Assembly (NCBI GenBank): GCA_963727625.1
Contig: CAVSHR010000002.1
Span: 608,001 to 672,000 of the forward strand
Reading direction: 5' to 3'
Length of the DNA stretch: 64,000 nucleotides
Source of the DNA: an uncultured delta proteobacterium
GTDB taxonomy: Bacteria > Desulfobacterota > Binatia > UBA9968
In this document: positions 1-64,000 of the stretch, one piece after another
Layout of the letters: every line of letters begins with the position of its first letter
Position numbering within the stretch: the stretch's first letter is position 1
The notes under the pieces: generated by a model
Databases searched by the model: none
What the model was told of the DNA's origin: nothing
What the model saw: only the letters and a program-made list of their open reading frames with translations
Position numbers and translations under genes: made by a program

Positions 1-147
1 GACAATCTCGCACTGCTCGCAATCAATGCAGACTTCCGGGTCGACGTAGAATTGCGGCGCTCCAGGCGTCGTGTGAATGCAAGCGACCGGACAAACCTCA
101 ACGCAGGCGCCGTCGTTGGTGCATAGGCTGGTGATGATGTAAGGCAC
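1..147 (-). CDS. Ferredoxin (7Fe/dicluster-type), 5' part, runs off window start
   Basis: Not in ORF track. Manual translation from GTG at 147: MPYIITSLCTNDGACVEVCPVACIHTTPGAPQFYVDPEVCIDCEQCEIV; CxxxCP and CxxCxxC motifs; GAGG SD upstream. Confidence 0.9.
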   Translation of the reverse strand, partial: MPYIITSLCTNDGACVEVCPVACIHTTPGAPQFYVDPEVCIDCEQCEIV

Positions 148-168
148 ATAAACCTCGCTTTGCTCGGA

Positions 169-272
169 ATTGCGGATCTCAAATCTCAGATACAAGCATT
201 ACAACGCGCTTCTGATATCCAAATTTCGCATCGCATAATTCGCTATGAATTTTGTAATTTGAGATTTGCAAT
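169..272. repeat. Intergenic inverted repeat built on a 7-bp-like unit (AAATCTC)
   Basis: attgcggatctcaaat (169-184) vs atttgagatttgcaat (257-272), 14/16 complementary. Confidence 0.6.
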
Positions 273-281
273 CCCGAAGGG

Positions 282-863
282 TCAGTCCGGCGCAAGCGGC
301 AAATCGGTGCGGATGACATTGGCCAGGTGAACCTTGGTGCCGAATCGCGGCGTTACGAGTCTTCCCTCGTTATTCAGCGTTCCGAGGCCGGCTCGAGCGG
401 CGAGCTTTTCTGCGTTGGGATCAGGCGCGGCGGTGGCGCGAAACCCCAGCTCCCGGATCCAGGCGCTCAAGATGAACGTAATGAACAGGCCGTTTTGCAC
501 CGGGACCTGGCCGCCGATGCCCGGCGATGTGCGCGGGTCATAGTCGGCGTGCACCGCACAGATGACCGCGAAGGGATAGACTTCACCTTCACCATTGTCC
601 TCGGCGCTCAGCCGGACGATGCCCAACAGTTCGGCGCCAAAATACTCGGCCATTCCTTTAACATGGCTCGACGTAATTTCAGGCGTGTGCAGCTCGGTTT
701 TCGTCGGGAAAACATTGCCTTCGGCCGCCTTGCGGATCATCTCGGTGACCGTATTGGCGGTATCCGCGGGCGGCCGGTTGATGAAAAAATCCCAGTAGGG
801 ATCGTCCTTGTGAGATTTCTTCCCGAGCCAGGGTAATTTGAGTGGACCAAGTCGCAAGGCCAC
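282..863 (-). CDS. Reductive dehalogenase-like cobalamin-binding domain protein lacking the Fe-S domain
   Basis: VKGMAEYFGAELLGIV, IRELGFRA, AGLGTLNNEG, PRFGTKVHL, RTDLPLAPD parallel the upstream RdhA; stops just before the Cys motifs; GTG overlaps upstream TAG (TAGTG). Confidence 0.75.
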   Translation of the reverse strand: MALRLGPLKLPWLGKKSHKDDPYWDFFINRPPADTANTVTEMIRKAAEGNVFPTKTELHTPEITSSHVKGMAEYFGAELLGIVRLSAEDNGEGEVYPFAVICAVHADYDPRTSPGIGGQVPVQNGLFITFILSAWIRELGFRATAAPDPNAEKLAARAGLGTLNNEGRLVTPRFGTKVHLANVIRTDLPLAPD

Positions 864-2179
864 TAGGCGTCTCGTTTTACGAATCGGTTGGTGTTTTCTT
901 TTAGCGGCGCGTAGAAGCCGACGTTCCCCGCAACGGCGCTGTTGGCGCTCTTCTCATGCGAGGCGTTACAGCCGGCCACGGTGCAGGCGTGCTCGCCGGG
1001 CTTGACGCCCGAATCATAGCCAAGCCAGCGCACGCGATTGTTGCGCACCACGCCCCAGTAACGGTCGTCGACCCACTTGAGAAAGCGGACCAGCGAGGGC
1101 CGTGTGAAAAAGGGGCAAGCATGAAGCAGCGACACCGTCATTGTATGCCACCACAGGTTCGGCTTGGTGAACGGGCAGACCGCCGCGCAGGTGAGGCAGC
1201 TGCCCCAGTGGTCGTGCACGTAGGGCCGGAGCTTGTAGCAGGTGAGCCAGTTAATCTTGTATTTTTCGATGCCGTTGTGGACGACTTTGTCGCCGAACGG
1301 GATGCTGTTGGTCGGGCAGGTGTTGGCGCACTTGCGGCAAATTTTGCAGAAGTCCTCGACGCCGATGTCCACCGGCTCGTCGGCCACCAGCGGTAAATCG
1401 GTCATGATCGGGTCCGGCATGTGCACGCGTGCGCCAAAATTCTTGTTGATGACAAGGCCGTTGCGGCCGAGCTCGCCGATGCCGCCGGCCACGCCCGCGG
1501 CTTGCGGCGTGACGACTCCTCGGAGCGCCGTGTAGCCGAGCTCCTTGATGTAGCCTTCGAGCGCCTTGAGCACCATCACGGCTTTCATTTGCGAAATGTG
1601 ATACGCGGCGTCGCCGATGTAGTGGCGGTGCGCCTGGAGCTTGTTGTAGTCCCACGCGGTGGTTGCTTGGATGATGTAGGGAAACTTGCGCGCCAGCTGT
1701 TCCGGCGAATTATCTTGGAATTCGTCTTTCGCCGTGCCGTCCTGAACGTAGCGGCCGCCGCCGGCGGCGTAAAGATAGGACGGATGCGCCTTGGCGACAC
1801 CGACAACGTCGGCACCCATGAAGAGGGCGACCGACTTGATATGTCGCGCCATTGCCGCCGGATCGTCCACCGCCACTCGCTGGGGATTGACTTTGCCGTT
1901 GCTCGACCGGTTGATCACGTTGGTGAGAAAGTGCCTGCGGTCGGCGAAGTGATTCGGCGCCGCAACCCGGGTCAACGGATCTTTGGAAACCGTATTGCGG
2001 TACCAGTTGAAGAGCGGCTTGCCGAGCTCGCCGCGGGCATTTTTCGGATGGGGCGACTGGTTCATATCGACATTGACATGGGGCCCGACGAGTCGCACCG
2101 AGCGTCCGAGATAGGGCGGTGAAAATTCACTGCCGCGGTTTTCGGGCTCCGGTTCTTGTAGAATCTCAGCTTTGGACAT
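863..2179 (-). CDS. Reductive dehalogenase family protein (cobalamin, 2x Fe-S), no Tat signal
   Basis: IKSVALFMGADVVGVA, GIGELGRNG, TDLPL, FCKICRKCANTCP, C-x10-CLTCAAVCP; QueG RYAxGxDYH motif absent. Confidence 0.85.
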   Translation of the reverse strand: MSKAEILQEPEPENRGSEFSPPYLGRSVRLVGPHVNVDMNQSPHPKNARGELGKPLFNWYRNTVSKDPLTRVAAPNHFADRRHFLTNVINRSSNGKVNPQRVAVDDPAAMARHIKSVALFMGADVVGVAKAHPSYLYAAGGGRYVQDGTAKDEFQDNSPEQLARKFPYIIQATTAWDYNKLQAHRHYIGDAAYHISQMKAVMVLKALEGYIKELGYTALRGVVTPQAAGVAGGIGELGRNGLVINKNFGARVHMPDPIMTDLPLVADEPVDIGVEDFCKICRKCANTCPTNSIPFGDKVVHNGIEKYKINWLTCYKLRPYVHDHWGSCLTCAAVCPFTKPNLWWHTMTVSLLHACPFFTRPSLVRFLKWVDDRYWGVVRNNRVRWLGYDSGVKPGEHACTVAGCNASHEKSANSAVAGNVGFYAPLKENTNRFVKRDA

Positions 2180-2208
2180 ATGACGCCCTCCGTTTGATTA
2201 AAAGGATC

Positions 2209-2290
2209 AGGGATGAAGGCGGTAGGAATAATTAGGGAATGGAAAGTGAAATCCCAGTCGCTTTATCCTTCATCCCTTTACCTTCATCCT
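2209..2290. repeat. Inverted repeat with CCTTCATC units, possible hairpin between glcG-like and rdhA-like genes
   Basis: agggatgaagg (2209-2219) / ccttcatccct (2267-2277); extra ccttcatcct at 2281-2290. Confidence 0.6.
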
Positions 2291-2685
2291 TGATAAGATG
2301 CCAGCGCCACCTCGGCGCATGTTTGGTCTTGATCGTCCGTGCCTCCGGCCACGGCAATCGCGCCGACGACATTGCCGCCTTCGACGATCGGTAGCGCGCC
2401 GCTGCCCGGCATAATCTTGCCGTTGCTCGAAACCACCAAACTTTGGAACCAGGTTTGCCCAGCCACGCCGGCCAACTCCTTGGTCGGCTGCTGGAAGCTA
2501 GCCGCGGTGTAAGCCTTGTTAAGAGCCATTTCTACGGTAATCGGCCGCGCCTTGTCCATCCGCCCGAGCGCGATCATGCGCCCGCTTTGATCGACGACCG
2601 CTGCGGTTACCGCGATGTCCAATTGCGCCGCCTGAGTGTGGGCGTTGCGCACCATTTGGATCGCCTTTTCTCCCGGGATTGCCAT
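2284..2685 (-). CDS. GlcG/HbpS family heme-binding protein
   Basis: AAVVDQSG, RMDKA, ALNKAYTAASF, GALPI, GAIAVAGGT..QD. Confidence 0.9.
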   Translation of the reverse strand: MAIPGEKAIQMVRNAHTQAAQLDIAVTAAVVDQSGRMIALGRMDKARPITVEMALNKAYTAASFQQPTKELAGVAGQTWFQSLVVSSNGKIMPGSGALPIVEGGNVVGAIAVAGGTDDQDQTCAEVALASYQG

Positions 2686-3087
2686 GATCGTTTGCCAGCC
2701 TCCTCGATGTCTAAATCGTTCCTAGTTTAGCAGAGAAGAGGTCTGTTTCGTCAAGCGCAATCTTCGGCGGGGGAAACCGGCGGCGAAAAATCGCTTCGCT
2801 GAAGGCCCTTCGACGGGCACCGCAAGGGGAGGCAATTAGCAGCCATTTGCCAAAGCCGCCTGATTAACCCCTTAACCGGGCAACCTCCAACTTTGCCTCA
2901 TGACCGGAATTTTTGACCTCTGCGTTGAGTTAGCGCATTGCCGTAGGCTAGGATGACGGGGGCGTTGCCAACGATGTTTGCGTTAGACCAGCTAAGCTGA
3001 GGCAACAGTCCGGAACGTGGCGGAGGGCATGGCCAAAGTCTATAAGCAGGAAAGGGCGCGTTTGATCGGAATCGCGTTATCATTGGC

Positions 3088-3978
3088 ATGATGGAAAGAA
3101 TCAGAGTCGCTTCATTACAGTATTTTATACGGCCCGTGCAAACCTTCGACCAGTTTCGCGATCAGGTGGACGCGTTGGTCGAAACCGCCGCGGATTATGA
3201 CTGCAATCTCTTGGTGTTTCCGGAATATTTCACGGTCCAGTTGTTGACTCTGGGCAACGTCAAACGGCCGATTCGCGAACAGATTCGAGATTTGGCGCGT
3301 CAGGGACCGCAGTTTCTCTCTTTGATGAGCGAACTCGCGCGACGACATCACCTCTACGTCGTGGCCGGCACGATTCCGGTTGCAGAGGCAGGTACGGACA
3401 AGATTTATAACCAGTCGTTTTTCTTTGGACCGAGCGGCGAATACGGCGTGCAGAGCAAGCTTCATATGACCCGTTTTGAAACCGAAGATTGGAGAGTTTC
3501 CGCCAGTTTCGGGTTTAAGGTTTTTGACACCGAGTTCGGCAAAGTCGCCGTGGCGATTTGCTACGATGTCGAATTTCCCGAGTTTGCCCGCGCTGCGGCG
3601 CGCGCGGGCGCTAACATTCTCGTCGTGCCCAGCTGCACCGATGAGCGACAAGGTTTCTTGCGGGTGCGCTACTGCGCCCAGGCCCGCGCCATCGAGAATC
3701 AGATGTACGTGATTACCTCGCACACGGTGGGTTCTCTCCCCATGGTGCCGGCGGTTTCGCTCAACTACGGGCAAGCAGCGATTTTGACGCCGAGCGATTT
3801 TTCTTTCTCACGCGACGGCATCTTGGCCGAGGGGAATCCCAATCAGGAGATGATGGTCATCGGCGAATTGAACCTTCAAACCATCGTCGACTCGCGAACA
3901 AGCGGCACGGTTTTACCGCTGCACGACAGCCGCAATACCCTGGACATTCTAGCCGCGATGGAAGTGGTTTCCCTGTGA
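3088..3978 (+). CDS. Carbon-nitrogen hydrolase (nitrilase superfamily)
   Basis: Catalytic triad in VFPEYF (E), QSKLHMT (K), ICYDVEFPE (C); ARAIENQ. Confidence 0.92.
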   Translation: MMERIRVASLQYFIRPVQTFDQFRDQVDALVETAADYDCNLLVFPEYFTVQLLTLGNVKRPIREQIRDLARQGPQFLSLMSELARRHHLYVVAGTIPVAEAGTDKIYNQSFFFGPSGEYGVQSKLHMTRFETEDWRVSASFGFKVFDTEFGKVAVAICYDVEFPEFARAAARAGANILVVPSCTDERQGFLRVRYCAQARAIENQMYVITSHTVGSLPMVPAVSLNYGQAAILTPSDFSFSRDGILAEGNPNQEMMVIGELNLQTIVDSRTSGTVLPLHDSRNTLDILAAMEVVSL

Positions 3979-4670
3979 GCCTGGCCAAATCCAAGATCAT
4001 CGTGCGCAATACGCGGCCGGAGGATTTCCCCGGTATCGCCGAGCTGAGCCGCCAGGTTTACGCGGACAGCCCACCTTGGAACGATGCCTTGCTATCGTCC
4101 CACCTGGAGGTGTTTCCCGAGGGCCAGTTCGTCGCGCTGGAAGTCGAGACCGGTCGGATCGTGGGAATGGCGGCCAGCTTGATCGTGCTTTGGGATGATT
4201 ACGACCTCGACATGGATTGGCTTGCGTTTACCAATAGCGGCTGGTTCACCAACCACGACCCCGAGCGCGGCCGCACGCTTTACGGCGCCGAGGTGATGGT
4301 GCAACCCAATATGCAGCGACGCGGCATCGGAAAAAAAATCTATCATGCGCGGCGCGAATTGGTGCGGCGGCTGGGCCTTTTGCGCATCCGCGCCGGTGCC
4401 CGATTGCGCGGTTACCATCGCTACGCCCATCGGATGTCCGCGGAGGAGTACGTCGCCCGCGTGGTTCAGCGCCGGATTTCCGATCCGACTTTGACCTTTC
4501 AGCTGCGCGAAGGCTTTGAAGTCATCGGCGTCGTCGCGAATTATTTGCACCAAGATCCAGAGAGCCGCGGCTACGCCGCCATCATCGAATGGCTAAATCT
4601 CGAAGTTGCCACGCCTGACGATTTTCGCGCGCGCAATCCGATTTACATTCGCAGCGCGCCGATTGCGTAA
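3975..4670 (+). CDS. GNAT family N-acetyltransferase, partner of the C-N hydrolase
   Basis: FPEGQF, LYGAEVMVQPNMQRRGIGKKIY acetyl-CoA motif, DPTLTFQL; GTGA overlap with upstream gene. Confidence 0.88.
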   Translation: MSLAKSKIIVRNTRPEDFPGIAELSRQVYADSPPWNDALLSSHLEVFPEGQFVALEVETGRIVGMAASLIVLWDDYDLDMDWLAFTNSGWFTNHDPERGRTLYGAEVMVQPNMQRRGIGKKIYHARRELVRRLGLLRIRAGARLRGYHRYAHRMSAEEYVARVVQRRISDPTLTFQLREGFEVIGVVANYLHQDPESRGYAAIIEWLNLEVATPDDFRARNPIYIRSAPIA

Positions 4671-5006
4671 TTGCACCGATTTGTCGGAATCGAAAGAGGT
4701 TTTCGCCAAGTGATCTTAGGAGCGCCGATGGGAACAGTAGGACGGTTTGACCAGGTGGCAATCGGCCATCCTCGAATTAAGTCGCGTTTTCCACGCGGCA
4801 CCGACGCCGGAGATTGTCTTTGTCGTTGCATGCAGCCGTTGCGGCTGCGCCGGCTCGATCGCTCAAGCGCGCTGTTCATGGCGCTGCCCGAAGCGCCGAT
4901 CGCGAGCGCCGGGATCTGCGGTCGGATGTTTTTTGCCGGGATGTTTCGTGCTTACATCCACCCGATTCAGTCAATTCAGTTGGCCGGCGACAAGCAAAGG
5001 TAACCC

Positions 5007-5894
5007 ATGGAAACCCTCCACGAAATCTTGGTTCGACTCAAGCTTCTTTTAGACACGCCGCTTGTGCCCATCGGTGGGACTAATTTCACCCTGTCGATGT
5101 TGCTCTATTTGATCATCTTGCTGGTTTTACTGGTCTACTTCAGCGGGCGATTGAAATTCTGGCTGGTCGACCGGCTCTTGGCACACACCAGCGTGGACAT
5201 CGGCGTCCGCCAAGCGGTCGGCTCGATCCTCCGCTACGTCATCATCGCCGTCGGGTTCGTGGTCATTTTGCAAACCTCCGGGATTGATTTGAGCGCACTG
5301 ACGGTGCTGGCCGGCGCCTTGGGCATCGGCGTCGGCTTGGGGCTCCAGAATGTCGCGAGCAATTTTATCAGCGGGTTGATTATCCTTTTCGAACGGCCGA
5401 TAAAAGTGGGAGACCGGGTCGAGGTCGGCGGAGTCACCGGCAATGTCGTGCAGATTTCGCCGCGGGCGACCACTGTGGTCTCCAACGACAACATCGCGAT
5501 CATCGTGCCCAACTCCGATTTTGTGACCTCTTCGGTGATCAACTGGAGCTACACGGATCGCGATGTGCGCTTCAATATTCCGGTCGGGGTCTCTTACAGT
5601 TCGGACCCGCAGGACGTGAAAAGGCTGCTGCTCGAAGTCGCCGCGGAGCACCCCGGCGTTTTAAAGCAGCCCCAGCCGGATGTGTTATTTCAAGAATTTG
5701 GCGACAGCTCCTTGAATTTCGTGCTGCGAGTTTGGACGCGAGATTACACTTCTCGACCGGGCGTCATCCGCAGCGATCTCAATTATGCGATCAGCGATAA
5801 ATTCAAGGAGCGCGGCGTCGAGATTCCATTTCCGCAACGAGACCTGCATATCCGCAGCAGCTCGGTGGATTTTTCGGCACCGACGCAGCGTTAA
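5007..5894 (+). CDS. Small-conductance mechanosensitive channel (MscS family)
   Basis: GALGIGVGLGLQNVASNFISGLIILFERPIKVGD, IIVPNS, FGDSSLNF, IPFPQRDLH. Confidence 0.93.
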   Translation: METLHEILVRLKLLLDTPLVPIGGTNFTLSMLLYLIILLVLLVYFSGRLKFWLVDRLLAHTSVDIGVRQAVGSILRYVIIAVGFVVILQTSGIDLSALTVLAGALGIGVGLGLQNVASNFISGLIILFERPIKVGDRVEVGGVTGNVVQISPRATTVVSNDNIAIIVPNSDFVTSSVINWSYTDRDVRFNIPVGVSYSSDPQDVKRLLLEVAAEHPGVLKQPQPDVLFQEFGDSSLNFVLRVWTRDYTSRPGVIRSDLNYAISDKFKERGVEIPFPQRDLHIRSSSVDFSAPTQR

Positions 5895-6126
5895 GGGATG
5901 GCAAGGAAGCCGCAGGTTCGATAAGGGTCGTGCCCGGCGTCACCGCCGTTAGCCGCGGTTTCTGGAGGGGGCGAGCATCGAGGGCAACGAGCACTTGAGT
6001 TTTATTGCAATGATGCGGACCGATCGATCGAGCTGCTTATCGTCAGATTCAACGGCCGAATTACTTGCGTTGTCGGCGGGGTTTAGATAATCCCCCAGCG
6101 TCAGGACTTTTGGGAGCGATGAAGTC

Positions 6127-6555
6127 ATGCCTGAAAAAAAATATCTCGTCCCGATCGACTTTTCGAAAAGCTCGGTGAGCGCCTTGCGCTACGCCGCCCG
6201 GTTGGCAAGCGCCGGTGAAAACAGCTCGTTACTGGTGCTCCATGTGATGACGCAACCGGCGGGGCTGGTGCCTTTCTATTTGCGAAAACAATTTTATGGG
6301 GAACTAGAACACGAGGCGCGAAAGAAACTTGCCGCGCTACTCAAACGAAAATCGATAGCGCAGGTCAAAAGCGCGATCGTGATTGTCCGCGCCGCCGACG
6401 CCGCCCGGGCCATCGCGCGCCAGGCGAAAAGATCGCGAGCGGCCATGATTGTCATGGGAAGCCAAGGACGGACCGGGATTAAGAGGCTGATTTTGGGAAG
6501 CGTGGCGGAAAAAACCGTAGGCACGGTGGCCTGCCCGGTCCTGATCGTTAAATAA
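6127..6555 (+). CDS. Universal stress protein
   Basis: LVPIDFS, IVMGSQGRTG, LGSVAEK, CPVLIVK. Confidence 0.93.
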   Translation: MPEKKYLVPIDFSKSSVSALRYAARLASAGENSSLLVLHVMTQPAGLVPFYLRKQFYGELEHEARKKLAALLKRKSIAQVKSAIVIVRAADAARAIARQAKRSRAAMIVMGSQGRTGIKRLILGSVAEKTVGTVACPVLIVK

Positions 6556-6716
6556 CCGGGCCGGGCGATCGGCTCCAAATTCTTCGGCCACCGGATCGAC
6601 AACGGCGGTGAAGTCATGCTTGTGCCGGAACAAGGCGCCCTGGCGCCTTCCGTACGGGGTCCGTGCCGGCTGTCTTTACGATTGACTGAGATGATCTATA
6701 CAGTTAAACAAAAAGG

Positions 6717-9050
6717 GTGACACAAACGCCCGCCGCCGATTCTGCCCCGGGTACACTTGGGACTTTTGCGGGCGTGTTTACGCCCAGCATTCTCACCATT
6801 CTCGGCATCATCCTCTTTCTCCGCTTGGGCTTTGTCGTAGGCAGCGCCGGCCTGGGTCGGGCCCTGCTGATTATCGGCCTTTCGGCGGCCATCGCGATTC
6901 TCACGACGGTTTCACTTTCCGCCGTGGCCACCAATATCAAGGTCAAGGGCGGCGGAGACTACTATCTCATCTCGCGCACCCTGGGAGTCGAGTTTGGCGG
7001 CGCCATCGGCGTCGTGCTGTTTCTCGCCGATTCCGTGTCGATCGCTTTCTACGCTGTCGGTTTTGCCGAGGCGGTCAACGCGATCGTCCCTGCCGGTGGG
7101 CACTTGCCGGTTCCCATCATCGCTGCTCTCGCAGTCGGGTTCCTTTCTATTTTCGCCTGGCTCGGCGCGGACTGGGCGACTCGCCTTCAATACGCAATCA
7201 TGAGCGTCGTCGCGGCGGCGCTGCTATCCTTTTTCTATGGCGGCTTGCTCCATTGGGACCGCGCTCTTTTTGCTCAAAACTGGACCGGCGCCGGTCCCGA
7301 TTTGGGTTTTTGGCCGCTCTTTGCGATTTTTTTTCCGGCAATTACCGGGTTTACCCAAGGCGTGAACATGTCCGGTGACCTCACCAACCCGGGGAGAAGC
7401 CTGCCTCGCGGAACGTTTGCGGCTGTGGGGTTATCGCTCTTGGTTTATTTTGGCGCTGCGCTTGTGCTTGCAGGAAGCCTGAGCGGCTCGGTGCTGGTCA
7501 ACGACTATCACTCGATGAAGCGCATTGCTCAATACGGCTGGCTGATCGACGCCGGCTTGATCGCAGGTACTTTATCTTCGGCGATGGCTTCTTTTCTCGG
7601 TGCGCCGAGAATTCTTCAGTCTCTGGCGAATGACCGTATCTTTCCGATGCTATCTCCTTTCGCGGCGGGCGAAGGGCCGAGCAATAATCCGAGGCGCGCG
7701 GTTCTCCTGTCCGGACTGATTGCATTGGCGATTATGTTCATGGGCAATCTAAATTTCATCGCCTCGGTCGTTTCGATGTTTTTTCTGATCACCTACGCGC
7801 TTTTGAACTATGCGACTTTCTACGAGGCCAAGGCGGCGAGCCCGTCGTTTCGCCCGCGCTATCGGTTCTTCCATCCGCGCTTAAGTCTTTTGGGAGCGCT
7901 TGCCTCGCTAGGCGCGATGATCGCCATCGATCCGCCGGCCAGCGGCGTCGCGGTCGCTGTGCTGTTCGCAATCCATCAATATCTAAAACGCACAGCGGGA
8001 CCGGCACGTTGGGCCGACACTCGGCGGTCTTATCAGTTTCAGCTTGTGCGGGAAAATTTGCTGGCGATGGCGCCCGAGTCCGATCATCCGCGCGACTGGC
8101 GACCCTGCATCCTCGCATTTTGCGACGATCCGTCGAGGCGTGGGCGGCTTCTGAGATTCGCCTCGTGGATCGAGGGAGGAAGCGGGCTGACAACGGCAGT
8201 CAACATGATCGAAGGTGAAGACGAAAAAGCGCTGCAGCTGCGCGACAAAGCTGCCGAGGAAATCCAGCGGTACATTGCTGAACACGAGTTGCAAGTGTTT
8301 CCCCGCGTCATTGTCACGCCCGAGTTCCGCGGCGGTGTTGAAACGCTCATTCAATCGTTCGGAATCGGCCCTATTCGGGCCAATATGGTGCTGTTGAGTA
8401 GCCGCGAGCAGCTTCCGGCCATGGTGGAAAGCGATGATCAAATTCGTTACGGACGGGAACTCCACGAGGCGATACGCCTGCGCTGCAACGTCGTCGTGCT
8501 CGATGCCGAGGCTGAGGAATGGTCCAGGGTGGAGAGTCTAGAAGGTTCCGATCTGCGAATCGACGTTTGGTGGTGGGGCGACCGGACGAGTCGTCTCATG
8601 CTGCTTCTCGCATACTTGATGACTCGCAGCGAGCAATGGAGCCAAGCCACCGTCCACGTTTTCGTGCCAAGCTCACCGCTGGCGTCCGAAAAAACTCTTG
8701 TGAGCGTTCGCCACATGCTCCAGGAGATTCGCATCGACGCGGAGCCCGAAGTGGTATTCGAAGTCGACGCGGATGCTGTGGTGCGCCATTCAGAAACCGC
8801 TAGTCTGGTTTTCTTTCCGCTTCGTTTCCGCGAATTAGGTTTATTGACCGCACTGGGAGACCAAGCGAGCGTAGGGGGCTTCGTCAAGCGCCTGCCCATC
8901 GTGGCGCTCACGCTGGCAGCCGAGGACATCGATCTCAGCGCCGGTCCCGACGAAGGTAAGCTGGCGGAGGTTGCAGCGGCGCTTGACGCGGCAAGGGAGA
9001 CGGAAGTGGCTGCGCTTAAGGCGGAAAAAGAGGCGCAACGGAAACTTTAG
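6717..9050 (+). CDS. Cation-chloride cotransporter (SLC12/CCC-like) amino acid permease family protein
   Basis: LGTFAGVFTPSILTILGIILFLR, GGGDYYLISRTLGVEFGGAIG, FFPAITG..NMSGDL, WRP; multiple TM helices plus soluble C-terminal domain. Confidence 0.88.
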   Translation: MTQTPAADSAPGTLGTFAGVFTPSILTILGIILFLRLGFVVGSAGLGRALLIIGLSAAIAILTTVSLSAVATNIKVKGGGDYYLISRTLGVEFGGAIGVVLFLADSVSIAFYAVGFAEAVNAIVPAGGHLPVPIIAALAVGFLSIFAWLGADWATRLQYAIMSVVAAALLSFFYGGLLHWDRALFAQNWTGAGPDLGFWPLFAIFFPAITGFTQGVNMSGDLTNPGRSLPRGTFAAVGLSLLVYFGAALVLAGSLSGSVLVNDYHSMKRIAQYGWLIDAGLIAGTLSSAMASFLGAPRILQSLANDRIFPMLSPFAAGEGPSNNPRRAVLLSGLIALAIMFMGNLNFIASVVSMFFLITYALLNYATFYEAKAASPSFRPRYRFFHPRLSLLGALASLGAMIAIDPPASGVAVAVLFAIHQYLKRTAGPARWADTRRSYQFQLVRENLLAMAPESDHPRDWRPCILAFCDDPSRRGRLLRFASWIEGGSGLTTAVNMIEGEDEKALQLRDKAAEEIQRYIAEHELQVFPRVIVTPEFRGGVETLIQSFGIGPIRANMVLLSSREQLPAMVESDDQIRYGRELHEAIRLRCNVVVLDAEAEEWSRVESLEGSDLRIDVWWWGDRTSRLMLLLAYLMTRSEQWSQATVHVFVPSSPLASEKTLVSVRHMLQEIRIDAEPEVVFEVDADAVVRHSETASLVFFPLRFRELGLLTALGDQASVGGFVKRLPIVALTLAAEDIDLSAGPDEGKLAEVAAALDAARETEVAALKAEKEAQRKL

Positions 9051-9210
9051 GCGAGGGCAGAACCGCAATCCGAGGCGGCCGCCGCCGCAGCGCTCACCGT
9101 TGGGCCGCGGATTAAAAAATAGCGCGGGAAAATTTGCGTCCGGTTTGGCGGCGCCCTCATGGCTGCGCCGGTCCACCGGCGATCGCTCGGTTCATCAGGG
9201 GGAGGTTGTT

Positions 9211-9696
9211 ATGTATTTTCGCACGTTACTGATCGTCATCGTTTTGGGCGCGCTCGCGTCTTTCGCGATGCTTAACTGGGGCGTTATCATGACCCCGACG
9301 ACGCTCTCGCTTGCTTATGCCGATGTCGAAGCGCCGCTCGGCTTGATTCTCCTGGCCTCGACCGGCGTGCTTACGCTGCTGTTTCTCGTCTACCTGGTTT
9401 ATTTGCAATCGTCCGCGCTAGTGGAGAGCCGGCGTTACGCGCGTGAGCTGCAGGCGCAAAAGGAAATCGCCGAGAACACCGAAGCCTCGCGCTTCAGCCA
9501 GTTGCAGGCGTACCTGGAAACCGAGCTGCGACAATCGGCAGCGCAGAGTTCGGAGTTCAAGACCGCCGTGCTCGCCAGACTCGATGATCTCGACCGCGAA
9601 ATGCGCGCAACGATCGAACAGTCGAGCACTAGTCTCTCCGCTTACCTCGGCGAGATCGAAGATCGCTTGGAGCGCACGGCGGGCGGAAAGAGCTAA
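9211..9696 (+). CDS. LapA-domain membrane protein with coiled-coil tail
   Basis: ATG at 9211 after GGAGG; two TM segments (FAMLN..., APLGLILL) then helical tail. Confidence 0.7.
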   Translation: MYFRTLLIVIVLGALASFAMLNWGVIMTPTTLSLAYADVEAPLGLILLASTGVLTLLFLVYLVYLQSSALVESRRYARELQAQKEIAENTEASRFSQLQAYLETELRQSAAQSSEFKTAVLARLDDLDREMRATIEQSSTSLSAYLGEIEDRLERTAGGKS

Positions 9697-9835
9697 TTGT
9701 GGAAGGAGGATGCGCTCGCGGACGGACCCGCAGTCGCGGTGCATTTTACAGCAAGCTCTCTTGGGCGACCTGTCGCTCGGCGGAAGGGGAATAAAACCGG
9801 AGCGCTGGTTTGACTGAAGGAGGAGGAGCGGATTC

Positions 9836-10570
9836 ATGGGCAGGCTTGACGGGCAGGTGGCGCTGATCACCGGCGGCAGCCGGGGCATAGGCCGGGCGGT
9901 GGCGCTTGCGTTTGCGCGCGAAGGCGCTCGTGTGGCCGTCGCCGCGGTGCAGGATCGCCAGGCGTTGGAACGGGTACAGGGCGAAATCATCGGCCTGAAC
10001 AGCGATGCCATTGCCACCCTGGCGGACGTGGCGCGGCGTGGTGACGTCGATGGGCTTGTGCAAACCGTCGTCGCCAGGTGGGGCCGGATCGATATCCTGG
10101 TCAACAACGCCGGCATTTTGCGGCTGGCGCCGTTGGAGAAAATATCCGAGGATCGCTGGGATGAAACTTTGGCGGTGCATCTCAAGGGAACCTTCAACTG
10201 CACTCAAGCGGTGCTGCCGTTTATGAAGCAAGGGCAAAGGGGCAAGATCATCAACGTGGCGGCGCCGTCGGCGTTGCGCGGCTCGTTCGGTGTGGCGGAC
10301 TATGCGGCGGCCAAGGGCGGCATCGTCGCGTTTACCCGCAATGCCGCCAATGAATTGAAGGCTTACAATATTCAAGTGAACTGTATTTCGCCGGTGGCGA
10401 ACACCCGCATGACCGAAGCACTGGTCAATTTTCGCCGCGGGCAATCCGGACTGCCGCAGCGCGAGCGCGAATTTTTATCACCCGAGGCGGTGGCGCCGGC
10501 GTTTGTTTTTTTCGCTAGCGCGGATTCCGATTACGTGTCCGGACAGTTGCTCGAAGTAGGTCGGAGCTGA
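9836..10570 (+). CDS. SDR family oxidoreductase (FabG-like)
   Basis: TGGSRGIG, NNAG, YAAAK; strong SD. Confidence 0.92.
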   Translation: MGRLDGQVALITGGSRGIGRAVALAFAREGARVAVAAVQDRQALERVQGEIIGLNSDAIATLADVARRGDVDGLVQTVVARWGRIDILVNNAGILRLAPLEKISEDRWDETLAVHLKGTFNCTQAVLPFMKQGQRGKIINVAAPSALRGSFGVADYAAAKGGIVAFTRNAANELKAYNIQVNCISPVANTRMTEALVNFRRGQSGLPQREREFLSPEAVAPAFVFFASADSDYVSGQLLEVGRS

Positions 10571-10609
10571 GGATCGATCACCCGAGCGAGTAAAAGTTTC
10601 TTTGTCTGC

Positions 10610-11863
10610 CTATTTCTTGACGCTGACGCGCCAAACCTTTCCCGCCGCGTCGTCGGCGACCAGCAACGAGCCGTCGGTCCAAACCGCCACGCCGACGGGA
10701 CGGCCGTAAACATCGCTGCTCCTGGGATTTACCCTAAAACCGGTGAGAAAATCTTCGATGGCGCCGGCGGGCTTGCCGTTTTGGAAAGGCACGAAGGCAA
10801 CTTTGTAGCCGACTAAATCGGACCGGTTCCAGGAGCCGTGCATGCCGATAAAGGCGCCGCCGTGATAGCGTGCGGGAAACGACTTGCCGTTATTAAACGC
10901 CAAGCCGAGCGGCGCGACGTGGGAGCCCAATGCGAAATCCGGCTTGAGCGCTTTCGCAACTAAATCCGGGCGCTGGCCTTTCTTGCGCGGATCTTCGTTC
11001 TGACCGAAGTAAGAATAAGGCCAGCCGTAAAAAGCGCCTTCCTTCACGCTCGTCAAATAATCCGGCACCAACTCATCGCCGAGGCCGTCGCGCTCGTTGA
11101 CCACGGCCCACAATGCTTTTGTCTTTGGCTCCCAGTCCATGCCGACGGGATTGCGCATACCGTTGCTGAAGACACGCATACCGCTGCCGTCAGGGTTGAT
11201 CTCAAGAATCGCGGCGCGGCGCGGATCCTTTTCGTCGACCTGCTGCTCGTCGACGTTGGTGGCCGAGCCCACCGCGACGTAAAGTTTCTTTCCGGCAGGG
11301 TCGGCGAGGATGTTCCTGGTATAGTGGCCGCCGGCGGGCAGATCGAGAATTTTTTCCGGCCGCCGCCGGATTTGCGTGTCGCCGGTTTGATAGGGGAATA
11401 CCACGATGCTATCCGTGTTGCCGACATAAAATCGCGCGCCGACCAAGGCCATGCCGAAAGCCATGTTGAGCCGGCGCAAAAATACCGTGCGGAGATCGGG
11501 CCGGCCGGTCTTATTCGTATCGCGCAATAAAATCACTCGGCTGCCGCCATTCTGCCGGAGCGATTCCATGACCAAGACGTCGCCGTTCGGCAGGACATAA
11601 ATTGTGCGCGGATTTTCGAGCTGGTCGACGAACTGACTGACTTCGAAACCAGCAGGCGCAATGGGCGTTTTCCCCTTAGGCCAGAAAACTACTCGAGGCG
11701 GCTGCGCCGCGGAGCGCGTCGCGAAGGGTTGCGGTAAAGCCAACTGCTCGGCAGGCCCAGTCTCGACGATGCGCGGATTGGTGGCCTCGGCGGCGAGTAG
11801 CCCGGAAGAGAAAAGTGACAGGATTCCCGCCAATAGTGTGAAGCTCGCTAAGATCTCGCGCAT
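10610..11863 (-). CDS. PQQ-dependent sugar/L-sorbosone dehydrogenase family protein, exported
   Basis: Signal peptide; GMRNPVG, VNERDGLG, FYGWPY, HGSWNR, GRPVGV. Confidence 0.9.
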   Translation of the reverse strand: MREILASFTLLAGILSLFSSGLLAAEATNPRIVETGPAEQLALPQPFATRSAAQPPRVVFWPKGKTPIAPAGFEVSQFVDQLENPRTIYVLPNGDVLVMESLRQNGGSRVILLRDTNKTGRPDLRTVFLRRLNMAFGMALVGARFYVGNTDSIVVFPYQTGDTQIRRRPEKILDLPAGGHYTRNILADPAGKKLYVAVGSATNVDEQQVDEKDPRRAAILEINPDGSGMRVFSNGMRNPVGMDWEPKTKALWAVVNERDGLGDELVPDYLTSVKEGAFYGWPYSYFGQNEDPRKKGQRPDLVAKALKPDFALGSHVAPLGLAFNNGKSFPARYHGGAFIGMHGSWNRSDLVGYKVAFVPFQNGKPAGAIEDFLTGFRVNPRSSDVYGRPVGVAVWTDGSLLVADDAAGKVWRVSVKK

Positions 11864-12047
11864 CGTGATTATTTCCCGTTCTCGGTTGCCTTCGGCTCGA
11901 TGGCTTTCTCGATTTGCTTTGCTTGATCACACAAGATCCCCCATTGATTTAGCATTGAATAAAACGTTTTTGAACCATTGACCTAGACGATGGAGTTGTG
12001 TGACAGGGTTGGTCTGTTCTAATATCGCCGGACCGGAGGGGAGACAA

Positions 12048-13472
12048 ATGCATTATCGCGACTTGCGCGGCTGGTTGGAGGGGGTGGACTCGTTCGGCGA
12101 GCTCCGCGTCGTCGAAGGCGCCGACTGGAACCAGGAAATCGGCGCGGTGGCCGAAGTGGCGGCGCAATCCGACCCGCCACCTGCCGTACTGTTCGATAGG
12201 ATCAAGGATTATCCGGCAGGACGGCGCGTTTTGACCGGAGTTCATAATCCGACGCTCAAACGCCAATGCTTGACCAATCATTTGCCGCTCGATTTCAGCC
12301 GCGATCAGTTCATCGACGCCTGGAAGAAACGTTTGGACAATCCCAAGCTCATCGCGCCGCGGGCGGTCGACTCGGGGCCGCTGATGGAAAATGTCTTCGA
12401 AGGCAAGGATATCGATCTTCTGTCTTTACCCGCGCCCCATTGGCATGAAGGCGACGGCGGCCGCTACCTGGGTTCCCTCGATATCACGATCAGCCGCGAC
12501 GCCGACGAAGGCTGGATCAATCTCGGCTGCTATCGCGTCATGGTGCATGACCGCGACACCCTGGCGCTCTATATTTCGCCGGGCCACCACGGCAACATTC
12601 ACCGGCAAAAATATTTCGACCGGGGTGAGCCGTTTCCGGTGGCGATCAGTTTCGGCCCGGACCCGCTGCTGTGGTTCTTCGGCCAGATGGAGATCCCCGC
12701 CGGTCAATCGGAATACGACTACGCCGGCGGCGTGCGCGGCGAGCCTTTCGAAGTTTTGCTCGGCAAGCACACCGGCTTGCCGATTCCGGCGTATTCCGAG
12801 GTTGCCATCGAGGGCGAAGTGATTCCGGGTACGGCAATTCCCGAAGGGCCGTTCGGCGAATTCACCGGCTATTACGCCGGCGGCCGTCGCTTCGAGCCGA
12901 TGCTCAAGGTGAAGCGGTTGATGCACCGCGACGATCCGATCATCACCGGCGCGCCGCCGTTTCGTCCCGCGCCGGGCGCGGAAAACAATCTCATTCGCGC
13001 CGCGTATATTTGGAATTATCTTGAAAAAGCCGGCGTCCCCGACGTGCGTGAGGTGGCCTACTACCAGACGCGCATGCTGGTCGTCGTGGCGATCAAGCAG
13101 CGCTATCCCGGCCACGCGCGCCAAGCCGCTCTGATCGCGTCGCAATGCCGCGCGGCGGCGCTGTTAACCCGTTACGTCGTGGTCGTGGATGAGGATATTG
13201 ACATCTGGGACAGCAACGAGCTGCTTTGGGCGCTTTGCACGCGCACCGATCCGGCCAAGGACATCGATATTATGCGCCGGTGCTGGAGCAATCCAATTGA
13301 TCCGATCATCCCGCCGAGCGAACGCGGCTTTCAGTCGCGCGGCATCATCGACGCGTGCAAGCCCTACGAGTGGATCAACGAGTTCCCGAAGGTGTCGGGC
13401 GCGAGCCGCGAGCTGAAAGAGACGGTGGTTAAGAAGTTTGGCGCGAGCTTGGCTGGGAAGAAGGACAGTTGA
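12048..13472 (+). CDS. UbiD family prFMN-dependent (de)carboxylase
   Basis: YRDLRGWL, DGGRY, NLGCYRVM, EGPFGEFTGYY, VVVDEDID, WALCTR; ATG at 12048 after GGAGGGGAG. Confidence 0.92.
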   Translation: MHYRDLRGWLEGVDSFGELRVVEGADWNQEIGAVAEVAAQSDPPPAVLFDRIKDYPAGRRVLTGVHNPTLKRQCLTNHLPLDFSRDQFIDAWKKRLDNPKLIAPRAVDSGPLMENVFEGKDIDLLSLPAPHWHEGDGGRYLGSLDITISRDADEGWINLGCYRVMVHDRDTLALYISPGHHGNIHRQKYFDRGEPFPVAISFGPDPLLWFFGQMEIPAGQSEYDYAGGVRGEPFEVLLGKHTGLPIPAYSEVAIEGEVIPGTAIPEGPFGEFTGYYAGGRRFEPMLKVKRLMHRDDPIITGAPPFRPAPGAENNLIRAAYIWNYLEKAGVPDVREVAYYQTRMLVVVAIKQRYPGHARQAALIASQCRAAALLTRYVVVVDEDIDIWDSNELLWALCTRTDPAKDIDIMRRCWSNPIDPIIPPSERGFQSRGIIDACKPYEWINEFPKVSGASRELKETVVKKFGASLAGKKDS

Positions 13473-13533
13473 AAAAAGTTTTACGGCCAATGATTCACCA
13501 CCAATCGCAGTGCCGCAACCAAGTCTCGGAATA

Positions 13534-13614
13534 TCTCCCGCAAAGACGCAAAGGCCGCAAAGAAATAGAATCCTATCTTTCCGATCTTGGCGTCCTTGGC
13601 GCCTTGGCGGGAGA
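13534..13614. repeat. Inverted repeat of ~9-bp CGCAAAG/CGCCAAG units
   Basis: tctcccgcaaagacgcaaaggccgcaaaga vs reverse complement of 13585-13614, 25/30 identical. Confidence 0.75.
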
Positions 13615-13705
13615 AAGATCCGAATCGAAGGTGTTTTATGGGTAAGGAAACTTGCGCAAGCCGTAAAAACTCTCGACCATAGGAGTACGAAGTTAGGATC
13701 AAACC

Positions 13706-14671
13706 ATGTTGAATCAATTTTCGTCATCGATCATCGCCGGAATGTTGGGTCTGCTTATCCTACTGGCACCGCCGGTTTACGGCCAGCAGGACGGAAGAAG
13801 AGGGCTGGAGAAGATCCGCCTCACGGTGCCGGCCAAGGCGTTGACGTTCCTGCCTTATTATTTCGGCAAGGCGCAGGGAATTTTTGCCAAGGAAGGAATC
13901 GATCTGGAGATCATCGTTATGCGGCCGCCGTTGGGTGTCACCGCCCTGGTGGCGGGGGATCTCGACTACACGGCAGCGGGCGGCCTGTCGTTCCGCGCCG
14001 CGATGAAGGGCGTGCCGATCCGTACCATCGCGTTCATTCAGACGCGTTTGAGTTTCAGCCTGATCGGCCAGCCGGGCATGACGCCGGCGCGTATCCGCAC
14101 CGTCGCCGTCAGCGGCATCGGCTCGCTGGCGCATTACGCCGGGATCACCGTGATGAAAAGACTCGGCCATGAGAAGGTCACCTATGTCTCGACCAACACC
14201 ACCGGCAACAGCTACACGGCGTTGCTGGCCAAAGCGGCGGACGCGGTCATTCTCACGCCGCCTTACACCTCGATGGCGACGCTGGCCGGCTACGTGGATT
14301 TGGGCAACACCTACGACGTGCGCGACTTGCAAGGCGGCCTGGTGGCGCGCCTGCCTTATATTCAAGAGCACCGCGAGCGGGTAAAAGCGATGATTCGCGC
14401 CACTTTGCGAAGCATGGATAGTATCGTCAAAAACGAGTCGGTCGTCATTGCCTACTTGCAAAAAGACTTCGGCCTGGAGCCTGGGATCGCCGTGGACACC
14501 TACAAAATTCTTAAACAGATCGTCAACACGGACGGCGACATCGAAGGAGCGGTGCTGCAATCGATTCTCGAAAAAATCAAGCGGGAATCCGGCATCAGCG
14601 GCGAAGTACCGGCGGATCGTCTGGTCGACTTGTCGGTCTTGAGGGAGGCGAAAGCGGAGTTGAGGAAGTGA
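13706..14671 (+). CDS. ABC transporter substrate-binding protein (NMT1/SsuA-like)
   Basis: Signal peptide; GIFAKEGIDLEI, ALVAGDLDY, C-terminal LVDLSVL. Confidence 0.85.
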   Translation: MLNQFSSSIIAGMLGLLILLAPPVYGQQDGRRGLEKIRLTVPAKALTFLPYYFGKAQGIFAKEGIDLEIIVMRPPLGVTALVAGDLDYTAAGGLSFRAAMKGVPIRTIAFIQTRLSFSLIGQPGMTPARIRTVAVSGIGSLAHYAGITVMKRLGHEKVTYVSTNTTGNSYTALLAKAADAVILTPPYTSMATLAGYVDLGNTYDVRDLQGGLVARLPYIQEHRERVKAMIRATLRSMDSIVKNESVVIAYLQKDFGLEPGIAVDTYKILKQIVNTDGDIEGAVLQSILEKIKRESGISGEVPADRLVDLSVLREAKAELRK

Positions 14672-14920
14672 TAACAGTTTGGGGCGCTACCCTCGTTAGC
14701 GGGAGTGCTTATGAAAACCAGGGTCGGTTTTTCGTCGCTTTTGGCCGCGCACAAGGTTCTCGGTAAGATGTATTTCGATTGAAGCAAGCGGCTAACGCGG
14801 AGAAACAGCTCATTGCGTCGAAAGAGGCCTGCCCGGTCTTCCGCTAATGCGAAGCTTATGACGATCTCAAGTAGGTCATCGAGGCACACAAAGCGAAGCA
14901 GAAATAGCAAAAACAGTTTA

Positions 14921-14991
14921 GGGTTCAGGGCCTGGGGTTCAGGGATTGGCATCTCCCGACACTCTACACTCGAAACCCTGGACTCTAGACC
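14921..14991. repeat. Degenerate 7-bp-period GGGTTCA / ACTCTAG repeat with inverted symmetry
   Basis: gggttcagggcctggggttcaggg ... actctacactcgaaaccctggactctagacc. Confidence 0.45.
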
Positions 14992-15011
14992 ACAAGGACT
15001 GGAGGTTGCGC

Positions 15012-15734
15012 ATGGCTGAAGCGATCAAAGCGCGCATCGGATTCGTCAGCGGCGGCGCCGGCTCGATGCCTCATTACAATAGCTTTCTGCCGATCGTGCC
15101 GAAGGAGATCGCGATCGATTTCCGGGGGCTGGAACTCTACGGCAAATCGCTCTACGAGATAGCGGACAAGAAGGAAATTATTCTCCGTCGTGTGAGGGAG
15201 TTCATCGCCGAGCGAAAATGGGACGGCCTGATACTCACGGCGGCGCCGACGGAAGTTTTAAACCCCGGGCTTTACGCCGACCTCCAGGCCGCGGTCTCTA
15301 TTCCGTTTACTACTGCGCTCAACGCCTGTGTGGCGGCGCTGCGTATTTACTCGGCGCCGCGGGTGCTGCTGCTGACTCCCTTCGATGCAAAGTTGAACGA
15401 CTTGATCGTCGCCCATCTCGCGAAAGCCGGCGTGACGGCACTGTCGCCCAACTCTTTTGATGAACTCGGCGTGCCCAAACGGATGACGCCGGACGAGGTT
15501 TTCGATCTGACAGCGAAGAATCTGGCAGCGGTGGGGAAAGTCGATGCGATCTACTTTCAGGGCGCGGTGCTCGACCCGATCAAATGCCTCGAGCGAATCG
15601 AGTCGGAGTTGAATGCCACCGTGATCGCGAGCAACCCGGCGATGCTCTGGTACGTGCTATCGAAGCTGAAACTCTCCTATCCGATGAGCGGGTACGGTCG
15701 TTTACTGCGGGAGTGGCCGAAACTTCCGGATTAA
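15012..15734 (+). CDS. Maleate isomerase / arylmalonate decarboxylase (Asp/Glu racemase) family protein lacking catalytic Cys
   Basis: RIG start, IPFTT, LLLTPF, VIASNPAMLW, GYGRLL; ATG at 15012 after GGAGG. Confidence 0.8.
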   Translation: MAEAIKARIGFVSGGAGSMPHYNSFLPIVPKEIAIDFRGLELYGKSLYEIADKKEIILRRVREFIAERKWDGLILTAAPTEVLNPGLYADLQAAVSIPFTTALNACVAALRIYSAPRVLLLTPFDAKLNDLIVAHLAKAGVTALSPNSFDELGVPKRMTPDEVFDLTAKNLAAVGKVDAIYFQGAVLDPIKCLERIESELNATVIASNPAMLWYVLSKLKLSYPMSGYGRLLREWPKLPD

Positions 15735-15736
15735 CG

Positions 15737-15769
15737 GTTTAAGCCGTTCAAGCCGCTCAAAATGTTCAA
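15737..15769 (+). repeat. 9-bp-period GTTCAA array
   Basis: gtttaa 15737, gttcaa 15746, gctcaa 15755, gttcaa 15764. Confidence 0.75.
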
Positions 15770-15942
15770 GTCGTTGGCGTTGGATTCACCCGACGCAACT
15801 GCCGTCCGGGCGATTTGCGGCGCCCCGCTTCCATGATCCCCTACGATAGGGCGGTGCCCCAGTCAGTGGCGAGTCAGCGGTCCTGCGAGCTGCTCGAAGG
15901 ACCGCAGGGCCGCTGGTTATGAACTTCGATATCGTTGTTTCG

Positions 15943-16943
15943 CTATTTTGCGATCCCGATCTTCTTCATGAAGCCGCTTGCTTCGAGTTCTTTCAACGGG
16001 ACATTGTCGCCGATGTCTTCCGGTTTTAGTTTGGCTGCTTTGGGTTTCGATTCGGAGACATAATCCAAGAGAAACTTGATTCCCTTCAGGTTGACGTAAG
16101 GCACATCGGGAACCGTCGGCACGTTATAATCGTAGGCGACCTTCAGAGCTTCCGGATCTTTGGTGCGGAGATGGCGCTGGATGACCTGCATGGCAAAGGC
16201 GCGATCGGTTTTCATGCGGTGGATTCCTTCGACAAAGCCCTTTAAAAAATTGGTCGCAAGAGCGGGATTTTTTTCGATAAAAGACTTGGTGGTTCCAATG
16301 CCGCTGTGTTGATATTCGAGGCCCACCGTCGAGTAATCGATCAGCGAGTGCAGCCCTGCTTGCTTGGCGCGGTAAGCGAAGGATTGTTCGAGCAGGGTCG
16401 CTTGAATCGCTCCTTGAGTGACCGCGGCCAAGCGCTCCGGGTTGCCGCCAGTCTGAAGGATAATCACGTCTCTGCCGGGCTTCAGGCCGTACTTTTCCAA
16501 GCCCCAGCGCGCCAGGAAATCTGCGGAGCCGCCGAAGCGGGCAATGCCGAGCTTTTGCCCCTTGAGATCTTCGATCTTATTGATGCCTTTGGCGACCACC
16601 AACTCGTAGGGCGCGTGGTTCACGGTGCCCGCGATCATCACCGCGTCGCGGCCGCCGAGATAGGCGTTAATGACTCCCGACGCGGCGATCGTGATAAAGC
16701 TCATTTCCCCGGACAGTAATGCGGAAAGCGCCGTCGATGAGCCGGACATGACGACCGGGACGACGTTTAAACCGTATTTCTTGAAGTAGCCGCCGTCGAC
16801 CGCGGACAATACCGGCGTGTTTGAAGGCGTTACCGAAACCAGTCCAACGTAGATCGTCGGCATACTTTGCGCGCCCAGGTGCGGAACTGCGGCGAGCAGC
16901 CCAAAGAAAAATATCGTGAGAAATAGTTTTTAGCCGAGCTCAT
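15943..16943 (-). CDS. ABC transporter substrate-binding protein (NMT1/SsuA-like), frameshifted in the signal peptide
   Basis: GYFKKYGLNV, DLKGQKLGIARFG; ATG at 16943 is out of frame, and one more A in the A5 run (16927-16931) restores MSSAKKLFLTIFFFGLLAAVPHLGAQS. Confidence 0.8.
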
Positions 16944-17058
16944 AAGGTCAATTCCCCCCGTTTCAATAAAGCTATCTGCATGTAGAAAGGCTACCACGGC
17001 GACAAATTTCGGTCGATAGGGTCAGCGAAAAATTTCGGCCAAGCCATCGCGGCGCCTT

Positions 17059-17905
17059 TTAAGGCCGATTGTCTGGCTGGGAATCGATCAATGTTCGTTT
17101 CAGCCAATCCGTTATGGTGGCTGAAACGCGCTCCTCCGCACCGACGTAAAAGTGGTCGCAATTGGGGATGATCGCGATTTCGCACGGGTCCGGCGCAGTT
17201 TTCTTTGAAGCGTTCCGCCGGATAATTTTCTTTCGGTTCCTGGTCGCCGCGGATAAAAAGTACGGGGCATTTGATCCGCTTGGCGTTCTCAACCAGATCG
17301 GGTGCGTTGGTGAGCCGGTCGAGAAACGTGCGCGCAGAGATCACCCACCACCAGGCGGGGATGAGCATGAGCGTGCGCGGCTTGCCGGCGGCGATCAACG
17401 CCTCCGCTTGTTTGATCTGGGCGGCGGTATCGCCCGCGAGTGAAAAATTTCGCGCCGAGCGGCAATTGTTCATCCGATTGCCGCCGGCGTGAGCCGAGAG
17501 CAAAACAAGCGCGCGAGTCTCCGGGTGGCGCGCCACGTGTTCGCTCGCGAGCACGCCGCCGTTGCTATGGCCTATGACGATCGGGTTATTGAATCCCTTG
17601 CCGGCCAGGTATCTTGCCGCGATTTCATTGTCTTCGATGCCATCAGCGACGGTCTGATAGGCGCCGCCGACGCATTCGCGGCTGTCGCGGGTGCTGACCG
17701 AATCATGGCCGCGGCGATTGAAGGGCATGAAATCGTAACCGAGCGCGGTGACATGCGGCGCGAGAAAGCGCGCAGCGCAAACGTAGAAGTTCATCTGGTT
17801 GCCGTGGCAATACATGGCTGCGCCCTTGCTCGGACCGTCCGGTGTGTAGTAGGCAGCATCTAAGGGATGCGTCGGGGTCGGAATGCTGATTAACTCGGTG
17901 CGCAT
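17059..17905 (-). CDS. Alpha/beta hydrolase with a frameshift near the C-terminus
   Basis: ATG at 17905 after AGGAG; CHGN, GHSNGG nucleophile elbow, FIRGDQE; catalytic His segment (IIPNCDHFY...DWL) lies in the other frame past 17186-17188. Confidence 0.8.
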
Positions 17906-18010
17906 GGGAATCTCCTGATTAACGTTTCCATGCAAGCTTATCTCTCGATTGCGACCGATTACAATGTTCTCGGTAAGCTTCTGCGCCGGGACCTTTGAAA
18001 GGGTAATATT

Positions 18011-19141
18011 ATGGTCAATCAAAAAATCGCTCCGTTTCGCGCCAATCATGTCGGCAGTCTGTTGCGCCCGCCGGAGCTGCGTCAGGCACGGGAGAAGCGC
18101 GAGAAGGGCGAGATCAGCGCGGCGCAGTTGCGGGAAGTGGAGGATCGCTGCATCCGCGACGCCGTGAAGATGCAAGAAGACGTCGGCATGCAGGGCATCA
18201 CCGACGGGGAGTTTCGCCGAACCCTCTGGCATGCTGATTTTCTGAGCCAGATCGAAGGGGTGAAAGTTGTCGAAGGACTGCTGCCCGACTCGGCCAAACA
18301 TTTTCAAAATCCCGATGCCGACGTGCAGCGCTCGCCGACTCAATTCATCGTCACCGGTCCGCTGCGCCATCCGCGCGGCATCGAAGTCGACAATTTCAAA
18401 TTCCTCGCCTCGGTCACTAAACAGACGGCCAAGCAGTGTATCCCGTCGCCGTCGCTGGTGCATTTTCGGACGGGCCGGGCCGGCGTGGATAAGACGGCGT
18501 ATCCCAATATGAAGGACTTCTTCGCCGACCTGGCGCGAGTTTATCGCAAAGAGATCGCTCAACTTGCCCAGGCGGGCTGTACCTATCTGGAGATCGACGA
18601 TGTGAATTTTGCCTATCTCTGCGATCCCAAGATGCGTGAAGGGGCAAAGAAGATCGGCGAGGACCCGGACAAACTGCCGGCGCTGTATGCCGAGTTGATC
18701 AACGAATGCATCAAGGATCGCCCGGCGAACATGTCGGTATGCACGCACCTCTGCCGCGGTAATTTCCGCAGCTCCTGGGTCGCCGAAGGGGGCTACGATC
18801 CGGTCGCCGAAGTTTTGTTTAACGCTTTGAAGGTCGACGGTTATTTTTTGGAATTCGATACTCCACGCGCGGGAAACTTCGCGCCGCTGCGTTATTTGCC
18901 CAAAGACAAAAAGCTGATTCTGGGGCTGGTCACAACCAAGAGCGGGGAATTGGAAAAGGCCGACGATCTCAAACGGCGCATCGACGAGGCGAGCAAGCTC
19001 GTGCCCTTAGACCAGCTCGGCATCAGCCCGCAGTGTGGTTTTTCGAGCACGGTGTTGGGAAACAAGCTGACCATCGATGATGAAATCGCCAAGTTGAGAT
19101 TGATTGTCGATGTCGCACGCGATGTCTGGGGCTCGGTTTGA
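18011..19141 (+). CDS. Cobalamin-independent methionine synthase catalytic-domain family protein (MetE C-terminal/YxjH-like)
   Basis: HVGSLLRP, TDGEFRR, Zn ligands HLCRGN, LEFD, SPQCGF. Confidence 0.9.
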   Translation: MVNQKIAPFRANHVGSLLRPPELRQAREKREKGEISAAQLREVEDRCIRDAVKMQEDVGMQGITDGEFRRTLWHADFLSQIEGVKVVEGLLPDSAKHFQNPDADVQRSPTQFIVTGPLRHPRGIEVDNFKFLASVTKQTAKQCIPSPSLVHFRTGRAGVDKTAYPNMKDFFADLARVYRKEIAQLAQAGCTYLEIDDVNFAYLCDPKMREGAKKIGEDPDKLPALYAELINECIKDRPANMSVCTHLCRGNFRSSWVAEGGYDPVAEVLFNALKVDGYFLEFDTPRAGNFAPLRYLPKDKKLILGLVTTKSGELEKADDLKRRIDEASKLVPLDQLGISPQCGFSSTVLGNKLTIDDEIAKLRLIVDVARDVWGSV

Positions 19142-19198
19142 TTTGAATGCGGCTGCAGCGCGCTTATCGTCCCGTCATCCAAGGCCAAGGCTGGTAGT

Positions 19199-20260
19199 AT
19201 GGAATATCGCGGCGAGTTTTCGCTAAAGTTCGCGATTCAAACCGCCAGCCACTACACCGTGCCCGAGCTGGTTCGCTTTGCGACGCTCGCGCACGACGAA
19301 GGATTTAAACAGGTCTGGATCAACGACAATCTGGGCCAGCGAAATATTTTTGTCGTACTCGCTGCGATCGCAGCGCAGGTTCCGATCCAACTGGGAACGT
19401 CCATTGTCGTGCCGTATTTCCGCAACCCCGTGGACATCGCCGACAGTTTGGCGGCACTTTCCGAACTAACGGGCGGACGCGAGTTGAGCGTTGGCATCGC
19501 CCGCGGCGAACCTGCCCGCGCGGGATGTCAGATTGAGGTGCGAGAACCCCTGGCGATGGTACGCGAAGCGACGTTGGCGATAAGGGCTTTGACGGCTGGA
19601 GAGACGGTTTCCTTTCGCGATTTTCCGACCTGTGCCGCTTACCATCATATCCGTCCAGAACATCAGTTTCGTTTAGCATTTTCATCTGCTTCGCCGTTGC
19701 GCTTTTATTGCGGCGGGCATGGACCAAAAATACTGCGAGTCGCCGGGGAGATCATGGACGGGGTGTTGTTCGGCGATCACTTCATTCCGCTCGCTCGCGC
19801 CGGCCGCATCGGCTCGTTGTTAGCGATCGCGCGAAGCGCCGCTGGCGCCAAGCGGAAAGTATTGTTTGATGTCTGCGAGCTTGATATTTCAGTCGCGCGC
19901 GACCGCCAGCTCGCGATCGACTTCGCCCGTCCCTTTGCCGCGCAAGTTCTAATGAATTTGGCTTTGATGGGTTTCCCCCATGACAAATTTCATGCCCTCG
20001 GAATAGAGCCCAGCCTGGTACAATCGTTGGCAAATGCTTGTACGAGCCGCGCGACGGTTCACAGAGCATCGAAGCTTCTCCCAGACAGTGCCGTAACGAG
20101 TTGCTTTGTCGCGGGCGGCCCGGAGGAGTGTCGGGATCAATTGGCCGCATTGCTGGACGAAGCCGCGCAGCTCAACATCGGCCAGATCGCTTTTGCCAAG
20201 CTTGGCCCCGATTACAACGAAGCGATTACCCTGCTGCGTCGTGAAGTATTACCGAATTGA
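19199..20260 (+). CDS. LLM-class flavin/F420-dependent oxidoreductase (Mer-like)
   Basis: VWINDNLGQRNIF, LGTSIVVPYFRNP, LSELTGGR, GPKILRVAGEIMDGV, AGGPEEC. Confidence 0.85.
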   Translation: MEYRGEFSLKFAIQTASHYTVPELVRFATLAHDEGFKQVWINDNLGQRNIFVVLAAIAAQVPIQLGTSIVVPYFRNPVDIADSLAALSELTGGRELSVGIARGEPARAGCQIEVREPLAMVREATLAIRALTAGETVSFRDFPTCAAYHHIRPEHQFRLAFSSASPLRFYCGGHGPKILRVAGEIMDGVLFGDHFIPLARAGRIGSLLAIARSAAGAKRKVLFDVCELDISVARDRQLAIDFARPFAAQVLMNLALMGFPHDKFHALGIEPSLVQSLANACTSRATVHRASKLLPDSAVTSCFVAGGPEECRDQLAALLDEAAQLNIGQIAFAKLGPDYNEAITLLRREVLPN

Positions 20261-20274
20261 CCCGCCTCGATAAT

Positions 20275-22098
20275 TTAGTCTTCTCCCAATGATTCGACGA
20301 GCGCCCGAATTGTCCTAAGTTGAAATAGACTGCTTAGGGAAACTATTAGGCCGTGTTTCACCTTGATTCGGCTAACGATCCGAGTCGCGTGCAGCGAATC
20401 CCCGCCAAGGTCAAGGAATGAATCGGTGGCGCCCACCTGATCGATTTCAAGGACTTCGGTCCAGATGGACGCCAGTTGCTGCTCCAACAAAGACCGCGGT
20501 GCAACATAGTCGTTGAGTAACGGCGGACGTTGCCGTCCTGGAGGTGGCAGTCGCTCATAATCAATTTTGAGATCCTTGGTGAGGGGCAGCTCTGCGATGA
20601 GGATAAAGGCCGTTGGAACGAGGTGTCCGGCGATTCTTTCGGACAAGGCTTCGCGCAATTGAGTAACCGTCACAATGCACCCGGCGTCGACAACGACGTA
20701 CGCACAGAGTCGGCGATCGCCAAATTCATCGGTATAATCACGCACGACGGTTTGGGATATTTCAGGCATACGCAACAAGGCTGTTTCAATTTCGCTCGAA
20801 TCGACGAATTCACCGGCAATACGGATGCGATGGTCCACTCTGCCAAGATGCGTCAGGCAGCCATCTGTGCTCAGGCTGCCTAAATCTTTAGTGCGGTAGC
20901 GGCGAACGCCGTCATAGTGTTCGACGAACCGTTCGGCCGATAACGCCGGATTGCGCCAATAACCCGTCGCGAGAAACTTGCTTTCGACTACAACTTCGCC
21001 GACGGACCCGGGCGCCAGCTCGTGTCCTCCATCGTCCGCGATACTTACGATCATATCCGGTACGGGATAGCCGGCCGGCACCGGCTCGCTCGATTCTAGC
21101 TGCGTTCGGTTATCGATGAAGAACTGGCGTACGAGTCCGCACTCTGTAGCACCGAGGCCGTTGACCAAGGTGCAATCATCGTTGAAGTTGGCTTTAAAGT
21201 GCTTGATATCCAGCGATGAGACGCGGTCTCCTTCGAGTCGCACCAGACGAATGGCAGGAAATCTGGTTGCCGGGTCCGATAGTTGCCGGAAGATCGAGGG
21301 CACGGCGTGGAAGACAGTCGCTCGTGAGTCACGCAGCCACTGCGAAATCTCCGGTAAGCTTTCGCTTCGGAGATCGTAAGGTGCGACTGTGGCGCCGTTG
21401 ACTAGCGCGCCGAACAAACTAGACACCGTGCCGCTGAAGCTCGGGTTCTGCACCAGACTCAGGGTGTCACTGGGCGCGAACCTCAGAGTGTTGGTATAGC
21501 GCATGACGTTGTGCAAGACGTTTCGATGCAAGTCCGCCACACCTTTGGGTGCGCCGGTGGACCCTGAGGTGTAAAAGACGTAGGCGCCGCTTTCCGGTGA
21601 CACCGGCTGATCGAGATTTTCGGAAGCGAACTCATCAAGACTTGTAACAGCGGTGATGACAGGAAAGCTGCCCAAGGCGTGATGGATCGAAGCATCGTGA
21701 CGTTCGATGTCCGCAATCAATGCGCAAGGTTCCAAATCTTCGATCATGCGTCGCAGAACGGAATATGGAAGCCGTTGATCCAGAGGCGCATAGGAAAACC
21801 CAGCTTTGAGAATCGCCATGGTCCAGACAATCGACACATAACCCTGGCTCATCAACATTGCGATCGGCCTTGTATCGCCGCGAACGGTGGCCAGCAGCCG
21901 GCGCGCGGCGCGATTGGCCGCAGCGTTGAGCTCGGCGTAGGCGATATCCGCGGATTGCAGCCTGACAGCGGGAGCATTGGGGCGGTGGCGCGCTTGTTGC
22001 TCAAAACGTCGATGGATCGGCTGCTCGCATTCGCCTGCGTCGAATGCCACAAACGTTTCTGGTACGCGCAGACTCTTTCTCGCCGCGAGATCCTTCAT
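20275..22098 (-). CDS. Stand-alone NRPS-like adenylation + carrier protein (A-T) didomain
   Basis: YAELNAAAN, YTSGSTGAPKGV, GYWRNP, YRTKDLG, LGRVD; PCP motif FLDLGGDSL. Confidence 0.88.
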   Translation of the reverse strand: MKDLAARKSLRVPETFVAFDAGECEQPIHRRFEQQARHRPNAPAVRLQSADIAYAELNAAANRAARRLLATVRGDTRPIAMLMSQGYVSIVWTMAILKAGFSYAPLDQRLPYSVLRRMIEDLEPCALIADIERHDASIHHALGSFPVITAVTSLDEFASENLDQPVSPESGAYVFYTSGSTGAPKGVADLHRNVLHNVMRYTNTLRFAPSDTLSLVQNPSFSGTVSSLFGALVNGATVAPYDLRSESLPEISQWLRDSRATVFHAVPSIFRQLSDPATRFPAIRLVRLEGDRVSSLDIKHFKANFNDDCTLVNGLGATECGLVRQFFIDNRTQLESSEPVPAGYPVPDMIVSIADDGGHELAPGSVGEVVVESKFLATGYWRNPALSAERFVEHYDGVRRYRTKDLGSLSTDGCLTHLGRVDHRIRIAGEFVDSSEIETALLRMPEISQTVVRDYTDEFGDRRLCAYVVVDAGCIVTVTQLREALSERIAGHLVPTAFILIAELPLTKDLKIDYERLPPPGRQRPPLLNDYVAPRSLLEQQLASIWTEVLEIDQVGATDSFLDLGGDSLHATRIVSRIKVKHGLIVSLSSLFQLRTIRALVESLGED

Positions 22099-22509
22099 GA
22101 TTGACGTCGATGGTTAGGCCGCTTGAAATGACCGCTTAGGAATTTGAACGGGAAATGTTTTTCACCCGTCGTAATGAACGGAAAAACTAGCGCTATCGAT
22201 GGTCCAGCCTCCCTAGACGTCAGCGCCCCGGTAGCCTATTGTAACAACGGAAAGGGCAACTCTGAAACAAATTTCGTTGCGGAAAGTAAGCGAGGGAACA
22301 AACGAAGTCAAACTGAGAATCACTGTAAGGTTTTGGGTGATTATTAAACTAAGAGCCAGAATCCTAGACCGGCTCGTGGACCTCACATGCAGTGTCTGTG
22401 GGGGTATTCGACCTTCGCAACTTTTTCCCATGCAAAGCTATCCTAGTAAGTGTACATCTGTATTCATGAACGCGTATTCTCGGTCCTAGGAGGCCGTAGA
22501 ACGGTGGCA

Positions 22510-23706
22510 ATGACGGAAACCATAGACGCTGCTCACGATTTTTCGGCTATTTCCCTTGAGGAAATAATCGCGCGTCTTGAAGACCGGGCGCTGGTCATTC
22601 TCAACGTCATGCCCAAGGAGACTTACGCAGACGGGCATATTCCTAGTTCCATCAATTTGCCAGTCGCTGAAATCGAAGCGAAGGCGCGGGCGCTGATTTC
22701 CAATCTCGCCCAAGAGATCGCTGTCTATTGCGCCGGGCCGACGTGACCCCTGGGCAAGCAGGCGGTGGGTCTGCTCCAAGGGCTGGGTTACACGAAGCTG
22801 CGCTACTACGTAGGCGGCATGGTGGAGTGGGTCGAACACAACGGCCCCATAGAGCGCACTGCTCCCTCAATCGCGGATAAGCCGGCAGTCGCGGCGCCGC
22901 GCCCCGGCGCCTCGCGCGGTTTTTCGTGGTTGGAGGTCCTTGCGAATTGGCCGCTGGATCGACTCGTCAGCTGCTGGCTCGGTATGATCGTCGTCTTTGG
23001 GTTGATTTACTGGCTTGCCGGAATCGGCATGGCTTCGGGGTTGCAGGCCGGCAACGTCGCCGTGATGCCGGACCTGAACGGCCTGGGCACGGCGATCTAT
23101 TTTAGCTTCGTTACCGCGCTCTCGATCGGCTACGGAGATGTGATTCCCGCCGGCGCGCTGCGCATTCTCGCGGTGATCGAAGGCATCGGCGGTTTGCTGA
23201 TCTTCGGCTGCGTGATTTCCAAGCTGGTTTCGCGCCGCCAGGAGGAATTGACGGAAGAAATCCATCGCACCACCTTCGAGGATCGGCTGGATCGGGTGCG
23301 GACCAATCTCCATTTGGTCTTTTCCGATCTCGGCGCGGTGCAGCAGCTGCAAGCGGAGCAGGGCGCTTTGGCCGGACCGGTGATGCGCCGGCTCGAGAGC
23401 ACCGTGCGGGTGTTTCGCGGCGAACTGCAAACCATCCACGACCTGCTCTACAGAGCACGCATAGAGGCGGACGAGGAAAGCCTGGAATCGCTGCTTGCCA
23501 ATCTAGTCATTTGTCTCCAAAGCCTGGTCGAGATCAATGCATCACGGCCGGCCGGCGACGGCCAAGCCGCGGCCCTCGACGCCGGTCTGCGCGCGGTCGG
23601 CAACTTGGCAAAGGAAATCTGCGGCGAGTGCGTGCCGCGGGTTTATGCGCCGGCGCTGAAGGAGTCGATGGATCAGATCCAAGATCTGGCACGCCGCTTC
23701 GCGTAA
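22510..23706 (+). CDS. Probable selenoprotein: rhodanese domain (C-x4-U) fused to a 2-TM potassium-channel pore and helical C-terminal domain
   Basis: ORFs 22450-22746 and 22765-23706 share a frame, separated only by TGA 22744-22746; read-through gives GHIPSSINLP...VYCAGPT-U-PLGKQAVGLLQGLGYTKLRYYVGGMVEW, then YFSFVTALSIGYGD; alternative GTG start at 22504. Confidence 0.82.
22747..22782 (+). promoter_or_regulatory. Candidate bacterial SECIS element
   Basis: Upper stem AGCAGGC (22757-63) / GTCTGCT (22769-75); loop GGTGG starts with G, 17 nt after UGA; lower stem CCC-TGG / CCA-GGG. Confidence 0.72.
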
Positions 23707-23780
23707 TGCCTGGCGGCGGCTTGAAGCGGCATGGTGCAGCCGTTATTAAGCATTGAAAACCGATCGATGGGAGGCAGCGT

Positions 23781-24086
23781 ATGAGAACGGCAATATAAAC
23801 ACTTTTACCAATGATTGCCCTGATGTGGATCCTTACCGGCTGTCAGGCGCTCACCGGGCAAACCCTCGGGGAGAACATCGACGACACGACGATCACCACC
23901 ACCGTGAAGGCGAAGCTTGCCGCGGAAAAAGGCTCAACACTAACGCGCATCGGGGTGGATACCAATCGGGGCGTGGTCCAATTGTCGGGCGTGGTGAGAT
24001 CAGCGGCCGACCGCAGTCTCGCCGAGCGGGTCGCGCGCGGCGTCAGCGGGGTCAAAAGCGTGGTCAATAATCTACAAATCCAATAA
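23781..24086 (+). CDS. BON-domain lipoprotein (OsmY-like), with an in-frame TAA at codon 6
   Basis: LTGC lipobox, IDDTTITTTVKAKL, GVVQLSG, GVKSVVNNL; GGAGG-ATG 23781 then TAA 23796-98; alternative ATG at 23811. Confidence 0.8.
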
Positions 24087-24200
24087 CGCTTTGATTTTCC
24101 GAGAAGGTCGCGGCCACGGTAAAAAATTACGCTGGCCGCGACCGCAATGAAAATGACGCCGGCGATAGGCCGGGCCTGCGGGCGACCGGCGCCAGATGCG

Positions 24201-25214
24201 TCATTTGTTGACCGAATCAATAAACCCACTCTTTTCCAACTGCTCGACCAGCGACATGTCGACGAACTGCTCGGGCTTGGGCATCGGCTTTTTATCTTTG
24301 AACTGGTTTTCGATTAGAAACTGAATCGCTTTCAACGATGGCCGCGGGCTTTTCTGCATCGTCGGTGTGTAATCGTGCCAGGTGCCTTCTAAAATCTCGT
24401 CGTCCTTGATCTTGCCGTATTTGGCGAGGACTGTTTTGCTGAATTCCTTGTCGGTGCGATAGCGGTGCATGCCTCGCGTAAATGCGCGCATGAAACGTAG
24501 GGCCATATCGCGATTCTGGCTAATAAACGACCGGGTCGTGATGATTGTGCCATTGATGTCTTCAACGCCGAGGTCGCTGAATTTAACCAGCTCGCGCATG
24601 CCCAGCCTGGCTGCCCTGGGATAGAGAGGGTAGCTCAGGGCGCCAACTTGCACCGAGCCGCTTTGGAGCGCGGCAAAAACTTCCGGTTGAGCGCCCATCG
24701 TCAGCAAGGCGACATCCTTATTGGCTTCGAGATTAAAATGCTTAAGCGCGATGCGCATGACTTGATCCGAGGTGGAGCCGAACGTGGTGATTCCGGCTTT
24801 TTTGCCTCGTAGATCGGACGGCTGTTTAATCTCCGGGCGGGCCATCAGATGAAAGGGCGACACGGTTCCGGTAGAGCCGATAATCACCACGTCGCTGCCG
24901 GCCGCGGTGGCCGCTAGCGCCGCCGAAGCGCCGGCTTGAATGACCGGCGCGCTGCCGCCGAGCATGGCGGCGACCATGCGCGTGCTGCCGCCGACGCGGA
25001 TCAACTCCACGTCGAGTCCTTCGTTGGCGAAATAACCGGCCTCTTTGGCGATCCATGCGGTTGCCCAGGAGCCGGAAAAGCTCGGGTAAAGCAAACGCAT
25101 GGAGGTCATCGCCGACGCCGCAAAAACCTGGACCGGCGCGAGCGCGATGATCAGCGCGAGCAGGATTGGACGCGTAAATATTTTTGCTGGAATGAAATGA
25201 ATTTTTGGGTTCAT
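24201..25214 (-). CDS. ABC transporter substrate-binding protein (NMT1/SsuA-like)
   Basis: Signal peptide; GYFANEGLDVEL, DLRGKKAGITTFGS; ATG at 25214 after AAGGAG. Confidence 0.88.
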   Translation of the reverse strand: MNPKIHFIPAKIFTRPILLALIIALAPVQVFAASAMTSMRLLYPSFSGSWATAWIAKEAGYFANEGLDVELIRVGGSTRMVAAMLGGSAPVIQAGASAALAATAAGSDVVIIGSTGTVSPFHLMARPEIKQPSDLRGKKAGITTFGSTSDQVMRIALKHFNLEANKDVALLTMGAQPEVFAALQSGSVQVGALSYPLYPRAARLGMRELVKFSDLGVEDINGTIITTRSFISQNRDMALRFMRAFTRGMHRYRTDKEFSKTVLAKYGKIKDDEILEGTWHDYTPTMQKSPRPSLKAIQFLIENQFKDKKPMPKPEQFVDMSLVEQLEKSGFIDSVNK

Positions 25215-25451
25215 CAAATACTCCTTATTAGTTAGCTCCGAGTTTCCTTTACTTGATATAGGACTCTCATGCAATTGGCGCCGATGATTTTTGCCACTGC
25301 GAAATCAGCATGGCCTCGTTTTAAAAGCCCGGCAGTGATGACCGCGAAGGCTTTGTGGCTGGGGACCACCATGGCGCTACGCAGACCGAATAGGTTGCTG
25401 GCGTCCGGTGCGATGGCAGTGTAACAATGGCGTTACCCAGGACAGTCTTGC

Positions 25452-26705
25452 ATGCAACTTGAGCATAGGTCAAAGCCGGCGCTTGATAAGAATCCTTCGG
25501 GGACCGGCAGCCAAACGATCGCGGGTGAGAATTCATCTTTCCGGACGCAAGTCGGACCGGTGTTTTTTCTCGCCGTGATATTTTTGCTCAATTTCGTGTC
25601 GCGCATCATTCTGTCGCCGCTTTTGCCGACCATCGAAAAGGAGCTGTCGATCAGCCACAGCCAGGCGGGTTTCTTTTTTTTCCTGACCTCGGGCGGCTAT
25701 CTCCTCGGCTTGTTAAGCTCGGGCTTGATCGTTTCGCGCGCGACGCACCGGGTGTCGATCGTGCTTTCCAGTTTTGGTGTTGGCGTCGCGATGTTGACGA
25801 TTGCCATGGCACCAAACCTCTGGCTCATGCGCAGCGGGCTTTTTGGCGTCGGACTGGCGGCGGGGTGGTACATGCCCTCGGCGATCACGACGATCACTTC
25901 GCTGGTCGACAAGCGCCATTGGGGGAAAGCGATTTCGGTTCATGAGCTGGCGCCCAACCTGGCATTCTTCATCAGCCCGTTTATCGCCGAGCTGTTTCTC
26001 AAATGGGCGAGCTGGCGCTCGGCGTTAGGCGTGCTCGGCGTGTTGTCGATGGCGGCAAGCCTGAGCTTCGGTCGATTCGGCCGCGGCGGCGATTTTTCCG
26101 GCGAATCACCCTTGTCGAGTGCCTTCGGAACGCTGGTGCGAACGCCGGCGTACTGGTTGATGGTGGCGCTGTTCGGCTTGGGGGTGAGCGCCACCCTCGG
26201 CGTCTACGCCATGTTGCCGCTTTATCTGGTGGTGGAGCGTCACTTTGAACCGACCTGGGCCAACACCGTCGTTGCTCTTTCGCGCTCCCATGGGCCGATC
26301 CTTGGGCTGCTCGGCGGCTGGGCGTCGGACAAACTCGGCGCGCGCCAAACCATCGTCATCAGCCTGGCGTTCACCGGTGCGATGACCCTGGGGTTGGGTT
26401 TGCTTTCGGACCTTTGGCTGACTGCGGCAGTGTTGTTTCAACCGCTGCTGGCGGTCTGGTTTTTTCCGGCGGCCTTCGCCGCTATGGCTATGATCACGCC
26501 GCCCAAAGCGCGCAATCTCGCCGTCGCTTTTTCCGTTCCCTTCGGTTTTTTGATCGGCGGCGGCGCCATACCGACCTTCATCGGCGCCACCGGCGACGCC
26601 GGCTCTTTTGCCACCGGCTTCACCATCACCGGTATTCTCATCGCGGCCGGCGCGCTGCTTGCGGTCATGCTCCGGCTTCCCGAAGCGGCTCATGACTCGA
26701 TGTGA
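25452..26705 (+). CDS. MFS transporter
   Basis: About 12 hydrophobic segments; GWASDKLGAR MFS motif. Confidence 0.85.
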   Translation: MQLEHRSKPALDKNPSGTGSQTIAGENSSFRTQVGPVFFLAVIFLLNFVSRIILSPLLPTIEKELSISHSQAGFFFFLTSGGYLLGLLSSGLIVSRATHRVSIVLSSFGVGVAMLTIAMAPNLWLMRSGLFGVGLAAGWYMPSAITTITSLVDKRHWGKAISVHELAPNLAFFISPFIAELFLKWASWRSALGVLGVLSMAASLSFGRFGRGGDFSGESPLSSAFGTLVRTPAYWLMVALFGLGVSATLGVYAMLPLYLVVERHFEPTWANTVVALSRSHGPILGLLGGWASDKLGARQTIVISLAFTGAMTLGLGLLSDLWLTAAVLFQPLLAVWFFPAAFAAMAMITPPKARNLAVAFSVPFGFLIGGGAIPTFIGATGDAGSFATGFTITGILIAAGALLAVMLRLPEAAHDSM

Positions 26706-26750
26706 TGCAAGGGTTGTCTTCGCCGCGCAGGCTGTTCTATAAATCGGCTC

Positions 26751-27506
26751 ATGGTGACGTTGAGCCAATTCGCACAGACCATCCGCGCGAGCGATGCAAC
26801 CGTGGTCTTTACCGGGGCGGGCATCAGCACGGAATCCGGCATTCCAGATTTTCGCAGCCCCGGCGGCATCTGGACGCGCTACCGGCCCGTGACCTTTCAG
26901 GAATATCTCGGCAGCGAAGCGGCGCGCATCGAAGCCTGGAAGCGCCGGCTCGATACCTACGAAGCGCACAAGAACGCCAAACCGAACATCGGCCATTACT
27001 TCGTTCAATCCCTGGACGCCAAGGGCAAGCTCATCGGCTTGATTACCCAAAACGTCGACGGTCTGCACAGCGCTGCGGGTTTGGCGGACGAGAAATTAGT
27101 CGAATTGCACGGCAGCAATCGGCAAATCGTCTGTTTAAAGTGCAACGAATCCTATGATCCCGATGGGATCATCAAACGATTGGTGGGCGATTTTGAGTCG
27201 CCCAAATGCGATGCTTGCGGCGGAATTCTCAAGTCGGCGACGGTCTCCTTCGGCCAGGCGATGCCGGAAGAGCCGATGCGTGTCGCGCAGGAGTGGACGG
27301 AGCAGGCCGAAGTTTTTATCGTCATGGGTTCGTCGCTCCAAGTGCAACCGGCGGCGTCGTTTCCGGTCGTCGCCAAGCGCAACGGCGCGCTGCTGGCGAT
27401 CGTCAACCGTGAGCCGGGGCCGCTCGATGAGATTGCCGACTTCGTGCATCACGGCGCCATCGGCGAGTTTTGCGCCCGATTCGGCGAGATGATCGCCGAC
27501 GGATAA
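26751..27506 (+). CDS. cobB: Sir2 family NAD-dependent deacylase
   Basis: TGAGISTESGIPDFR, ITQNVDGLH, ELHG, CxxC...CxxC, GSSLQVQPAA. Confidence 0.92.
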   Translation: MVTLSQFAQTIRASDATVVFTGAGISTESGIPDFRSPGGIWTRYRPVTFQEYLGSEAARIEAWKRRLDTYEAHKNAKPNIGHYFVQSLDAKGKLIGLITQNVDGLHSAAGLADEKLVELHGSNRQIVCLKCNESYDPDGIIKRLVGDFESPKCDACGGILKSATVSFGQAMPEEPMRVAQEWTEQAEVFIVMGSSLQVQPAASFPVVAKRNGALLAIVNREPGPLDEIADFVHHGAIGEFCARFGEMIADG

Positions 27507-27519
27507 ATCGGAAGAACGC

Positions 27520-27552
27520 GTTCAAGACGTTCAATCAGTTCAAATTGTTCAA
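27520..27552 (+). repeat. 9-bp-period GTTCAA array
   Basis: gttcaa at 27520, 27529, 27538, 27547. Confidence 0.8.
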
Positions 27553-27566
27553 CAGGGTTTCGAAAT

Positions 27567-27590
27567 GTAGGGGCGCGATTCATCGCGCCC
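27567..27590 (+). repeat. GTAG-type REP-like palindrome
   Basis: GTAG + GGGCGCGAT-TC-ATCGCGCCC, perfect 9-bp stem. Confidence 0.7.
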
Positions 27591-27619
27591 TCTAGGTTTG
27601 CACAGACGCAGGAGGCGAT

Positions 27620-28624
27620 ATGAAAGACTGGAACATGATCGACGCGGACGGGCATATTCGTGAAGTCGAGAGCGATGTGTTCGAGTATCTGCCGGATTAT
27701 TACAAAGCGCGGCGCGAAGCGGTGCTTTATTTTCCGCTCTTGCCGCATCATGGTTGGCATCGGCAGGCAGGGCGTGTGGGCAACGGCGCCTCGTTTCTGA
27801 TTCCGACTTTGGCGGATTGGCAGGAGGCTTTGGATCAGGGCAATATCGAAGCTGCGGTGATCTATCCGACGCGCTTCATGCATATCGGTCAGGTGGGCAT
27901 GACGGACTTCGCTGTCGATTTGAGCCGGGCCTACAACGACTATCTGTACGATCGTTTTCTCCGCCACGAAGCGAGATTGAAAGGGATGGCGATCTTGCCG
28001 TTGCAAGATGTTCCGGCCGCAGTCGTTGAATTACGGCGGGCGGTGAAAGAATACGGCATGGTCGGCGCGGTGTTGCCCGCCGACGGTTTGCCGCGGCCTT
28101 TGGGCCATCCCGATTTTTATCCCGTCTACGAAGAAGCAAGCCGGCTGGGTTGCATGATCGCCGTGCATTCGCAAAATTCTTTGCGGAACAACGATCTGTT
28201 TATGTGGCGCGGCGAGGCGGCCACGCTGGCCCATGTCTGGCCGCAGATGCGCCAGTTCACCAATATTGTATTTTCCGGATTGCTGGGGCGGCTGCCGGAT
28301 TTAAAAATGGCTTTTCTCGAAGCGGGCTGCGGCTGGGTACCCTATCTCATGAGCAAGATGGGTAACCGCATCGGCGAGGCGCCGGCGCCGGCCAAGTTGA
28401 TCGAACGGGGACAGATCTATTTTCAGTGCGGCGAGGAGATGACGACCAGCCGCGATCTGGAGCTGCTCGGCGACAAGTGTTTATTCTGGGCGTCCGATTT
28501 CCCCCACGAGGGCATCGTCAGCATGAAAAAAGCGGTAAACGAATTCTTGGAGCGCGAGGATATTCCTGAAGCCGCGAAGCGAAAAATCAGCTACGACAAT
28601 CCGAAGCGGCTCTACGGTCTCTGA
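27620..28624 (+). CDS. Amidohydrolase_2 family protein
   Basis: IDADGH, AYNDY, IAVH, FLEAGCGW, WASDFPH, NPKRLYGL. Confidence 0.88.
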   Translation: MKDWNMIDADGHIREVESDVFEYLPDYYKARREAVLYFPLLPHHGWHRQAGRVGNGASFLIPTLADWQEALDQGNIEAAVIYPTRFMHIGQVGMTDFAVDLSRAYNDYLYDRFLRHEARLKGMAILPLQDVPAAVVELRRAVKEYGMVGAVLPADGLPRPLGHPDFYPVYEEASRLGCMIAVHSQNSLRNNDLFMWRGEAATLAHVWPQMRQFTNIVFSGLLGRLPDLKMAFLEAGCGWVPYLMSKMGNRIGEAPAPAKLIERGQIYFQCGEEMTTSRDLELLGDKCLFWASDFPHEGIVSMKKAVNEFLEREDIPEAAKRKISYDNPKRLYGL

Positions 28625-28634
28625 GAACCGAAGA

Positions 28635-28715
28635 GTTCAAAGTGTTCAAGCCGTTCAAGTCGTCAAGAACGTCCGGATCGGATTGAACGACTGAAACGTT
28701 TTGAACGGCTTGAAC
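28635..28715. repeat. Inverted pair of 9-bp-period GTTCAA / TTGAAC arrays between convergent genes
   Basis: gttcaa 28635, 28644, 28653; ttgaac 28683, 28701, 28710. Confidence 0.8.
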
Positions 28716-28728
28716 AAAGACTTAGTTG

Positions 28729-29118
28729 TCAGCCGTTGCTGAATTCGGCCTGAACCTGCTGGCGCATGTCCTTGCGCGTCACATAGTCGATGATCTGAAT
28801 CTTCTCCGCCGGCCCGGAGCGGTTGCCCATCATGATCATCGGTCCGGCGCCGGTGTTTTCCAGTTTATAAAATGAGCCGCCGGTGATCAGTGCGGATTGA
28901 CCCGGCTTCAAAGTGACCTTGCCGCCGTCGGGAAAGCTCATGGTGCACTCGCCGTCAAGAACGACGAAGGTCTGATCGGCGTTGTGGCAGTGCATTTCGT
29001 CTTTCTGCCCCGGCTTGTAATAATGCATCCAGGCATGAAAGCGCGGCGTGTTAAATATATTTTTGCGCCGTTTTTCTTTGTGCGCCATATCCACGAGATC
29101 GACGACTTCAATGCCCAT
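28729..29118 (-). CDS. Cupin domain protein
   Basis: MHCHNADQTFVVLDGE, LKPGQ, YKLENTG; ATG at 29118 after AAGGAGG. Confidence 0.85.
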   Translation of the reverse strand: MGIEVVDLVDMAHKEKRRKNIFNTPRFHAWMHYYKPGQKDEMHCHNADQTFVVLDGECTMSFPDGGKVTLKPGQSALITGGSFYKLENTGAGPMIMMGNRSGPAEKIQIIDYVTRKDMRQQVQAEFSNG

Positions 29119-29149
29119 TGAGAATACCTCCTTAATTGTCAATTTCCCA

Positions 29150-29530
29150 TCAAAGAACCGCGATCACTTCAATTTGAAAAAGGTTGTCGCCACGCAGCTC
29201 GACTTTCATCGCGTGGCGCGCCGGCCGGTCATGTTCGTCGGGAAACATCTTGAGCCAGGCCTTGTTGACCGAGTCGCGAAGTTTTTCTTCTCTCAGATAG
29301 ACTTTCATGTAGGCAATGTTGTCGGGTGTGCCGCCGGCGCTTTCCATGAAGAGCTGCAAGTTGCGGAACATCGCCGCGGCCTGCTCGTCGGGGTCGGGCG
29401 AGAGCACGCCGGTCTTGGCGTCTTTGCCGGAGATCGCCGAGGAGAAAACCATGTTGCCCAGGACCACACCGTTCGGTATCGGCGCGCCATGTTCCATGCC
29501 TTTGATATGGATGCTTTTTCTCTTGGCCAT
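29150..29530 (-). CDS. RidA/YjgF family protein
   Basis: HGAPIP, FSSAISG, AGGTPDNI, RPARH, QIEVIAVL. Confidence 0.88.
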   Translation of the reverse strand: MAKRKSIHIKGMEHGAPIPNGVVLGNMVFSSAISGKDAKTGVLSPDPDEQAAAMFRNLQLFMESAGGTPDNIAYMKVYLREEKLRDSVNKAWLKMFPDEHDRPARHAMKVELRGDNLFQIEVIAVL

Positions 29531-29660
29531 CAAGTTCTCCTTTAAGCGCTAACTTTAAACCGCCTAATAGCACGGGTGCCGGCGTTCGTCTACCCGGACG
29601 TTGTCGAAGAAAGAAAGACGAAACCGCATCAGCGCACCCTAAATTCGGCTACGGCGACTT

Positions 29661-32375
29661 TTAACTTTGCAGAGGTAAGTTGACGGTAAACGCCGAGCCT
29701 TTGCCGGGTTCGCTCTGGAGTGACACCCGGCCGCCGAGCAGTTCGGTAAGTTGCTTGACGATATAAAGGCCGAGCCCGATGCCGCCATGGGAGCGGCTCG
29801 CCGAACTATCCAACTGGCGGAACATTTTGAAGATCTCTAAACGTTTTTCCTGAGCGATGCCTTCGCCAGTGTCGCGCACGGTAAAGGCGATGCGGTCCTT
29901 TCCCGCTACGGCCGCGGCGGAAATCTCAATGCGGCCCCTATCGGTGAACTTGATCGCGTTATCGATAAGATTTTGCAGAATGCGCCTCAGCTTGTCGACG
30001 TCGGTATTCATCTTGAGGGACTCATCCGGCACGTCCCAGGCAAACTGGATTGCGTCGCCCATCGGCAACTCATACATCGAGCGAATTCGATTCAAGAATT
30101 CGGCCACGCCGATCTCGCTGACGGTGGCCCGTAGTTCTCCTGCTTCGATGCTGGTCGCTATAAGAATGCTTTCAATCATGGAGAGCAGGTCCTTGGCGTG
30201 GCTGGAAACTTTTTGCAGATTGGCGTTCAATTGCGGCGCGATGTCGCCGTACGTGCCCTGCGCCACCAGCTCCAAATAGCCTAAAATCACGTTAACCGGC
30301 GTGCGCAGCTCATGGGACATAATCGCCAAAAACTCGTCCTTGGCTCGGTTTGCTTTTTCCAGATCTTGGGTCTTCTGCCGGAGCTCGGAAAAAAGATTGG
30401 CGTTGCCGACGGCGATGCCGAGGTGATAGGCGGTGGTATTGATCAATTGAAGTTCCGCCGGGGGAAAAGAACGGGTCTGTTTGCTCAATAGATTTATGAC
30501 GCCCAGTTGCTCGCCGCGGACCTTGAGGGGAATAAACAGCGCGGCGCGGAAGCCGGCGCGCAGCATGGTCTTGCGCGCCGCCAGGCGTTGAAACTCAGGG
30601 TCGTTTTCCATGTCTTCGAAGGCCAGTGGCTCGCCGCGACCGACGACCAGTCCAACCAGGCCCTCGCCTTTTTGGTAACTTAGCGGCACCTCAATGTCAT
30701 CGGATATGCCGTCATGCGCTGCCAGGCGAATCTCGCTCGTCACCTTGTCGACGACGTAAATGCGCGCCGCCTCGAAACCGAAGATTTCGCAAAGTTTGCG
30801 CATGCTTTGGTAAAGCAGTGCGTGCATGTCGACAAATTGCGCTGAAATCCCCGCGATCGCGTAAAGGGTGGAGAGTTCCTTGGCTTTCTCGGCGGTATTG
30901 CTGAACAAGGAAGCATTTTCGATGGCAATGCCGATCTGCTCGCATATGGCGACAAGCAGATCGATCTCTCCCGCCGCGAGCCGTTTGGGGCTCTTGGCTA
31001 TACAGGAAAGCGCGCCCCATGATTTTAACTTGGTTTGAATCGGAAACACCCCGAAGAATTTTGCTCCGCAGCCTTTCCAACCTTGTGTTTTGCTTTGTTC
31101 GGCGTAACGCGGATCGGTTTGAATGTTCTCAAAAATCACCGGCTCGCCGCTGCGTGCGGCGCGACCGATAATGCCTTCGTCTATTTTAACGACCTGCACC
31201 CGACCCCAAAGACTGGGAGTCGAAAAGAATGAAGATTTCAAATGCGCTTCGGTCATCACGTCGTTGAACAAATGGACCGTCGCGCCGTCGAAGTGAAACA
31301 GCTCGACGACTGATTTTGCAGCTTCATACAACACCGCGTTTAAGTCGAGAGACTGTGTGATTACCCGGGTGAGCGCGTTCAAAGCCGAAAGCTCGCGGGT
31401 CCGCCGGTTCATGCCGTTATAGAGCTGGGAATTATGGATCGCGATTGCGGCTTGGCTCGCCAGATTTTGCAAAACCTCCAGCTCTTCGTCCGTGAAGCGG
31501 CGCATTTCCCTGGTGAAAAACGCGATATCCCCCAAAACCTTGTTGTTGTAAACGAGCGGCAATCCGAGGTAAGAGACCAGTCCGGTTTGACGAAAAAAAT
31601 CGGGATATCGAGTTGTCGGATCTTTAAGCGAATCGGCGACGAAAACAGGCGACTTGGTTTCCAGCACCTTTCGGGTCAACCCATGACCGCCCTCGGGAAC
31701 CCAACGTTCCCAGTCCTTAACATCGATATGTCGCAACGCCTTTGCGATCACCTTGCCGGTATCGGTATCGACCGCGCGAATGGTCGTCACGGTCGGGCAA
31801 GGCAAGAGCGCATCAACGTTTTCGAGAAAGATATCCAGAACGCTCGCGAGATCGAACGTCGACATTGACGCCAGAGTAGCTTCGTGAATGAGTCGTTGCT
31901 GGTTGAAATTACGCCGAAGCTGCTCCTCGGCAAGTTTTCGATCGGTAATATCTATAGCCGTTCCGATGACGGCCATCTTGCCGCGATATTTGATCGGCGC
32001 GCCGCAATATTTCAGCCAGCGCTCGGTGCCGTCTTTGCGGACGATTTTCAATTCGTAACTCGGATCAACGAGACGGCCCCGCTGGCGCGCCCGCCCGCGC
32101 TTTTCAACCATCTGTTGAAAATCCGGATGCACGATCTGCCAGAAATTCATGCCGAGAAGCTCTTTGCTGGAATAACCCGTGAGTGCTTCGGCGGCGGGAT
32201 TGACGAGTCGATTTTTGTCGCCGGAGAAGATGAACGTAGCCGCGGGAGTCTTGTGGATCAAGCTGCGCAGCTTGGAATCGCCGTCGCGCGCCGGTCGCGC
32301 TCGTTGAACGGCAACCTGATTCAAACGGGGGCGGCTCCGCGCCGCAACCTGTTTACTCGAAATTGCTCTTGCCAT
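29661..32375 (-). CDS. Cytoplasmic sensor histidine kinase (PAS + 3 GAF + HisKA + HATPase)
   Basis: NPAAEALTGYS..ELLG PAS; three GAF repeats ending IAIxN; MSHELRTP, NLIDNAIKFT, DTGEGI, GIGLGL; start uncertain. Confidence 0.9.
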   Translation of the reverse strand: MARAISSKQVAARSRPRLNQVAVQRARPARDGDSKLRSLIHKTPAATFIFSGDKNRLVNPAAEALTGYSSKELLGMNFWQIVHPDFQQMVEKRGRARQRGRLVDPSYELKIVRKDGTERWLKYCGAPIKYRGKMAVIGTAIDITDRKLAEEQLRRNFNQQRLIHEATLASMSTFDLASVLDIFLENVDALLPCPTVTTIRAVDTDTGKVIAKALRHIDVKDWERWVPEGGHGLTRKVLETKSPVFVADSLKDPTTRYPDFFRQTGLVSYLGLPLVYNNKVLGDIAFFTREMRRFTDEELEVLQNLASQAAIAIHNSQLYNGMNRRTRELSALNALTRVITQSLDLNAVLYEAAKSVVELFHFDGATVHLFNDVMTEAHLKSSFFSTPSLWGRVQVVKIDEGIIGRAARSGEPVIFENIQTDPRYAEQSKTQGWKGCGAKFFGVFPIQTKLKSWGALSCIAKSPKRLAAGEIDLLVAICEQIGIAIENASLFSNTAEKAKELSTLYAIAGISAQFVDMHALLYQSMRKLCEIFGFEAARIYVVDKVTSEIRLAAHDGISDDIEVPLSYQKGEGLVGLVVGRGEPLAFEDMENDPEFQRLAARKTMLRAGFRAALFIPLKVRGEQLGVINLLSKQTRSFPPAELQLINTTAYHLGIAVGNANLFSELRQKTQDLEKANRAKDEFLAIMSHELRTPVNVILGYLELVAQGTYGDIAPQLNANLQKVSSHAKDLLSMIESILIATSIEAGELRATVSEIGVAEFLNRIRSMYELPMGDAIQFAWDVPDESLKMNTDVDKLRRILQNLIDNAIKFTDRGRIEISAAAVAGKDRIAFTVRDTGEGIAQEKRLEIFKMFRQLDSSASRSHGGIGLGLYIVKQLTELLGGRVSLQSEPGKGSAFTVNLPLQS

Positions 32376-32802
32376 AAACCCAGCGGAAGAAATTTCGCTA
32401 TCCGGTTGTCTCTTCGCGTCGCTTATCGGTCTGAAGTTCGAGGCGCGATGTCGTGATGCGTGTTTACGATGTTCGGCATACGGACGGGCCAAACCTCAAG
32501 TCTAGGGTCCGTTTACTCTTCTAGCTGCCAAATATCAAGAACCAATGGGCCGGATACGAGGTCGGTGTCGTAGGCCAAGGTTGAGTGTCGAATCGAAGAA
32601 GCGCTTATTCGCGTTGAGTTTGGTTGCTGCTGCCAAAAACGCCGAAAACTGCCGTGCTCCCGACCTCGCTGAATGCGCTCTTCACCGCCATGACGCCTAA
32701 TAGCCGAACGATTTGTTTACCAAAGTAAAGTTCCGGGACAAGACACCGGGTTGGAATTGCGAATGCAGGCGGAGGGGCCGATCGATCAGGCTGTGAAAAA
32801 AT

Positions 32803-34446
32803 TCAGTTCTGGCCGCTTACTCGCGCCGCAACTTCACGGCGAATAAATCCCGGCGGGCGGCCGTGCTTGGAGTGAATTTCCAGCCAGCCGCCGCGCGAGT
32901 CAACGACGATGACCTTTACTCCCGGCTCAATGTCGCCGATGGAACGTGAAGACTCGCTCGGCGCGGCGTAGACGCGGCTGGGCCGGGTGACCTGAAAGGT
33001 TCCGGCTACACGCGGCTGGGGCTTCGCGCTCTGGCGCGCTCGTGAAATCGTTTTGAGATTTTCATTCACCCCCGGTTTGGCCATCGCCTGTTTGACTGTG
33101 GGTGCGTCAAAAGCAGGCGCAACATCGGGCGGCGCAGGCTGCGGCTCCGACGCGATTGACTCAGTCTGAGAGGCCGTCTTTGCGGCACTCATCGTTCCGG
33201 GGGTGGCCGGCGCTTGCGCCGCTTTGGAACCGAGGAATTGAAAGGCCGCCGCGCCGGTCGCGGCCAACAAAATCAACAGACCGAAAATGCCATAGCTGCG
33301 TGCTCGTTTCGGCTTCGGCTGGTCGGTTGCGGCGATGGGTTCATGGGCGGCGGATTGCGGCGCGCTCGATTCCTGCGCCGTCTGATTTTCCGCCTCGCGG
33401 TCGAGCAAATTCGGCAGACCTGCCGAAACGACTGGTCTGGTCGTCGGTTCGCTCGCGGCAGGATCAGTATTTTGCGTTTCCGGATTCGCTGACCCTGGCG
33501 TCGAATTGACCTTAGGCGTCGTGTCATTCGGGATCGCCATGAGCCGCGCGAATGCGCTGAGATCTTCTTGGAGTTGGCGCTGTTGCTCGGCCAGAGTCGC
33601 CTGCTTGGAGAGCACTGCATCGAATGGAGCCCGCAGCGCGGCAAGTCTTTGCCGATTCTCTTGGCCCTCGGCGATGCGTGCTTGCCAGCGGGGAATTTCT
33701 TCTTCATGCCGGCGGATTTCTTCGCGCAGCGATTTCTGTGACTCCTCTGCTTCGGCTATATGCTGGCGCAGAGTTTGCGCTTCGGTAAGCATTTCTTGAT
33801 CCGAGAGCAGTCGCCGTTCGAGCTCGGCGATACGCTCCTCTAATCCCTGCCGCTCTTGACGGTAACGCGCCTCGATTGCATCGATGTCGGGGATGTTCTG
33901 TTGTGCCGCTTCGAGCTCGTGGATTTTTCCCCCGCGTGCTTCAATCTCTTGTCGCAGCTCGACGACCTCGGCTTGCAGACCAGCGTAACGATCTTGGCTG
34001 TCCTGATTCTGCGGTGGTGCGCTATCGATTCGCGCCTCGCTGGCGGCGAGACGATCGCGAAGCTCTTCTAACTGGGCTTGCAGTTGGTCATTGGCGGCAC
34101 GTAACCGCGCGGTGTCCGGTGGATCGGCTTGATCACTCTCCCGTGTCGCCTTGAGCTCATCGATGGTTCTTTGGCTCAACTCCAGTTTGCCGGAAAGCGC
34201 CTGTAGTTGATTTTGCAAGTCTCGGTTCTGCGCCCGAAGTTCGGCCAATTCCGCGCTATGATCGGGCTGCGGGTCGGTCGGCGCCTGCATTGCAGATCCT
34301 TGCCCCGAATTCTCAAGCCTAGTGAGCAGTTCCTCGATTTGGCGACGCTTGGCTTTAAGCTCTCGCTCGGACGCGACCAGGATCGCGCCCAAAATGGCTA
34401 CCAAGACACCGGCGGACATTAAGATCAAGACGAAAGTGCTATTCAT
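32803..34446 (-). CDS. Membrane-anchored coiled-coil protein with second TM and C-terminal SH3b-like domain
   Basis: N-terminal TM, long E/Q/L/R heptad region, TM (GIFGLLILLAA), VYAAPS...GWLEIHSKHGRPPGFI. Confidence 0.7.
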   Translation of the reverse strand: MNSTFVLILMSAGVLVAILGAILVASERELKAKRRQIEELLTRLENSGQGSAMQAPTDPQPDHSAELAELRAQNRDLQNQLQALSGKLELSQRTIDELKATRESDQADPPDTARLRAANDQLQAQLEELRDRLAASEARIDSAPPQNQDSQDRYAGLQAEVVELRQEIEARGGKIHELEAAQQNIPDIDAIEARYRQERQGLEERIAELERRLLSDQEMLTEAQTLRQHIAEAEESQKSLREEIRRHEEEIPRWQARIAEGQENRQRLAALRAPFDAVLSKQATLAEQQRQLQEDLSAFARLMAIPNDTTPKVNSTPGSANPETQNTDPAASEPTTRPVVSAGLPNLLDREAENQTAQESSAPQSAAHEPIAATDQPKPKRARSYGIFGLLILLAATGAAAFQFLGSKAAQAPATPGTMSAAKTASQTESIASEPQPAPPDVAPAFDAPTVKQAMAKPGVNENLKTISRARQSAKPQPRVAGTFQVTRPSRVYAAPSESSRSIGDIEPGVKVIVVDSRGGWLEIHSKHGRPPGFIRREVAARVSGQN

Positions 34447-34493
34447 CGTCGCCTCCAAGAGTTTCTTGCTGTTGGGTTTTTATCATTGAGCTA

Positions 34494-34510
34494 CGCCAAT
34501 TATATGCCAA
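34494..34510 (-). promoter_or_regulatory. Possible sigma-54 (-24/-12) promoter for the coiled-coil/SH3 gene
   Basis: TTGGCATATAATTGGCG on the minus strand: GG-N10-GC spacing, ~50 nt upstream of ATG 34446. Confidence 0.35.
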
Positions 34511-34747
34511 CTAGAGCCCTCTAGTCACGCCTGGTCGAATTAATCCGGTTTTACGCCGTTCTTTGCCATCCCAAGGCAAACTTTGCCGTCTCCCTCTACT
34601 GGGTCGCGAACAAAATCGTGAATCGCGGCTAAAAATGTAACTGCCCAAACGGCAAAGCTTTTCTGAAAATTTATGCAACTCCAGTTTGACCCCTCCGCTG
34701 GCGATGGAAGATGCCATGGGATATTCAAGGAGAAGTCCGATTGAATC

Positions 34748-36181
34748 ATGGCAACCAAGTTCCAACTCCCACGCGACGGCGACGGCATTTCCCCCGCCGA
34801 AGAGCGCGCCATTCTCACCGTCACCTGTTTGGCGGCATTTCTCTTTTTCAACAGTTTTGGCAGCATCGGCGTCGCCTTGCCGATGATCCAGAAACAGTTC
34901 GGCAACAGCTTGTCGGAAATCCAGTGGATAAGCTTGATGGGAGTGGTAACGATCTCCAGCCTGTCATTCTGCTTCGGCCGTGCCGGCGGCATTTTCGGCC
35001 AGCGGCGGCTTTACAAGATCGGCGTAGCGCTTTATACATTGGGCGCCGGATTGGGCGCCATATCAAATTCGTTCGTGCAGTTGCTGTCGGCGCGCGCGGT
35101 AATGGCCGTCGGCTTGGCGATGGCATTGCCGATGTCGACGGCGATTCTGGCAAGTAGTTTTTCACCGAACCGGCGCGGTCAGGTGCTAGGGCTGTTCGCT
35201 TCCGCCATCGCAGTGGGCCGGATGACTGGTCCGGCCATCGGCGGGTTCCTGTTGCAATTGGGCGGCTGGCCGTGGATCTTCTGGATGAATTTTCTGGTCG
35301 GGGCCGTGGTGACGCTGGCAGTAATCAAAATTTTTAGGGGCATAGGTCAACGCCGTCGCGAGACATTTGATGGCTGGGGTTCTCTGGCTTTGCTGATTGG
35401 TTATCCGGCGTTGCTGGTCGGTCTGACCTTCGGCGCGAAATTCGGCTGGGCGTCTGCGCCGGTCGCGCTTGCCTTTGCGGTAGCCGCGGTGGGTCTGGCG
35501 AGTTTTGTCTGGATCGAATTGCATACGCCAAGGCCGCTCGTCGATGTCCGTCTTTTCAAACAAAAGATGCTCGCGGCCGCTTTGGCCGCGGTGGCCCTGA
35601 GCCAGTTGATTTACAATCCGATTGCGTTGTGCGCGCCGCTCTATCTGCAGAACGTCTTGGGCACTTCGGCACTGATGGCCGGCATCATCCTCGCTATCTT
35701 TCCGCTTTCCACCGCGCTTGCATCGCCATTGAGCGGCCGCCTCGCCGACCACTATGACGCTGCTATTGTCGGTGCCGTCGGCCTCGGCATGATCGTGGCA
35801 GCCATCGCTTGTTATTCCCGATTGAACGCGGATTCCCATTTAATGTTAGTGGCTTTGGTCCTTGCTCTCCTTGGTTTAGGGGTCGGCTTCTTCACCCCGG
35901 CCAATCAAAAAATCGCCTTCGCCGCCATTGGCCGGGAAGACTACGGCGTCCTTGCCGCCATGCTGAGCTCTTTCGGTACAGCCGCCGGCGCCATTGGCAC
36001 GACCGTTACCGTTGCGCTGATGGAAATCGACGGTGGACGGGATCTTTGGGCCCAGCCGGCGGTGCTCGTCGGTGCGCAGCGCTTCGCATTTGCCTGTCTG
36101 GTGCCGGTCGGGTTACTGGCACTCTGGATCGGAAGCAGACGACCGGCGGCCCGGTCGAGCATCCATGCGGCACAAAATTGA
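34748..36181 (+). CDS. MFS transporter (DHA2/EmrB-like)
   Basis: GRAGGIFGQRR, GPAIGGFL, WPWIFWMN, PLVDVRLF, GRLADH. Confidence 0.88.
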   Translation: MATKFQLPRDGDGISPAEERAILTVTCLAAFLFFNSFGSIGVALPMIQKQFGNSLSEIQWISLMGVVTISSLSFCFGRAGGIFGQRRLYKIGVALYTLGAGLGAISNSFVQLLSARAVMAVGLAMALPMSTAILASSFSPNRRGQVLGLFASAIAVGRMTGPAIGGFLLQLGGWPWIFWMNFLVGAVVTLAVIKIFRGIGQRRRETFDGWGSLALLIGYPALLVGLTFGAKFGWASAPVALAFAVAAVGLASFVWIELHTPRPLVDVRLFKQKMLAAALAAVALSQLIYNPIALCAPLYLQNVLGTSALMAGIILAIFPLSTALASPLSGRLADHYDAAIVGAVGLGMIVAAIACYSRLNADSHLMLVALVLALLGLGVGFFTPANQKIAFAAIGREDYGVLAAMLSSFGTAAGAIGTTVTVALMEIDGGRDLWAQPAVLVGAQRFAFACLVPVGLLALWIGSRRPAARSSIHAAQN

Positions 36182-36232
36182 TACTCATCATTAGCGACGG
36201 GCCCGGCGCCCGTCAGAGAGGCGGCATGATCG

Positions 36233-37210
36233 ATGGTCATCGATTTTCAACATCACTATATTCCGGTGGAGTTGGCAAAAAAACGCGGGCTGTACTCGGA
36301 AACGGGTAGAACCATGCTGAAGGAAGGCGGCTTGCCGGCCACCACGATGCATCGGCGTCTTTACGATTTGGATTTGCAGCTGCGCGACATGGACGAAGCC
36401 GGGGTCGACGTTTCGGTGCTTTCTTGCCTGCTCGGTTGGTCCGCGGCGCTTGAGGAGTGCCGTTTGATTAACGACAATCTCGCCGCGCTGGAAAAAAAGT
36501 ATCCGCGCCGCTTCGTCGGCTTGGCCCAAGCGCCGATCTTGCAGGGCAAAGCGGCGCTCGGTGAGCTGCGCCGCGCGATCAAGGACCTCGGCCTGCGCGG
36601 CGTGACGATTACTTCGCAAATTGACGGTTTGCCGCTCGATGCGCCTGCGCTGGGCGATTTTTATGAAACCGTCTGCGGGTTGGATGTGCCGGTATTCGTG
36701 CACCCGGCGCTGGTGCCGACCGGTTACGAGCATCTAAAAGACTACGATCTGCCGCGGGTCTTAGGCCGGGAAGTCGATTTGACTGTGGCGACGACCCGGT
36801 TGATCGCCGGCGGCGTATTGGACCGTTTCCCCACGCTCAAGATTGTCATGGCCCATTTCGGCGGCGGCATCGCAGCGGTCAAAGAGCGTCTGATGGGAAA
36901 AGGCTACCGTTTCGGCACGCTCAAGAAACCCTTCGGCGAGTACTTCGACAGGGTCTATTTCGACATGGCCGGCTTCGAAGGCGGCATGACCGCGCTTAAA
37001 TGCGCGCTTGAAGGCATCCGCGCCGAACGACTGGTATTCGCCAGCGATTATCCCCAGGACTTCACCGGCGTCAACAGCGACACCGGCAAGGGGATGCAGG
37101 AGCTGAAAAATTATATTGGAGCAGTGCGCGGATTGGCGCTGGACGAAACCGCCAAGCAAAATATTCTCGGCGGCACGGCGGCGCGCTTGTTGAAGCTCGA
37201 TGCCGCATGA
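36233..37210 (+). CDS. Amidohydrolase_2 family protein (ACMSD/decarboxylase-like)
   Basis: IDFQHH, PVFVHP, AHFGG, FASDYP. Confidence 0.88.
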   Translation: MVIDFQHHYIPVELAKKRGLYSETGRTMLKEGGLPATTMHRRLYDLDLQLRDMDEAGVDVSVLSCLLGWSAALEECRLINDNLAALEKKYPRRFVGLAQAPILQGKAALGELRRAIKDLGLRGVTITSQIDGLPLDAPALGDFYETVCGLDVPVFVHPALVPTGYEHLKDYDLPRVLGREVDLTVATTRLIAGGVLDRFPTLKIVMAHFGGGIAAVKERLMGKGYRFGTLKKPFGEYFDRVYFDMAGFEGGMTALKCALEGIRAERLVFASDYPQDFTGVNSDTGKGMQELKNYIGAVRGLALDETAKQNILGGTAARLLKLDAA

Positions 37211-37327
37211 TTCGAGCCCGCCGAGTCGTCTCCAAATACCTTCCGCCGGCAGGATTTGCCTGAAATTTTGATTCCAAATCTGCGCTCAATGAAAAGCCGC
37301 AGCATCCAACCGCCGTAGCGCCGGGCT

Positions 37328-37888
37328 TCACTCGCCGGCCGCGGATTTTGCCAAGTTTGCGTCGACGTACCCAGGTTTGTTACCGCGCTTCGATTCGACC
37401 TTTAACCAGCCATTGTCTTCTTCGACGACGTTGAGCTTGGTTCCTTTCGATATGTCCGCGATGACGGGATAGTGAAGGCCCGGTCCGCTGCGGACCTGGG
37501 TGTCGGTGGCGGCTACGTATTTGCCCTCGGCTTTAGGATCCAGCGTTTCTTTCGTCTCACCCACTGGACCGCTCCAGGGCGTCACTGAAACCATTTCAAT
37601 GTAGCCGGGCGCATTGCCTTTCTTGGAAACAATCAATACCCAATCGCCGTCTCGACCAACGACGTTGACTCGCGCATCCCGGCCGATTTCGGCGATGGTG
37701 CGAAATTGCGGTCCTGGCCCGGTGCGGACCTTGGTGCTGGCCGTCGTCACGTAGACGCGCGCCAGTTCGTTGAGATCGGGAAGCTCTTTTAATTCGCTTT
37801 TGGTTTCTTTGTCTTTACAAGCGTAGACGTTCAGACAAAACAAAAACACGATTAACCAGCGGGTTTTATTATTTGCGATTCGATTCAT
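37328..37888 (-). CDS. Lipoprotein with two SH3b domains
   Basis: VYAC lipobox; VRTGPG and VRSGPG repeats; W...SKxG..PGY. Confidence 0.82.
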   Translation of the reverse strand: MNRIANNKTRWLIVFLFCLNVYACKDKETKSELKELPDLNELARVYVTTASTKVRTGPGPQFRTIAEIGRDARVNVVGRDGDWVLIVSKKGNAPGYIEMVSVTPWSGPVGETKETLDPKAEGKYVAATDTQVRSGPGLHYPVIADISKGTKLNVVEEDNGWLKVESKRGNKPGYVDANLAKSAAGE

Positions 37889-37996
37889 CGGGGCCTCCGA
37901 AGGTCACTGGATAGGCGCATTGTAACATGTTTGCGCGCGGTGTTTACGGATAATCGCGATAAGGCATCACCATCGATAGTGATGGGCTGATCGTCT

Positions 37997-38416
37997 CTAG
38001 CGGATTTCCTTCCAAACCTTGGCTAAACTCTCCCCGTGAACGCTTAAATCCCATTCGCAAAAATAGCCGAAAGGGGTGTTCCATACCTGGTAACCGGTCG
38101 CGCGCAAGCGTTCGGCAAACTGGTCGAGAAACGCCGCGGCAAAATCCGGCGGTGCGGATTCGCCGCCCAGATGGGAAAAAGAGTGCAGGACGATATTCGT
38201 AAACCCGCGTTTGTTGGCGAGCCATTTGACGTGCTTGACCGACTGGCGCAGGACCGAGGCAGCGCGGTCCCCAGCGGCGTCGAATGTCTCCGCATGGATA
38301 AAAACAACCACGGCATCTCGAACCTGCTGATCGATTCCTTGATCGGGAACTTCCGGCAGGGTTTTAGAATGAGGCTTCCAGCGAAAACGTTTGGCCTGGA
38401 AACAGAGCAGCTTCAT
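37997..38416 (-). CDS. Free-standing archaeal-type threonyl-tRNA synthetase editing domain
   Basis: MKLLCF, VVVFIHAE, IVLHSFSHL (cf. YPYAHL), TPFGYF (cf. APFGWY), VHGESLAKVWKE. Confidence 0.8.
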   Translation of the reverse strand: MKLLCFQAKRFRWKPHSKTLPEVPDQGIDQQVRDAVVVFIHAETFDAAGDRAASVLRQSVKHVKWLANKRGFTNIVLHSFSHLGGESAPPDFAAAFLDQFAERLRATGYQVWNTPFGYFCEWDLSVHGESLAKVWKEIR

Positions 38417-38426
38417 CACGCGCCGG

Positions 38427-38993
38427 TCAATAAAAATCCAGAAAGTTCTTGAGAATCTTTTTGCCCTCTTCGTTGAGGATGGATTCCGGATGGAACTGCA
38501 CGCCCTCCACAGGAAATTGCCTGTGGCGAACCGCCATGATGATGTCGTTTTCCGCGCGGGCGCTGATCGCAAGGTCGGCTGGCAGGCTTTTCGGATCGAT
38601 CACCAAGGAATGATAGCGCATGGCGCCAAAGGGATTCTTGACGTCGCGGAAAATTGTCAACGAATCGTGGGTCACATCCGAAAGTTTGCCGTGCATGATC
38701 GACGGCGCGCGAACGATTCTGCCGCCGTAAGCGGCGCCGATGGCTTGATGGCCGAGACAAACGCCTAGAATCGGGATGCGCGCGCCGAAGCGCCTGATCG
38801 CGGCGCAGGAAATGCCCGCTTCCTTCGGCGTGCAGGGCCCCGGCGATAGGACGATTTTTTCCGGCTGCAGCGCTTCGATCTCGTCAAGCGTGATCTTGTC
38901 GTTAAGGTAAACTTTCACGTCGGCGCCGAGCTCGCCGAGATAGTGGTAAAGGTTATAGGTAAAGGAGTCGTAGTTGTCGATCAGCAGAATCAT
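38427..38993 (-). CDS. trpG: Anthranilate synthase component II (glutamine amidotransferase)
   Basis: MILLIDNYDSFTYNL, SPGPCTP, GVCLGHQ, RYHSL, GVQFHPESI; ATGA overlap with trpE. Confidence 0.93.
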   Translation of the reverse strand: MILLIDNYDSFTYNLYHYLGELGADVKVYLNDKITLDEIEALQPEKIVLSPGPCTPKEAGISCAAIRRFGARIPILGVCLGHQAIGAAYGGRIVRAPSIMHGKLSDVTHDSLTIFRDVKNPFGAMRYHSLVIDPKSLPADLAISARAENDIIMAVRHRQFPVEGVQFHPESILNEEGKKILKNFLDFY

Positions 38994-40477
38994 CGTTTTC
39001 TCCACTGCTCGGCAAGCTCGACGGCTTTCAGCATGGCGCGCGCTTTATTGAGCGTTTCCTGGTATTCCAGTTTCGGATCGGAATCGGCGACGATGCCGGC
39101 GCCCGCGGTGACGTAGACTTTTTTGCCCTTCATCACGATGGTGCGAATGACGATGCACGTGTCCAAGTTACCGTTGTAGCCGAAATAGCCGATGGCGCCG
39201 GCGTAGAGACCGCGTTTCTGCGGTTCGAGCTCGCTGACGATTTGCATGGCGCGAATTTTCGGCGCGCCGGAAACCGTGCCGGCGGGAAAGGCGGAGACGA
39301 AGAGATCGAAGGAGGTTTTGCCGGCCGCCAGTTTGCCGCGCACGTTGGATACGATGTGGATCACGTGCGAGTAGCGCTCGATGGCCATCAATTCATTGAC
39401 TTCGACCGAGCCGATCTCGGCGACCCGGCCGACATCGTTGCGGCCGAGATCGACCAGCATGATATGCTCAGCACGCTCTTTCGGATCGGCGAGCAGATCG
39501 GCTTCCAGTTCGCGCTCTTCTTCCGGCGTGGCGCCGCGGCGGCGGGTCCCGGCGATGGGGCGCAACTCGATGGTGCCGCCGGTGAGCCGAACCATGGTTT
39601 CCGGCGATGAGCCGATCACCCGCAGCTCTTCGAGTTCCAGGTAAAACATGTAGGGGGATGGGTTGATAAAGCGCAGGGCGCGATAAATTTCAAAAGGATC
39701 GGTGGTGGTTTCCGTCTCCAGGCGCTGACAGAGGACGACTTGAATGATATCGCCCGCCTTGATGTATTCCTTGGCCGTGGCCACGGCTTTCTCGAAAGCC
39801 CGGGGTGATAAATTCGAGCGAAATTTTCTTCGTCCTTCACTCTGGGTCAAGTCTCGCGGCTCGATGCCGCGCGGCTTTTTTTGCAGACTCGAAATGACCT
39901 TGCGAACACGCTTGAGCGAGGCATCGTAAGCACGGCGAAGATCGGTCTGATTATCGAGCTGCACGTTATCGATGACCTTGATCGTATGTTTTAGGTTGTC
40001 GAAGGCGACCAGGGTCTGCACGAAGACGAAAAAAATCTCCGGCGCATCCAGCGGGTCCGGTTTATCGTTGACAATCCCGTGGACCTGTTCGACGGCATCG
40101 TAGGACACGTAGCCGAGCGCACCGCCGAAAAAGGGCGGCACGCCGGGCACCTTGACCGGACGGCAACCCTCTAACAAATTCTCCAGCATCTTGAGCGGGT
40201 CTTCGCAGGTCAGCTGCCGCGATTTCCCGCGTTCGATTATCTCGACTTGCTTGCCGCGCGCTTTGAAGATGCGGTACGGACGCGTACCCAAAAACGAAAA
40301 GCGCGCCCAGCGTTCGCTGCCTTCGACGCTTTCGAGCAGAAACGAGTAACGGTCCCGCTCGAGCCGCTTAAAAAACGACAGAGGTGTTTCGAGATCCATG
40401 AGCAGTTCCTGGTACACCGGGACCAAATTGCCTTGTTTAGCGAGCGCGCAAAAATCTGGGTAGGTTGGTTGAATCAT
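38990..40477 (-). CDS. trpE: Anthranilate synthase component I
   Basis: LLES Trp-feedback motif, NPSPYM, SSPE, PIAGTRRRG, AEHIMLVDLGRND, FPAGTVSGAPK; Trp leader upstream. Confidence 0.95.
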   Translation of the reverse strand: MIQPTYPDFCALAKQGNLVPVYQELLMDLETPLSFFKRLERDRYSFLLESVEGSERWARFSFLGTRPYRIFKARGKQVEIIERGKSRQLTCEDPLKMLENLLEGCRPVKVPGVPPFFGGALGYVSYDAVEQVHGIVNDKPDPLDAPEIFFVFVQTLVAFDNLKHTIKVIDNVQLDNQTDLRRAYDASLKRVRKVISSLQKKPRGIEPRDLTQSEGRRKFRSNLSPRAFEKAVATAKEYIKAGDIIQVVLCQRLETETTTDPFEIYRALRFINPSPYMFYLELEELRVIGSSPETMVRLTGGTIELRPIAGTRRRGATPEEERELEADLLADPKERAEHIMLVDLGRNDVGRVAEIGSVEVNELMAIERYSHVIHIVSNVRGKLAAGKTSFDLFVSAFPAGTVSGAPKIRAMQIVSELEPQKRGLYAGAIGYFGYNGNLDTCIVIRTIVMKGKKVYVTAGAGIVADSDPKLEYQETLNKARAMLKAVELAEQWRKR

Positions 40478-40493
40478 TTTTTCTTGTTCTGAG

Positions 40494-40531
40494 AAAATAA
40501 AAAGGGCCATAAGTTTACCACCTATGGCCCT
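40494..40531 (-). terminator. trp attenuator terminator hairpin
   Basis: mRNA AGGGCCAUA-loop-UAUGGCCCU followed by UUUUAUUUU, just upstream of trpE. Confidence 0.88.
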
Positions 40532-40557
40532 AACCGTATTCACTTTTTTTACAGGGA

Positions 40558-40638
40558 TCAGCCATGGCGGAGACGCTGTCTCATGGGCCAGCACCACCAA
40601 GTGAGAGCTAAGCATTCACGCTGTGATTGCCGATTCAT
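40558..40638 (-). CDS. trpL: trp operon leader peptide (26 aa)
   Basis: MNRQSQRECLALTWWCWPMRQRLRHG, three Trp codons, followed by antiterminator and terminator. Confidence 0.85.
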   Translation of the reverse strand: MNRQSQRECLALTWWCWPMRQRLRHG

Positions 40639-40644
40639 GACGCC

Positions 40645-40673
40645 ATATTGCCGTATTGGATTTTGCCGGTCAA
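40645..40673 (-). promoter_or_regulatory. Candidate sigma-70 promoter for trpL (leaderless)
   Basis: TTGACC-N17-CAATAT, 6 nt before the trpL ATG; no SD. Confidence 0.5.
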
Positions 40674-41037
40674 GCTCGCCGTTCAGGGCGTCCTATGTCG
40701 GCTGGCGCCAACTCATACTTAGATGGTTCTATTTATTGAATTCGAGAAATCGGCTCCCAGGACAAAACGGTAAACCTCCTTGGTTATCGTTCCATTCCCG
40801 AATGATCCACGATTGCCCCATTTGGAAATCATCGATTCAAAGCACCGATCGCTTTGTCAAAGCTGTTTTCGCGGTCGATTAGCCATCCTAAGCCGTAAAT
40901 TTTAGGCCCGGCCCGTCGTCCGGAGGCCGTTTGACAACGATAGACCGCCGAGTTAGGTTAAAACGCCTTTTTGGAATCGGCCCAAGGGGCGATGAAGTTC
41001 GTATTTTAAGCGAGACAAGCGACACCCAGGAGGAAAC

Positions 41038-41817
41038 ATGGTTCGGCGCGAGAAATCCAATTACGTCATTCAATCAGTCTCGCACGCGCTCGATGTATTG
41101 GAACAATTCAATGGCAACGTCGATGAAATCGGTGTCACCGAGTTGAGCAAGCGGCTAAAGCTGCACAAGAACAATGTTTTCCGATTGCTCGCAACGCTTG
41201 AGGCCCGCGGCTACATCGAACAAAATAAAATTAGCGAAAATTATCGTTTGGGATTGCGCTGTTTGCAATTGGGACAAACCTTTATCCATCAAATGGGCTT
41301 GCTCGTGCAGTCGCGCTCGATTCTCGAGGAACTAACCCAGTTGACCCAAGAAAGCGCCTACGTCGCGATTCGCAAGGGCAGCGCGATTATTCCGCTCGAT
41401 TTCGTCGAACCGGCGCGGACGGTGCGCGTGGTGTCCTTCTTGGGCACGGTACTGCCGGCGCACTGCACTGCGGCCGGAAAGATACACTTGGTGTTCGAAG
41501 CCGAAGGGATTGCGGCTCAAACCTTGCCGGAGCGATTAGAGCGGTTCACGGACAAAACCATCGTCGACAAAGCGGCCTTACGCGAGCAGATGAAAACCAT
41601 CGGGGAGACCGGATACGCGGTGGAGCGAGGTGAATTTGCCGACGACGTCAATGCCGTCGCGGTTCCGGTGCGTGATTACACCAGGTCGCTCGTGGGAACC
41701 CTGGCCGTCGTCGGGCCGGCGCACCGGTTAGACGACATAGCGGTCAGTGACGAAATCGCGCCGGCGCTGCTCAAGGCGGGCGGAGAGCTCTCCAAGCGTT
41801 TGGGCTTTCCCGCGTGA
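41038..41817 (+). CDS. IclR family transcriptional regulator
   Basis: IQSVSHALDVLE, HTH, YRLG, PAHCTAAGK, AVAVPV. Confidence 0.93.
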   Translation: MVRREKSNYVIQSVSHALDVLEQFNGNVDEIGVTELSKRLKLHKNNVFRLLATLEARGYIEQNKISENYRLGLRCLQLGQTFIHQMGLLVQSRSILEELTQLTQESAYVAIRKGSAIIPLDFVEPARTVRVVSFLGTVLPAHCTAAGKIHLVFEAEGIAAQTLPERLERFTDKTIVDKAALREQMKTIGETGYAVERGEFADDVNAVAVPVRDYTRSLVGTLAVVGPAHRLDDIAVSDEIAPALLKAGGELSKRLGFPA

Positions 41818-42006
41818 GCCAAGAAACCGCGTGACACCGGGGGAATTTCTCGCGCTGGGCAATTCTCACCGACTCAGGATTATCCAGATTACCGTCGTAG
41901 AACCTTAGAAAATCTTTGGCGCCGGTCCGAGTCTTTCTCAAGCTCGTTTTGACAAGCGCTTCGTCTCAACGATAAGAAAGAGCCAACGGAGGTCTAAAGG
42001 CCCGCT

Positions 42007-44004
42007 ATGCTGACCTTAGTCGAAAAACTTCTTTTTGTTCTGTTTGCGCTGGGATCGCTCTATTATGGCGGGACTCAATTTTATGCCGTCTACCGCGCCA
42101 TCGCCCGCGGCAAGCCGGAAACGCGCATGGATAATCTCAGCGCGCGCATTGGGCGGGCTCTCTGGATTGTCTTGACGCAAAAGTCAGTATTTAAAGCGCG
42201 GCCACTGGTTTCATTCCTGCACGCTTTGATTTTCTACGGGTTTGTCTTTTATTTTCTCGTCAATCTAGTCGACGTGCTCGAAGGCTTATTTGGCATTCAC
42301 GCGCGCGGCGGAGCCTGGAACCTGTTTAACCTGCTCGCCGATCTGCTGACCGCTTGCGTGTTGATCGGCATTTTCGGAATGTTGATTCGCCGCCTGTTTG
42401 TGCGGCCCAAGGACTTTGATTTCCCCGCCAATGTGCCGCTCCAGCCAATGGTTCGCGCCGGAATTTTTCGCGATTCCACGCTGGTGGCCGGTTTCATTGT
42501 TTTTCACGTCGGTTGCCGGATGTTGTTCAAAGCGACGCAGCTCGCCATTGACGGAGCCGATTCATTCCAGCCGGTAAGCTCGCTCTTCGCGGCGGCTTTA
42601 ACCGGATCCTCAACCGGCGCGCTCGATTTACTCAACCACGTCTTCTGGTGGGGTGCGTTGGGGTCGATTTTGCTGTTTATTCCTTATTTCCCGCGCTCGA
42701 AGCATATCCATCTTTTCCTCGCGCCGATCAACCTGGCGTTAAAGAAAGACAAGCCGGGCGTGCTGCAGCCGATGGATTTCGAGAAGGAGGAGGTGTTTGG
42801 CGCGGCGAAGCTCGAAGACTTTACCTGGCCGCGGTTGTTGGATTCCTACAGCTGCATCATGTGCAACCGCTGCCAGGATGTTTGCCCCGCGACCAATACC
42901 GGAAAAGCGCTTAGTCCCGCGGCGATTCTGATCAACGAGCGCTACGAGTTGAATAAAATATTGCCGGCTTTCGCCGACGGGCAGCAAAGCCCGCGGCCAT
43001 TACTTGATTTTGCGCTAAATGAAGAGGCGGCGTGGGCCTGCACGACCTGCAACGCTTGTATCGAAGTCTGCCCGGTGGGGAACGAGCAGATGCTGCATAT
43101 CCTCGACGTGCGGCGCGAGCGGGTGCTTAACGCGGCGGAATTCCCCAAGGGTTTGCAGAACACCTTTAATCATATGGAGCGCGCCGGCAATCCTTGGGGC
43201 ATGGCCGCCGACGAACGTCTCGCTTGGGCCAAGGATTTGCCGTTTGCCGTGCCGACCTTGGCGCAAAAATCCGATCCTGAAGTGCTCTATTGGGTCGGTT
43301 GCGCGGTGGCCTTTGATCCTCGTGCGCAAAAAATCGCCCGAAGTCTAGCGGCTATTTTCAATGCCGCCGGCTTGGATTGGGCCGTGCTCGGCAAAGAGGA
43401 AAAGTGCACCGGCGATACGGCGCGACGCACCGGCAACGAGTACCTCTTTGCGCAAATGGCGGAAGAAAACATCGCGGCTTTAAACCAGATCAAAGCCAAA
43501 ACCATCGTGACGACCTGTCCCCACTGTTTTCATACCCTCGCCAACGAATACCCGCAGTTCGGCGGTAATTACACGGTAAAGCATCACACCGAGTTCATCG
43601 ATGAGCTGATTCGCGCCGGCCGGGTAAAGCTCGCGACCAACGGCGCCGGTGCGGTGACCTATCACGATCCTTGCTATCTCGGCCGCCACAACGGCATTTT
43701 CGATCAGCCGCGTGGCTTGATTCAATCCACCGGCGCCAAGGTCAGCGAACCGAGCCGCAATGGTAAGAACAGCTTTTGCTGCGGGGCGGGCGGCGGCCAA
43801 TTTTGGAAAGAAGAAGAAAAGGGCAAAGAACGGGTAAGTACCAATCGTTATCGCGAGCTCAAGATGACCGGCGCCAAAACCGTCGCCACAGGTTGTCCGT
43901 TCTGTATGCGCATGATCACTGAAGAGGCTGCCAAAGAGGAGCCTGACACCGCCATGGAAATCCTGGATGTCGCCGAAATCGTCGCCAACAGCCTCGCCGG
44001 TTGA
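42007..44004 (+). CDS. Membrane-bound (Fe-S)-binding oxidoreductase (FadF/HdrD-like, CCG domains)
   Basis: N-terminal TMs, SKHIH, CIMCNRCQDVCP, CTTCNACIEVCP, YHDPCYLGRHN, CCGAGGG, CPFC. Confidence 0.9.
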   Translation: MLTLVEKLLFVLFALGSLYYGGTQFYAVYRAIARGKPETRMDNLSARIGRALWIVLTQKSVFKARPLVSFLHALIFYGFVFYFLVNLVDVLEGLFGIHARGGAWNLFNLLADLLTACVLIGIFGMLIRRLFVRPKDFDFPANVPLQPMVRAGIFRDSTLVAGFIVFHVGCRMLFKATQLAIDGADSFQPVSSLFAAALTGSSTGALDLLNHVFWWGALGSILLFIPYFPRSKHIHLFLAPINLALKKDKPGVLQPMDFEKEEVFGAAKLEDFTWPRLLDSYSCIMCNRCQDVCPATNTGKALSPAAILINERYELNKILPAFADGQQSPRPLLDFALNEEAAWACTTCNACIEVCPVGNEQMLHILDVRRERVLNAAEFPKGLQNTFNHMERAGNPWGMAADERLAWAKDLPFAVPTLAQKSDPEVLYWVGCAVAFDPRAQKIARSLAAIFNAAGLDWAVLGKEEKCTGDTARRTGNEYLFAQMAEENIAALNQIKAKTIVTTCPHCFHTLANEYPQFGGNYTVKHHTEFIDELIRAGRVKLATNGAGAVTYHDPCYLGRHNGIFDQPRGLIQSTGAKVSEPSRNGKNSFCCGAGGGQFWKEEEKGKERVSTNRYRELKMTGAKTVATGCPFCMRMITEEAAKEEPDTAMEILDVAEIVANSLAG

Positions 44005-44005
44005 T

Positions 44006-44470
44006 ATGCGCCCGCGACGCCTGCTGTTTTTTCCCAACTTTCTTGCCGCGCTCAGCATCGTGGCGGCGTGCGAGGCCCAACCCAGGGTCACAATATCGAC
44101 CAAGGCGGGGCGTGAGATAGTCTTTCAGGTCGAGGTTGCCGACACCCCGGCTAAGCGGCAAATGGGCCTCCAGTATCGCCGCGAGTTGGCCGGCGACCGC
44201 GGCATGATTTTTTTGTTTGCCGCGGAGTCCCCGCAAACCTTCTGGATGAAGAACACGCCAATCCCCCTGGATATGATTTTTATCAATCGCGGGCGCAGGA
44301 TCGTCGGCATCGTCGAACACGCGGTGCCGTTTTCACTGGATTCGCGGTCGGTCGGCCTGCCCAGTCAGTTTGTCTTGGAAATCAACGGCGGTTTGGCCAA
44401 AAAACTTGGCATTGAAAGCGGCGACAGTGTGCGCTTCGACGGCATTCCGGCGGCACCCGTGACCGAATAA
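44006..44470 (+). CDS. DUF192 family lipoprotein
   Basis: VAAC lipobox; VEVADT, GMIF, FWMKNTPIPLDMIF, VLEINGG. Confidence 0.88.
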   Translation: MRPRRLLFFPNFLAALSIVAACEAQPRVTISTKAGREIVFQVEVADTPAKRQMGLQYRRELAGDRGMIFLFAAESPQTFWMKNTPIPLDMIFINRGRRIVGIVEHAVPFSLDSRSVGLPSQFVLEINGGLAKKLGIESGDSVRFDGIPAAPVTE

Positions 44471-44503
44471 AAAGGGATCGCGAGCATGGCCCGCGACCCC
44501 TTT
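44471..44503. terminator. Probable terminator hairpin between convergent genes
   Basis: aaagggatcgcgagc-atg-gcccgcgaccccttt. Confidence 0.6.
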
Positions 44504-44524
44504 GTCCTTGAACGCGGTTGGCGG

Positions 44525-45592
44525 TTAAATTTCCGCAAAGAAATAGGGCTGCACCGGCACGAGCTTTTCCTCGTAAGAATCCGGATACATAAACCACAAG
44601 GTCGCGGCGATGCTGCTCAACAGCGAGTTGCCGTCCTGCGGCGTAAAGCAGGTGCCGATGATTTCTTTATCGCCGCGCATCGCCAGACTCTGGGTGACGA
44701 TTACCGTTTGGTTGAGAATCCTGCCGAACATGCCGTGATCCCGGCCAAAAGAAAACACCGATGCGGACGATTTTTTGTGCGTGAGCGCGACCCGTGAATT
44801 GGCCTTGAGACGACGCATCAGTTCTTCTTTGTTGATGCCGCGCCGCAGCTTCAGATCGAAGTGAATCGTGTGCATGTACTGTGTGTTCAGCTTCAAAGCA
44901 GAGGAGTAGATATCAAGGTCTAAGCCTAGGGTTTTGAACAGGTAATGGGCGTCGCGACCTTGGTGGGTACCAAACTTCGGATCGTCGTGTTTGCCTGCTT
45001 CGGGAGCGGGGATGAAATCTCCTTCCTGGCTTAGATCATTGGCGCGACGCATGCACACAAAGCGACTTTCGGCGAGGTTATTTTCCTTTTCCGGACCCAA
45101 GGCGATCGTGTCGATCAGCACCGCCAAGTTGTGGGTGTTGCAGCTTACGACTTGAATGAACTGGTCCTTGCCTTTCTCGAGCGCTTTGTCATTGATCCCG
45201 CGGGCGTACTTCTTACCGAAGCCGTCTTCGCTGCCCTGGGCAATGAAGCCGCGGCCGTTACCGGCATATTTGTTATAAATCTTTTCCTTGTTCTCATTGC
45301 CCACCGGGGTGCAGTCGATAATCACGTTGGCGCGCTCGATCGCCTCTTCAGCCTCGAGGCTCGGCTGCATGCCCATATCGACGAACTTTTGCCAACGGTC
45401 TTTGTCGACGGCGAGCTTCGCGCCTTGCCTGCACGACACCTTCACTTTGGACCGGTCGGTGATCAACGGAGTACGCTTGTGAAACGTCACTTCATCAATC
45501 CCGAATTGCTCTTTGAAGGTTGACAAAATGCCGATCAGCGGCTCGCCGATAGTTCCGGTTCCGACGATGTGAACTATCTTTTTCTGCGCCAT
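44525..45592 (-). CDS. Archaeal-type (class II) glyceraldehyde-3-phosphate dehydrogenase-like protein
   Basis: GTGTIG, IIDCTP, AQGSE, VVSCNTHNL catalytic Cys, MRRAND, THQGRD, MHTIH. Confidence 0.78.
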   Translation of the reverse strand: MAQKKIVHIVGTGTIGEPLIGILSTFKEQFGIDEVTFHKRTPLITDRSKVKVSCRQGAKLAVDKDRWQKFVDMGMQPSLEAEEAIERANVIIDCTPVGNENKEKIYNKYAGNGRGFIAQGSEDGFGKKYARGINDKALEKGKDQFIQVVSCNTHNLAVLIDTIALGPEKENNLAESRFVCMRRANDLSQEGDFIPAPEAGKHDDPKFGTHQGRDAHYLFKTLGLDLDIYSSALKLNTQYMHTIHFDLKLRRGINKEELMRRLKANSRVALTHKKSSASVFSFGRDHGMFGRILNQTVIVTQSLAMRGDKEIIGTCFTPQDGNSLLSSIAATLWFMYPDSYEEKLVPVQPYFFAEI

Positions 45593-45757
45593 AAACTCCC
45601 ATCCGGGGTTTTTTTATTACGCAAATAGTAGCTCAAACCATACAAGCAATCAACATGATTTTGTCCCATCCGCCGTTCCTGTACTGCGAATTTGTTTTCC
45701 GCAAACGAGTTTAATCGACAAATACTTATGTGTTAACATTTCAATTCGGGAGGGAAT

Positions 45758-47203
45758 ATGGCGATCGAAACATTGCCGGCGGCTTTCTTTAGCGACAATT
45801 TCGGCATCCGCTCGAACGACCTGCAAAAAGTGGTCGACACGGCTCTGGGCAAAAAGGCGGACTATGCCGACCTCTATTTTGAATACCGGAGAAACGAAGG
45901 GGTGGGGCTGGAGGAGGGACTGGTCAAAAACTGCTCCCAGTCCACGGCCAACGGGGTCGGGGTCCGTGTTCTTGCCGAGACTAAGACCGGTTATGCCTAC
46001 ACCGACGATATCACCATAGAGAAGCTCGAAATTGCGGCGCGGACCGCGCAGTACATCGCCCAGAATCGATCTTCGCAAACGCCGGCGCCGGTGGGGCAGC
46101 CGCGCGGCGAGCACCACGATCTCTACCCGGTAAAGACGCCGGTTAACGACATCGCTTTGGAAAATAAAGTGGAACTGCTTTACGAAATCGACAAATTTAC
46201 CCGCGCTATGGACCCCCGGGTGAAAAATGTTTTTGTCTCCCTTGGCAGCGAATACAAAGTGATTCTGGTGGCGACGTCCCAAGGCGTGGTTGTCGGGGAC
46301 ATTCAGCCGCTCACGCGGCTTAACGTTACCTGCATCGCCGAGGAAAACGGCAACCGGCAGATCGGCAGTTTCGGCGGCGGCGGCAGGGTCGAGTTTGGTT
46401 TCTTCGTCGACCACAAGGATTGGGAGAGATACGCCCAGCAGTCGGTGCGCCAGGCAATTCTCAATCTGAGCGCCGTCGATGCGCCTGCGGGTACCATGGA
46501 CGTGGTTTTGGGCAGCGGCTGGCCGGGCATTCTGCTCCACGAAGCGATCGGTCACGGACTCGAAGGCGATTTCAATCGCAAAAAGACTTCCGCCTTCACC
46601 GATCGAATCGGCCAGAGAGTGGCGTCGGATTTATGCACCGTGGTCGATGATGGCACGATTCCGTCCCGGCGTGGATCGGTCAATATCGATGATGAGGGCA
46701 CGCCGACGCATCGGACAGTGCTGATTGAAAAAGGCATTCTCAAGGGCTACCTGCAAGATAAACTCAACGCGGGATTGATGAAGATGCCGCTCACGGGCAA
46801 CGGGCGGCGTGAAAGCTACGCGCATATTCCCATGCCACGCATGACCAACACGTTTATGCTCGCTGGCGAATCTTTGCCTGAGGACGTTATCCGCTCGGTC
46901 AAAAAAGGGCTGTATGCGGTTTCCTTCGGTGGCGGCCAGGTGGACATCACCAGCGGTAAATTCGTGTTCTCGGCCAGCGAGGCTTATCTCATCGAAGAGG
47001 GCAAGGTCACCAAGCCGGTCAAGGGTGCCACGCTAATCGGCAACGGTCCCGATGTGTTGACCCGAGTATCGATGGTGGGCTCGGATCTAAAGCTAGACGA
47101 GGGCGTCGGCACCTGCGGCAAGGACGGACAGTCGGTTCCGGTCGGCGTCGGTTTGCCGACGATTAAGATCGACGGGCTGACCGTCGGGGGGACGAAGGCA
47201 TAA
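45758..47203 (+). CDS. tldD: Metalloprotease TldD
   Basis: GWPGILLHEAIGHGLEGDFNRK, GNGRRESY, PRMTNT, CGKDGQ. Confidence 0.95.
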   Translation: MAIETLPAAFFSDNFGIRSNDLQKVVDTALGKKADYADLYFEYRRNEGVGLEEGLVKNCSQSTANGVGVRVLAETKTGYAYTDDITIEKLEIAARTAQYIAQNRSSQTPAPVGQPRGEHHDLYPVKTPVNDIALENKVELLYEIDKFTRAMDPRVKNVFVSLGSEYKVILVATSQGVVVGDIQPLTRLNVTCIAEENGNRQIGSFGGGGRVEFGFFVDHKDWERYAQQSVRQAILNLSAVDAPAGTMDVVLGSGWPGILLHEAIGHGLEGDFNRKKTSAFTDRIGQRVASDLCTVVDDGTIPSRRGSVNIDDEGTPTHRTVLIEKGILKGYLQDKLNAGLMKMPLTGNGRRESYAHIPMPRMTNTFMLAGESLPEDVIRSVKKGLYAVSFGGGQVDITSGKFVFSASEAYLIEEGKVTKPVKGATLIGNGPDVLTRVSMVGSDLKLDEGVGTCGKDGQSVPVGVGLPTIKIDGLTVGGTKA

Positions 47204-47267
47204 CAAATACCGTTCAAGCCGTATATCAGAAGCATCCGAAACGTTTTGAACGAATTGTAGGAAACTT

Positions 47268-48623
47268 ATGGAACGCATGGAGTTGAGCCAAGACTTAGGC
47301 CGGGAAATCCTTTCCATGGCCAAAGCCAAAGGAGCGTCGCAGGGCGATGTCATGATGGCGGAGAGCGAGTCGTTCTTTGTCACGGTACGCATGGGCGAGG
47401 TGGAAAAGATCAGCCAGGCAGGCGAGAAGCGCTTGGGGTTGCGGCTTTTTTTCGGTAACAGCTCCGCCTCGGCATCGACCTCCGACATTTCCGGGAAGTC
47501 GATAGAGAAACTGGTCGACGACACCGTACGCATGGCCAAGGTGACGGCGCAGGACCCCCATGGCGGTTTACCGGAGGCTTCCGAGATGGCTCGCGAGCTT
47601 CCTGAGCTCGACTTGAGCGATGACGGTGCTAGGGCGGTTTCGGTTGACGAGAAGATTCAAATTGCCCTCGATGCCGAGAACGGCGCTTTAACTTACGATC
47701 CGCGTATTACCAATTCCGAAGGGGCGGAATTTTCCAATCAATTCGGCCGGGTGATCTATGCCAACAGCCACGGCTTTGCGGGCAAATACGCCGGGTCGAC
47801 CTTCGGCCATTCAGTAGCCCCCGTGGCGTCCGAGAATGGCGCCATGCAGCGCGATTATTGGTATTCATCCAACCGAAAATTCTCCAAGCTCGAATCGCCC
47901 CGAAGCGTCGGCGAGAAAGCCGCGCAGCGGGTGCTGCGCCGGCTCGGCGGGCGCAAGGTCAAGACTTGCGAGGTGCCCGTCGTCTTTGATCCCGAGATGG
48001 CTGCTTCGTTGCTGCGTAGCCTGGCCTCGGGGATCTCCGGCTACTCGTTGTACAAAGGCGCGTCGTTCTTGGCCGGCAAGCTGGGCACCAAGATCGGCTC
48101 CGGGCTGCTTTCCGTAATCGACGACGCGACCATACCCGGCGCGCTGGCGTCACGCCCGTTTGACGGCGAAGGATTGCCTACCCGGAAAAAGGTCGTCGTT
48201 GAGAAAGGCGAGCTGCAAAGTTATTTGCTCGACACCTACAGCGGCAAAAAACTGGGCATGAAATCCACCGGCAACGCGTCGCGCTCGGTGGGAGAGCCGC
48301 CCGGGGTGTCGCCCGCGAATTTCTATTTGTCTCCAGGTCATGACACGCCGCAGCAAATTATCAAATCCGTGAAAGGCGGTTTGTACGTCACCGAGATGAT
48401 CGGTTTCGGTGTCAACATGGTCACCGGCGACTATTCGCGCGGCGCTGCCGGGTTGTGGATCGAAAACGGCGAGCTGACCTATCCGGTGGAGGAGATTACG
48501 ATTGCCGGTAATTTGAAAGAGATGTTTCAGAACATCGAGAGGGTGGGTAACGATCTTGAATTGCGCGGGCGAATTGCCTCGCCAACGATTAAAATCTCTC
48601 AAATGACCGTGGCCGGCGATTGA
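47268..48623 (+). CDS. pmbA: TldE/PmbA protein
   Basis: ITNSEGA, MQRDYWY, FDGEG, STGNA, TGDYSRGAAG, EITIAGNL. Confidence 0.93.
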   Translation: MERMELSQDLGREILSMAKAKGASQGDVMMAESESFFVTVRMGEVEKISQAGEKRLGLRLFFGNSSASASTSDISGKSIEKLVDDTVRMAKVTAQDPHGGLPEASEMARELPELDLSDDGARAVSVDEKIQIALDAENGALTYDPRITNSEGAEFSNQFGRVIYANSHGFAGKYAGSTFGHSVAPVASENGAMQRDYWYSSNRKFSKLESPRSVGEKAAQRVLRRLGGRKVKTCEVPVVFDPEMAASLLRSLASGISGYSLYKGASFLAGKLGTKIGSGLLSVIDDATIPGALASRPFDGEGLPTRKKVVVEKGELQSYLLDTYSGKKLGMKSTGNASRSVGEPPGVSPANFYLSPGHDTPQQIIKSVKGGLYVTEMIGFGVNMVTGDYSRGAAGLWIENGELTYPVEEITIAGNLKEMFQNIERVGNDLELRGRIASPTIKISQMTVAGD

Positions 48624-48667
48624 AAATCGACGATGGATTATTTGTTATCGTCGATCCTTGATTTCAC

Positions 48668-48877
48668 TTACAATACCTGAAATCCGGCCTTCAGTGCCGC
48701 ACGTAAAAACTCGTCGATGTGCGATTGGCTTGGATCGAACTCGAGCACCGCGACGCTGCGTTCCAAGCTGAAGTCGATTTTGCCGACGCCGGGCAACGCT
48801 TGGAACGCCTGACGCAGTGTTGGCAGATCCTCCGTTTTAAGATTCGCGATCGACAGTATGGCGGTTTTTGTGCTCAT
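48668..48877 (-). CDS. HMA-fold-like small protein without CxxC
   Basis: ILSIANL...LPGV...VLEFDP...KAGF matches HMA topology; no cysteine. Confidence 0.6.
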   Translation of the reverse strand: MSTKTAILSIANLKTEDLPTLRQAFQALPGVGKIDFSLERSVAVLEFDPSQSHIDEFLRAALKAGFQVL

Positions 48878-49112
48878 CTTGCCTTGCTTGTTTTTAAATT
48901 TGACAAAACTTTCTTCAATTCGCAAATCCACGGCAACCCACCGCGGTTTACAATTTAATTTCACGCAAAATAATTTTCATCACGCGGCAATTTTCTTGAC
49001 CTGCACGGCCCGGATATGTGACAGTAATCCCGTCCATTCAATGCGGCGGTAATGACGGTGACGTACCGCACGACGCCTGTGAGAACAGCGGCGTTCGTAG
49101 GGAGGTGCTAAT

Positions 49113-49544
49113 ATGGCTTACGATGTGGATAAGCTTTTAACTATGTCGCAAACCGAGCTCGACGCTCTTTTCACCAATAGCCCGGTCGGCAATATCCCGG
49201 ATGGAGAAGCCGATGGCACGGCGATCGTTGCACCGGGAACAAATTTCAGCCCGACCATCGCCAAATTTGTCAGTACCTTTGCCTGGCAAGGAAAAGTTTT
49301 TGACGCAAAGAAAGGCGCCCTTAAAAATAGGATTCTTCCGTTCGGGCTCAACGCGATCATTGCCAAGGTCTATAAGGGGCCGAGTTGGCTCGACGGCAAA
49401 GAATGCATCGTCTTGGACTATTCGGATACTTCGATCATCGCCCAGTGGATTCGCGATGAAATCCGCGAAATCCAGCCTAAGCTGTACTTGGGAAAAGTTT
49501 ACTGGGAAAAAAAGCGCCTGATTGACTTTGCGTTGAAGTTCTAA
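49113..49544 (+). CDS. Hypothetical protein at the head of the cytochrome c/GMC cluster
   Basis: GGAGG SD; ELDALF, WQGKVF, LDGKECIVLDY, IRDEIREI, LYLGK. Confidence 0.75.
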   Translation: MAYDVDKLLTMSQTELDALFTNSPVGNIPDGEADGTAIVAPGTNFSPTIAKFVSTFAWQGKVFDAKKGALKNRILPFGLNAIIAKVYKGPSWLDGKECIVLDYSDTSIIAQWIRDEIREIQPKLYLGKVYWEKKRLIDFALKF

Positions 49545-49796
49545 TCGGCTCGCAAACTATCAAGCGGTCTGACGATTTGGTGCGGCCCGGAAGTGTGGTC
49601 GAGTGGTTTGCAGTTGCTGGTGTCGTGGATGTTGTTCGCTCCTCTTCTGCGTTCCGGAAAGCTTTCTTCCTCCCTTCTCAACCGTGAAACGGTGTGGTTT
49701 TAGCGAGCAAGGACCAAAGCACTCGGCTCAGAATGTTTTCTTTCCGGTTCTCGCGAGCGGGCTTTGGCCAGCGTCCTTGGCGGAGGTTGATGCCAG

Positions 49797-51311
49797 ATGA
49801 ATAGCAATAGTCAATTGTCGCGAGGTCAAAGGATTTTATACCGTATCGGTATTGTTGCGATCGTTGTGCTGGTGATCGCTTTGTCGGCCGGGGGATGGTT
49901 GTTGGGCCGTTTCGGCGCTGATCAAGCCGTGGAGTACAAGGATGATCTCGATCATTTCAAGTACGGCTCGCTCGGCAGCGAGCATGAGTTCGGCATGCCC
50001 TATTGGATTTGGCGCGCCTTGCCCGAGCTTTTTGCCGACAAGCTTCCCGGCCAAGGATTGGAGTCTGTGGGCTTTGTCTTCGAAAAGGGCAAGGTCTTGC
50101 CCGCCGGCATGTCGCAGCGCCGCTATCTGGGCTTCGATCTGGTTTGGTTGAACTGCGCGATTTGCCATACCGGCACCGTGCGCGAGACGCCGCAAAGCGA
50201 GCAGAAGGTCTATGCCGCCATGCCGGCCAATACATTCAATTTTCGCGCCTTCACTCGCTTTCTCTTCGCCATCGGTGCAGACCGACGCTTTACCCCGCGT
50301 GACATCATCCGTCAGATCAACGTCATTCGGCGGCGCGAAGGACTTGGTCGGTTGCCGCTGATAGATCGGTTGGTGTTCCGCTTCTACGCCATTTACTACA
50401 TGCGCGAGCGGCTGCTGACGCTGCGCGACCGCTTGGATTTCATCAAAGCGGAGCCGGAATGGGGTCCGGGTCGCGTCGATACTTTCAATCCGTTGAAAGC
50501 GTATTTCAACTTTCCGCCCGAGAAGCTCTCTAAACAGGAGCTCATTGGTACAACCGATTTCCCGTCGATCTGGAATCAGGGACAGCGCGAAACTCTGAAA
50601 ATGCATTTGCACTGGGATGGCAATAACGTATCGCTCGAAGAGCGCAATCGCAGCGCCGCCATGGGAACCGGCATTACGCCGCCCACCGGTGACCGGCAGA
50701 GCCTGAAGCGTGTCGCCGATTGGTTGCGCAAGCTTTCATCGCCGCCTTATCCGTTTGCGATCGACAAAAATCTCGCCGCCCAGGGCGTGCCGGTTTACAA
50801 AAAATACTGCGCCGAGTGCCATGGCGCCGACGGCAAGGACTTTCGCGGCGAATACGCCGGCAAAGTCGTGCCGATCGAAGAGATTGGCACGGACCGGCAT
50901 CGGCTGGACTCTTACACTTACGATGTCGCGGTGAATCAAAATATGATCTTCGCCGGCTATGGGGAGGAGCGCTTCAGCCACTTCCGTAAGACCTTTGGCT
51001 ACGCTAACAGCCCGTTGGACGGGCTATGGCTGCGGGCGCCCTACTTGCACAACGGTTCGGTGCCGACCCTGCGCGACCTGCTCGAGCCGAGTGATAAACG
51101 GCCGGTGAAATTTTACCGCGGCTACGATGTCTACGATCGGAAGAAAGTCGGTTTCGTATCCGATGTGGCTGAAGAAAAGGGGCGGAAGTATTTTCTTTAC
51201 GATACTGCAGAGCCGGGCAATGCCAACAAAGGCCATGAGGGTAAGCGCTACGGAACCGAGCTTTCGGCCGCGGCAAAGGACGCGCTCGTCGAGTATCTAA
51301 AGACTTTCTAA
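49797..51311 (+). CDS. Membrane-anchored di-heme cytochrome c, RoxA/MauG-like (paralog 1)
   Basis: N-terminal TM; FKYGSLG; CAICH and CAECH; GLWLRAPYLHNGSVPTL; ALVEYLKTF. Confidence 0.85.
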   Translation: MNSNSQLSRGQRILYRIGIVAIVVLVIALSAGGWLLGRFGADQAVEYKDDLDHFKYGSLGSEHEFGMPYWIWRALPELFADKLPGQGLESVGFVFEKGKVLPAGMSQRRYLGFDLVWLNCAICHTGTVRETPQSEQKVYAAMPANTFNFRAFTRFLFAIGADRRFTPRDIIRQINVIRRREGLGRLPLIDRLVFRFYAIYYMRERLLTLRDRLDFIKAEPEWGPGRVDTFNPLKAYFNFPPEKLSKQELIGTTDFPSIWNQGQRETLKMHLHWDGNNVSLEERNRSAAMGTGITPPTGDRQSLKRVADWLRKLSSPPYPFAIDKNLAAQGVPVYKKYCAECHGADGKDFRGEYAGKVVPIEEIGTDRHRLDSYTYDVAVNQNMIFAGYGEERFSHFRKTFGYANSPLDGLWLRAPYLHNGSVPTLRDLLEPSDKRPVKFYRGYDVYDRKKVGFVSDVAEEKGRKYFLYDTAEPGNANKGHEGKRYGTELSAAAKDALVEYLKTF

Positions 51312-51350
51312 TGAGCCGCTCCGCGCTGCCCAGCGACGGACGGAGGAACG

Positions 51351-52814
51351 ATGGCTGAAGCACAAAGAAAAAAATCCCGCTGGATAATCTATTTGCTCCT
51401 GTTGCTCATCCTGGCCGGTGTCGGCGGCGCCATCGGCTGGTATAAGTTCTTCCGCGCCGAGCCGCAGCCCGACTGGGTGACCGCGACGCCGGACATGCGC
51501 TTTAAATACGGCTCCATCGGCGCTGAGTACGACGCTGGCATTCCGTACTGGATTTTCTTTGTGCTGCCGCGCATGTTCCCGGAAAAATTACCCGGTCCCG
51601 GCGGCTATGCGTCGTTGGGCGTGGCCTGGGAACAAGGCCAAGAGCTGCCCATCGGCTTTACCAAGAAAACCATCGGCTTCCCTAGGGTCGCCAACAACTG
51701 CGCATCCTGCCACACGGCAAGCTATCGCAAGAGCCCCAATGACAATCCGGTGTTTGTGCCGACCGGGCCGAACCACACGCTCAACCTTCAGGCATTTTTT
51801 CGTTTCGTCGTCGATTGCGCTAGAGACCCGCGTTTCAACGCGGACGAGATCATGAGCGAGATCGCGCTCGTCTACAAATTGCCGCTGCTCGATCGGTTGA
51901 TTTACCGCTACCTGCTGATCCCGATCACGAAAAAGCGTTTGCTCGAACGGGAGAAGCAATTTCAATGGGTCTACCATAGAGACTTTCCGTTGTGGGGACG
52001 CGGTCGCGATGACGCCATGAACCTCACGAAATATTTTCTGCTCAACTGGCCGATGGATGACAGCATCGGCCCCACCGACATGCCCTCGGTGTGGAACCTA
52101 AAAAAATACAAACCGGAAAAGGGCATGCTGATGAATCTCGCCGGCGACAGCCACGATGCGCGCTCGGTGATCATCGACTCAGCGCTCGGCTTGCTCAGCG
52201 CTGCGCCGCACAATCGAGATGACTTCCTCAAAGAGATCGACTGGCTGGTCAAATATCTCAGCGAAAAGCAGGCTCCCAAGTATCCCTTTCCGATCAATCA
52301 ACAACAGGCCGGAGCGGGCAAGGCCGTGTTCGACGCCAACTGCGTCGGCTGCCATGCCAGCGAGCGCACCGGCAAGCGCGTGCCGGTCGATGAAGTGGGG
52401 ACCGATAAAGAGCGACTCAAGACCTGGAGCAAGAAGGCAGCCATCGAATCGAACAAGGTGGTGCGCAGCTTCGGCATCGAGCGGGCCGGCCTGGTGGAGA
52501 ACGAACCGAGCGGTTATATCGCGGCCTTCCTCGACGGCATCTGGCTGCGCGCACCCTATCTGCACAATGGCTCGGTGCCGACGTTGCGCGATCTGCTCCG
52601 GCCGGCCGCCGAGCGGCCCAAGGTATTTTACCGTGGCTATAACGTTTACGACCCGGCGGATGTCGGATTCGTGACCCAGGGCCCGGAGGCCGAGCGGGTC
52701 GGCACCAAATACGACGTAAGCGAGCGGGCCAGTGGTAATCAGGGACATGAATTCGGCGCGAATCTGCCGGCCAAAGACAAGGACGCGCTGATCGAATATT
52801 TGAAGACCCTGTGA
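51351..52814 (+). CDS. Membrane-anchored di-heme cytochrome c, RoxA/MauG-like (paralog 2)
   Basis: N-terminal TM; FKYGSIG; CASCH and CVGCH; GIWLRAPYLHNGSVPTL; ALIEYLKTL. Confidence 0.85.
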   Translation: MAEAQRKKSRWIIYLLLLLILAGVGGAIGWYKFFRAEPQPDWVTATPDMRFKYGSIGAEYDAGIPYWIFFVLPRMFPEKLPGPGGYASLGVAWEQGQELPIGFTKKTIGFPRVANNCASCHTASYRKSPNDNPVFVPTGPNHTLNLQAFFRFVVDCARDPRFNADEIMSEIALVYKLPLLDRLIYRYLLIPITKKRLLEREKQFQWVYHRDFPLWGRGRDDAMNLTKYFLLNWPMDDSIGPTDMPSVWNLKKYKPEKGMLMNLAGDSHDARSVIIDSALGLLSAAPHNRDDFLKEIDWLVKYLSEKQAPKYPFPINQQQAGAGKAVFDANCVGCHASERTGKRVPVDEVGTDKERLKTWSKKAAIESNKVVRSFGIERAGLVENEPSGYIAAFLDGIWLRAPYLHNGSVPTLRDLLRPAAERPKVFYRGYNVYDPADVGFVTQGPEAERVGTKYDVSERASGNQGHEFGANLPAKDKDALIEYLKTL

Positions 52815-52895
52815 CGCCGGAGAGCGTGTTTAGACCGTGAAAAGAGCGCGGCGTTCTGCTGGCGTGGCGGCGCCGGGTTTTGCGGAGGAACAAGA

Positions 52896-55292
52896 ATGAA
52901 GAGCTTTAGATTGGACAACCTTGCAATCTTTTTCGTCATCGTTTTTCTAGTTTTGGGGTGCGGCAAAAAATCGCCCGAGCCCGGCACAGTCAAGGACGAA
53001 GCGCTGATGGTGGGGCGCATGGCGGAGAGCTTTCCGGCGGCCGATGAGGACTATTTCAAAGACATGGATGGCGCGGTGGAACTCACCGCAAACGAAATCA
53101 AAGGAAGAAACAACTGGATCGTTTGGACCGGCGGCAACGATCGCTTCTGGGATTACCTGGGGAACAATAGCTTCGGCGCCTTGGATTTTTTGAAAACCCT
53201 CTCCTCTCATCCGAGCATCAAACACTACAGCCGGGACAACCGCTGGCGCTATCTCGGCCTGGTCAACGAGCCTTGCTTCGAGAAGGCCAAGGGGCCGCGC
53301 GCCGACCGCTTTGGACTTTGGCTCGACGCTCGCAGCAAAGATTGCCCGCCCGATCCTTTCGAGAACGAGCAAAAATATCCCGGCGTCAAGATCGGTGCGC
53401 GGGGTAAAAATATTGCGGCCGGCTCCTATTATGGCTACGCGAGCGGCGTCGTGGGATTGCGGCTTTTTCCAAATCCGGCTTTCGATGAGGCGGCGGCAAA
53501 AAAATGGGACCCGGAACGCTACTACAGCGATCCCAAATATTATAACGATAAGAATTTAGTCCGTCCCTACCGCGTCGGCATGTCCTGCGGCTTTTGTCAT
53601 GTCGGCCCGAGCCCGGTGAAGCCGCCTGCAGATCCGGAACATCCGAAGTGGGAGAATTTGAATTCCAATCCCGGCGCGCAATATTTTTGGGTGGATCGGG
53701 TGTTTTTCTGGGACAAGGACGACGCCAGTTTCGCCTTTCAGCTGTTCCATACTTCGTTGCCGGGAACGCTGGATACTTCATTCATCTCCACCGATTACAT
53801 CAACAATCCACGCACCATGAACGCGGTCTATAGCATTGGGCCGCGCTTGGGGCCGGCGCTGCGCTGGGGCAAGGAAAAACTTGCAGGAGGCGGTCTCAAA
53901 AATAAACAATTCCAAGATTTCAAACAAACCGCGGCATTGTCTCAGTTCTACCAAGCGCCGGACTCGGTATTCACGCCGCGCGTGCTCAAGGACGGCTCCG
54001 ATTCCGTCGGTATTCTCGGCGCGCTCAATCGCGTATTCATCAACATCGGGCTTTTCAGCGAAGAGTGGATTCTTCATTTCAACCCGCTGGTCGGCGGCAA
54101 GAAGATCACCCCGATCCGGATCGATGGTGCGGAGAAAAACTCCAGCTATTGGAATGCCACGGTGAATCAGACGGCCGACGTGGCTTTGTTTTTCCTCAAG
54201 ACCGCCAAGCCCGACCGGCTCAAGGACGCACCGGGAGGAGCAAAGTTTCTTAGCACGGACAAAGCGACGCTCAGCCGCGGCAAGATCGCGTTTGCGACTA
54301 CCTGCGCGCGCTGCCATTCGAGCAAGATTCCCGAGGCGCCGGCCAGCGTCGACGATTCCAACTGGGATCAATATTGGACCTGGACCAAAACCGACGACTT
54401 CAAAGACAAAATGAAAGCCATCGTGCTGGCCGACGATTTTCTCACCGACAATTATCTTTCCACCGAGCGCCGGATTTCCGTGACCCTGTTGCAGACCAAC
54501 GCGTGCAGCCCGCTGGCGACCAACGCCTTGGGCGGCAACATCTGGGATAATTTCTCGTCACAAACTTATAAAGATTTGCCGTCGGCCGGCAAAATGACGC
54601 TCTACAATCCGATCGACGGCGGCCCGTTCGAATACGAATTGCCGGCCGGTGGCCGGGGATACACGCGCGTGCCGTCGTTGATCAGTCTGTGGTCGACCGC
54701 GCCGTTCTTGTTGAATAACTCGGTAGGCAAGTTCAACTGGAGTCCTGCCGTCGACTCGCGCATGGAGTCGTTCAACGATGCAATCGAAAAAATGCTCTGG
54801 CCGGAAAAGCGCGACAAGGATCCGATTCTCGGCGATAAAGTTCCGGGATTCATCTATCGCACGACGGCGACGAGCTACATCAAGGCTCCCGCCGGCTACT
54901 TGCCGGCAGGCTTAGGAAAGCTTTTGAGTTGGGGTGATTGGCTGCACAATCTGTTGCCGTGGCTCTTCAGCGAAGGGATGGTCAAAATCGGCCCCATCCC
55001 CAAGGGAACACCGGTGAGTCTGTTGACCAACATCGATCTCGAGACCGACAAACTCGATCTCGCCAAACTCTTGCTCAAGATGAAAGAAGATCTCATTCGC
55101 GTCGAGGGCAAGAGCGAAGAAGAGGCGGCCCGGGTGTTCAAAAACCTGGTTCCCGATCTGCTCAAAGTGAGCAAGTGTCCAGATTACGTGGTGAACAAGG
55201 GGCATTACTTCGGCACGAGCCTCTTCAAGGAAGAGCCGCCGTTGAGCGACGACGATAAACACGCGCTGATCGAGTTCTTGAAGACTTTTTGA
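52896..55292 (+). CDS. Large di-heme cytochrome c lipoprotein, RoxA-like (paralog 3)
   Basis: VLGC lipobox; CGFCH and CARCH; SLWSTAPFLLNNSV; ALIEFLKTF. Confidence 0.82.
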   Translation: MKSFRLDNLAIFFVIVFLVLGCGKKSPEPGTVKDEALMVGRMAESFPAADEDYFKDMDGAVELTANEIKGRNNWIVWTGGNDRFWDYLGNNSFGALDFLKTLSSHPSIKHYSRDNRWRYLGLVNEPCFEKAKGPRADRFGLWLDARSKDCPPDPFENEQKYPGVKIGARGKNIAAGSYYGYASGVVGLRLFPNPAFDEAAAKKWDPERYYSDPKYYNDKNLVRPYRVGMSCGFCHVGPSPVKPPADPEHPKWENLNSNPGAQYFWVDRVFFWDKDDASFAFQLFHTSLPGTLDTSFISTDYINNPRTMNAVYSIGPRLGPALRWGKEKLAGGGLKNKQFQDFKQTAALSQFYQAPDSVFTPRVLKDGSDSVGILGALNRVFINIGLFSEEWILHFNPLVGGKKITPIRIDGAEKNSSYWNATVNQTADVALFFLKTAKPDRLKDAPGGAKFLSTDKATLSRGKIAFATTCARCHSSKIPEAPASVDDSNWDQYWTWTKTDDFKDKMKAIVLADDFLTDNYLSTERRISVTLLQTNACSPLATNALGGNIWDNFSSQTYKDLPSAGKMTLYNPIDGGPFEYELPAGGRGYTRVPSLISLWSTAPFLLNNSVGKFNWSPAVDSRMESFNDAIEKMLWPEKRDKDPILGDKVPGFIYRTTATSYIKAPAGYLPAGLGKLLSWGDWLHNLLPWLFSEGMVKIGPIPKGTPVSLLTNIDLETDKLDLAKLLLKMKEDLIRVEGKSEEEAARVFKNLVPDLLKVSKCPDYVVNKGHYFGTSLFKEEPPLSDDDKHALIEFLKTF

Positions 55293-55317
55293 CTGTCGCT
55301 CGGAAACATTCTGCGAA

Positions 55318-57174
55318 ATGTCTGACGCCGCCGCGCTCGCGCGCGAATACGAATACATCGTCGTCGGTTCGGGCGCGGGCGGCGGCACCTTGGCCGCACG
55401 CTTGGCCGAGGCCGGCCATTCGGTGCTGCTGCTCGAAGCCGGCGGCGACCCGCTAAGTTTGACCGGCGAGCGCCTGCCAGAAGACTATCAAGTTCCCGCC
55501 TTTCACGCCTTCGCTTCGGAAAATCCCGCCATGAAGTGGGATTTTTTCGTGCGCCATTACGACAACGAGGAGCGCCAGCGAAAAGACTCCAAGTACACGT
55601 CGGAACGACGCGGCGTGCTCTACCCGCGCGCGGGCACGCTGGGCGGCTGCACTGCGCACAACGCCATGATCCTGGTCTATCCGCACAACGCGGACTGGGA
55701 TTATATCGCGAAGCTCACCGGCGATTCGACGTGGCAAGCCACAAACATGCGCGGTTATTTTGAGCGACTCGAAGATTGCCGGCATCGCCCGCTGTATCGT
55801 TGGTTGAAAAAACTATTCTTCGTTAATCCGAGCGGTCACGGTTTCGCCGGTTGGTTGCCTGTGGAACGGCCGCGGCCGCCACGCAAAGCGTTGCGCGACC
55901 GGGAAATGATGGACGTGATCGAGCGCTCGGCCTTGGGCGCCATCGCCGAGCTGGAGCACCCGCTCAAGCGTTTCTTCTGGTTCCTCCGCGCCAAGGGCGA
56001 TCCCAACGACTGGCGCATCGTCCGGCGCAACGCCTTCGGCATTCGTTATGTGCCGCTGACGACTTCCAAGCATGAACGCACCGGCAGTCGCGAACGGCTG
56101 AAGGAGGTTTTGCGCCGCTGTCCCGATAAGCTGCGCATCGAGCTTGATGCGTTGGCAAGCCGGGTTTTATTCGATGCCAATAATCGCGCCGTCGGCGTCG
56201 AGTATCTCAAAGGTGAAAATCTCTATCGCGCCCACGCCAACCCGGCAGCGGACCCGGGCGATCGGAGAGAGGCGCGAGCGTCGCGAGAGGTGATTCTCTC
56301 TGGCGGCGCGTTCAACACGCCGCAGTTGCTCAAGCTTTCCGGCGTTGGCCCGCGCCGGGAGTTGGAACAACATGGTATCGCAGTGCGCGTGGATCTGCCG
56401 GGTGTTGGCGCCAATCTCCAGGACCGCTACGAAGTAAGCGTGGTTTACCGCATGCGCGACGCATGGGACTTTATGAAGGACGCCGAATTCCGTAAAGGCG
56501 ACGCCTGTTTCCGGGAATGGGAAAGATCACGCCAAGGAGTTTATGCCACCAACGGCGGCATGTTCGCCGTGCTCAAGAAGTCGCGCCCGGAGCGAAACTT
56601 GCCGGATTTGTTCTGTCTGAGCTTATTGACCCGTTTCGAGGGTTATTTTCCGGGCTATTCAAATCTCATTGCGGAGAACCAAAGCTATCTCAGTTGGATC
56701 ATTCTAAAAGCTCACACGGAGAACAACGCCGGTACGGTGACATTACAATCCGCCGATCCGCGCGACCCCCCGCGCATCAGCTTTCGGTACTTCGACGAAG
56801 GCAGCGACAAACCCGGAGGAGATCTCGACGCTGTCGTCGACGGTGTGAAATTTGTGCGACGGATCAGCTCGGATTTAGTGCAAAGCGGGCATATCGCCGA
56901 GGAGCACTTGCCTGGCGCTCAGGCGCAAACCGACGAGCAGCTCCGGGATTTCGCCCGTCACAACGCTTGGGGTCATCACGCCTCATGCACCTGCCCGATC
57001 GGCGCCAAAGAGAAGGGCGGCGTCTTGAGCAGCGATTTTCGCGTGCATGGAACCCAGGGACTGCGCGTCGTTGACGCCTCCGTATTTCCGCGAATTCCGG
57101 GGTATTTTATCGTTAGTGCGGTGTACATGATCGGCGAAAAAGCCGCTGACGTGATCCTCGCCGACGCAAAGTAG
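55318..57174 (+). CDS. GMC family FAD oxidoreductase
   Basis: GSGAGGG, RAGTLGGCTAHNAM, GGAFNTPQLLKLSG, GANLQD, HHASCT, LRVVDAS. Confidence 0.92.
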   Translation: MSDAAALAREYEYIVVGSGAGGGTLAARLAEAGHSVLLLEAGGDPLSLTGERLPEDYQVPAFHAFASENPAMKWDFFVRHYDNEERQRKDSKYTSERRGVLYPRAGTLGGCTAHNAMILVYPHNADWDYIAKLTGDSTWQATNMRGYFERLEDCRHRPLYRWLKKLFFVNPSGHGFAGWLPVERPRPPRKALRDREMMDVIERSALGAIAELEHPLKRFFWFLRAKGDPNDWRIVRRNAFGIRYVPLTTSKHERTGSRERLKEVLRRCPDKLRIELDALASRVLFDANNRAVGVEYLKGENLYRAHANPAADPGDRREARASREVILSGGAFNTPQLLKLSGVGPRRELEQHGIAVRVDLPGVGANLQDRYEVSVVYRMRDAWDFMKDAEFRKGDACFREWERSRQGVYATNGGMFAVLKKSRPERNLPDLFCLSLLTRFEGYFPGYSNLIAENQSYLSWIILKAHTENNAGTVTLQSADPRDPPRISFRYFDEGSDKPGGDLDAVVDGVKFVRRISSDLVQSGHIAEEHLPGAQAQTDEQLRDFARHNAWGHHASCTCPIGAKEKGGVLSSDFRVHGTQGLRVVDASVFPRIPGYFIVSAVYMIGEKAADVILADAK

Positions 57175-57220
57175 TCAAAGCTAGAAGCGCTTGTGCATGA
57201 GTCACCGTCTCATCAATACA

Positions 57221-60019
57221 CTAGCGGATTTTGAAATTCGGGTCGCTCTCAGCGCCCCGGCGCGGTTTCCACTGTAACGAATAGTAATCGCCTCGGTCGC
57301 GGGCCCATGGATCGAAAACGTTGATCACCGGATCGAGCTCTGATTTCAATTGTGGAATCGTTCTCAGCAACACGCGCTTTAGCGGGGATACGTCAATTCC
57401 ATGCCCGTTCGCTTTAAAGCGCTCCTTGATCCTTCCATCCGGACCGTTTTCGTTTACCCACCGGACTCCGAGGTGAGAATAAAATTCGGGGCGAAAGCTC
57501 GAGGTCAGAAAGCGATCGCTAAACAGCCGGCGCGAGGCGTTCAAAATAAAAACCTGCAACTGGGTTTCGGAAATCGCAAAGCCGTGCGGGCGCACCGGCT
57601 CGGCGAGCCAACCTACCATCGCGTCGAGATCCTCGATGTTGTCGACCAACGTACCGTCGGGATGCCCGAGACAGTCGTTGATCGGCGATCCGTCCGAATT
57701 CTTCTGCGCGTCTGTGATGATCTTTCGCGCGGTGCATTTGTGCCGTCCATAGATTTCGCGCAGCAGCGCGACTCGCTTCTGCTGTTCGGCGTGTTCGGCC
57801 CTATCGCGCGGCAGCGACGGGTCGATGAAATCATCGAAGCTGGTCAATTGCCGCAGTCCATACTGGCGGCGAAATTCGTTATAACGCGGAATGCCGCGTT
57901 CCCTATCGCGGAGAATATCCAGCGCCAGGACATCGATTTTGCCGCTGGCGCTCTTCAGCCGGGGCAGCTCCAGGTTTTGCAGGAACAAAGGATGGTTTTG
58001 CAAGGTCAGTGCGCCGACGCGCTGGCGTCCCATCGATAGCGCCCAATCGGCGATGCCGTAGCGGCGCATCGCCTGGGTCGCTTTGCCGAGCACCGTGTCG
58101 GCTACCGGAATTTTTAGCTTGATCGCGTTGGGGTTATCCTTAAGCTCACGCAACTCGATCAAATCCGGCACCATCGGATGGAGCCGATAAGCGTTGATGA
58201 ATTCTTCGGGAAAATTGAACGGCGAGCCGAAATGATTGACGCCGGCCATAATGTCGGCCTTCTTGCTGCCGAGACCAAAGATTCCCGGGCCGGCGGCGAA
58301 CGCCGAATACCACTCGGTCGACCGTTTGCCGCTCGCTGAATCTGCAAAGTTTTGCACGACTTTTTCCAGGGCTGCGCTGGCCAGTGGAAAGTCTTGCAGC
58401 AGACCCGACCAGTTGGCGTTCATCGCCAGGTAGAGCGGCTCGTCGTAAAGCATCTGCGGCGTCCACTCGATGGTATGAATCTTGGCGATCTCGGCGGCGA
58501 CGACCAGGCGCGCGACTTCAAATAATTCATCGGCGCTGACGTCTTTGTAGCGGATTATCCGGTCCGGGGTCTCGGGGTTGCGCAGTCCGGAGTCTTGCTC
58601 CGGTTCGAGGGTGGCCCGCCGGCGAAAAGCCTCGACGAATAAATTATGCTCGCGGGCAAAGACGTTGTGAAAGAAGCTCAGACCGATATTCCAGTTGTCC
58701 GGAAAAGCCACGGCTTCCTGGCCAGCCCATTGAGGATTTTGCGGATCGGACGGGGTTAAGATCGGCAGATAGCCCGGATTCTTATGGGCTCCCAAGCTCG
58801 CTTCAAGCAGCAGCTTCGCCGGATCGCGCGGATCGCGCTTGACCCGGTGCCGGGAAGTTTCGTTGTAGCCGTAGATCTGCGATGCGTCCCACCACGCAGT
58901 GACTTTATTCAGGGTCGTTTTTGGCGCCCGCGAAAGGTAACGCTTGTCCCCGACGGTGAAGGTCGGCGGAGAGGAATCCTCGGCAATGAGGGTGCGATCG
59001 ATTCTATCCTCCGGCCGGCAGCCAAGCTGTTTGATTGTCTCTGAGATCAAAGGGGTTGCGCCGCCATTCGTGTTATGGGTGCCGCAACCGGTGGCGATCA
59101 TCGCCGCGGCGTTATGTCCTTCGTCGAGATGGGAGAACCAGTCATGGGTCATGAACTGAATCCAAAAGGCCGCCAGGACGTTGATGTGTGCGGCCTGGTG
59201 ATAGTCGCAGTGCGCTTGCGTTGACAAGTTCGGCAGACCACGGCCATTGCGGCATTTTTCCGGCGCGCTTTGCCGGCGCGTGAAAAGTTTCCGGCTGATC
59301 ACTTGCGGGTCGGGGGTCAAAAGCCCGATGCGGCCGGCGTGGCGATTTCTCGCCAAATCGTTCAACTCGAGATCGGGAAACGCGGCTTCGAAACCGACAT
59401 TGCGCGCGAAGGGTTGATCGGTCGCGCCCATCAGCGGATTGAAGATGTCGTTGCAAATTCCAGTGAGCGTGCGGAAACGAATCAATTCGCCGCGGCAACG
59501 CTGTGGACCGTCACCGCCGACCCTTTGATAAAACGGGTGGTTTGCCGGCAGTCTAAACTGCGGCCAGACTCTGGTAACTTTGCCGGAACCATCCATAAGG
59601 TCGCGCTGGTATTTCTCGAAGGTGCCCGAGTTGTCGAACAAATTGAATTTGAGCAGCTCGATGCGTTGGTACTCGAGGTCGAGGAGGGCGCCGTCGATAC
59701 CGCGCCGATTGGGGCTTAAAAATCCCAATGCGCCGGCAACGCCGCCAACTTTGCTTTCGGCGCCCGCCGCGCCCCAATAGCGCCGCCAATCGAGCCACGG
59801 CGCGGCCCGCCATTTCGCAGCTGCTTCGCCGCCGCGGCAGCGCGCCGTGTCCTGCTGCACTTTGCCCAGGAACCGGTCGGCTCGAGCGATCGCGACTTCG
59901 CGAAATCCGCCGCTGTAATAAACCATGCAACTGCCCAAGTCGGTGGGTTTAATGATTTGAAAACCAGCGAGAAGTAAAAGGACGACGCCAAGAAACGAAA
60001 ATGACAGCTTTTTTTTCAT
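57221..60019 (-). CDS. Exported heme peroxidase-cyclooxygenase superfamily enzyme (alpha-dioxygenase-like)
   Basis: Signal/anchor MKKKLSFSFLGVVLLLL; WIQFMTHDW, WWDASQIYG, FAREHN, AKIHTIEWTP, EEFINAYRLHP, RDRERGIPRYNEFRR, ASRRLFSDRF. Confidence 0.87.
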   Translation of the reverse strand: MKKKLSFSFLGVVLLLLAGFQIIKPTDLGSCMVYYSGGFREVAIARADRFLGKVQQDTARCRGGEAAAKWRAAPWLDWRRYWGAAGAESKVGGVAGALGFLSPNRRGIDGALLDLEYQRIELLKFNLFDNSGTFEKYQRDLMDGSGKVTRVWPQFRLPANHPFYQRVGGDGPQRCRGELIRFRTLTGICNDIFNPLMGATDQPFARNVGFEAAFPDLELNDLARNRHAGRIGLLTPDPQVISRKLFTRRQSAPEKCRNGRGLPNLSTQAHCDYHQAAHINVLAAFWIQFMTHDWFSHLDEGHNAAAMIATGCGTHNTNGGATPLISETIKQLGCRPEDRIDRTLIAEDSSPPTFTVGDKRYLSRAPKTTLNKVTAWWDASQIYGYNETSRHRVKRDPRDPAKLLLEASLGAHKNPGYLPILTPSDPQNPQWAGQEAVAFPDNWNIGLSFFHNVFAREHNLFVEAFRRRATLEPEQDSGLRNPETPDRIIRYKDVSADELFEVARLVVAAEIAKIHTIEWTPQMLYDEPLYLAMNANWSGLLQDFPLASAALEKVVQNFADSASGKRSTEWYSAFAAGPGIFGLGSKKADIMAGVNHFGSPFNFPEEFINAYRLHPMVPDLIELRELKDNPNAIKLKIPVADTVLGKATQAMRRYGIADWALSMGRQRVGALTLQNHPLFLQNLELPRLKSASGKIDVLALDILRDRERGIPRYNEFRRQYGLRQLTSFDDFIDPSLPRDRAEHAEQQKRVALLREIYGRHKCTARKIITDAQKNSDGSPINDCLGHPDGTLVDNIEDLDAMVGWLAEPVRPHGFAISETQLQVFILNASRRLFSDRFLTSSFRPEFYSHLGVRWVNENGPDGRIKERFKANGHGIDVSPLKRVLLRTIPQLKSELDPVINVFDPWARDRGDYYSLQWKPRRGAESDPNFKIR

Positions 60020-60239
60020 CCGACTACCGCGCGAGCATGCGCCGACACGCCGTCGGCCCAAAGAGAGGTTAAACAAACCTGGACCGTGCTGTCAATTTAT
60101 TGTCGGCGATTTTGCGTCCAGTTGCCCTTTGGTAATGAAGCCGATATAGCTCGAAGCACACTCCACAAATGCAGTCTGGCGATTGTATCTTTACCGCCGA
60201 TCTTTTCGCCGATCCCCGGATAGCCCTAAGGAATAATAG

Positions 60240-61118
60240 ATGAATTCTATTCCGGCCGAAGCTTTTGCCCTGGTCAACGCTTTTCTCTTCGCGTTGCACA
60301 ACATGTTCACCAAGAAGGCGCTGCGCACCTCTAATCCCGCCACCGCGGTGATCAGCAGTCTGTTGATCAACATTATTTTTCTCTGGAGCGTGTCGGTCCT
60401 GATCGTGCCGCTGAAATCGCTCACCGATCCCGCGATCTTGATCTTCGTCGGCGTCGGCTTTTTCCAGCCGGGCTTGACCCGCCTGCTCAGTTACAAAGGC
60501 ATCGACGCGCTCGGCGTGGCGATCACCGATCCAATCCGTGCCACCACGCCTCTGTTCAGCGCCGCCATGGCGATCATTTTCCTCGGCGAAAAAATCACTA
60601 TGCCGATCATTGTCGCCACGCTGATGATCATTGCCGGGATTACTCTCTTATCCTGGCGCAGCGGTTCGTTGAAGCTCACCGGCTCGGCCGTCTATCTCTG
60701 GTATCCGATCGCCGCCTCGGCGCTCGCCGGCGCCACGCAAGTCGTGCGCAAGTTCGGCATGGCCGCCGTGCCACACCCGTTCCTTGCTGCCGCCGTGACG
60801 GCTTCATCGTCCTTTGTCGTGTCGATCGTGACGCTTTGGTACGTGGAGAAGAGTCAGGAAACCTGGAAGATGAACCGGCAGTGCTTCTGGTGGTTCCTCG
60901 CCGCCGGCATAACCATCAGTTTGGGCATGACTTGCATCTACTACGCCCTCGATCTCGGCAAAGTCTCGGTGGTGATACCGATCAGCAGTACCGGCCCATT
61001 TTTTTCACTGATCCTGGCGGCGCTCTTCTTGCGCGATGTCGAACGCGTGACGTTGAGGATCGTCATCAGCGCGGCGATGATCGTCGGCGGGGTGGTGCTG
61101 TTGACCTTGTGGAAGTAG
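60240..61118 (+). CDS. DMT/EamA family transporter
   Basis: Two EamA repeats (FLGEKIT, FLRDVERVT), ~10 TM. Confidence 0.88.
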   Translation: MNSIPAEAFALVNAFLFALHNMFTKKALRTSNPATAVISSLLINIIFLWSVSVLIVPLKSLTDPAILIFVGVGFFQPGLTRLLSYKGIDALGVAITDPIRATTPLFSAAMAIIFLGEKITMPIIVATLMIIAGITLLSWRSGSLKLTGSAVYLWYPIAASALAGATQVVRKFGMAAVPHPFLAAAVTASSSFVVSIVTLWYVEKSQETWKMNRQCFWWFLAAGITISLGMTCIYYALDLGKVSVVIPISSTGPFFSLILAALFLRDVERVTLRIVISAAMIVGGVVLLTLWK

Positions 61119-61223
61119 GGACCGCGAACGAATCTCGAAAAGAATTCCGAGAGCGACCTTCTTCCTTTCCAAAGGAAAAAAAACACGATATGAGGGAGCG
61201 AGGAAATTTCACGAGGTCATGTG

Positions 61224-63551
61224 ATGGCGAACTATTCGGTGGTAGGAGAATCGGTTTATCGGACGGACGCCAATCCGAAGGTAACCGGACGGGCGCTGCA
61301 TGTCGGCAATATCGAGATGCCCGGCATGTTGCACGTCGCCGTGCTTCGAAGCCCGTATCCGCATGCCCGGATTACCCGGATCGAGAAATCGAAGGCGGAG
61401 GCGCTGGACGGCGTGGCGGTTGTTTTGACCGGCGCGGAGATTGCCAAGATGCCGGGCGTCGACCCGCACTTCGGTCCGGCGTTTCGCGACCAGCCGATCC
61501 TGGCGGTGGAGCGAGTCTGCTACATCGGCGATTCGGTCGTGGCCGTGGCGGCGGTGGACAAGCGGACGGCGGAAGATGCCTTGCAGCTTGTCGAAGTCGA
61601 TTACGAGCCGCTGCCCGCAGCGCATGATGTGTTGGAAGCGGTAAAACCGGGGTCGCCGCTCGTGCATGAACAACACCGGCCGGCCAAGGCTTTCGCCGAT
61701 CTCGCGCATATGAAAGCCGGTCAGCAATCGAACATTTGCTACCACTTCAAGCTCCGCACCGGCGACGTGGAGAAAGCTTTCGCTGAAGCAGACAGCATAT
61801 TCGAAGACATGTTCAGCTCGCCGCCAGCGCAGCATATGCCGATGGAAGCGCATGTGACGCTGGCCTATCTGGACGAACACGAGCGTTTGAATATCTGGAC
61901 GGCCAGTCAATCGCCGTCTTATGTCCGGACCGAAATTTCCGCGACCTTCGGCATTCCGATGAACCGAATTCGCGTGCGCGTGCCCTATCTTGGCGGCGGC
62001 TACGGCGCCAAGCTCTACGCCAAGCTGGAACCCCTGGTCACCATTCTCGCGTTGATCAGCAAAAGGCCGGTGCGCTATGCGCTGACGCGCGAGGAAGAAT
62101 TTCTCACGATCACCAAGCACAAAGTTGTCACGAAGATCAAAACCGCGATCAAAGACGGGGCGATGACGGCGCGCAAATGCGAAGTTTTCTGGGACACCGG
62201 CGCTTACGCTGAGATCGGCCCGCGCATCGGCCATAAGTCCGGATACACGTCGGCGGGGCCCTATCGCATTCCCAACGTCTGGATCGATTCCTACTGCGTG
62301 TATACCAACAAAGTGCCGGCGGGCGCGTTTCGCGGTTTCGGCGTGCCCCAGGTCATCTGGGCTTATGATTCACAGACCGACATAATCGCGCGGGCTCTCG
62401 GCGCCGACCCCGTGGAGTTTCGCTTGCAGCCGGCGTTGGAAGAGGGCGAGCGTTTCGCCACCGGGACGGTCGTACACTCCTTCGGTGTTAAAGAAGCAAT
62501 CCGACAGGCGGTGCAAGCGATCGAGTGGTCAAAGCCGAAAGCGGCGCAAAGCGGAACCAAGCTGATCGGCAAAGGCATCGCGGCGGGTGTCAAGGCGGTG
62601 CTGACGCCCTCGATCTCCGGCGCCATCGTGATTCTCAACGCCGACGGCAGCGCGAACGTGCTGAGCAGCACGGTGGAGATGGGGCAGGGATCGGAGACGA
62701 CGATGGGGCAGATCGTCGCCGAAGAGTTGGGCATCGGGCCGGACCGTGTTCACATTGTCCAGCCGGATACCGACGTCACGCCTTACGACACCATTACCGC
62801 CGGCAGCCGCTCGACTTACCACATGGGTAACGCGGTGCGCATGGCGGCGGGCAAGATCAAGGCGGAGTTGCGCGAAGTCGTAGCCGCCAAGCTCGAGGTC
62901 GATCCCGTGGATCTGATCGCGCGTAACGGCCGTATCGTCGTACGCGGCATGGAAGAGCGGGGTATGACCATCGGAGAAATATTCTTGGCCAAGTTCGGCA
63001 GTCTCGGCACGACGCTCGCCGCCGAAGCGGTTTGCCAACCGACCGCGGCGCATATGGATCCAGAAACCGGCCAGTCGGAAAAGTGCACGGAGTATTGGTT
63101 CCCTTCGGCCACGGCGGCGGAAGTGGAAGTCGACACGGAAACCGGTCAGGTGAAAGTTTTGCAGCTCATTAGCGTCGGCGACACCGGCACGGCGATCAAT
63201 CCGCGCCACTGCGAGCAGCAGTTGCAAGGCGCCGCGATCATGCATCTGGGACTCACGATGTTCGAAGAAATGATCTTCGACGAAGGCCAGCTCGTCAACG
63301 GTTCGCTGCTCGACTATCAGGTCGCGTCATTCAAGGACATGCCCGAATCGGTTCGATCCATCGTCGTCCAGGTGCCGCACGACGATGGCCCCTTCGGCGC
63401 CAAAGGGGCAGGGGAGACCGGCGCGTTAACCGTGGCGCCGGCGATTGCCAATGCGATTCACGACGCCGTCGGCGTGCGGATTTATGATTTGCCGATCACG
63501 CCGGAAAAGGTTTTGCGGGCGCTTGTTGATAAAGGCGAAACTGCCGCCTAG
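61224..63551 (+). CDS. Xanthine dehydrogenase family molybdopterin-binding subunit
   Basis: KVTGRA, RSPYPHA, GGGYGAK, AFRGFGVPQ, EMGQG, AGSRST, GAKGAGE. Confidence 0.92.
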   Translation: MANYSVVGESVYRTDANPKVTGRALHVGNIEMPGMLHVAVLRSPYPHARITRIEKSKAEALDGVAVVLTGAEIAKMPGVDPHFGPAFRDQPILAVERVCYIGDSVVAVAAVDKRTAEDALQLVEVDYEPLPAAHDVLEAVKPGSPLVHEQHRPAKAFADLAHMKAGQQSNICYHFKLRTGDVEKAFAEADSIFEDMFSSPPAQHMPMEAHVTLAYLDEHERLNIWTASQSPSYVRTEISATFGIPMNRIRVRVPYLGGGYGAKLYAKLEPLVTILALISKRPVRYALTREEEFLTITKHKVVTKIKTAIKDGAMTARKCEVFWDTGAYAEIGPRIGHKSGYTSAGPYRIPNVWIDSYCVYTNKVPAGAFRGFGVPQVIWAYDSQTDIIARALGADPVEFRLQPALEEGERFATGTVVHSFGVKEAIRQAVQAIEWSKPKAAQSGTKLIGKGIAAGVKAVLTPSISGAIVILNADGSANVLSSTVEMGQGSETTMGQIVAEELGIGPDRVHIVQPDTDVTPYDTITAGSRSTYHMGNAVRMAAGKIKAELREVVAAKLEVDPVDLIARNGRIVVRGMEERGMTIGEIFLAKFGSLGTTLAAEAVCQPTAAHMDPETGQSEKCTEYWFPSATAAEVEVDTETGQVKVLQLISVGDTGTAINPRHCEQQLQGAAIMHLGLTMFEEMIFDEGQLVNGSLLDYQVASFKDMPESVRSIVVQVPHDDGPFGAKGAGETGALTVAPAIANAIHDAVGVRIYDLPITPEKVLRALVDKGETAA

Positions 63552-63635
63552 CCGCGCATCCAACGATTCAATGATCCGGTCAATGGAAATTCCTTGATTC
63601 GGTTCGCCCGGGACCGGCAGTGGCAATACAAAAGC

Positions 63636-63663
63636 AGATCCTTCGCTTACGCTCAGGATGACA
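63636..63663 (+). repeat. AGATCCTTCG...CTCAGGATGACA-type short intergenic repeat element
   Basis: agatccttcgcttacgctcaggatgaca between convergent genes; resembles a widespread small palindromic element, recognised from memory only. Confidence 0.5.
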
Positions 63664-63733
63664 TTCAACGCAATAGAAGTCTCGAACGGCCGATGGCCGT
63701 CTGCGAATTGTTTCAGCGGTAATTAGCTGCAAA

Positions 63734-64000
63734 TCAAATCGCGGCCGGGTGATCGAGCTCGAAGCCGAGGTCCTCGATCATGCGGTGCGCGTCGGAGGCC
63801 TCCTGCCCGGGCGTTGTCAGGTAGCCGTTGACAAAGATTGAGTTTGCCGGATAGAGCGCGAGCGGCTGCAACGAGCGCAGGTTCACTTCTCTGCCGCCGG
63901 CGACGCGAATCTCTTTGGTTGGATTGACGAAGCGGAACAGGCAGAGTGTTTTTAAACAGCGCTGCGGTGTGAGCTCCCGTCTTTCTGCAAAGGGAGTCTT
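63734..64000 (-). CDS. bioB: Biotin synthase, C-terminal part (runs off window end)
   Basis: Manual translation: TPFAE...[51 protein letters not shown]...MIEDLGF. Confidence 0.9.

What the first reader, a model, noticed from the sequence alone, without database searches (positions are those of the whole stretch)
1..2685. Cytoplasmic reductive-dehalogenase-like operon with a split second subunit, ferredoxin and GlcG/HbpS protein
Seen, minus strand in order: glcG-like, full RdhA-like (two Fe-S motifs, no Tat RR leader, no rdhB anchor gene), a translationally coupled (TAGTG) 193-aa paralog ending at TDLPLAPD exactly where the Fe-S domain would start, then a ferredoxin. The large protein has an extra C-terminal HACTVAGCNASH segment. 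Known: catabolic RDases are cytoplasmic and need an electron donor module; GlcG-family domains include the PduO C-terminal domain and HbpS, which bind heme (HbpS is also reported to bind cobalamin). Inference: a heterodimeric B12 enzyme, or an RdhA with a B12-chaperone-like paralog, fed by a dedicated ferredoxin. The substrate may not be an organohalide.
Basis: partly seen in the sequence, partly recalled or inferred. Interest (0 to 1): 0.7.

Follow-up and report, generated by a model that had tools for sequence, protein, structure and literature searches.

The report
B12 reductase with separate partner subunit
Four neighbouring genes, conserved together in uncultured soil and water bacteria, encode a dehalogenase-like protein with a rebuilt active site that likely uses vitamin B12, a shortened copy of its own core that likely serves as its structural partner, a ferredoxin fused to a DUF336 domain and a free DUF336 protein; the substrate is untested and likely differs from those of known dehalogenases.

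Summary
In 55 genomes of the host family the large gene and the 193-aa gene occur in the same 38 genomes, single copy, and the fusion in 37 of them. The short gene is under purifying selection (dN/dS 0.10-0.18), so it is not decaying. It spans the same part of the fold as the vestigial domain of NpRdhA, but arose independently from its own neighbour (96/84 support; shared origin rejected, p-AU 3e-5). The large protein is RdhA-like, not QueG, with a rebuilt polar pocket: Tyr426 to Gln, Lys488 to His, Ala419 to Asp, Ser422 to Tyr. CfrA also lacks that Tyr, so dehalogenation is not excluded. Best reading: a cytoplasmic heterodimeric cobamide reductase for a small polar substrate. Binding was not modelled (tool unavailable) and the substrate is unknown. 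I found no paper describing it in ten searches. This scan noted the same system three times before on other genomes.

The parts
2284..2685 (-). Stand-alone DUF336/GlcG/HbpS-like protein, 133 aa; accessory (present in 25 of 25 testable close loci, 7 of 25 testable distant loci)
863..2179 (-). Large RdhA-like subunit, 438 aa, no Tat leader, two 4Fe-4S motifs, rebuilt pocket (H44, D190, Y193, H194, Q197, H253, R318)
1175..1348 (-). Codons for the eight Fe-S cysteines C278, C281, C284, C288, C314, C328, C331, C335
956..991 (-). HACTVAGCNASH segment (C399, C404, H408); shared with the stand-alone sister family, absent in some distant clades; pLDDT below 50
881..913 (-). C-terminal YxPLKENTxRF tail, at least 90 of 93 per position, absent from 10 of 10 stand-alone sister proteins checked; candidate docking tail (inferred)
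861..865 (-). TAGTG stop/start overlap, seen in 10 of 14 junctions printed (TAGTG or shifted TAGTG); TAAGTG, TAGGTG or a short gap in the other 4
282..863 (-). Small Fe-S-less partner, 193 aa, RdhA core fold only, E-x-x-R motif lost
164..277 (.). Intergenic hairpin with 21-nt arms between small gene and fusion gene (z -3.4); not tested for conservation
1..147 (-). 5' part of the ferredoxin-DUF336 fusion gene (220 aa; ends at G000:C2:607485, outside the window)

Best explanation
The module likely encodes one cytoplasmic cobamide/iron-sulfur reductase in which the 438-aa subunit likely carries the cofactors and a rebuilt polar active site, the 193-aa subunit likely completes the obligatory dimer as a cofactor-free partner, and the ferredoxin-DUF336 fusion likely delivers electrons. 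Shown: gene content, order, co-occurrence, selection, fold, residue changes, and that the small gene is a duplicate of its own neighbour. Inferred mechanism: electrons pass from the 7Fe-type ferredoxin through two 4Fe-4S clusters to base-off cobamide, giving Co(I), which cleaves a C-X bond of a small polar, probably anionic substrate held by Arg185/Arg318/His residues, with Tyr193 and His253 replacing the Tyr-Lys/Arg proton relay. The small subunit would take the place of the second monomer of PceA, as the fused vestigial domain does in NpRdhA. The DUF336 domains would bind a small ligand (substrate, aldehyde product) or a tetrapyrrole and scaffold the ferredoxin. My odds for the substrate given this architecture: polar organohalide such as a haloacid 0.4, non-halide leaving group (epoxide, C-O, N-O or S-O bond) 0.4, the cobamide itself 0.2. 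Halophenols and chloroethenes are unlikely.
For: Co-occurrence: large orthologue (at least 75% identity) and small gene in the same 38 of 55 family genomes, fusion in 37, none of the three in the other 17. Order kept in 30 of 30 genome loci and 65 of 71 distant small-gene loci. Small gene dN/dS 0.10-0.18 in 6 of 6 pairs; 1673 homologues. Both models match RDases first (large: NpRdhA E 3e-19, QueG 3e-8; small: Z 14.2 NpRdhA). The small-family profile covers NpRdhA residues 58-220, the vestigial domain, and ends at the same point; that domain mimics the dimer partner and binds no cobalamin (PMC10463259, passages). Three separate duplications of this kind appear in the core tree. E236/R239 are kept in 92 and 93 of 93 large proteins but the matching columns hold E in at most 2 and R in 4 of 33 small proteins. 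Pocket: Tyr at the Q197 column and Lys/Arg at the H253 column in 8 of 8 RDase references, versus no Tyr in 93 of 93 and His in 91 of 93 here; D190, Y193, R185, H184, R318 are 93 of 93. The genome has CobS, two cobalamin riboswitches and seven B12-binding-domain proteins.
Against: Cobamide binding, complex formation and activity are all untested. CfrA, a real chloroform dehalogenase, has Cys at the catalytic Tyr position and Tyr four residues earlier (PMC11921367, passages), the same pattern as here, so the residue changes do not show a new substrate class. The residue map rests on profile alignments, not on superposed coordinates. No NAD(P)H reductase gene and no conserved pathway gene flanks the module, so electron source and substrate have no contextual support. 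Sister proteins with the same D/Y/H pocket occur without any small gene in 7 of 55 genomes, so the partner is not needed for the pocket type as such. The attachment of QueG to the tree is unsettled (p-AU 0.07).
Confidence: 0.55

Rival explanations
1. The small protein is a cobamide chaperone or maturation factor (CblD-like) that loads or removes B12 and binds the enzyme only transiently.
For: Shares the fold of CblD (Z 8.0) and CblC (Z 6.8); a CblC-CblD-B12 complex exists in the PDB (9MRS); DUF336 domains accompany B12 handling in PduO and HbpS (PMC4923194, passages).
Against: Matches RDases far better (Z 12-14); no invariant His or Cys in 33 diverse members (H67 21 of 33, C102 21 of 33); E-x-x-R lost as in the non-binding NpRdhA domain; translational coupling suits a 1:1 subunit.
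Confidence: 0.15
2. The whole module processes cobamides (reduces, decyanates or dealkylates imported B12) for a salvaging bacterium rather than acting on an outside substrate.
For: Single copy, near-universal in the genus (19 of 20 counting G000), variable neighbours; genome has CobS but no CobN hit; His-rich pocket could ligate cobalt; DUF336 link to B12.
Against: No cobalamin riboswitch in 11 of 11 loci scanned or beside this one, no B12 uptake or adenosyltransferase gene recurring in the flanks; in RDases the cobamide is buried (PMC10624902, passages); 17 of 55 family genomes lack it.
Confidence: 0.12
3. It is an ordinary catabolic haloaromatic dehalogenase whose vestigial domain was split off.
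For: Closest solved structure is NpRdhA; R552 equivalent kept (R318); cytoplasmic.
Against: Common origin of the small gene and the catabolic vestigial domains is rejected (p-AU 2.8e-5); separate clade; Y426 and K488, whose loss abolishes NpRdhA activity (PMC7565698 and PMC5500849, passages), are replaced; hydrophobic A419, M423, F291 become Asp, His, His.
Confidence: 0.1
4. The large protein is a QueG-type epoxyqueuosine reductase.
For: Weak TIGR00276 hit; QueG and RdhA share the fold; joining QueG to this family plus its sister family is not formally rejected (p-AU 0.07).
Against: 57.5 bits against a cut-off of 200, while the genome's own QueG scores 393.8; 151.7 bits on the RDase model; QueG lies on a long separate branch.
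Confidence: 0.04
5. The short gene is a decaying duplicate.
For: It lacks the Fe-S domain and has no Pfam match.
Against: dN/dS 0.10-0.18, same length and end in family members down to 30% identity, identical presence pattern with the large gene.
Confidence: 0.01

Closest known systems
Catabolic reductive dehalogenases NpRdhA (PDB 4RAS, 6ZXU), BhbA, JtRdhA
   Same: Cytoplasmic, no Tat or RdhB, two 4Fe-4S motifs, a cofactor-free duplicate of the core with the same boundaries, ferredoxin genes nearby for NpRdhA (PMC10463259 passages), R552 equivalent kept.
   Different: Duplicate is a separate gene of independent origin; no PDOR reductase domain; Y426/K488/A419/S422/M423/F291 replaced by Q/H/D/Y/H/H; ferredoxin fused to DUF336; single-copy lineage-wide gene rather than part of a haloaromatic catabolic cluster.
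Respiratory RDases PceA (4UQU, 8Q4H) and chloroalkane reductase CfrA
   Same: Same core and Fe-S motifs; homodimeric parent architecture; CfrA also lacks the Tyr246 equivalent and has Tyr at the Thr242 position (PMC11921367 passages).
   Different: No Tat leader, no RdhB; Arg305 equivalent is His; polar rather than aromatic pocket; TIGR02486 151.7 bits, below the 160.35 cut-off.
'Simplified cytosolic' RdhA-like proteins of Desulfobacterota and Chloroflexota (PMC12219181, section 9)
   Same: About 400 aa, cytoplasmic, no vestigial domain, overlapping phyla; Table S7 lists one 419-aa Binatia protein without Tat, RdhB or membrane helix.
   Different: In the section, passages and supplement rows I saw, no separate partner gene, DUF336 fusion or changed pocket is described; I could not test whether their sequences fall in this clade.
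QueG epoxyqueuosine reductase (5D08, 5D6S)
   Same: Cobamide plus two 4Fe-4S clusters; precedent for a non-halide substrate on this fold.
   Different: Far below the family cut-off; true QueG elsewhere in the genome.
DUF336 proteins PduOC, OrfY, HbpS, EfgA, NahX
   Same: PF03928; EfgA pocket Lys and Asp kept (K57 33 of 37, D120 37 of 37); PduOC Arg22 equivalent kept in the free copy (34 of 37).
   Different: PduOC heme ligand His18 is Ile or Trp; a His seven residues later is kept in the free copy (36 of 37); fusion to a ferredoxin did not appear among the PDB hits.

Membership tests
Respiratory RdhA | Tat twin-arginine leader | tested here: not met
   no RR in first 50 residues
Respiratory RdhA | Adjacent rdhB membrane anchor | tested here: not met
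RdhA superfamily | Two 4Fe-4S motifs and cobamide-binding core fold | tested here: met
RdhA superfamily | TIGR02486 above curated cut-off | tested here: not met
   151.7 versus 160.35 bits, E 4e-44
RdhA superfamily | Catalytic Tyr plus Lys/Arg | tested here: not met
   Q197 and H253; CfrA is a known exception for the Tyr
RdhA superfamily | Cobamide binding and dehalogenase activity | not testable with these tools
   needs protein
Catabolic RdhA (NpRdhA/BhbA) | Vestigial core domain fused at the N-terminus | tested here: not met
   separate gene, independent origin
Catabolic RdhA (NpRdhA/BhbA) | Falls in the catabolic clade | tested here: not met
   own clade (100), sister to a stand-alone family (99); catabolic clade separate (quick tree)
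Catabolic RdhA (NpRdhA/BhbA) | Phenolate-binding S422/K488/R552 | tested here: not met
   only R552 kept
QueG | TIGR00276 above cut-off | tested here: not met
   57.5 versus 200 bits; own QueG 393.8
QueG | Groups with QueG in a tree | tested here: inconclusive
   best tree keeps them apart but the join is not rejected, p-AU 0.07
CblC/CblD-type B12 chaperone (small protein) | Nitroreductase-like fold | tested here: met
   Z 6.8-8.0, lower than RDase matches
CblC/CblD-type B12 chaperone (small protein) | Conserved cobalt ligand | tested here: inconclusive
   no invariant His or Cys among 33 sequences
DUF336/HbpS-like | PF03928 above cut-off | tested here: met
   98 and 103 bits versus 25
DUF336/HbpS-like (PduOC heme binders) | His18 heme ligand | tested here: not met
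   Ile9 or Trp at that column
7Fe ferredoxin | One full CxxCxxCxxxCP and one incomplete motif | tested here: met
   CxxDxxCxxxCP plus CxxCxxCxxxCP; best PDB hits 1BC6, 1BQX; cluster type itself untested

The most novel reading that the evidence does not exclude
A widespread three-component cobamide enzyme class (catalytic RdhA-like subunit, independently evolved cofactor-free partner, ferredoxin-DUF336 electron and ligand module) that carries out a housekeeping Co(I) reaction on a non-halogenated polar metabolite: a third chemistry for the RdhA/QueG fold, which current surveys count as reductive dehalogenation potential in soils and sediments.
Probability: 0.3. Interest if true: 0.85.

Novelty: new variant of a known kind. 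Interest (0 to 1): 0.6.

Why it matters
Most RdhA-like genes in metagenomes have no known substrate, and 53 of the 120 best homologues listed carry the label 'reductive dehalogenase' or similar only by similarity (labels, counted by eye, approximate). This clade offers a soluble, precisely delimited three- or four-gene test case with an invariant, unusual pocket. It also shows that the RdhA fold has turned a homodimer into a catalytic-plus-inert pair at least three times (catabolic RDases, P0299, this family), here as two genes. Anyone expressing the large gene alone would probably miss the active enzyme. It ties a DUF336 domain physically to a ferredoxin, giving a handle on that poorly understood family.

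Tried and rejected
Complex prediction of large plus small: tool not available, so no result either way. Expression: no RNA holder listed. ESM Atlas: held neither the small protein nor homologue P0054. My first idea that the small gene is the split-off vestigial domain of catabolic RDases was rejected; three of the eight vestigial slices in that tree were cut at a default 250 residues. Pathway context: no flanking gene recurs in more than 10 of 31 close loci, and 92 of 132 candidate flank ORFs from 23 distant loci scanned against Pfam gave scattered families (MetE-like in 4 loci, alpha/beta hydrolase in 4, luciferase-like in 3, CoA-transferase III in 3). Riboswitch or ncRNA: none at gathering score in 11 loci, one chance hit near this locus. 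Promoter and terminator scans were at chance level. The idea that His16 moved between the two DUF336 copies failed (His in 18 of 32 fusions with a free copy, 12 of 36 without). The upstream nitrilase and GNAT genes are divergent and did not recur in related loci. A sample of 400 genomes from the phylum assigned to G303 had no further match; G303 shows the same contig coordinates as G241 of the window's own genus, so record titles are unreliable for phylum counts and I make no claim on phylum range. The original NpRdhA paper was not held. A search on NahX function returned nothing relevant.
Full report
Observation. The fourth gene was cut by the window edge; the flanking genome stretch shows a 220-aa protein with a ferredoxin domain followed by a DUF336 domain, closest to 7Fe ferredoxins. 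The module is therefore DUF336, large RdhA-like (438 aa), small core-only paralogue (193 aa, 24% identical to its neighbour), ferredoxin-DUF336. The closest named records are mostly Candidatus Binatia or unclassified deltaproteobacterial genomes.

Conservation. A scan of species-representative genomes gave 30 loci: the large gene is directly upstream in 30 of 30, the full fusion follows in 24, four are cut by contig ends, and the two with other genes downstream (L016, L018) carry the fusion elsewhere at 84% and 83% identity. A scan with distant small proteins kept the best 80 of 146 metagenome loci; 71 are small genes and 9 matched large-type genes. A large-type sequence is adjacent in 65 of 71, within 3.2 kb in 2, and 4 are at contig ends; two of the 65 (L072, L078) are decayed remnants, and in the related L069 the intact copy lies 3 kb upstream. 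The fusion follows in 45, is cut in 14, and 12 end too soon. The free DUF336 gene is present in 25 of 25 testable close loci but only 7 of 25 testable distant ones, so the core is three genes. In 55 genomes of the host family (at least 90% complete) the large orthologue and the small gene occur in the same 38, each once, and the fusion in 37; the exception G161 has the small gene at a contig end. Kin are not independent, so this is a pattern and not a statistic. The small gene has dN/dS 0.10-0.18 in six pairs against 0.06-0.08 for the large gene.

What the large protein is. It scores 151.7 bits on the RDase model (cut-off 160.35) and 57.5 on QueG (cut-off 200); the genome's true QueG scores 393.8. 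Its model (pLDDT 81.8) matches NpRdhA best. In a 57-sequence quick tree the 18 large proteins form one clade (100), sister (99) to a stand-alone family of about 410 aa, apart from the catabolic RDases and QueG. Where the long QueG branch joins is unsettled (p-AU 0.07). The stand-alone family is followed by a plain ferredoxin in 6 of 7 genome loci, has no small gene beside it, can be multi-copy, and occurs without the triad in 7 of 55 genomes.

Active site. The profile alignment to 4RAS and 4UQU with the residue roles in PMC7565698 (passages) maps Y426 to Q197, K488 to H253, S422 to Y193, A419 to D190, M423 to H194, F291 to H44 and R552 to R318. Eight of eight RDase references have Tyr and Lys/Arg at the first two columns. 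Among 93 sequences non-redundant at 90% (from 198), the Tyr column never holds Tyr (Q 81, L 5, A 4, G 3), H253 is in 91, and D190, Y193, H184, R185, R318 and W325 in 93. This is a selected, polar pocket, not decay. Against over-reading: CfrA has Cys at the Tyr246 position and Tyr at the Thr242 position and still dechlorinates chloroform (PMC11921367, passages).

What the small protein is. Its model (pLDDT 90.5) matches the RDase core (Z 14.2 NpRdhA, 12.4 and 12.2 PceA, 11.5 QueG, 8.0 CblD). Its family profile matches both cores of NpRdhA, and the match to the vestigial one ends at residue 220, where the small protein ends. That domain binds no cobalamin and mimics the monomer-monomer interface of the PceA dimer (PMC10463259, passages). 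The E-x-x-R motif, kept in 92 and 93 of 93 large proteins, is lost in the small family as in the vestigial domain; that this motif contacts the cobamide is my inference. In a careful tree of core domains (53 rows, 197 columns) the 15 small proteins are sister to the 9 large ones (96/84), the 8 catabolic vestigial domains group with their own catalytic domains (100/99), and the extra domain of P0299 with its own (99/94). Holding small and catabolic vestigial domains together is rejected (p-AU 2.8e-5). The partner thus arose independently by duplication. The large subunit's tail YxPLKENTxRF is conserved in at least 90 of 93 at six positions, disordered in the monomer model and absent from 10 of 10 stand-alone relatives checked; it is a candidate docking element.

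DUF336 and cofactor supply. Both domains keep the Lys and Asp of the EfgA formaldehyde pocket (PMC8153426, passages) and lack PduOC His18 (PMC4923194, passages). Their ligand is unknown. The genome has CobS, two cobalamin riboswitches near it and seven B12-binding-domain proteins, with no CobN hit, consistent with cobamide salvage. No reductase or pathway gene recurs in the flanks.

Mechanism. Shown: anatomy, linkage, selection, fold, residue changes, origin of the partner. Inferred: heterodimer, cobamide and Fe-S loading, electron path from the fused ferredoxin, Co(I) attack on a small polar substrate with Tyr193/His253 as proton relay. Single copy, high identity and shifting neighbours suggest a housekeeping or detoxifying role rather than a xenobiotic pathway (inference).

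Literature. Ten searches of the open library listed no paper on this arrangement; subscription journals are mostly absent. I read passages of PMC10463259, PMC7565698, PMC8153426, PMC4923194, PMC10284905, PMC12750322, PMC10624902, PMC11921367 and PMC5500849, and passages, section 9 and one supplement search (file cut when stored) of PMC12219181, which lists one 419-aa Binatia protein lacking Tat, RdhB and membrane helices under 'quinone-dependent respiratory'. Other supplements were not read and may catalogue these genes. Three earlier notes of this scan describe the same system in other genomes; my reading was written before I saw them, and the co-occurrence, tree and selection tests here are my own.

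Verdict. A real, conserved and apparently undescribed variant of the RdhA family, with a new subunit make-up and a new pocket. It works like a catabolic RDase in layout but is not a member of that family. Interest 0.6.

Noticed in passing
L032:4982-6211, L033, L034, L035 (two copies), L036, L037, L038: Stand-alone sister family of about 410 aa with the same D/Y/His pocket and Cys-Cys-His segment, usually followed by a plain ferredoxin, no small partner, up to 7 hits in one genome (G002); the likely homodimeric parent type.
   Followed up: partly
P0299 (603 aa): RdhA-like protein with its own fused N-terminal core duplicate that groups with its own catalytic domain (99/94): a third independent origin of a vestigial domain. 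P0318 (685 aa) holds two full RdhA-like units in tandem.
   Followed up: partly
G000:C2:388908-389573 and G000:C12:572899-573573: Two further short RdhA-like genes (open frames of 301 and 348 aa) in the same genome, on long branches.
   Followed up: partly
L069:5600-5990, L072:146-346, L078:1912-2109: Decayed remnant of the large gene (start and tail, middle lost) still in front of the small gene; in L069 an intact copy lies 3 kb upstream beyond MetE-like genes.
   Followed up: partly
window 164-277 and 2202-2289: AT-rich intergenic hairpins on both sides of the large/small pair (21-nt arms, z -3.4; 18-nt arms, z -1.7); may be repeat elements of this lineage.
   Followed up: partly
window 3088-4670 (+): Divergent carbon-nitrogen hydrolase and GNAT acetyltransferase pair; did not recur beside the module in related loci.
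   Followed up: partly
L001:5473-13318: Region downstream of the module with a subtilisin-like protease, a CsgG-like protein and a 738-aa protein of unclear family (judged by eye).
   Followed up: no
G000:C6:297809-300794: CobS-like gene followed by two cobalamin riboswitches.
   Followed up: no

Follow-up and report, generated by a model that had tools for sequence, protein, structure and literature searches.

At positions 22504–23706 of the window, the 64,000-nucleotide stretch of contig CAVSHR010000002.1 that was analysed, two open reading frames on the forward strand (22450–22746 and 22765–23706) share one frame, and the sole interruption between them is a TGA at 22744–22746. The original prediction had described such a split by a single TGA, and the sequence and the list of open reading frames both agree with it. 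Read through from the ATG at 22510, the frame encodes 398 amino acids, including VYCAGPT-U-PLGKQAVGLLQGLGYTKLRYYVGGMVEW, exactly as had been claimed for a product of about 400 residues; from a GTG at 22504 the product has 400 residues, with selenocysteine (Sec) at residue 81. Residue numbers (C74, U79 and so on) are counted here from ATG 22510. We take GTG 22504, the start that had been proposed, to be probably the true one, because a Shine–Dalgarno-like AGGAGG lies 10 nt upstream of it and the resulting N-terminus (MAMTET...) resembles the MAKPQT... of orthologues. On the evidence assembled below, positions 22504–23706 are very probably one gene. Its 5′ part contains the following features:

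22488–22493, + strand: Shine–Dalgarno-like AGGAGG, read from the sequence
22504–23706, + strand: whole gene, with a probable GTG start, an in-frame TGA (putative Sec codon) and a TAA stop at 23704–23706
22555–22836, + strand: rhodanese domain (residues 16–109), broken by the TGA (Pfam PF00581, E 1.9e-14, 54.4 bits against a cut-off of 22.2)
22729–22731, + strand: TGC encoding Cys74, which occupies the catalytic position in the rhodanese loop, is unchanged in all 46 alignment rows and aligns with the loop Cys of 1yt8 and 6mxv
22744–22746, + strand: in-frame TGA, read as Sec (U79), a conserved column five residues after Cys74 (C-A-G-P-T-U)

The N-terminal part qualifies as a rhodanese homology domain through both its profile match and its active-site loop Cys, and its PDB profile matches are 1yt8, 6mxv and 3ilm. 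A single Pfam match runs across the TGA at residue 79, which leaves each half with only part of a rhodanese, in line with what had been claimed. The proposed Y-C-x4-[C/U] loop stands as well, its first Cys being invariant, and U79 is aligned with the sixth residue (Arg) of the CAGRTR loop in domain 2 of 1yt8. On either side of the TGA, third codon positions are the most variable in the same frame, which is a coding pattern: mean variability at codon positions 1, 2 and 3 is 0.24, 0.15 and 0.46 upstream and 0.22, 0.17 and 0.40 downstream. The GTG at 22765 that opens the downstream reading frame is a Val codon within the loop of a hairpin, and no conserved internal start is visible, because the called reading frames of relatives (295–321 aa) open at varying points.

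Conservation of the TGA column

TGA occupies the same column in all 94 loci that reach it, which share 44–86% identity and span four phylum labels (Binatia/'Deltaproteobacteria', Methylomirabilota, Gemmatimonas and Acidobacteriota). It was present in 12 of 12 kin genomes (54–100% identity; 11 of 11 without the unpublished G035), in 20 of 20 genome-collection loci that cover the column, for which the read-through protein (P0001) alone served as the query, and in 73 of 73 such metagenome loci. The 80 best metagenome loci are all close TGA forms, with no Cys-form DNA among them. Titles of the genome-collection records name Binatia, 'Deltaproteobacteria', Syntrophobacter sp. SbD2, Thermodesulfobacteriota, Methylomirabilota, Gemmatimonas and Acidobacteriota. 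TGA at the identical column in every related locus examined goes far beyond chance. An assembly error, which the original prediction had counted among its possible refutations, is excluded because the TGA is conserved across loci; a divergent metagenome contig across the site also reads TGA despite 22 differences. Metagenome contigs cover the gene only in patches, the uncovered parts being uninformative, and one bridges the TGA. Small shares of the locus were seen in five DNA sequencing runs, and no RNA run with the gene was found among the sequencing runs.

The family is abundant, with 962 database matches at E ≤ 1e-3, of which the best 120 are all 295–321 aa long. Among the 89 representatives with E ≤ 1e-30, 11 are full-length homologues, carrying Cys at the TGA column in nine cases, Gly in one and Ser in one, and they retain the channel fusion as single-piece proteins. 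The original prediction had looked to homologues with TGA or Cys at this column and with the fusion intact, and such homologues exist. A further 46 of these representatives start within residues 80–100, just past the Sec column, as expected of Sec forms truncated by gene callers. A sensor-less subfamily (P0134, P0137, P0138, P0148, P0151, P0153 and P0156) was considered and rejected, since each member opens with the C-terminal half of the rhodanese just after the Sec column. Sec-type clusters outnumber Cys-type clusters among the representatives (46 versus 9), and the Cys forms are scattered over the tree; this pattern is compatible with an ancestral Sec that was then lost repeatedly, the root of the tree not being known.

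These data bear directly on the alternative that the TGA really ends translation, or marks a pseudogene lesion or a mistake in assembly; the locus would then yield a rhodanese fragment of 78–98 aa and a separately initiated 313-aa channel, or nothing functional. Gene callers everywhere annotate it in this way, as the lengths of the best 120 matches attest, and TGA is also an ordinary stop in the lineage, where it terminates the same gene in several orthologues. Against this stand the column itself, TGA in every locus across the four phylum labels and flanked on both sides by coding-type conservation, together with a split that falls mid-fold, the absence of a conserved internal start, Cys homologues that are single-piece proteins and an independent contig that retains the TGA amid its 22 differences. 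A stop or lesion at this position is therefore barely credible.

Selenocysteine machinery and a SECIS-like hairpin

A genome without Sec machinery would have refuted the original prediction. We found selA, selB, selD and a tRNA-Sec (anticodon tca), and the genome's selD bears an in-frame TGA of its own (Sec-containing). A strong SelA match was obtained in 11 of 12 kin genomes that carry the gene and in five of five distant carriers tested, compared with only 2 of 14 control genomes.

A bacterial SECIS element is a stem-loop that directly follows the UGA on its 3′ side and carries G/U in its apical loop. The corresponding feature here is:

22757–22775, + strand: SECIS-like hairpin, with 5′ arm AGCAGGC at 22757–22763, loop GGTGG at 22764–22768 and 3′ arm GTCTGCT at 22769–22775

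The hairpin begins 11–13 nt past the UGA; its loop begins 17 nt past it, where the original prediction had placed it. Across 65 distinct sequences, 92.7% of cells are paired, versus 26–46% when the partner columns are slid. Pair 18–28 is GC in 44 sequences, GU in 11, AU in 9 and something else in 1. CAA appears in the hairpin alignment only alongside TTR and never with CTG; it was gained at least six times on the tree, with a TTR background in eight of eight rows. The hairpin also shows synonymous-site constraint: the Leu codon of the 3′ arm has G as its third base in 54 of 55 rows, compared with 21–78% G at 33 other conserved Leu columns, and the third bases of the loop are free to vary. The formate dehydrogenase (FdhA) homologues of the genome contain no in-frame stop and hence offer no reference SECIS. 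A second rhodanese with an in-frame TGA lies on contig C9 of the same genome, and the hairpins behind its TGA and behind that of selD served as references: the apical GU(C/G) of the hairpin family recurs as an apical GUC behind both. At the protein level, Q-A-V-G-L-L is retained in Sec forms and absent from the 11 full-length homologues (nine with Cys at the column); absence of the hairpin from Cys forms could be judged only at this level, because no Cys-form DNA was obtained.

A single-sequence fold of the 57-nt hairpin region predicts the hairpin, yet its stability is not above that of shuffles (z = 0.44), and the RNAalifold consensus did not return it, giving instead a different, weak 4-bp helix (−0.74 kcal/mol). 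When partners were shuffled within columns, 91.1% of cells were still paired, versus the 92.7% observed, so the pairing comes mostly from conserved columns. An independent-pairs sign test of covariation at 18–28 was not significant (median p 0.5), and a search of Rfam returned no SECIS family, only one chance match (E 8.1). Stability was not counted as evidence, and pair counts and synonymous sites were used instead. Because conserved amino acids are encoded within the hairpin, the case at the RNA level depends on a handful of synonymous sites, together with the difference from the Cys forms. With these folding caveats, the element meets the description of a bacterial SECIS.

A variant code or near-cognate suppression could also let the UGA be read through with a standard residue in place of Sec, namely Trp, Cys or Gly. 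The Sec pathway can insert Cys when selenium is scarce, and the inserted residue is not decidable from sequence alone. However, TGA is a normal stop in the genome and its kin, the Sec machinery is complete, the homologous residue is Cys, which is a hallmark of Sec sites, and the SECIS-like hairpin is conserved only in TGA forms, as far as the protein-level comparison goes. We judge insertion of a standard residue to be very improbable, and TGA 22744–22746 to be very probably a selenocysteine codon, with no experiment showing selenium in the protein.

Channel pore, C-terminal domain and neighbouring genes

Downstream of the rhodanese, the gene encodes the following:

22837–22962, + strand: Pro/Ala-rich linker (residues 110–151), variable in length and sequence among relatives, with gapped and poorly conserved columns
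22963–23037, + strand: first transmembrane helix, TM1 (about residues 152–176), a hydropathy peak in a 19-residue window
23077–23139, + strand: pore helix and selectivity filter (residues 190–210), with SIGYGD at 23122–23139
23149–23229, + strand: TM2, or inner helix (about residues 214–240), a hydropathy peak
23236–23703, + strand: C-terminal cytoplasmic domain (residues 243–398), of no known family and the most conserved part of the protein
23620–23631, + strand: C371-G-E-C374 (CxxC), invariant in the 46-row alignment

Ion_trans_2 (PF07885) matches residues 170–241 (E 4.9e-12, 46 bits against a cut-off of 22.5), and the PDB profile matches for the pore are KcsA, KirBac3.1 and TOK1. The TALSIGYGD filter that had been read from the sequence does lie between two hydropathy peaks, and with the profile match, a pair of predicted transmembrane helices flanking the pore helix and a filter of the form T/S-x-G-Y/F-G-D, the protein satisfies membership of the P-loop K+ channels. 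F198, S199, G209 and D210 are invariant (46 rows). By sequence, the two-helix module is a KcsA-like potassium-channel pore; selective K+ conduction by a tetramer is inferred from sequence alone. Relatives carry the JGI label 'potassium channel LctB'. The [ST]-x-G-[YF]-G-D filter is intact in every Sec form examined. In a Cys-form subclade (P0133 and P0139) the filter is degenerate (S-A-S-Y-G-D) and there is no Ion_trans_2 match, so conduction may not be essential in every member. No RCK/TrkA, Kir cytoplasmic or Kef domain was found by Pfam at E ≤ 0.1 over the whole protein, and an IRK match (15.4 bits, below cut-off) covers only the transmembrane part.

The 156-residue C-terminal domain is helical. 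Neither Pfam (E ≤ 10) nor the PDB sequences gave a match to it, and it represents a conserved fold of unknown family at the channel gate. Q244, E245, H252, R259, L260, R262, L267, R294, L312, C371 and C374 are invariant in 46 rows, and among the 95 representatives listed, P0179 (D, C) is the sole row spanning both columns that lacks the CxxC. In P0139, the same architecture is followed by a C-terminal AhpC/TSA peroxiredoxin domain (E 2.8e-25), a fusion that supports a putative thiol-redox or peroxide role.

Two neighbouring genes recur among relatives:

18011–19141, + strand: MetE-like protein (cobalamin-independent methionine synthase catalytic domain; Pfam Meth_synt_2, E 1.2e-19)
23811–24086, + strand: small BON-domain protein (Pfam BON, E 1.7e-19), directly downstream of the gene

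The MetE-like gene is separated from the selenoprotein candidate by two others here and directly adjoins it in many relatives; 22 of 46 loci have a homologue no more than 2.2 kb away, five of them labelled Acidobacteriota. A downstream BON reading frame on the same strand is present in 20 of the 46 loci (each at least 3.5 kb), all from the closest clade.

Proposed function and comparison with known systems

All the checks suggested with the original prediction that were feasible here favoured it. The recoding signals are observed here, as are the Sec/Cys pairing, the arrangement of domains and the family's broad distribution. We are confident, short of certainty, that they are best explained by a selenoprotein of about 400 aa in which UGA 22744 would be decoded as Sec through SelA, SelB, SelD, tRNA-Sec and a short hairpin with an apical GU, and which joins a rhodanese, a linker, a K+ pore and a helical domain; selenium has not been shown in the protein.

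The predicted layout, a cytoplasmic rhodanese (C74-A-G-P-T-U79), a variable linker, a KcsA-like two-helix pore and a helical domain with an invariant His and a C-x-x-C, suggests a switch. The rhodanese Cys would take up sulfane sulfur or become oxidised, and the adjacent Sec would resolve the modified Cys to form a selenenyl-sulfide (Se–S) link, which might be passed on to the C-terminal CxxC. The altered cytoplasmic assembly, seated directly on the inner helices, could then open or close the pore, coupling K+ flux to the sulfur, thiol or peroxide state of the cell. Gating by such a Cys/Sec switch, for which the original prediction had suggested persulfide, selenium or redox state as the trigger, is inference only, with no direct evidence, and our confidence in it stops a little short of even.

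The rhodanese could instead be the working part of an enzyme, with the pore-like tetramer anchoring or oligomerising a Sec-dependent sulfur or selenium transferase that, for example, passes sulfane sulfur or selenium to a partner or detoxifies a compound that reacts with thiols or selenols; on this view K+ conduction would be at most secondary. Rhodaneses as a class transfer sulfur, and every Sec rhodanese catalogued in the part of the selenoprotein review available (PMC13188914) is presumed to be an enzyme. The MetE-like neighbour, a homologue of thiol methyltransferases, recurs across phylum labels, and P0133 and P0139 lack the first Gly of GYG yet retain the rhodanese, the C-terminal domain and the CxxC. 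The intact filter of every Sec form examined and its invariant residues are, however, hard to explain unless ions pass, and no other feature of the protein points to a substrate channel. We regard a purely enzymatic role as unlikely, although it cannot be dismissed.

Alternatively, a metal or metalloid (Zn, Cu, Hg, As or Se) could be bound jointly by the C-x4-U loop, H252 and C371-x-x-C374, and the channel would be metal-gated. The C-terminal domain contributes one invariant His and two invariant Cys in addition to the Cys/Sec pair, and several predicted Sec transporters are tied to metal or metalloid resistance, with Sec proposed as a ligand, in the accessible portion of the same review (PMC13188914). 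The peroxiredoxin fusion of P0139 points instead to peroxide or thiol chemistry, and no gene for metal resistance turned up in the conserved neighbourhood; metal gating thus seems improbable.

If the Cys/Sec switch operates as proposed, the gene would encode the first natural selenocysteine ion channel: a K+ channel of soil and sediment bacteria under at least four phylum labels, its pore gated by a C-x4-U persulfide or peroxide switch and its synthesis dependent on selenium. With gating inferred, we offer this combined claim only tentatively. Because the UGA lies upstream of the pore, a full-length channel would require working Sec insertion and hence available selenium, and channel synthesis would itself be tied to selenium supply. 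The protein would add the C-x4-U rhodanese form and P-loop ion channels to the prokaryotic selenoproteome, with carriers such as Binatia and Acidobacteriota. It would also provide a compact and genetically simple candidate for a K+ channel gated by redox state or sulfane sulfur; with U, C, S and G all occurring naturally at the decisive residue, thiol or persulfide control of an ion pore becomes directly testable. Public entries are short 'potassium channel family protein' or 'LctB' records from which the sensor half has been discarded, and a curated model with a Sec exception would mend them.

No description of a rhodanese–channel selenoprotein was found in the literature searched or in NCBIfam 20.0, the supplementary selenoprotein lists (2026 review, deep-Sep) not being covered; within these limits, our searches are consistent with the earlier statement that a selenocysteine ion channel is undescribed. 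'Channel' and 'potassium' each occur 0 times in the available part of the selenoprotein review (PMC13188914). The read-through protein weakly matches NF041203 and NF045694 over its rhodanese part (23 bits versus a cut-off of 115 for LYCAU, and 23 versus a cut-off of 805 for TsoB), and no NCBIfam model (20.0) reaches its cut-off.

As far as the review's accessible text extends, five rhodanese forms are catalogued among prokaryotic selenoproteins, including rhodanese_LYCAU (NF041203, CxU) and TsoB (NF045694, rhodanese/DsbD fusion-like, UxxxxU); the C-x4-U form and the channel are absent from it, and 'CxxxxU' occurs 0 times in its rhodanese table (PMC13188914). On that partial view, our protein resembles forms 1–5 in having Sec in or beside the active-site loop, and differs from them in its C-x4-U arrangement, in which Cys holds the catalytic position and Sec comes sixth in the loop. 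TsoB, to judge from the same portion, shares the i/i+5 spacing (U-x4-U) and is also joined to a membrane module, but its partner is DsbD, whereas here it is a K+ channel pore. Other predicted Sec transporters in this source, namely a mercuric transport protein, an E1-E2 cation ATPase, YeeE/YedE, the SaoP permease and the SO_0444 Cu/Zn efflux transporter, likewise combine membrane transport with Sec assigned by comparative genomics; those in the available text are carriers, pumps or permeases, mostly tied to metals, and none is a P-loop channel (PMC13188914).

With KcsA-type channels, our protein shares TM1, the pore helix, the G-Y-G-D filter and TM2; it differs in having Ser instead of Thr before the x-G-Y-G of the filter, as well as an N-terminal rhodanese and a predicted Sec. 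The helical bundle of KcsA, RCK domains or the Kir cytoplasmic domain are replaced here by a C-terminal domain of no known family. Cytoplasmic sensors are known from several K+ systems, including RCK channels (MthK, Kch), glutathione-gated KefC, the Kv-beta oxidoreductase subunit and persulfidated K-ATP. We know of no rhodanese or selenocysteine used in any of these; the likeness lies in the concept of placing a ligand or redox module on a K+ pathway, with gating in the present protein inferred by analogy.

Reading frame and domain architecture

The open reading frame at 22450–22746 closes at the TGA at 22744–22746, and a second (22765–23706) continues in the same frame. When 22510–23706 is translated with the TGA as selenocysteine (Sec, U), the product has 398 residues with a single U at position 79 (counted from ATG 22510), and a single Pfam Rhodanese match (residues 16–109, E = 1.9e-14) crosses it. 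These data bear out the original prediction of two same-frame ORFs split by a TGA in mid-rhodanese fold. The transmembrane (TM)–pore helix–filter–TM order proposed to follow a linker is likewise recovered: Pfam places an Ion_trans_2 pore at residues 170–241 (E = 4.9e-12), and hydropathy peaks around residues 152–176 and 214–240 lie on either side of the pore helix and its S-I-G-Y-G-D filter. For residues 243–398, a Pfam search relaxed to E ≤ 10 gave no family, and no PDB chain matches either. The segment directly after TM2 (SKLVSRRQEELTEEIHR..FEDRL.RVRTNLHLV) is the best-conserved region of the whole protein, and H252, C371 and C374 are invariant in a 46-row alignment. A start at 22504 remains probable: the GTG there lies 10 nt after AGGAGG, and we favour it because MAMTET would then parallel the MAKPQT of orthologues. 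The earlier description of the sequence thus proved accurate in all checkable details. Given two TM segments, no evident signal peptide in the protein and basic residues directly after TM2, both termini should be cytoplasmic, in which case the inner pore mouth would be ringed by four rhodanese and four C-terminal domains.

Profile alignment to 1yt8, a solved four-domain sulfurtransferase, pairs its domain 2 loop C-A-G-R-T-R with C74-A-G-P-T-U79, which puts Sec at the sixth loop position and retains the catalytic-position Cys; C74 is invariant (46/46 rows). Because other rhodaneses align here with a two-residue gap, the exact loop geometry is uncertain in the absence of a structural model.

Sec machinery and conservation of the TGA

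A genome check for selA, selB, selD and selC found selA, selB, selD and a tRNA-SeC all present, outside the window (G000:C2:608001-672000) on contig C5 of the same genome (G000):
G000:C5:715340-719466: selA, selB and selD cluster, within about 4 kb of each other
C5:768830-768924: tRNA-SeC, anticodon tca, about 50 kb from the sel cluster

The selA match is strong (E = 4e-158), and selB and selD, the latter with its own in-frame TGA, are only a few kb away. The formate dehydrogenase homologues of this genome all lack in-frame stops. Of the 12 kin genomes with the channel gene, 11 give a strong SelA match and one, G009, a 670-contig MAG, only a weak one; because nearly all kin have SelA, this is consistent with Sec decoding without being discriminating. 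More telling is the contrast between distant carriers, all five of which have SelA (Methylomirabilota, a Gemmatimonas-labelled MAG and three Acidobacteriota), and control genomes (2/14).

A six-frame search of 61 kin genomes recovered a long orthologue in 11 besides the window's own (54–77% identity; the unpublished G035 is among the carriers), with exactly one TGA inside each match, and in 12/12 genomes that TGA lies within the motif C-x-x-[P/F]-T-U-P-L-G. A one-genome-per-species scan gave 25 loci, with record titles of Candidatus Binatia, 'Deltaproteobacteria', Syntrophobacter sp. SbD2 and Thermodesulfobacteriota (63–77% identity), Methylomirabilota (55%), a Gemmatimonas-labelled MAG (47%) and Acidobacteriota (44–48%). 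The TGA is present in all 20 of these that cover the column (the other five are partial) and in 73/73 metagenome loci that do so (the other seven of the 80 returned start downstream). Codon-position variability follows a coding pattern in one frame on both sides of the TGA, and a metagenome contig that spans 22616–22776, with 22 differences from the window, has none at 22744–22746. Together, these observations rule out assembly error and pseudogene decay.

An exhaustive phmmer search returned 6340 matches at E ≤ 0.001 and 88 at E ≤ 1e-30; we classified the first 89, one of them at 1.7e-30. Eleven are full-length and keep the channel fusion, with Cys (9), Gly (1) or Ser (1) at the Sec column. 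Another 46 start within residues 80–100, immediately past the column, 1 matches the rhodanese part only and the remaining 31 comprise fragments and further partial matches. The starts inspected among the 46 fall in the C-terminal half of the rhodanese (for example, MGYTHVRHYHGGMADW), and from start points alone, without examination of the DNA, we infer that these representatives are Sec forms truncated by gene callers. In a collection of 5.8 billion proteins, the best 120 of 962 matches are all 295–321 aa long (query coverage 74–80%), as expected if gene callers split the gene; the named ones are 'potassium channel LctB', 'ion channel' and 'potassium channel family protein'. In a FastTree phylogeny of pore and tail, Cys, Gly and Ser forms are dispersed among Sec-type rows. 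This takes 7 state changes on the best tree, and no fewer than 3 are required by well-supported branches; the ancestral state cannot be assigned on this unrooted tree.

In the Acidobacteriota-labelled locus L041:3001-4251, the rhodanese–pore interval is low-complexity and Arg/Pro/Ser-rich, without TM1, and family sequence resumes from the pore helix onward, a pattern suggestive of two frameshifts or an assembly problem in the MAG.

The hairpin 3' of the TGA

The hairpin proposed directly 3' of the TGA is present, and its pairing was assessed in the combined set of 94 TGA loci (65 distinct sequences over the 54 nt that follow the TGA):
22757-22763 with 22769-22775, + strand: hairpin arms (columns 14–20 pairing with 26–32, column 1 being the T of TGA)

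Standard pairs fill 92.7% of cells across the 65 distinct sequences, against 26–46% after the 3' partners have been shifted 1–3 columns. None of 500 within-column shuffles reached the observed pairing, but the shuffled value was still 91.1%, indicating that the bulk of the pairing is owed to conserved columns. As the hairpin and the codons for the conserved peptide Q-A-V-G-L-L overlap, the informative evidence lies at synonymous sites. Column 18 (Gln third base) and column 28 (Leu first base) combine as G-C (44), G-U (11), A-U (9) or other (1), and never as A-C; a gene tree from which these codons were excluded places at least six gains of CAA, each with TTR (8/8 rows). A formal independent-pairs test of this covariation was not significant. 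The 3'-arm Leu codon has G as its third base in 54/55 rows, compared with 21–78% at the remaining 33 conserved Leu columns in that alignment, and the loop third positions (GCN, GTN) are free to vary. Eleven homologues that have Cys at the column show no conservation of the peptide that follows (KAVESL, MATERL, DAQVIL, QAAEAL and others), as expected if RNA imposes the tight conservation in Sec forms.

The hairpin top reads (G/C)-G-U-(C/G)-G, and its GCC GTC GGC variant extends the stem to 7 bp, capped by a GUC triloop. Parallels in the same genome follow the selD TGA (..KAAG-U-AAKLG..; GUGCAA-GUC-UUGCAC) and a rhodanese TGA on contig C9 (GGCCA-GUC-UGGCC). An apical-loop GU, about as far from the UGA, is likewise a feature of the Escherichia coli fdhF element. 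Counting against the hairpin, a single-sequence fold gave a z-score of 0.44 and RNAalifold did not return it; Rfam had no match to the region. We are highly confident that this hidden selenoprotein is real, in both its Sec decoding and its single-gene architecture.

The C9 gene (about G000:C9:51320-51940, outside the window; in-frame TGA near C9:51650) is a second candidate rhodanese selenoprotein, a secreted-looking single-domain protein in which Sec takes the catalytic position (U-A-C, in ...RPVVLY-U-ACPHH...). Its hairpin starts 17 nt after the TGA, and many kin genomes have similar matches of about 105 aa that contain a single TGA.

Functional clues and relation to known systems

Two Cys-form representatives of one clade, P0133 (455 aa) and P0139 (565 aa), carry an extra AhpC/TSA peroxiredoxin domain at the C terminus (E = 2.8e-25 for P0139), together with a degenerate filter, S-A-S-Y-G-D, and no Ion_trans_2 match. 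Such a naturally occurring fusion connects the architecture with the chemistry of thiols or peroxide. We hypothesize, by inference, that the rhodanese Cys would be persulfidated or oxidised, that Sec would resolve the modified Cys into an S–Se link and that the resulting change would be relayed to the channel gate. We hold this whole reading only tentatively, ahead of two rivals: that the protein is a membrane-anchored enzyme instead of a gate sensor, which we think unlikely, and that a metal site replaces redox or persulfide gating, which seems more doubtful still.

Among 46 loci of at least 3.5 kb, a MetE-like Meth_synt_2 protein lies within 2.2 kb in 22 (Acidobacteriota-labelled ones included), a small BON-domain protein immediately follows the gene in 20 (closest clade only) and an NMT1-like binding protein nearby in 21; no ligand can be assigned from any of them. 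The window contains:
19199-20260, + strand: luciferase-like monooxygenase, between the MetE-like and channel genes
20275-22098, - strand: AMP-binding/PP-binding protein, between the MetE-like and channel genes
23811-24086, + strand: BON-domain, lipoprotein-like gene directly after the channel gene (family includes OsmY)

The BON gene may be co-transcribed with the channel gene. The MetE-like gene directly adjoins the channel gene in many relatives; in the window (16991–22098), the luciferase-like and AMP-binding/PP-binding genes sit as if inserted. The mechanical ORFs 16991–18748 (-) and 18011–19141 (+) overlap by about 740 nt, so one called start is probably too far upstream.

A 2026 review of the prokaryotic selenoproteome (PMC13188914), in the part available, lists five rhodanese forms (UxxS, UxxG, CxU, UxxG and UxxxxU, the last being TsoB, a rhodanese/DsbD fusion) and several Sec transporters; 'channel', 'potassium', 'PF07885' and 'CxxxxU' each occur zero times in that part. 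Such a protein is not mentioned in the available portions of a 2022 review (PMC9312934) or of the Sargasso (PMC1088965), algal (PMC7539508) and deep-Sep (PMC12013277) papers, and full-text literature searches found nothing relevant on a selenoprotein or selenocysteine potassium or ion channel, or on a rhodanese–potassium channel fusion. Within the literature searched, supplementary tables aside, and NCBIfam 20.0, these results agree with the claim that no selenocysteine ion channel is known to have been described. No NCBIfam 20.0 model reaches its cut-off: of the best selenoprotein models, TsoB gives 23 bits against a cut-off of 805 and rhodanese_LYCAU 23 against 115. New relative to the searched literature, whose supplementary tables were not covered and might list them, are the C-x4-U form, the P-loop channel fusion and the C-terminal domain; already known separately are the mechanism of recoding, selenoproteins of the rhodanese type and K+ channels coupled to sensors.
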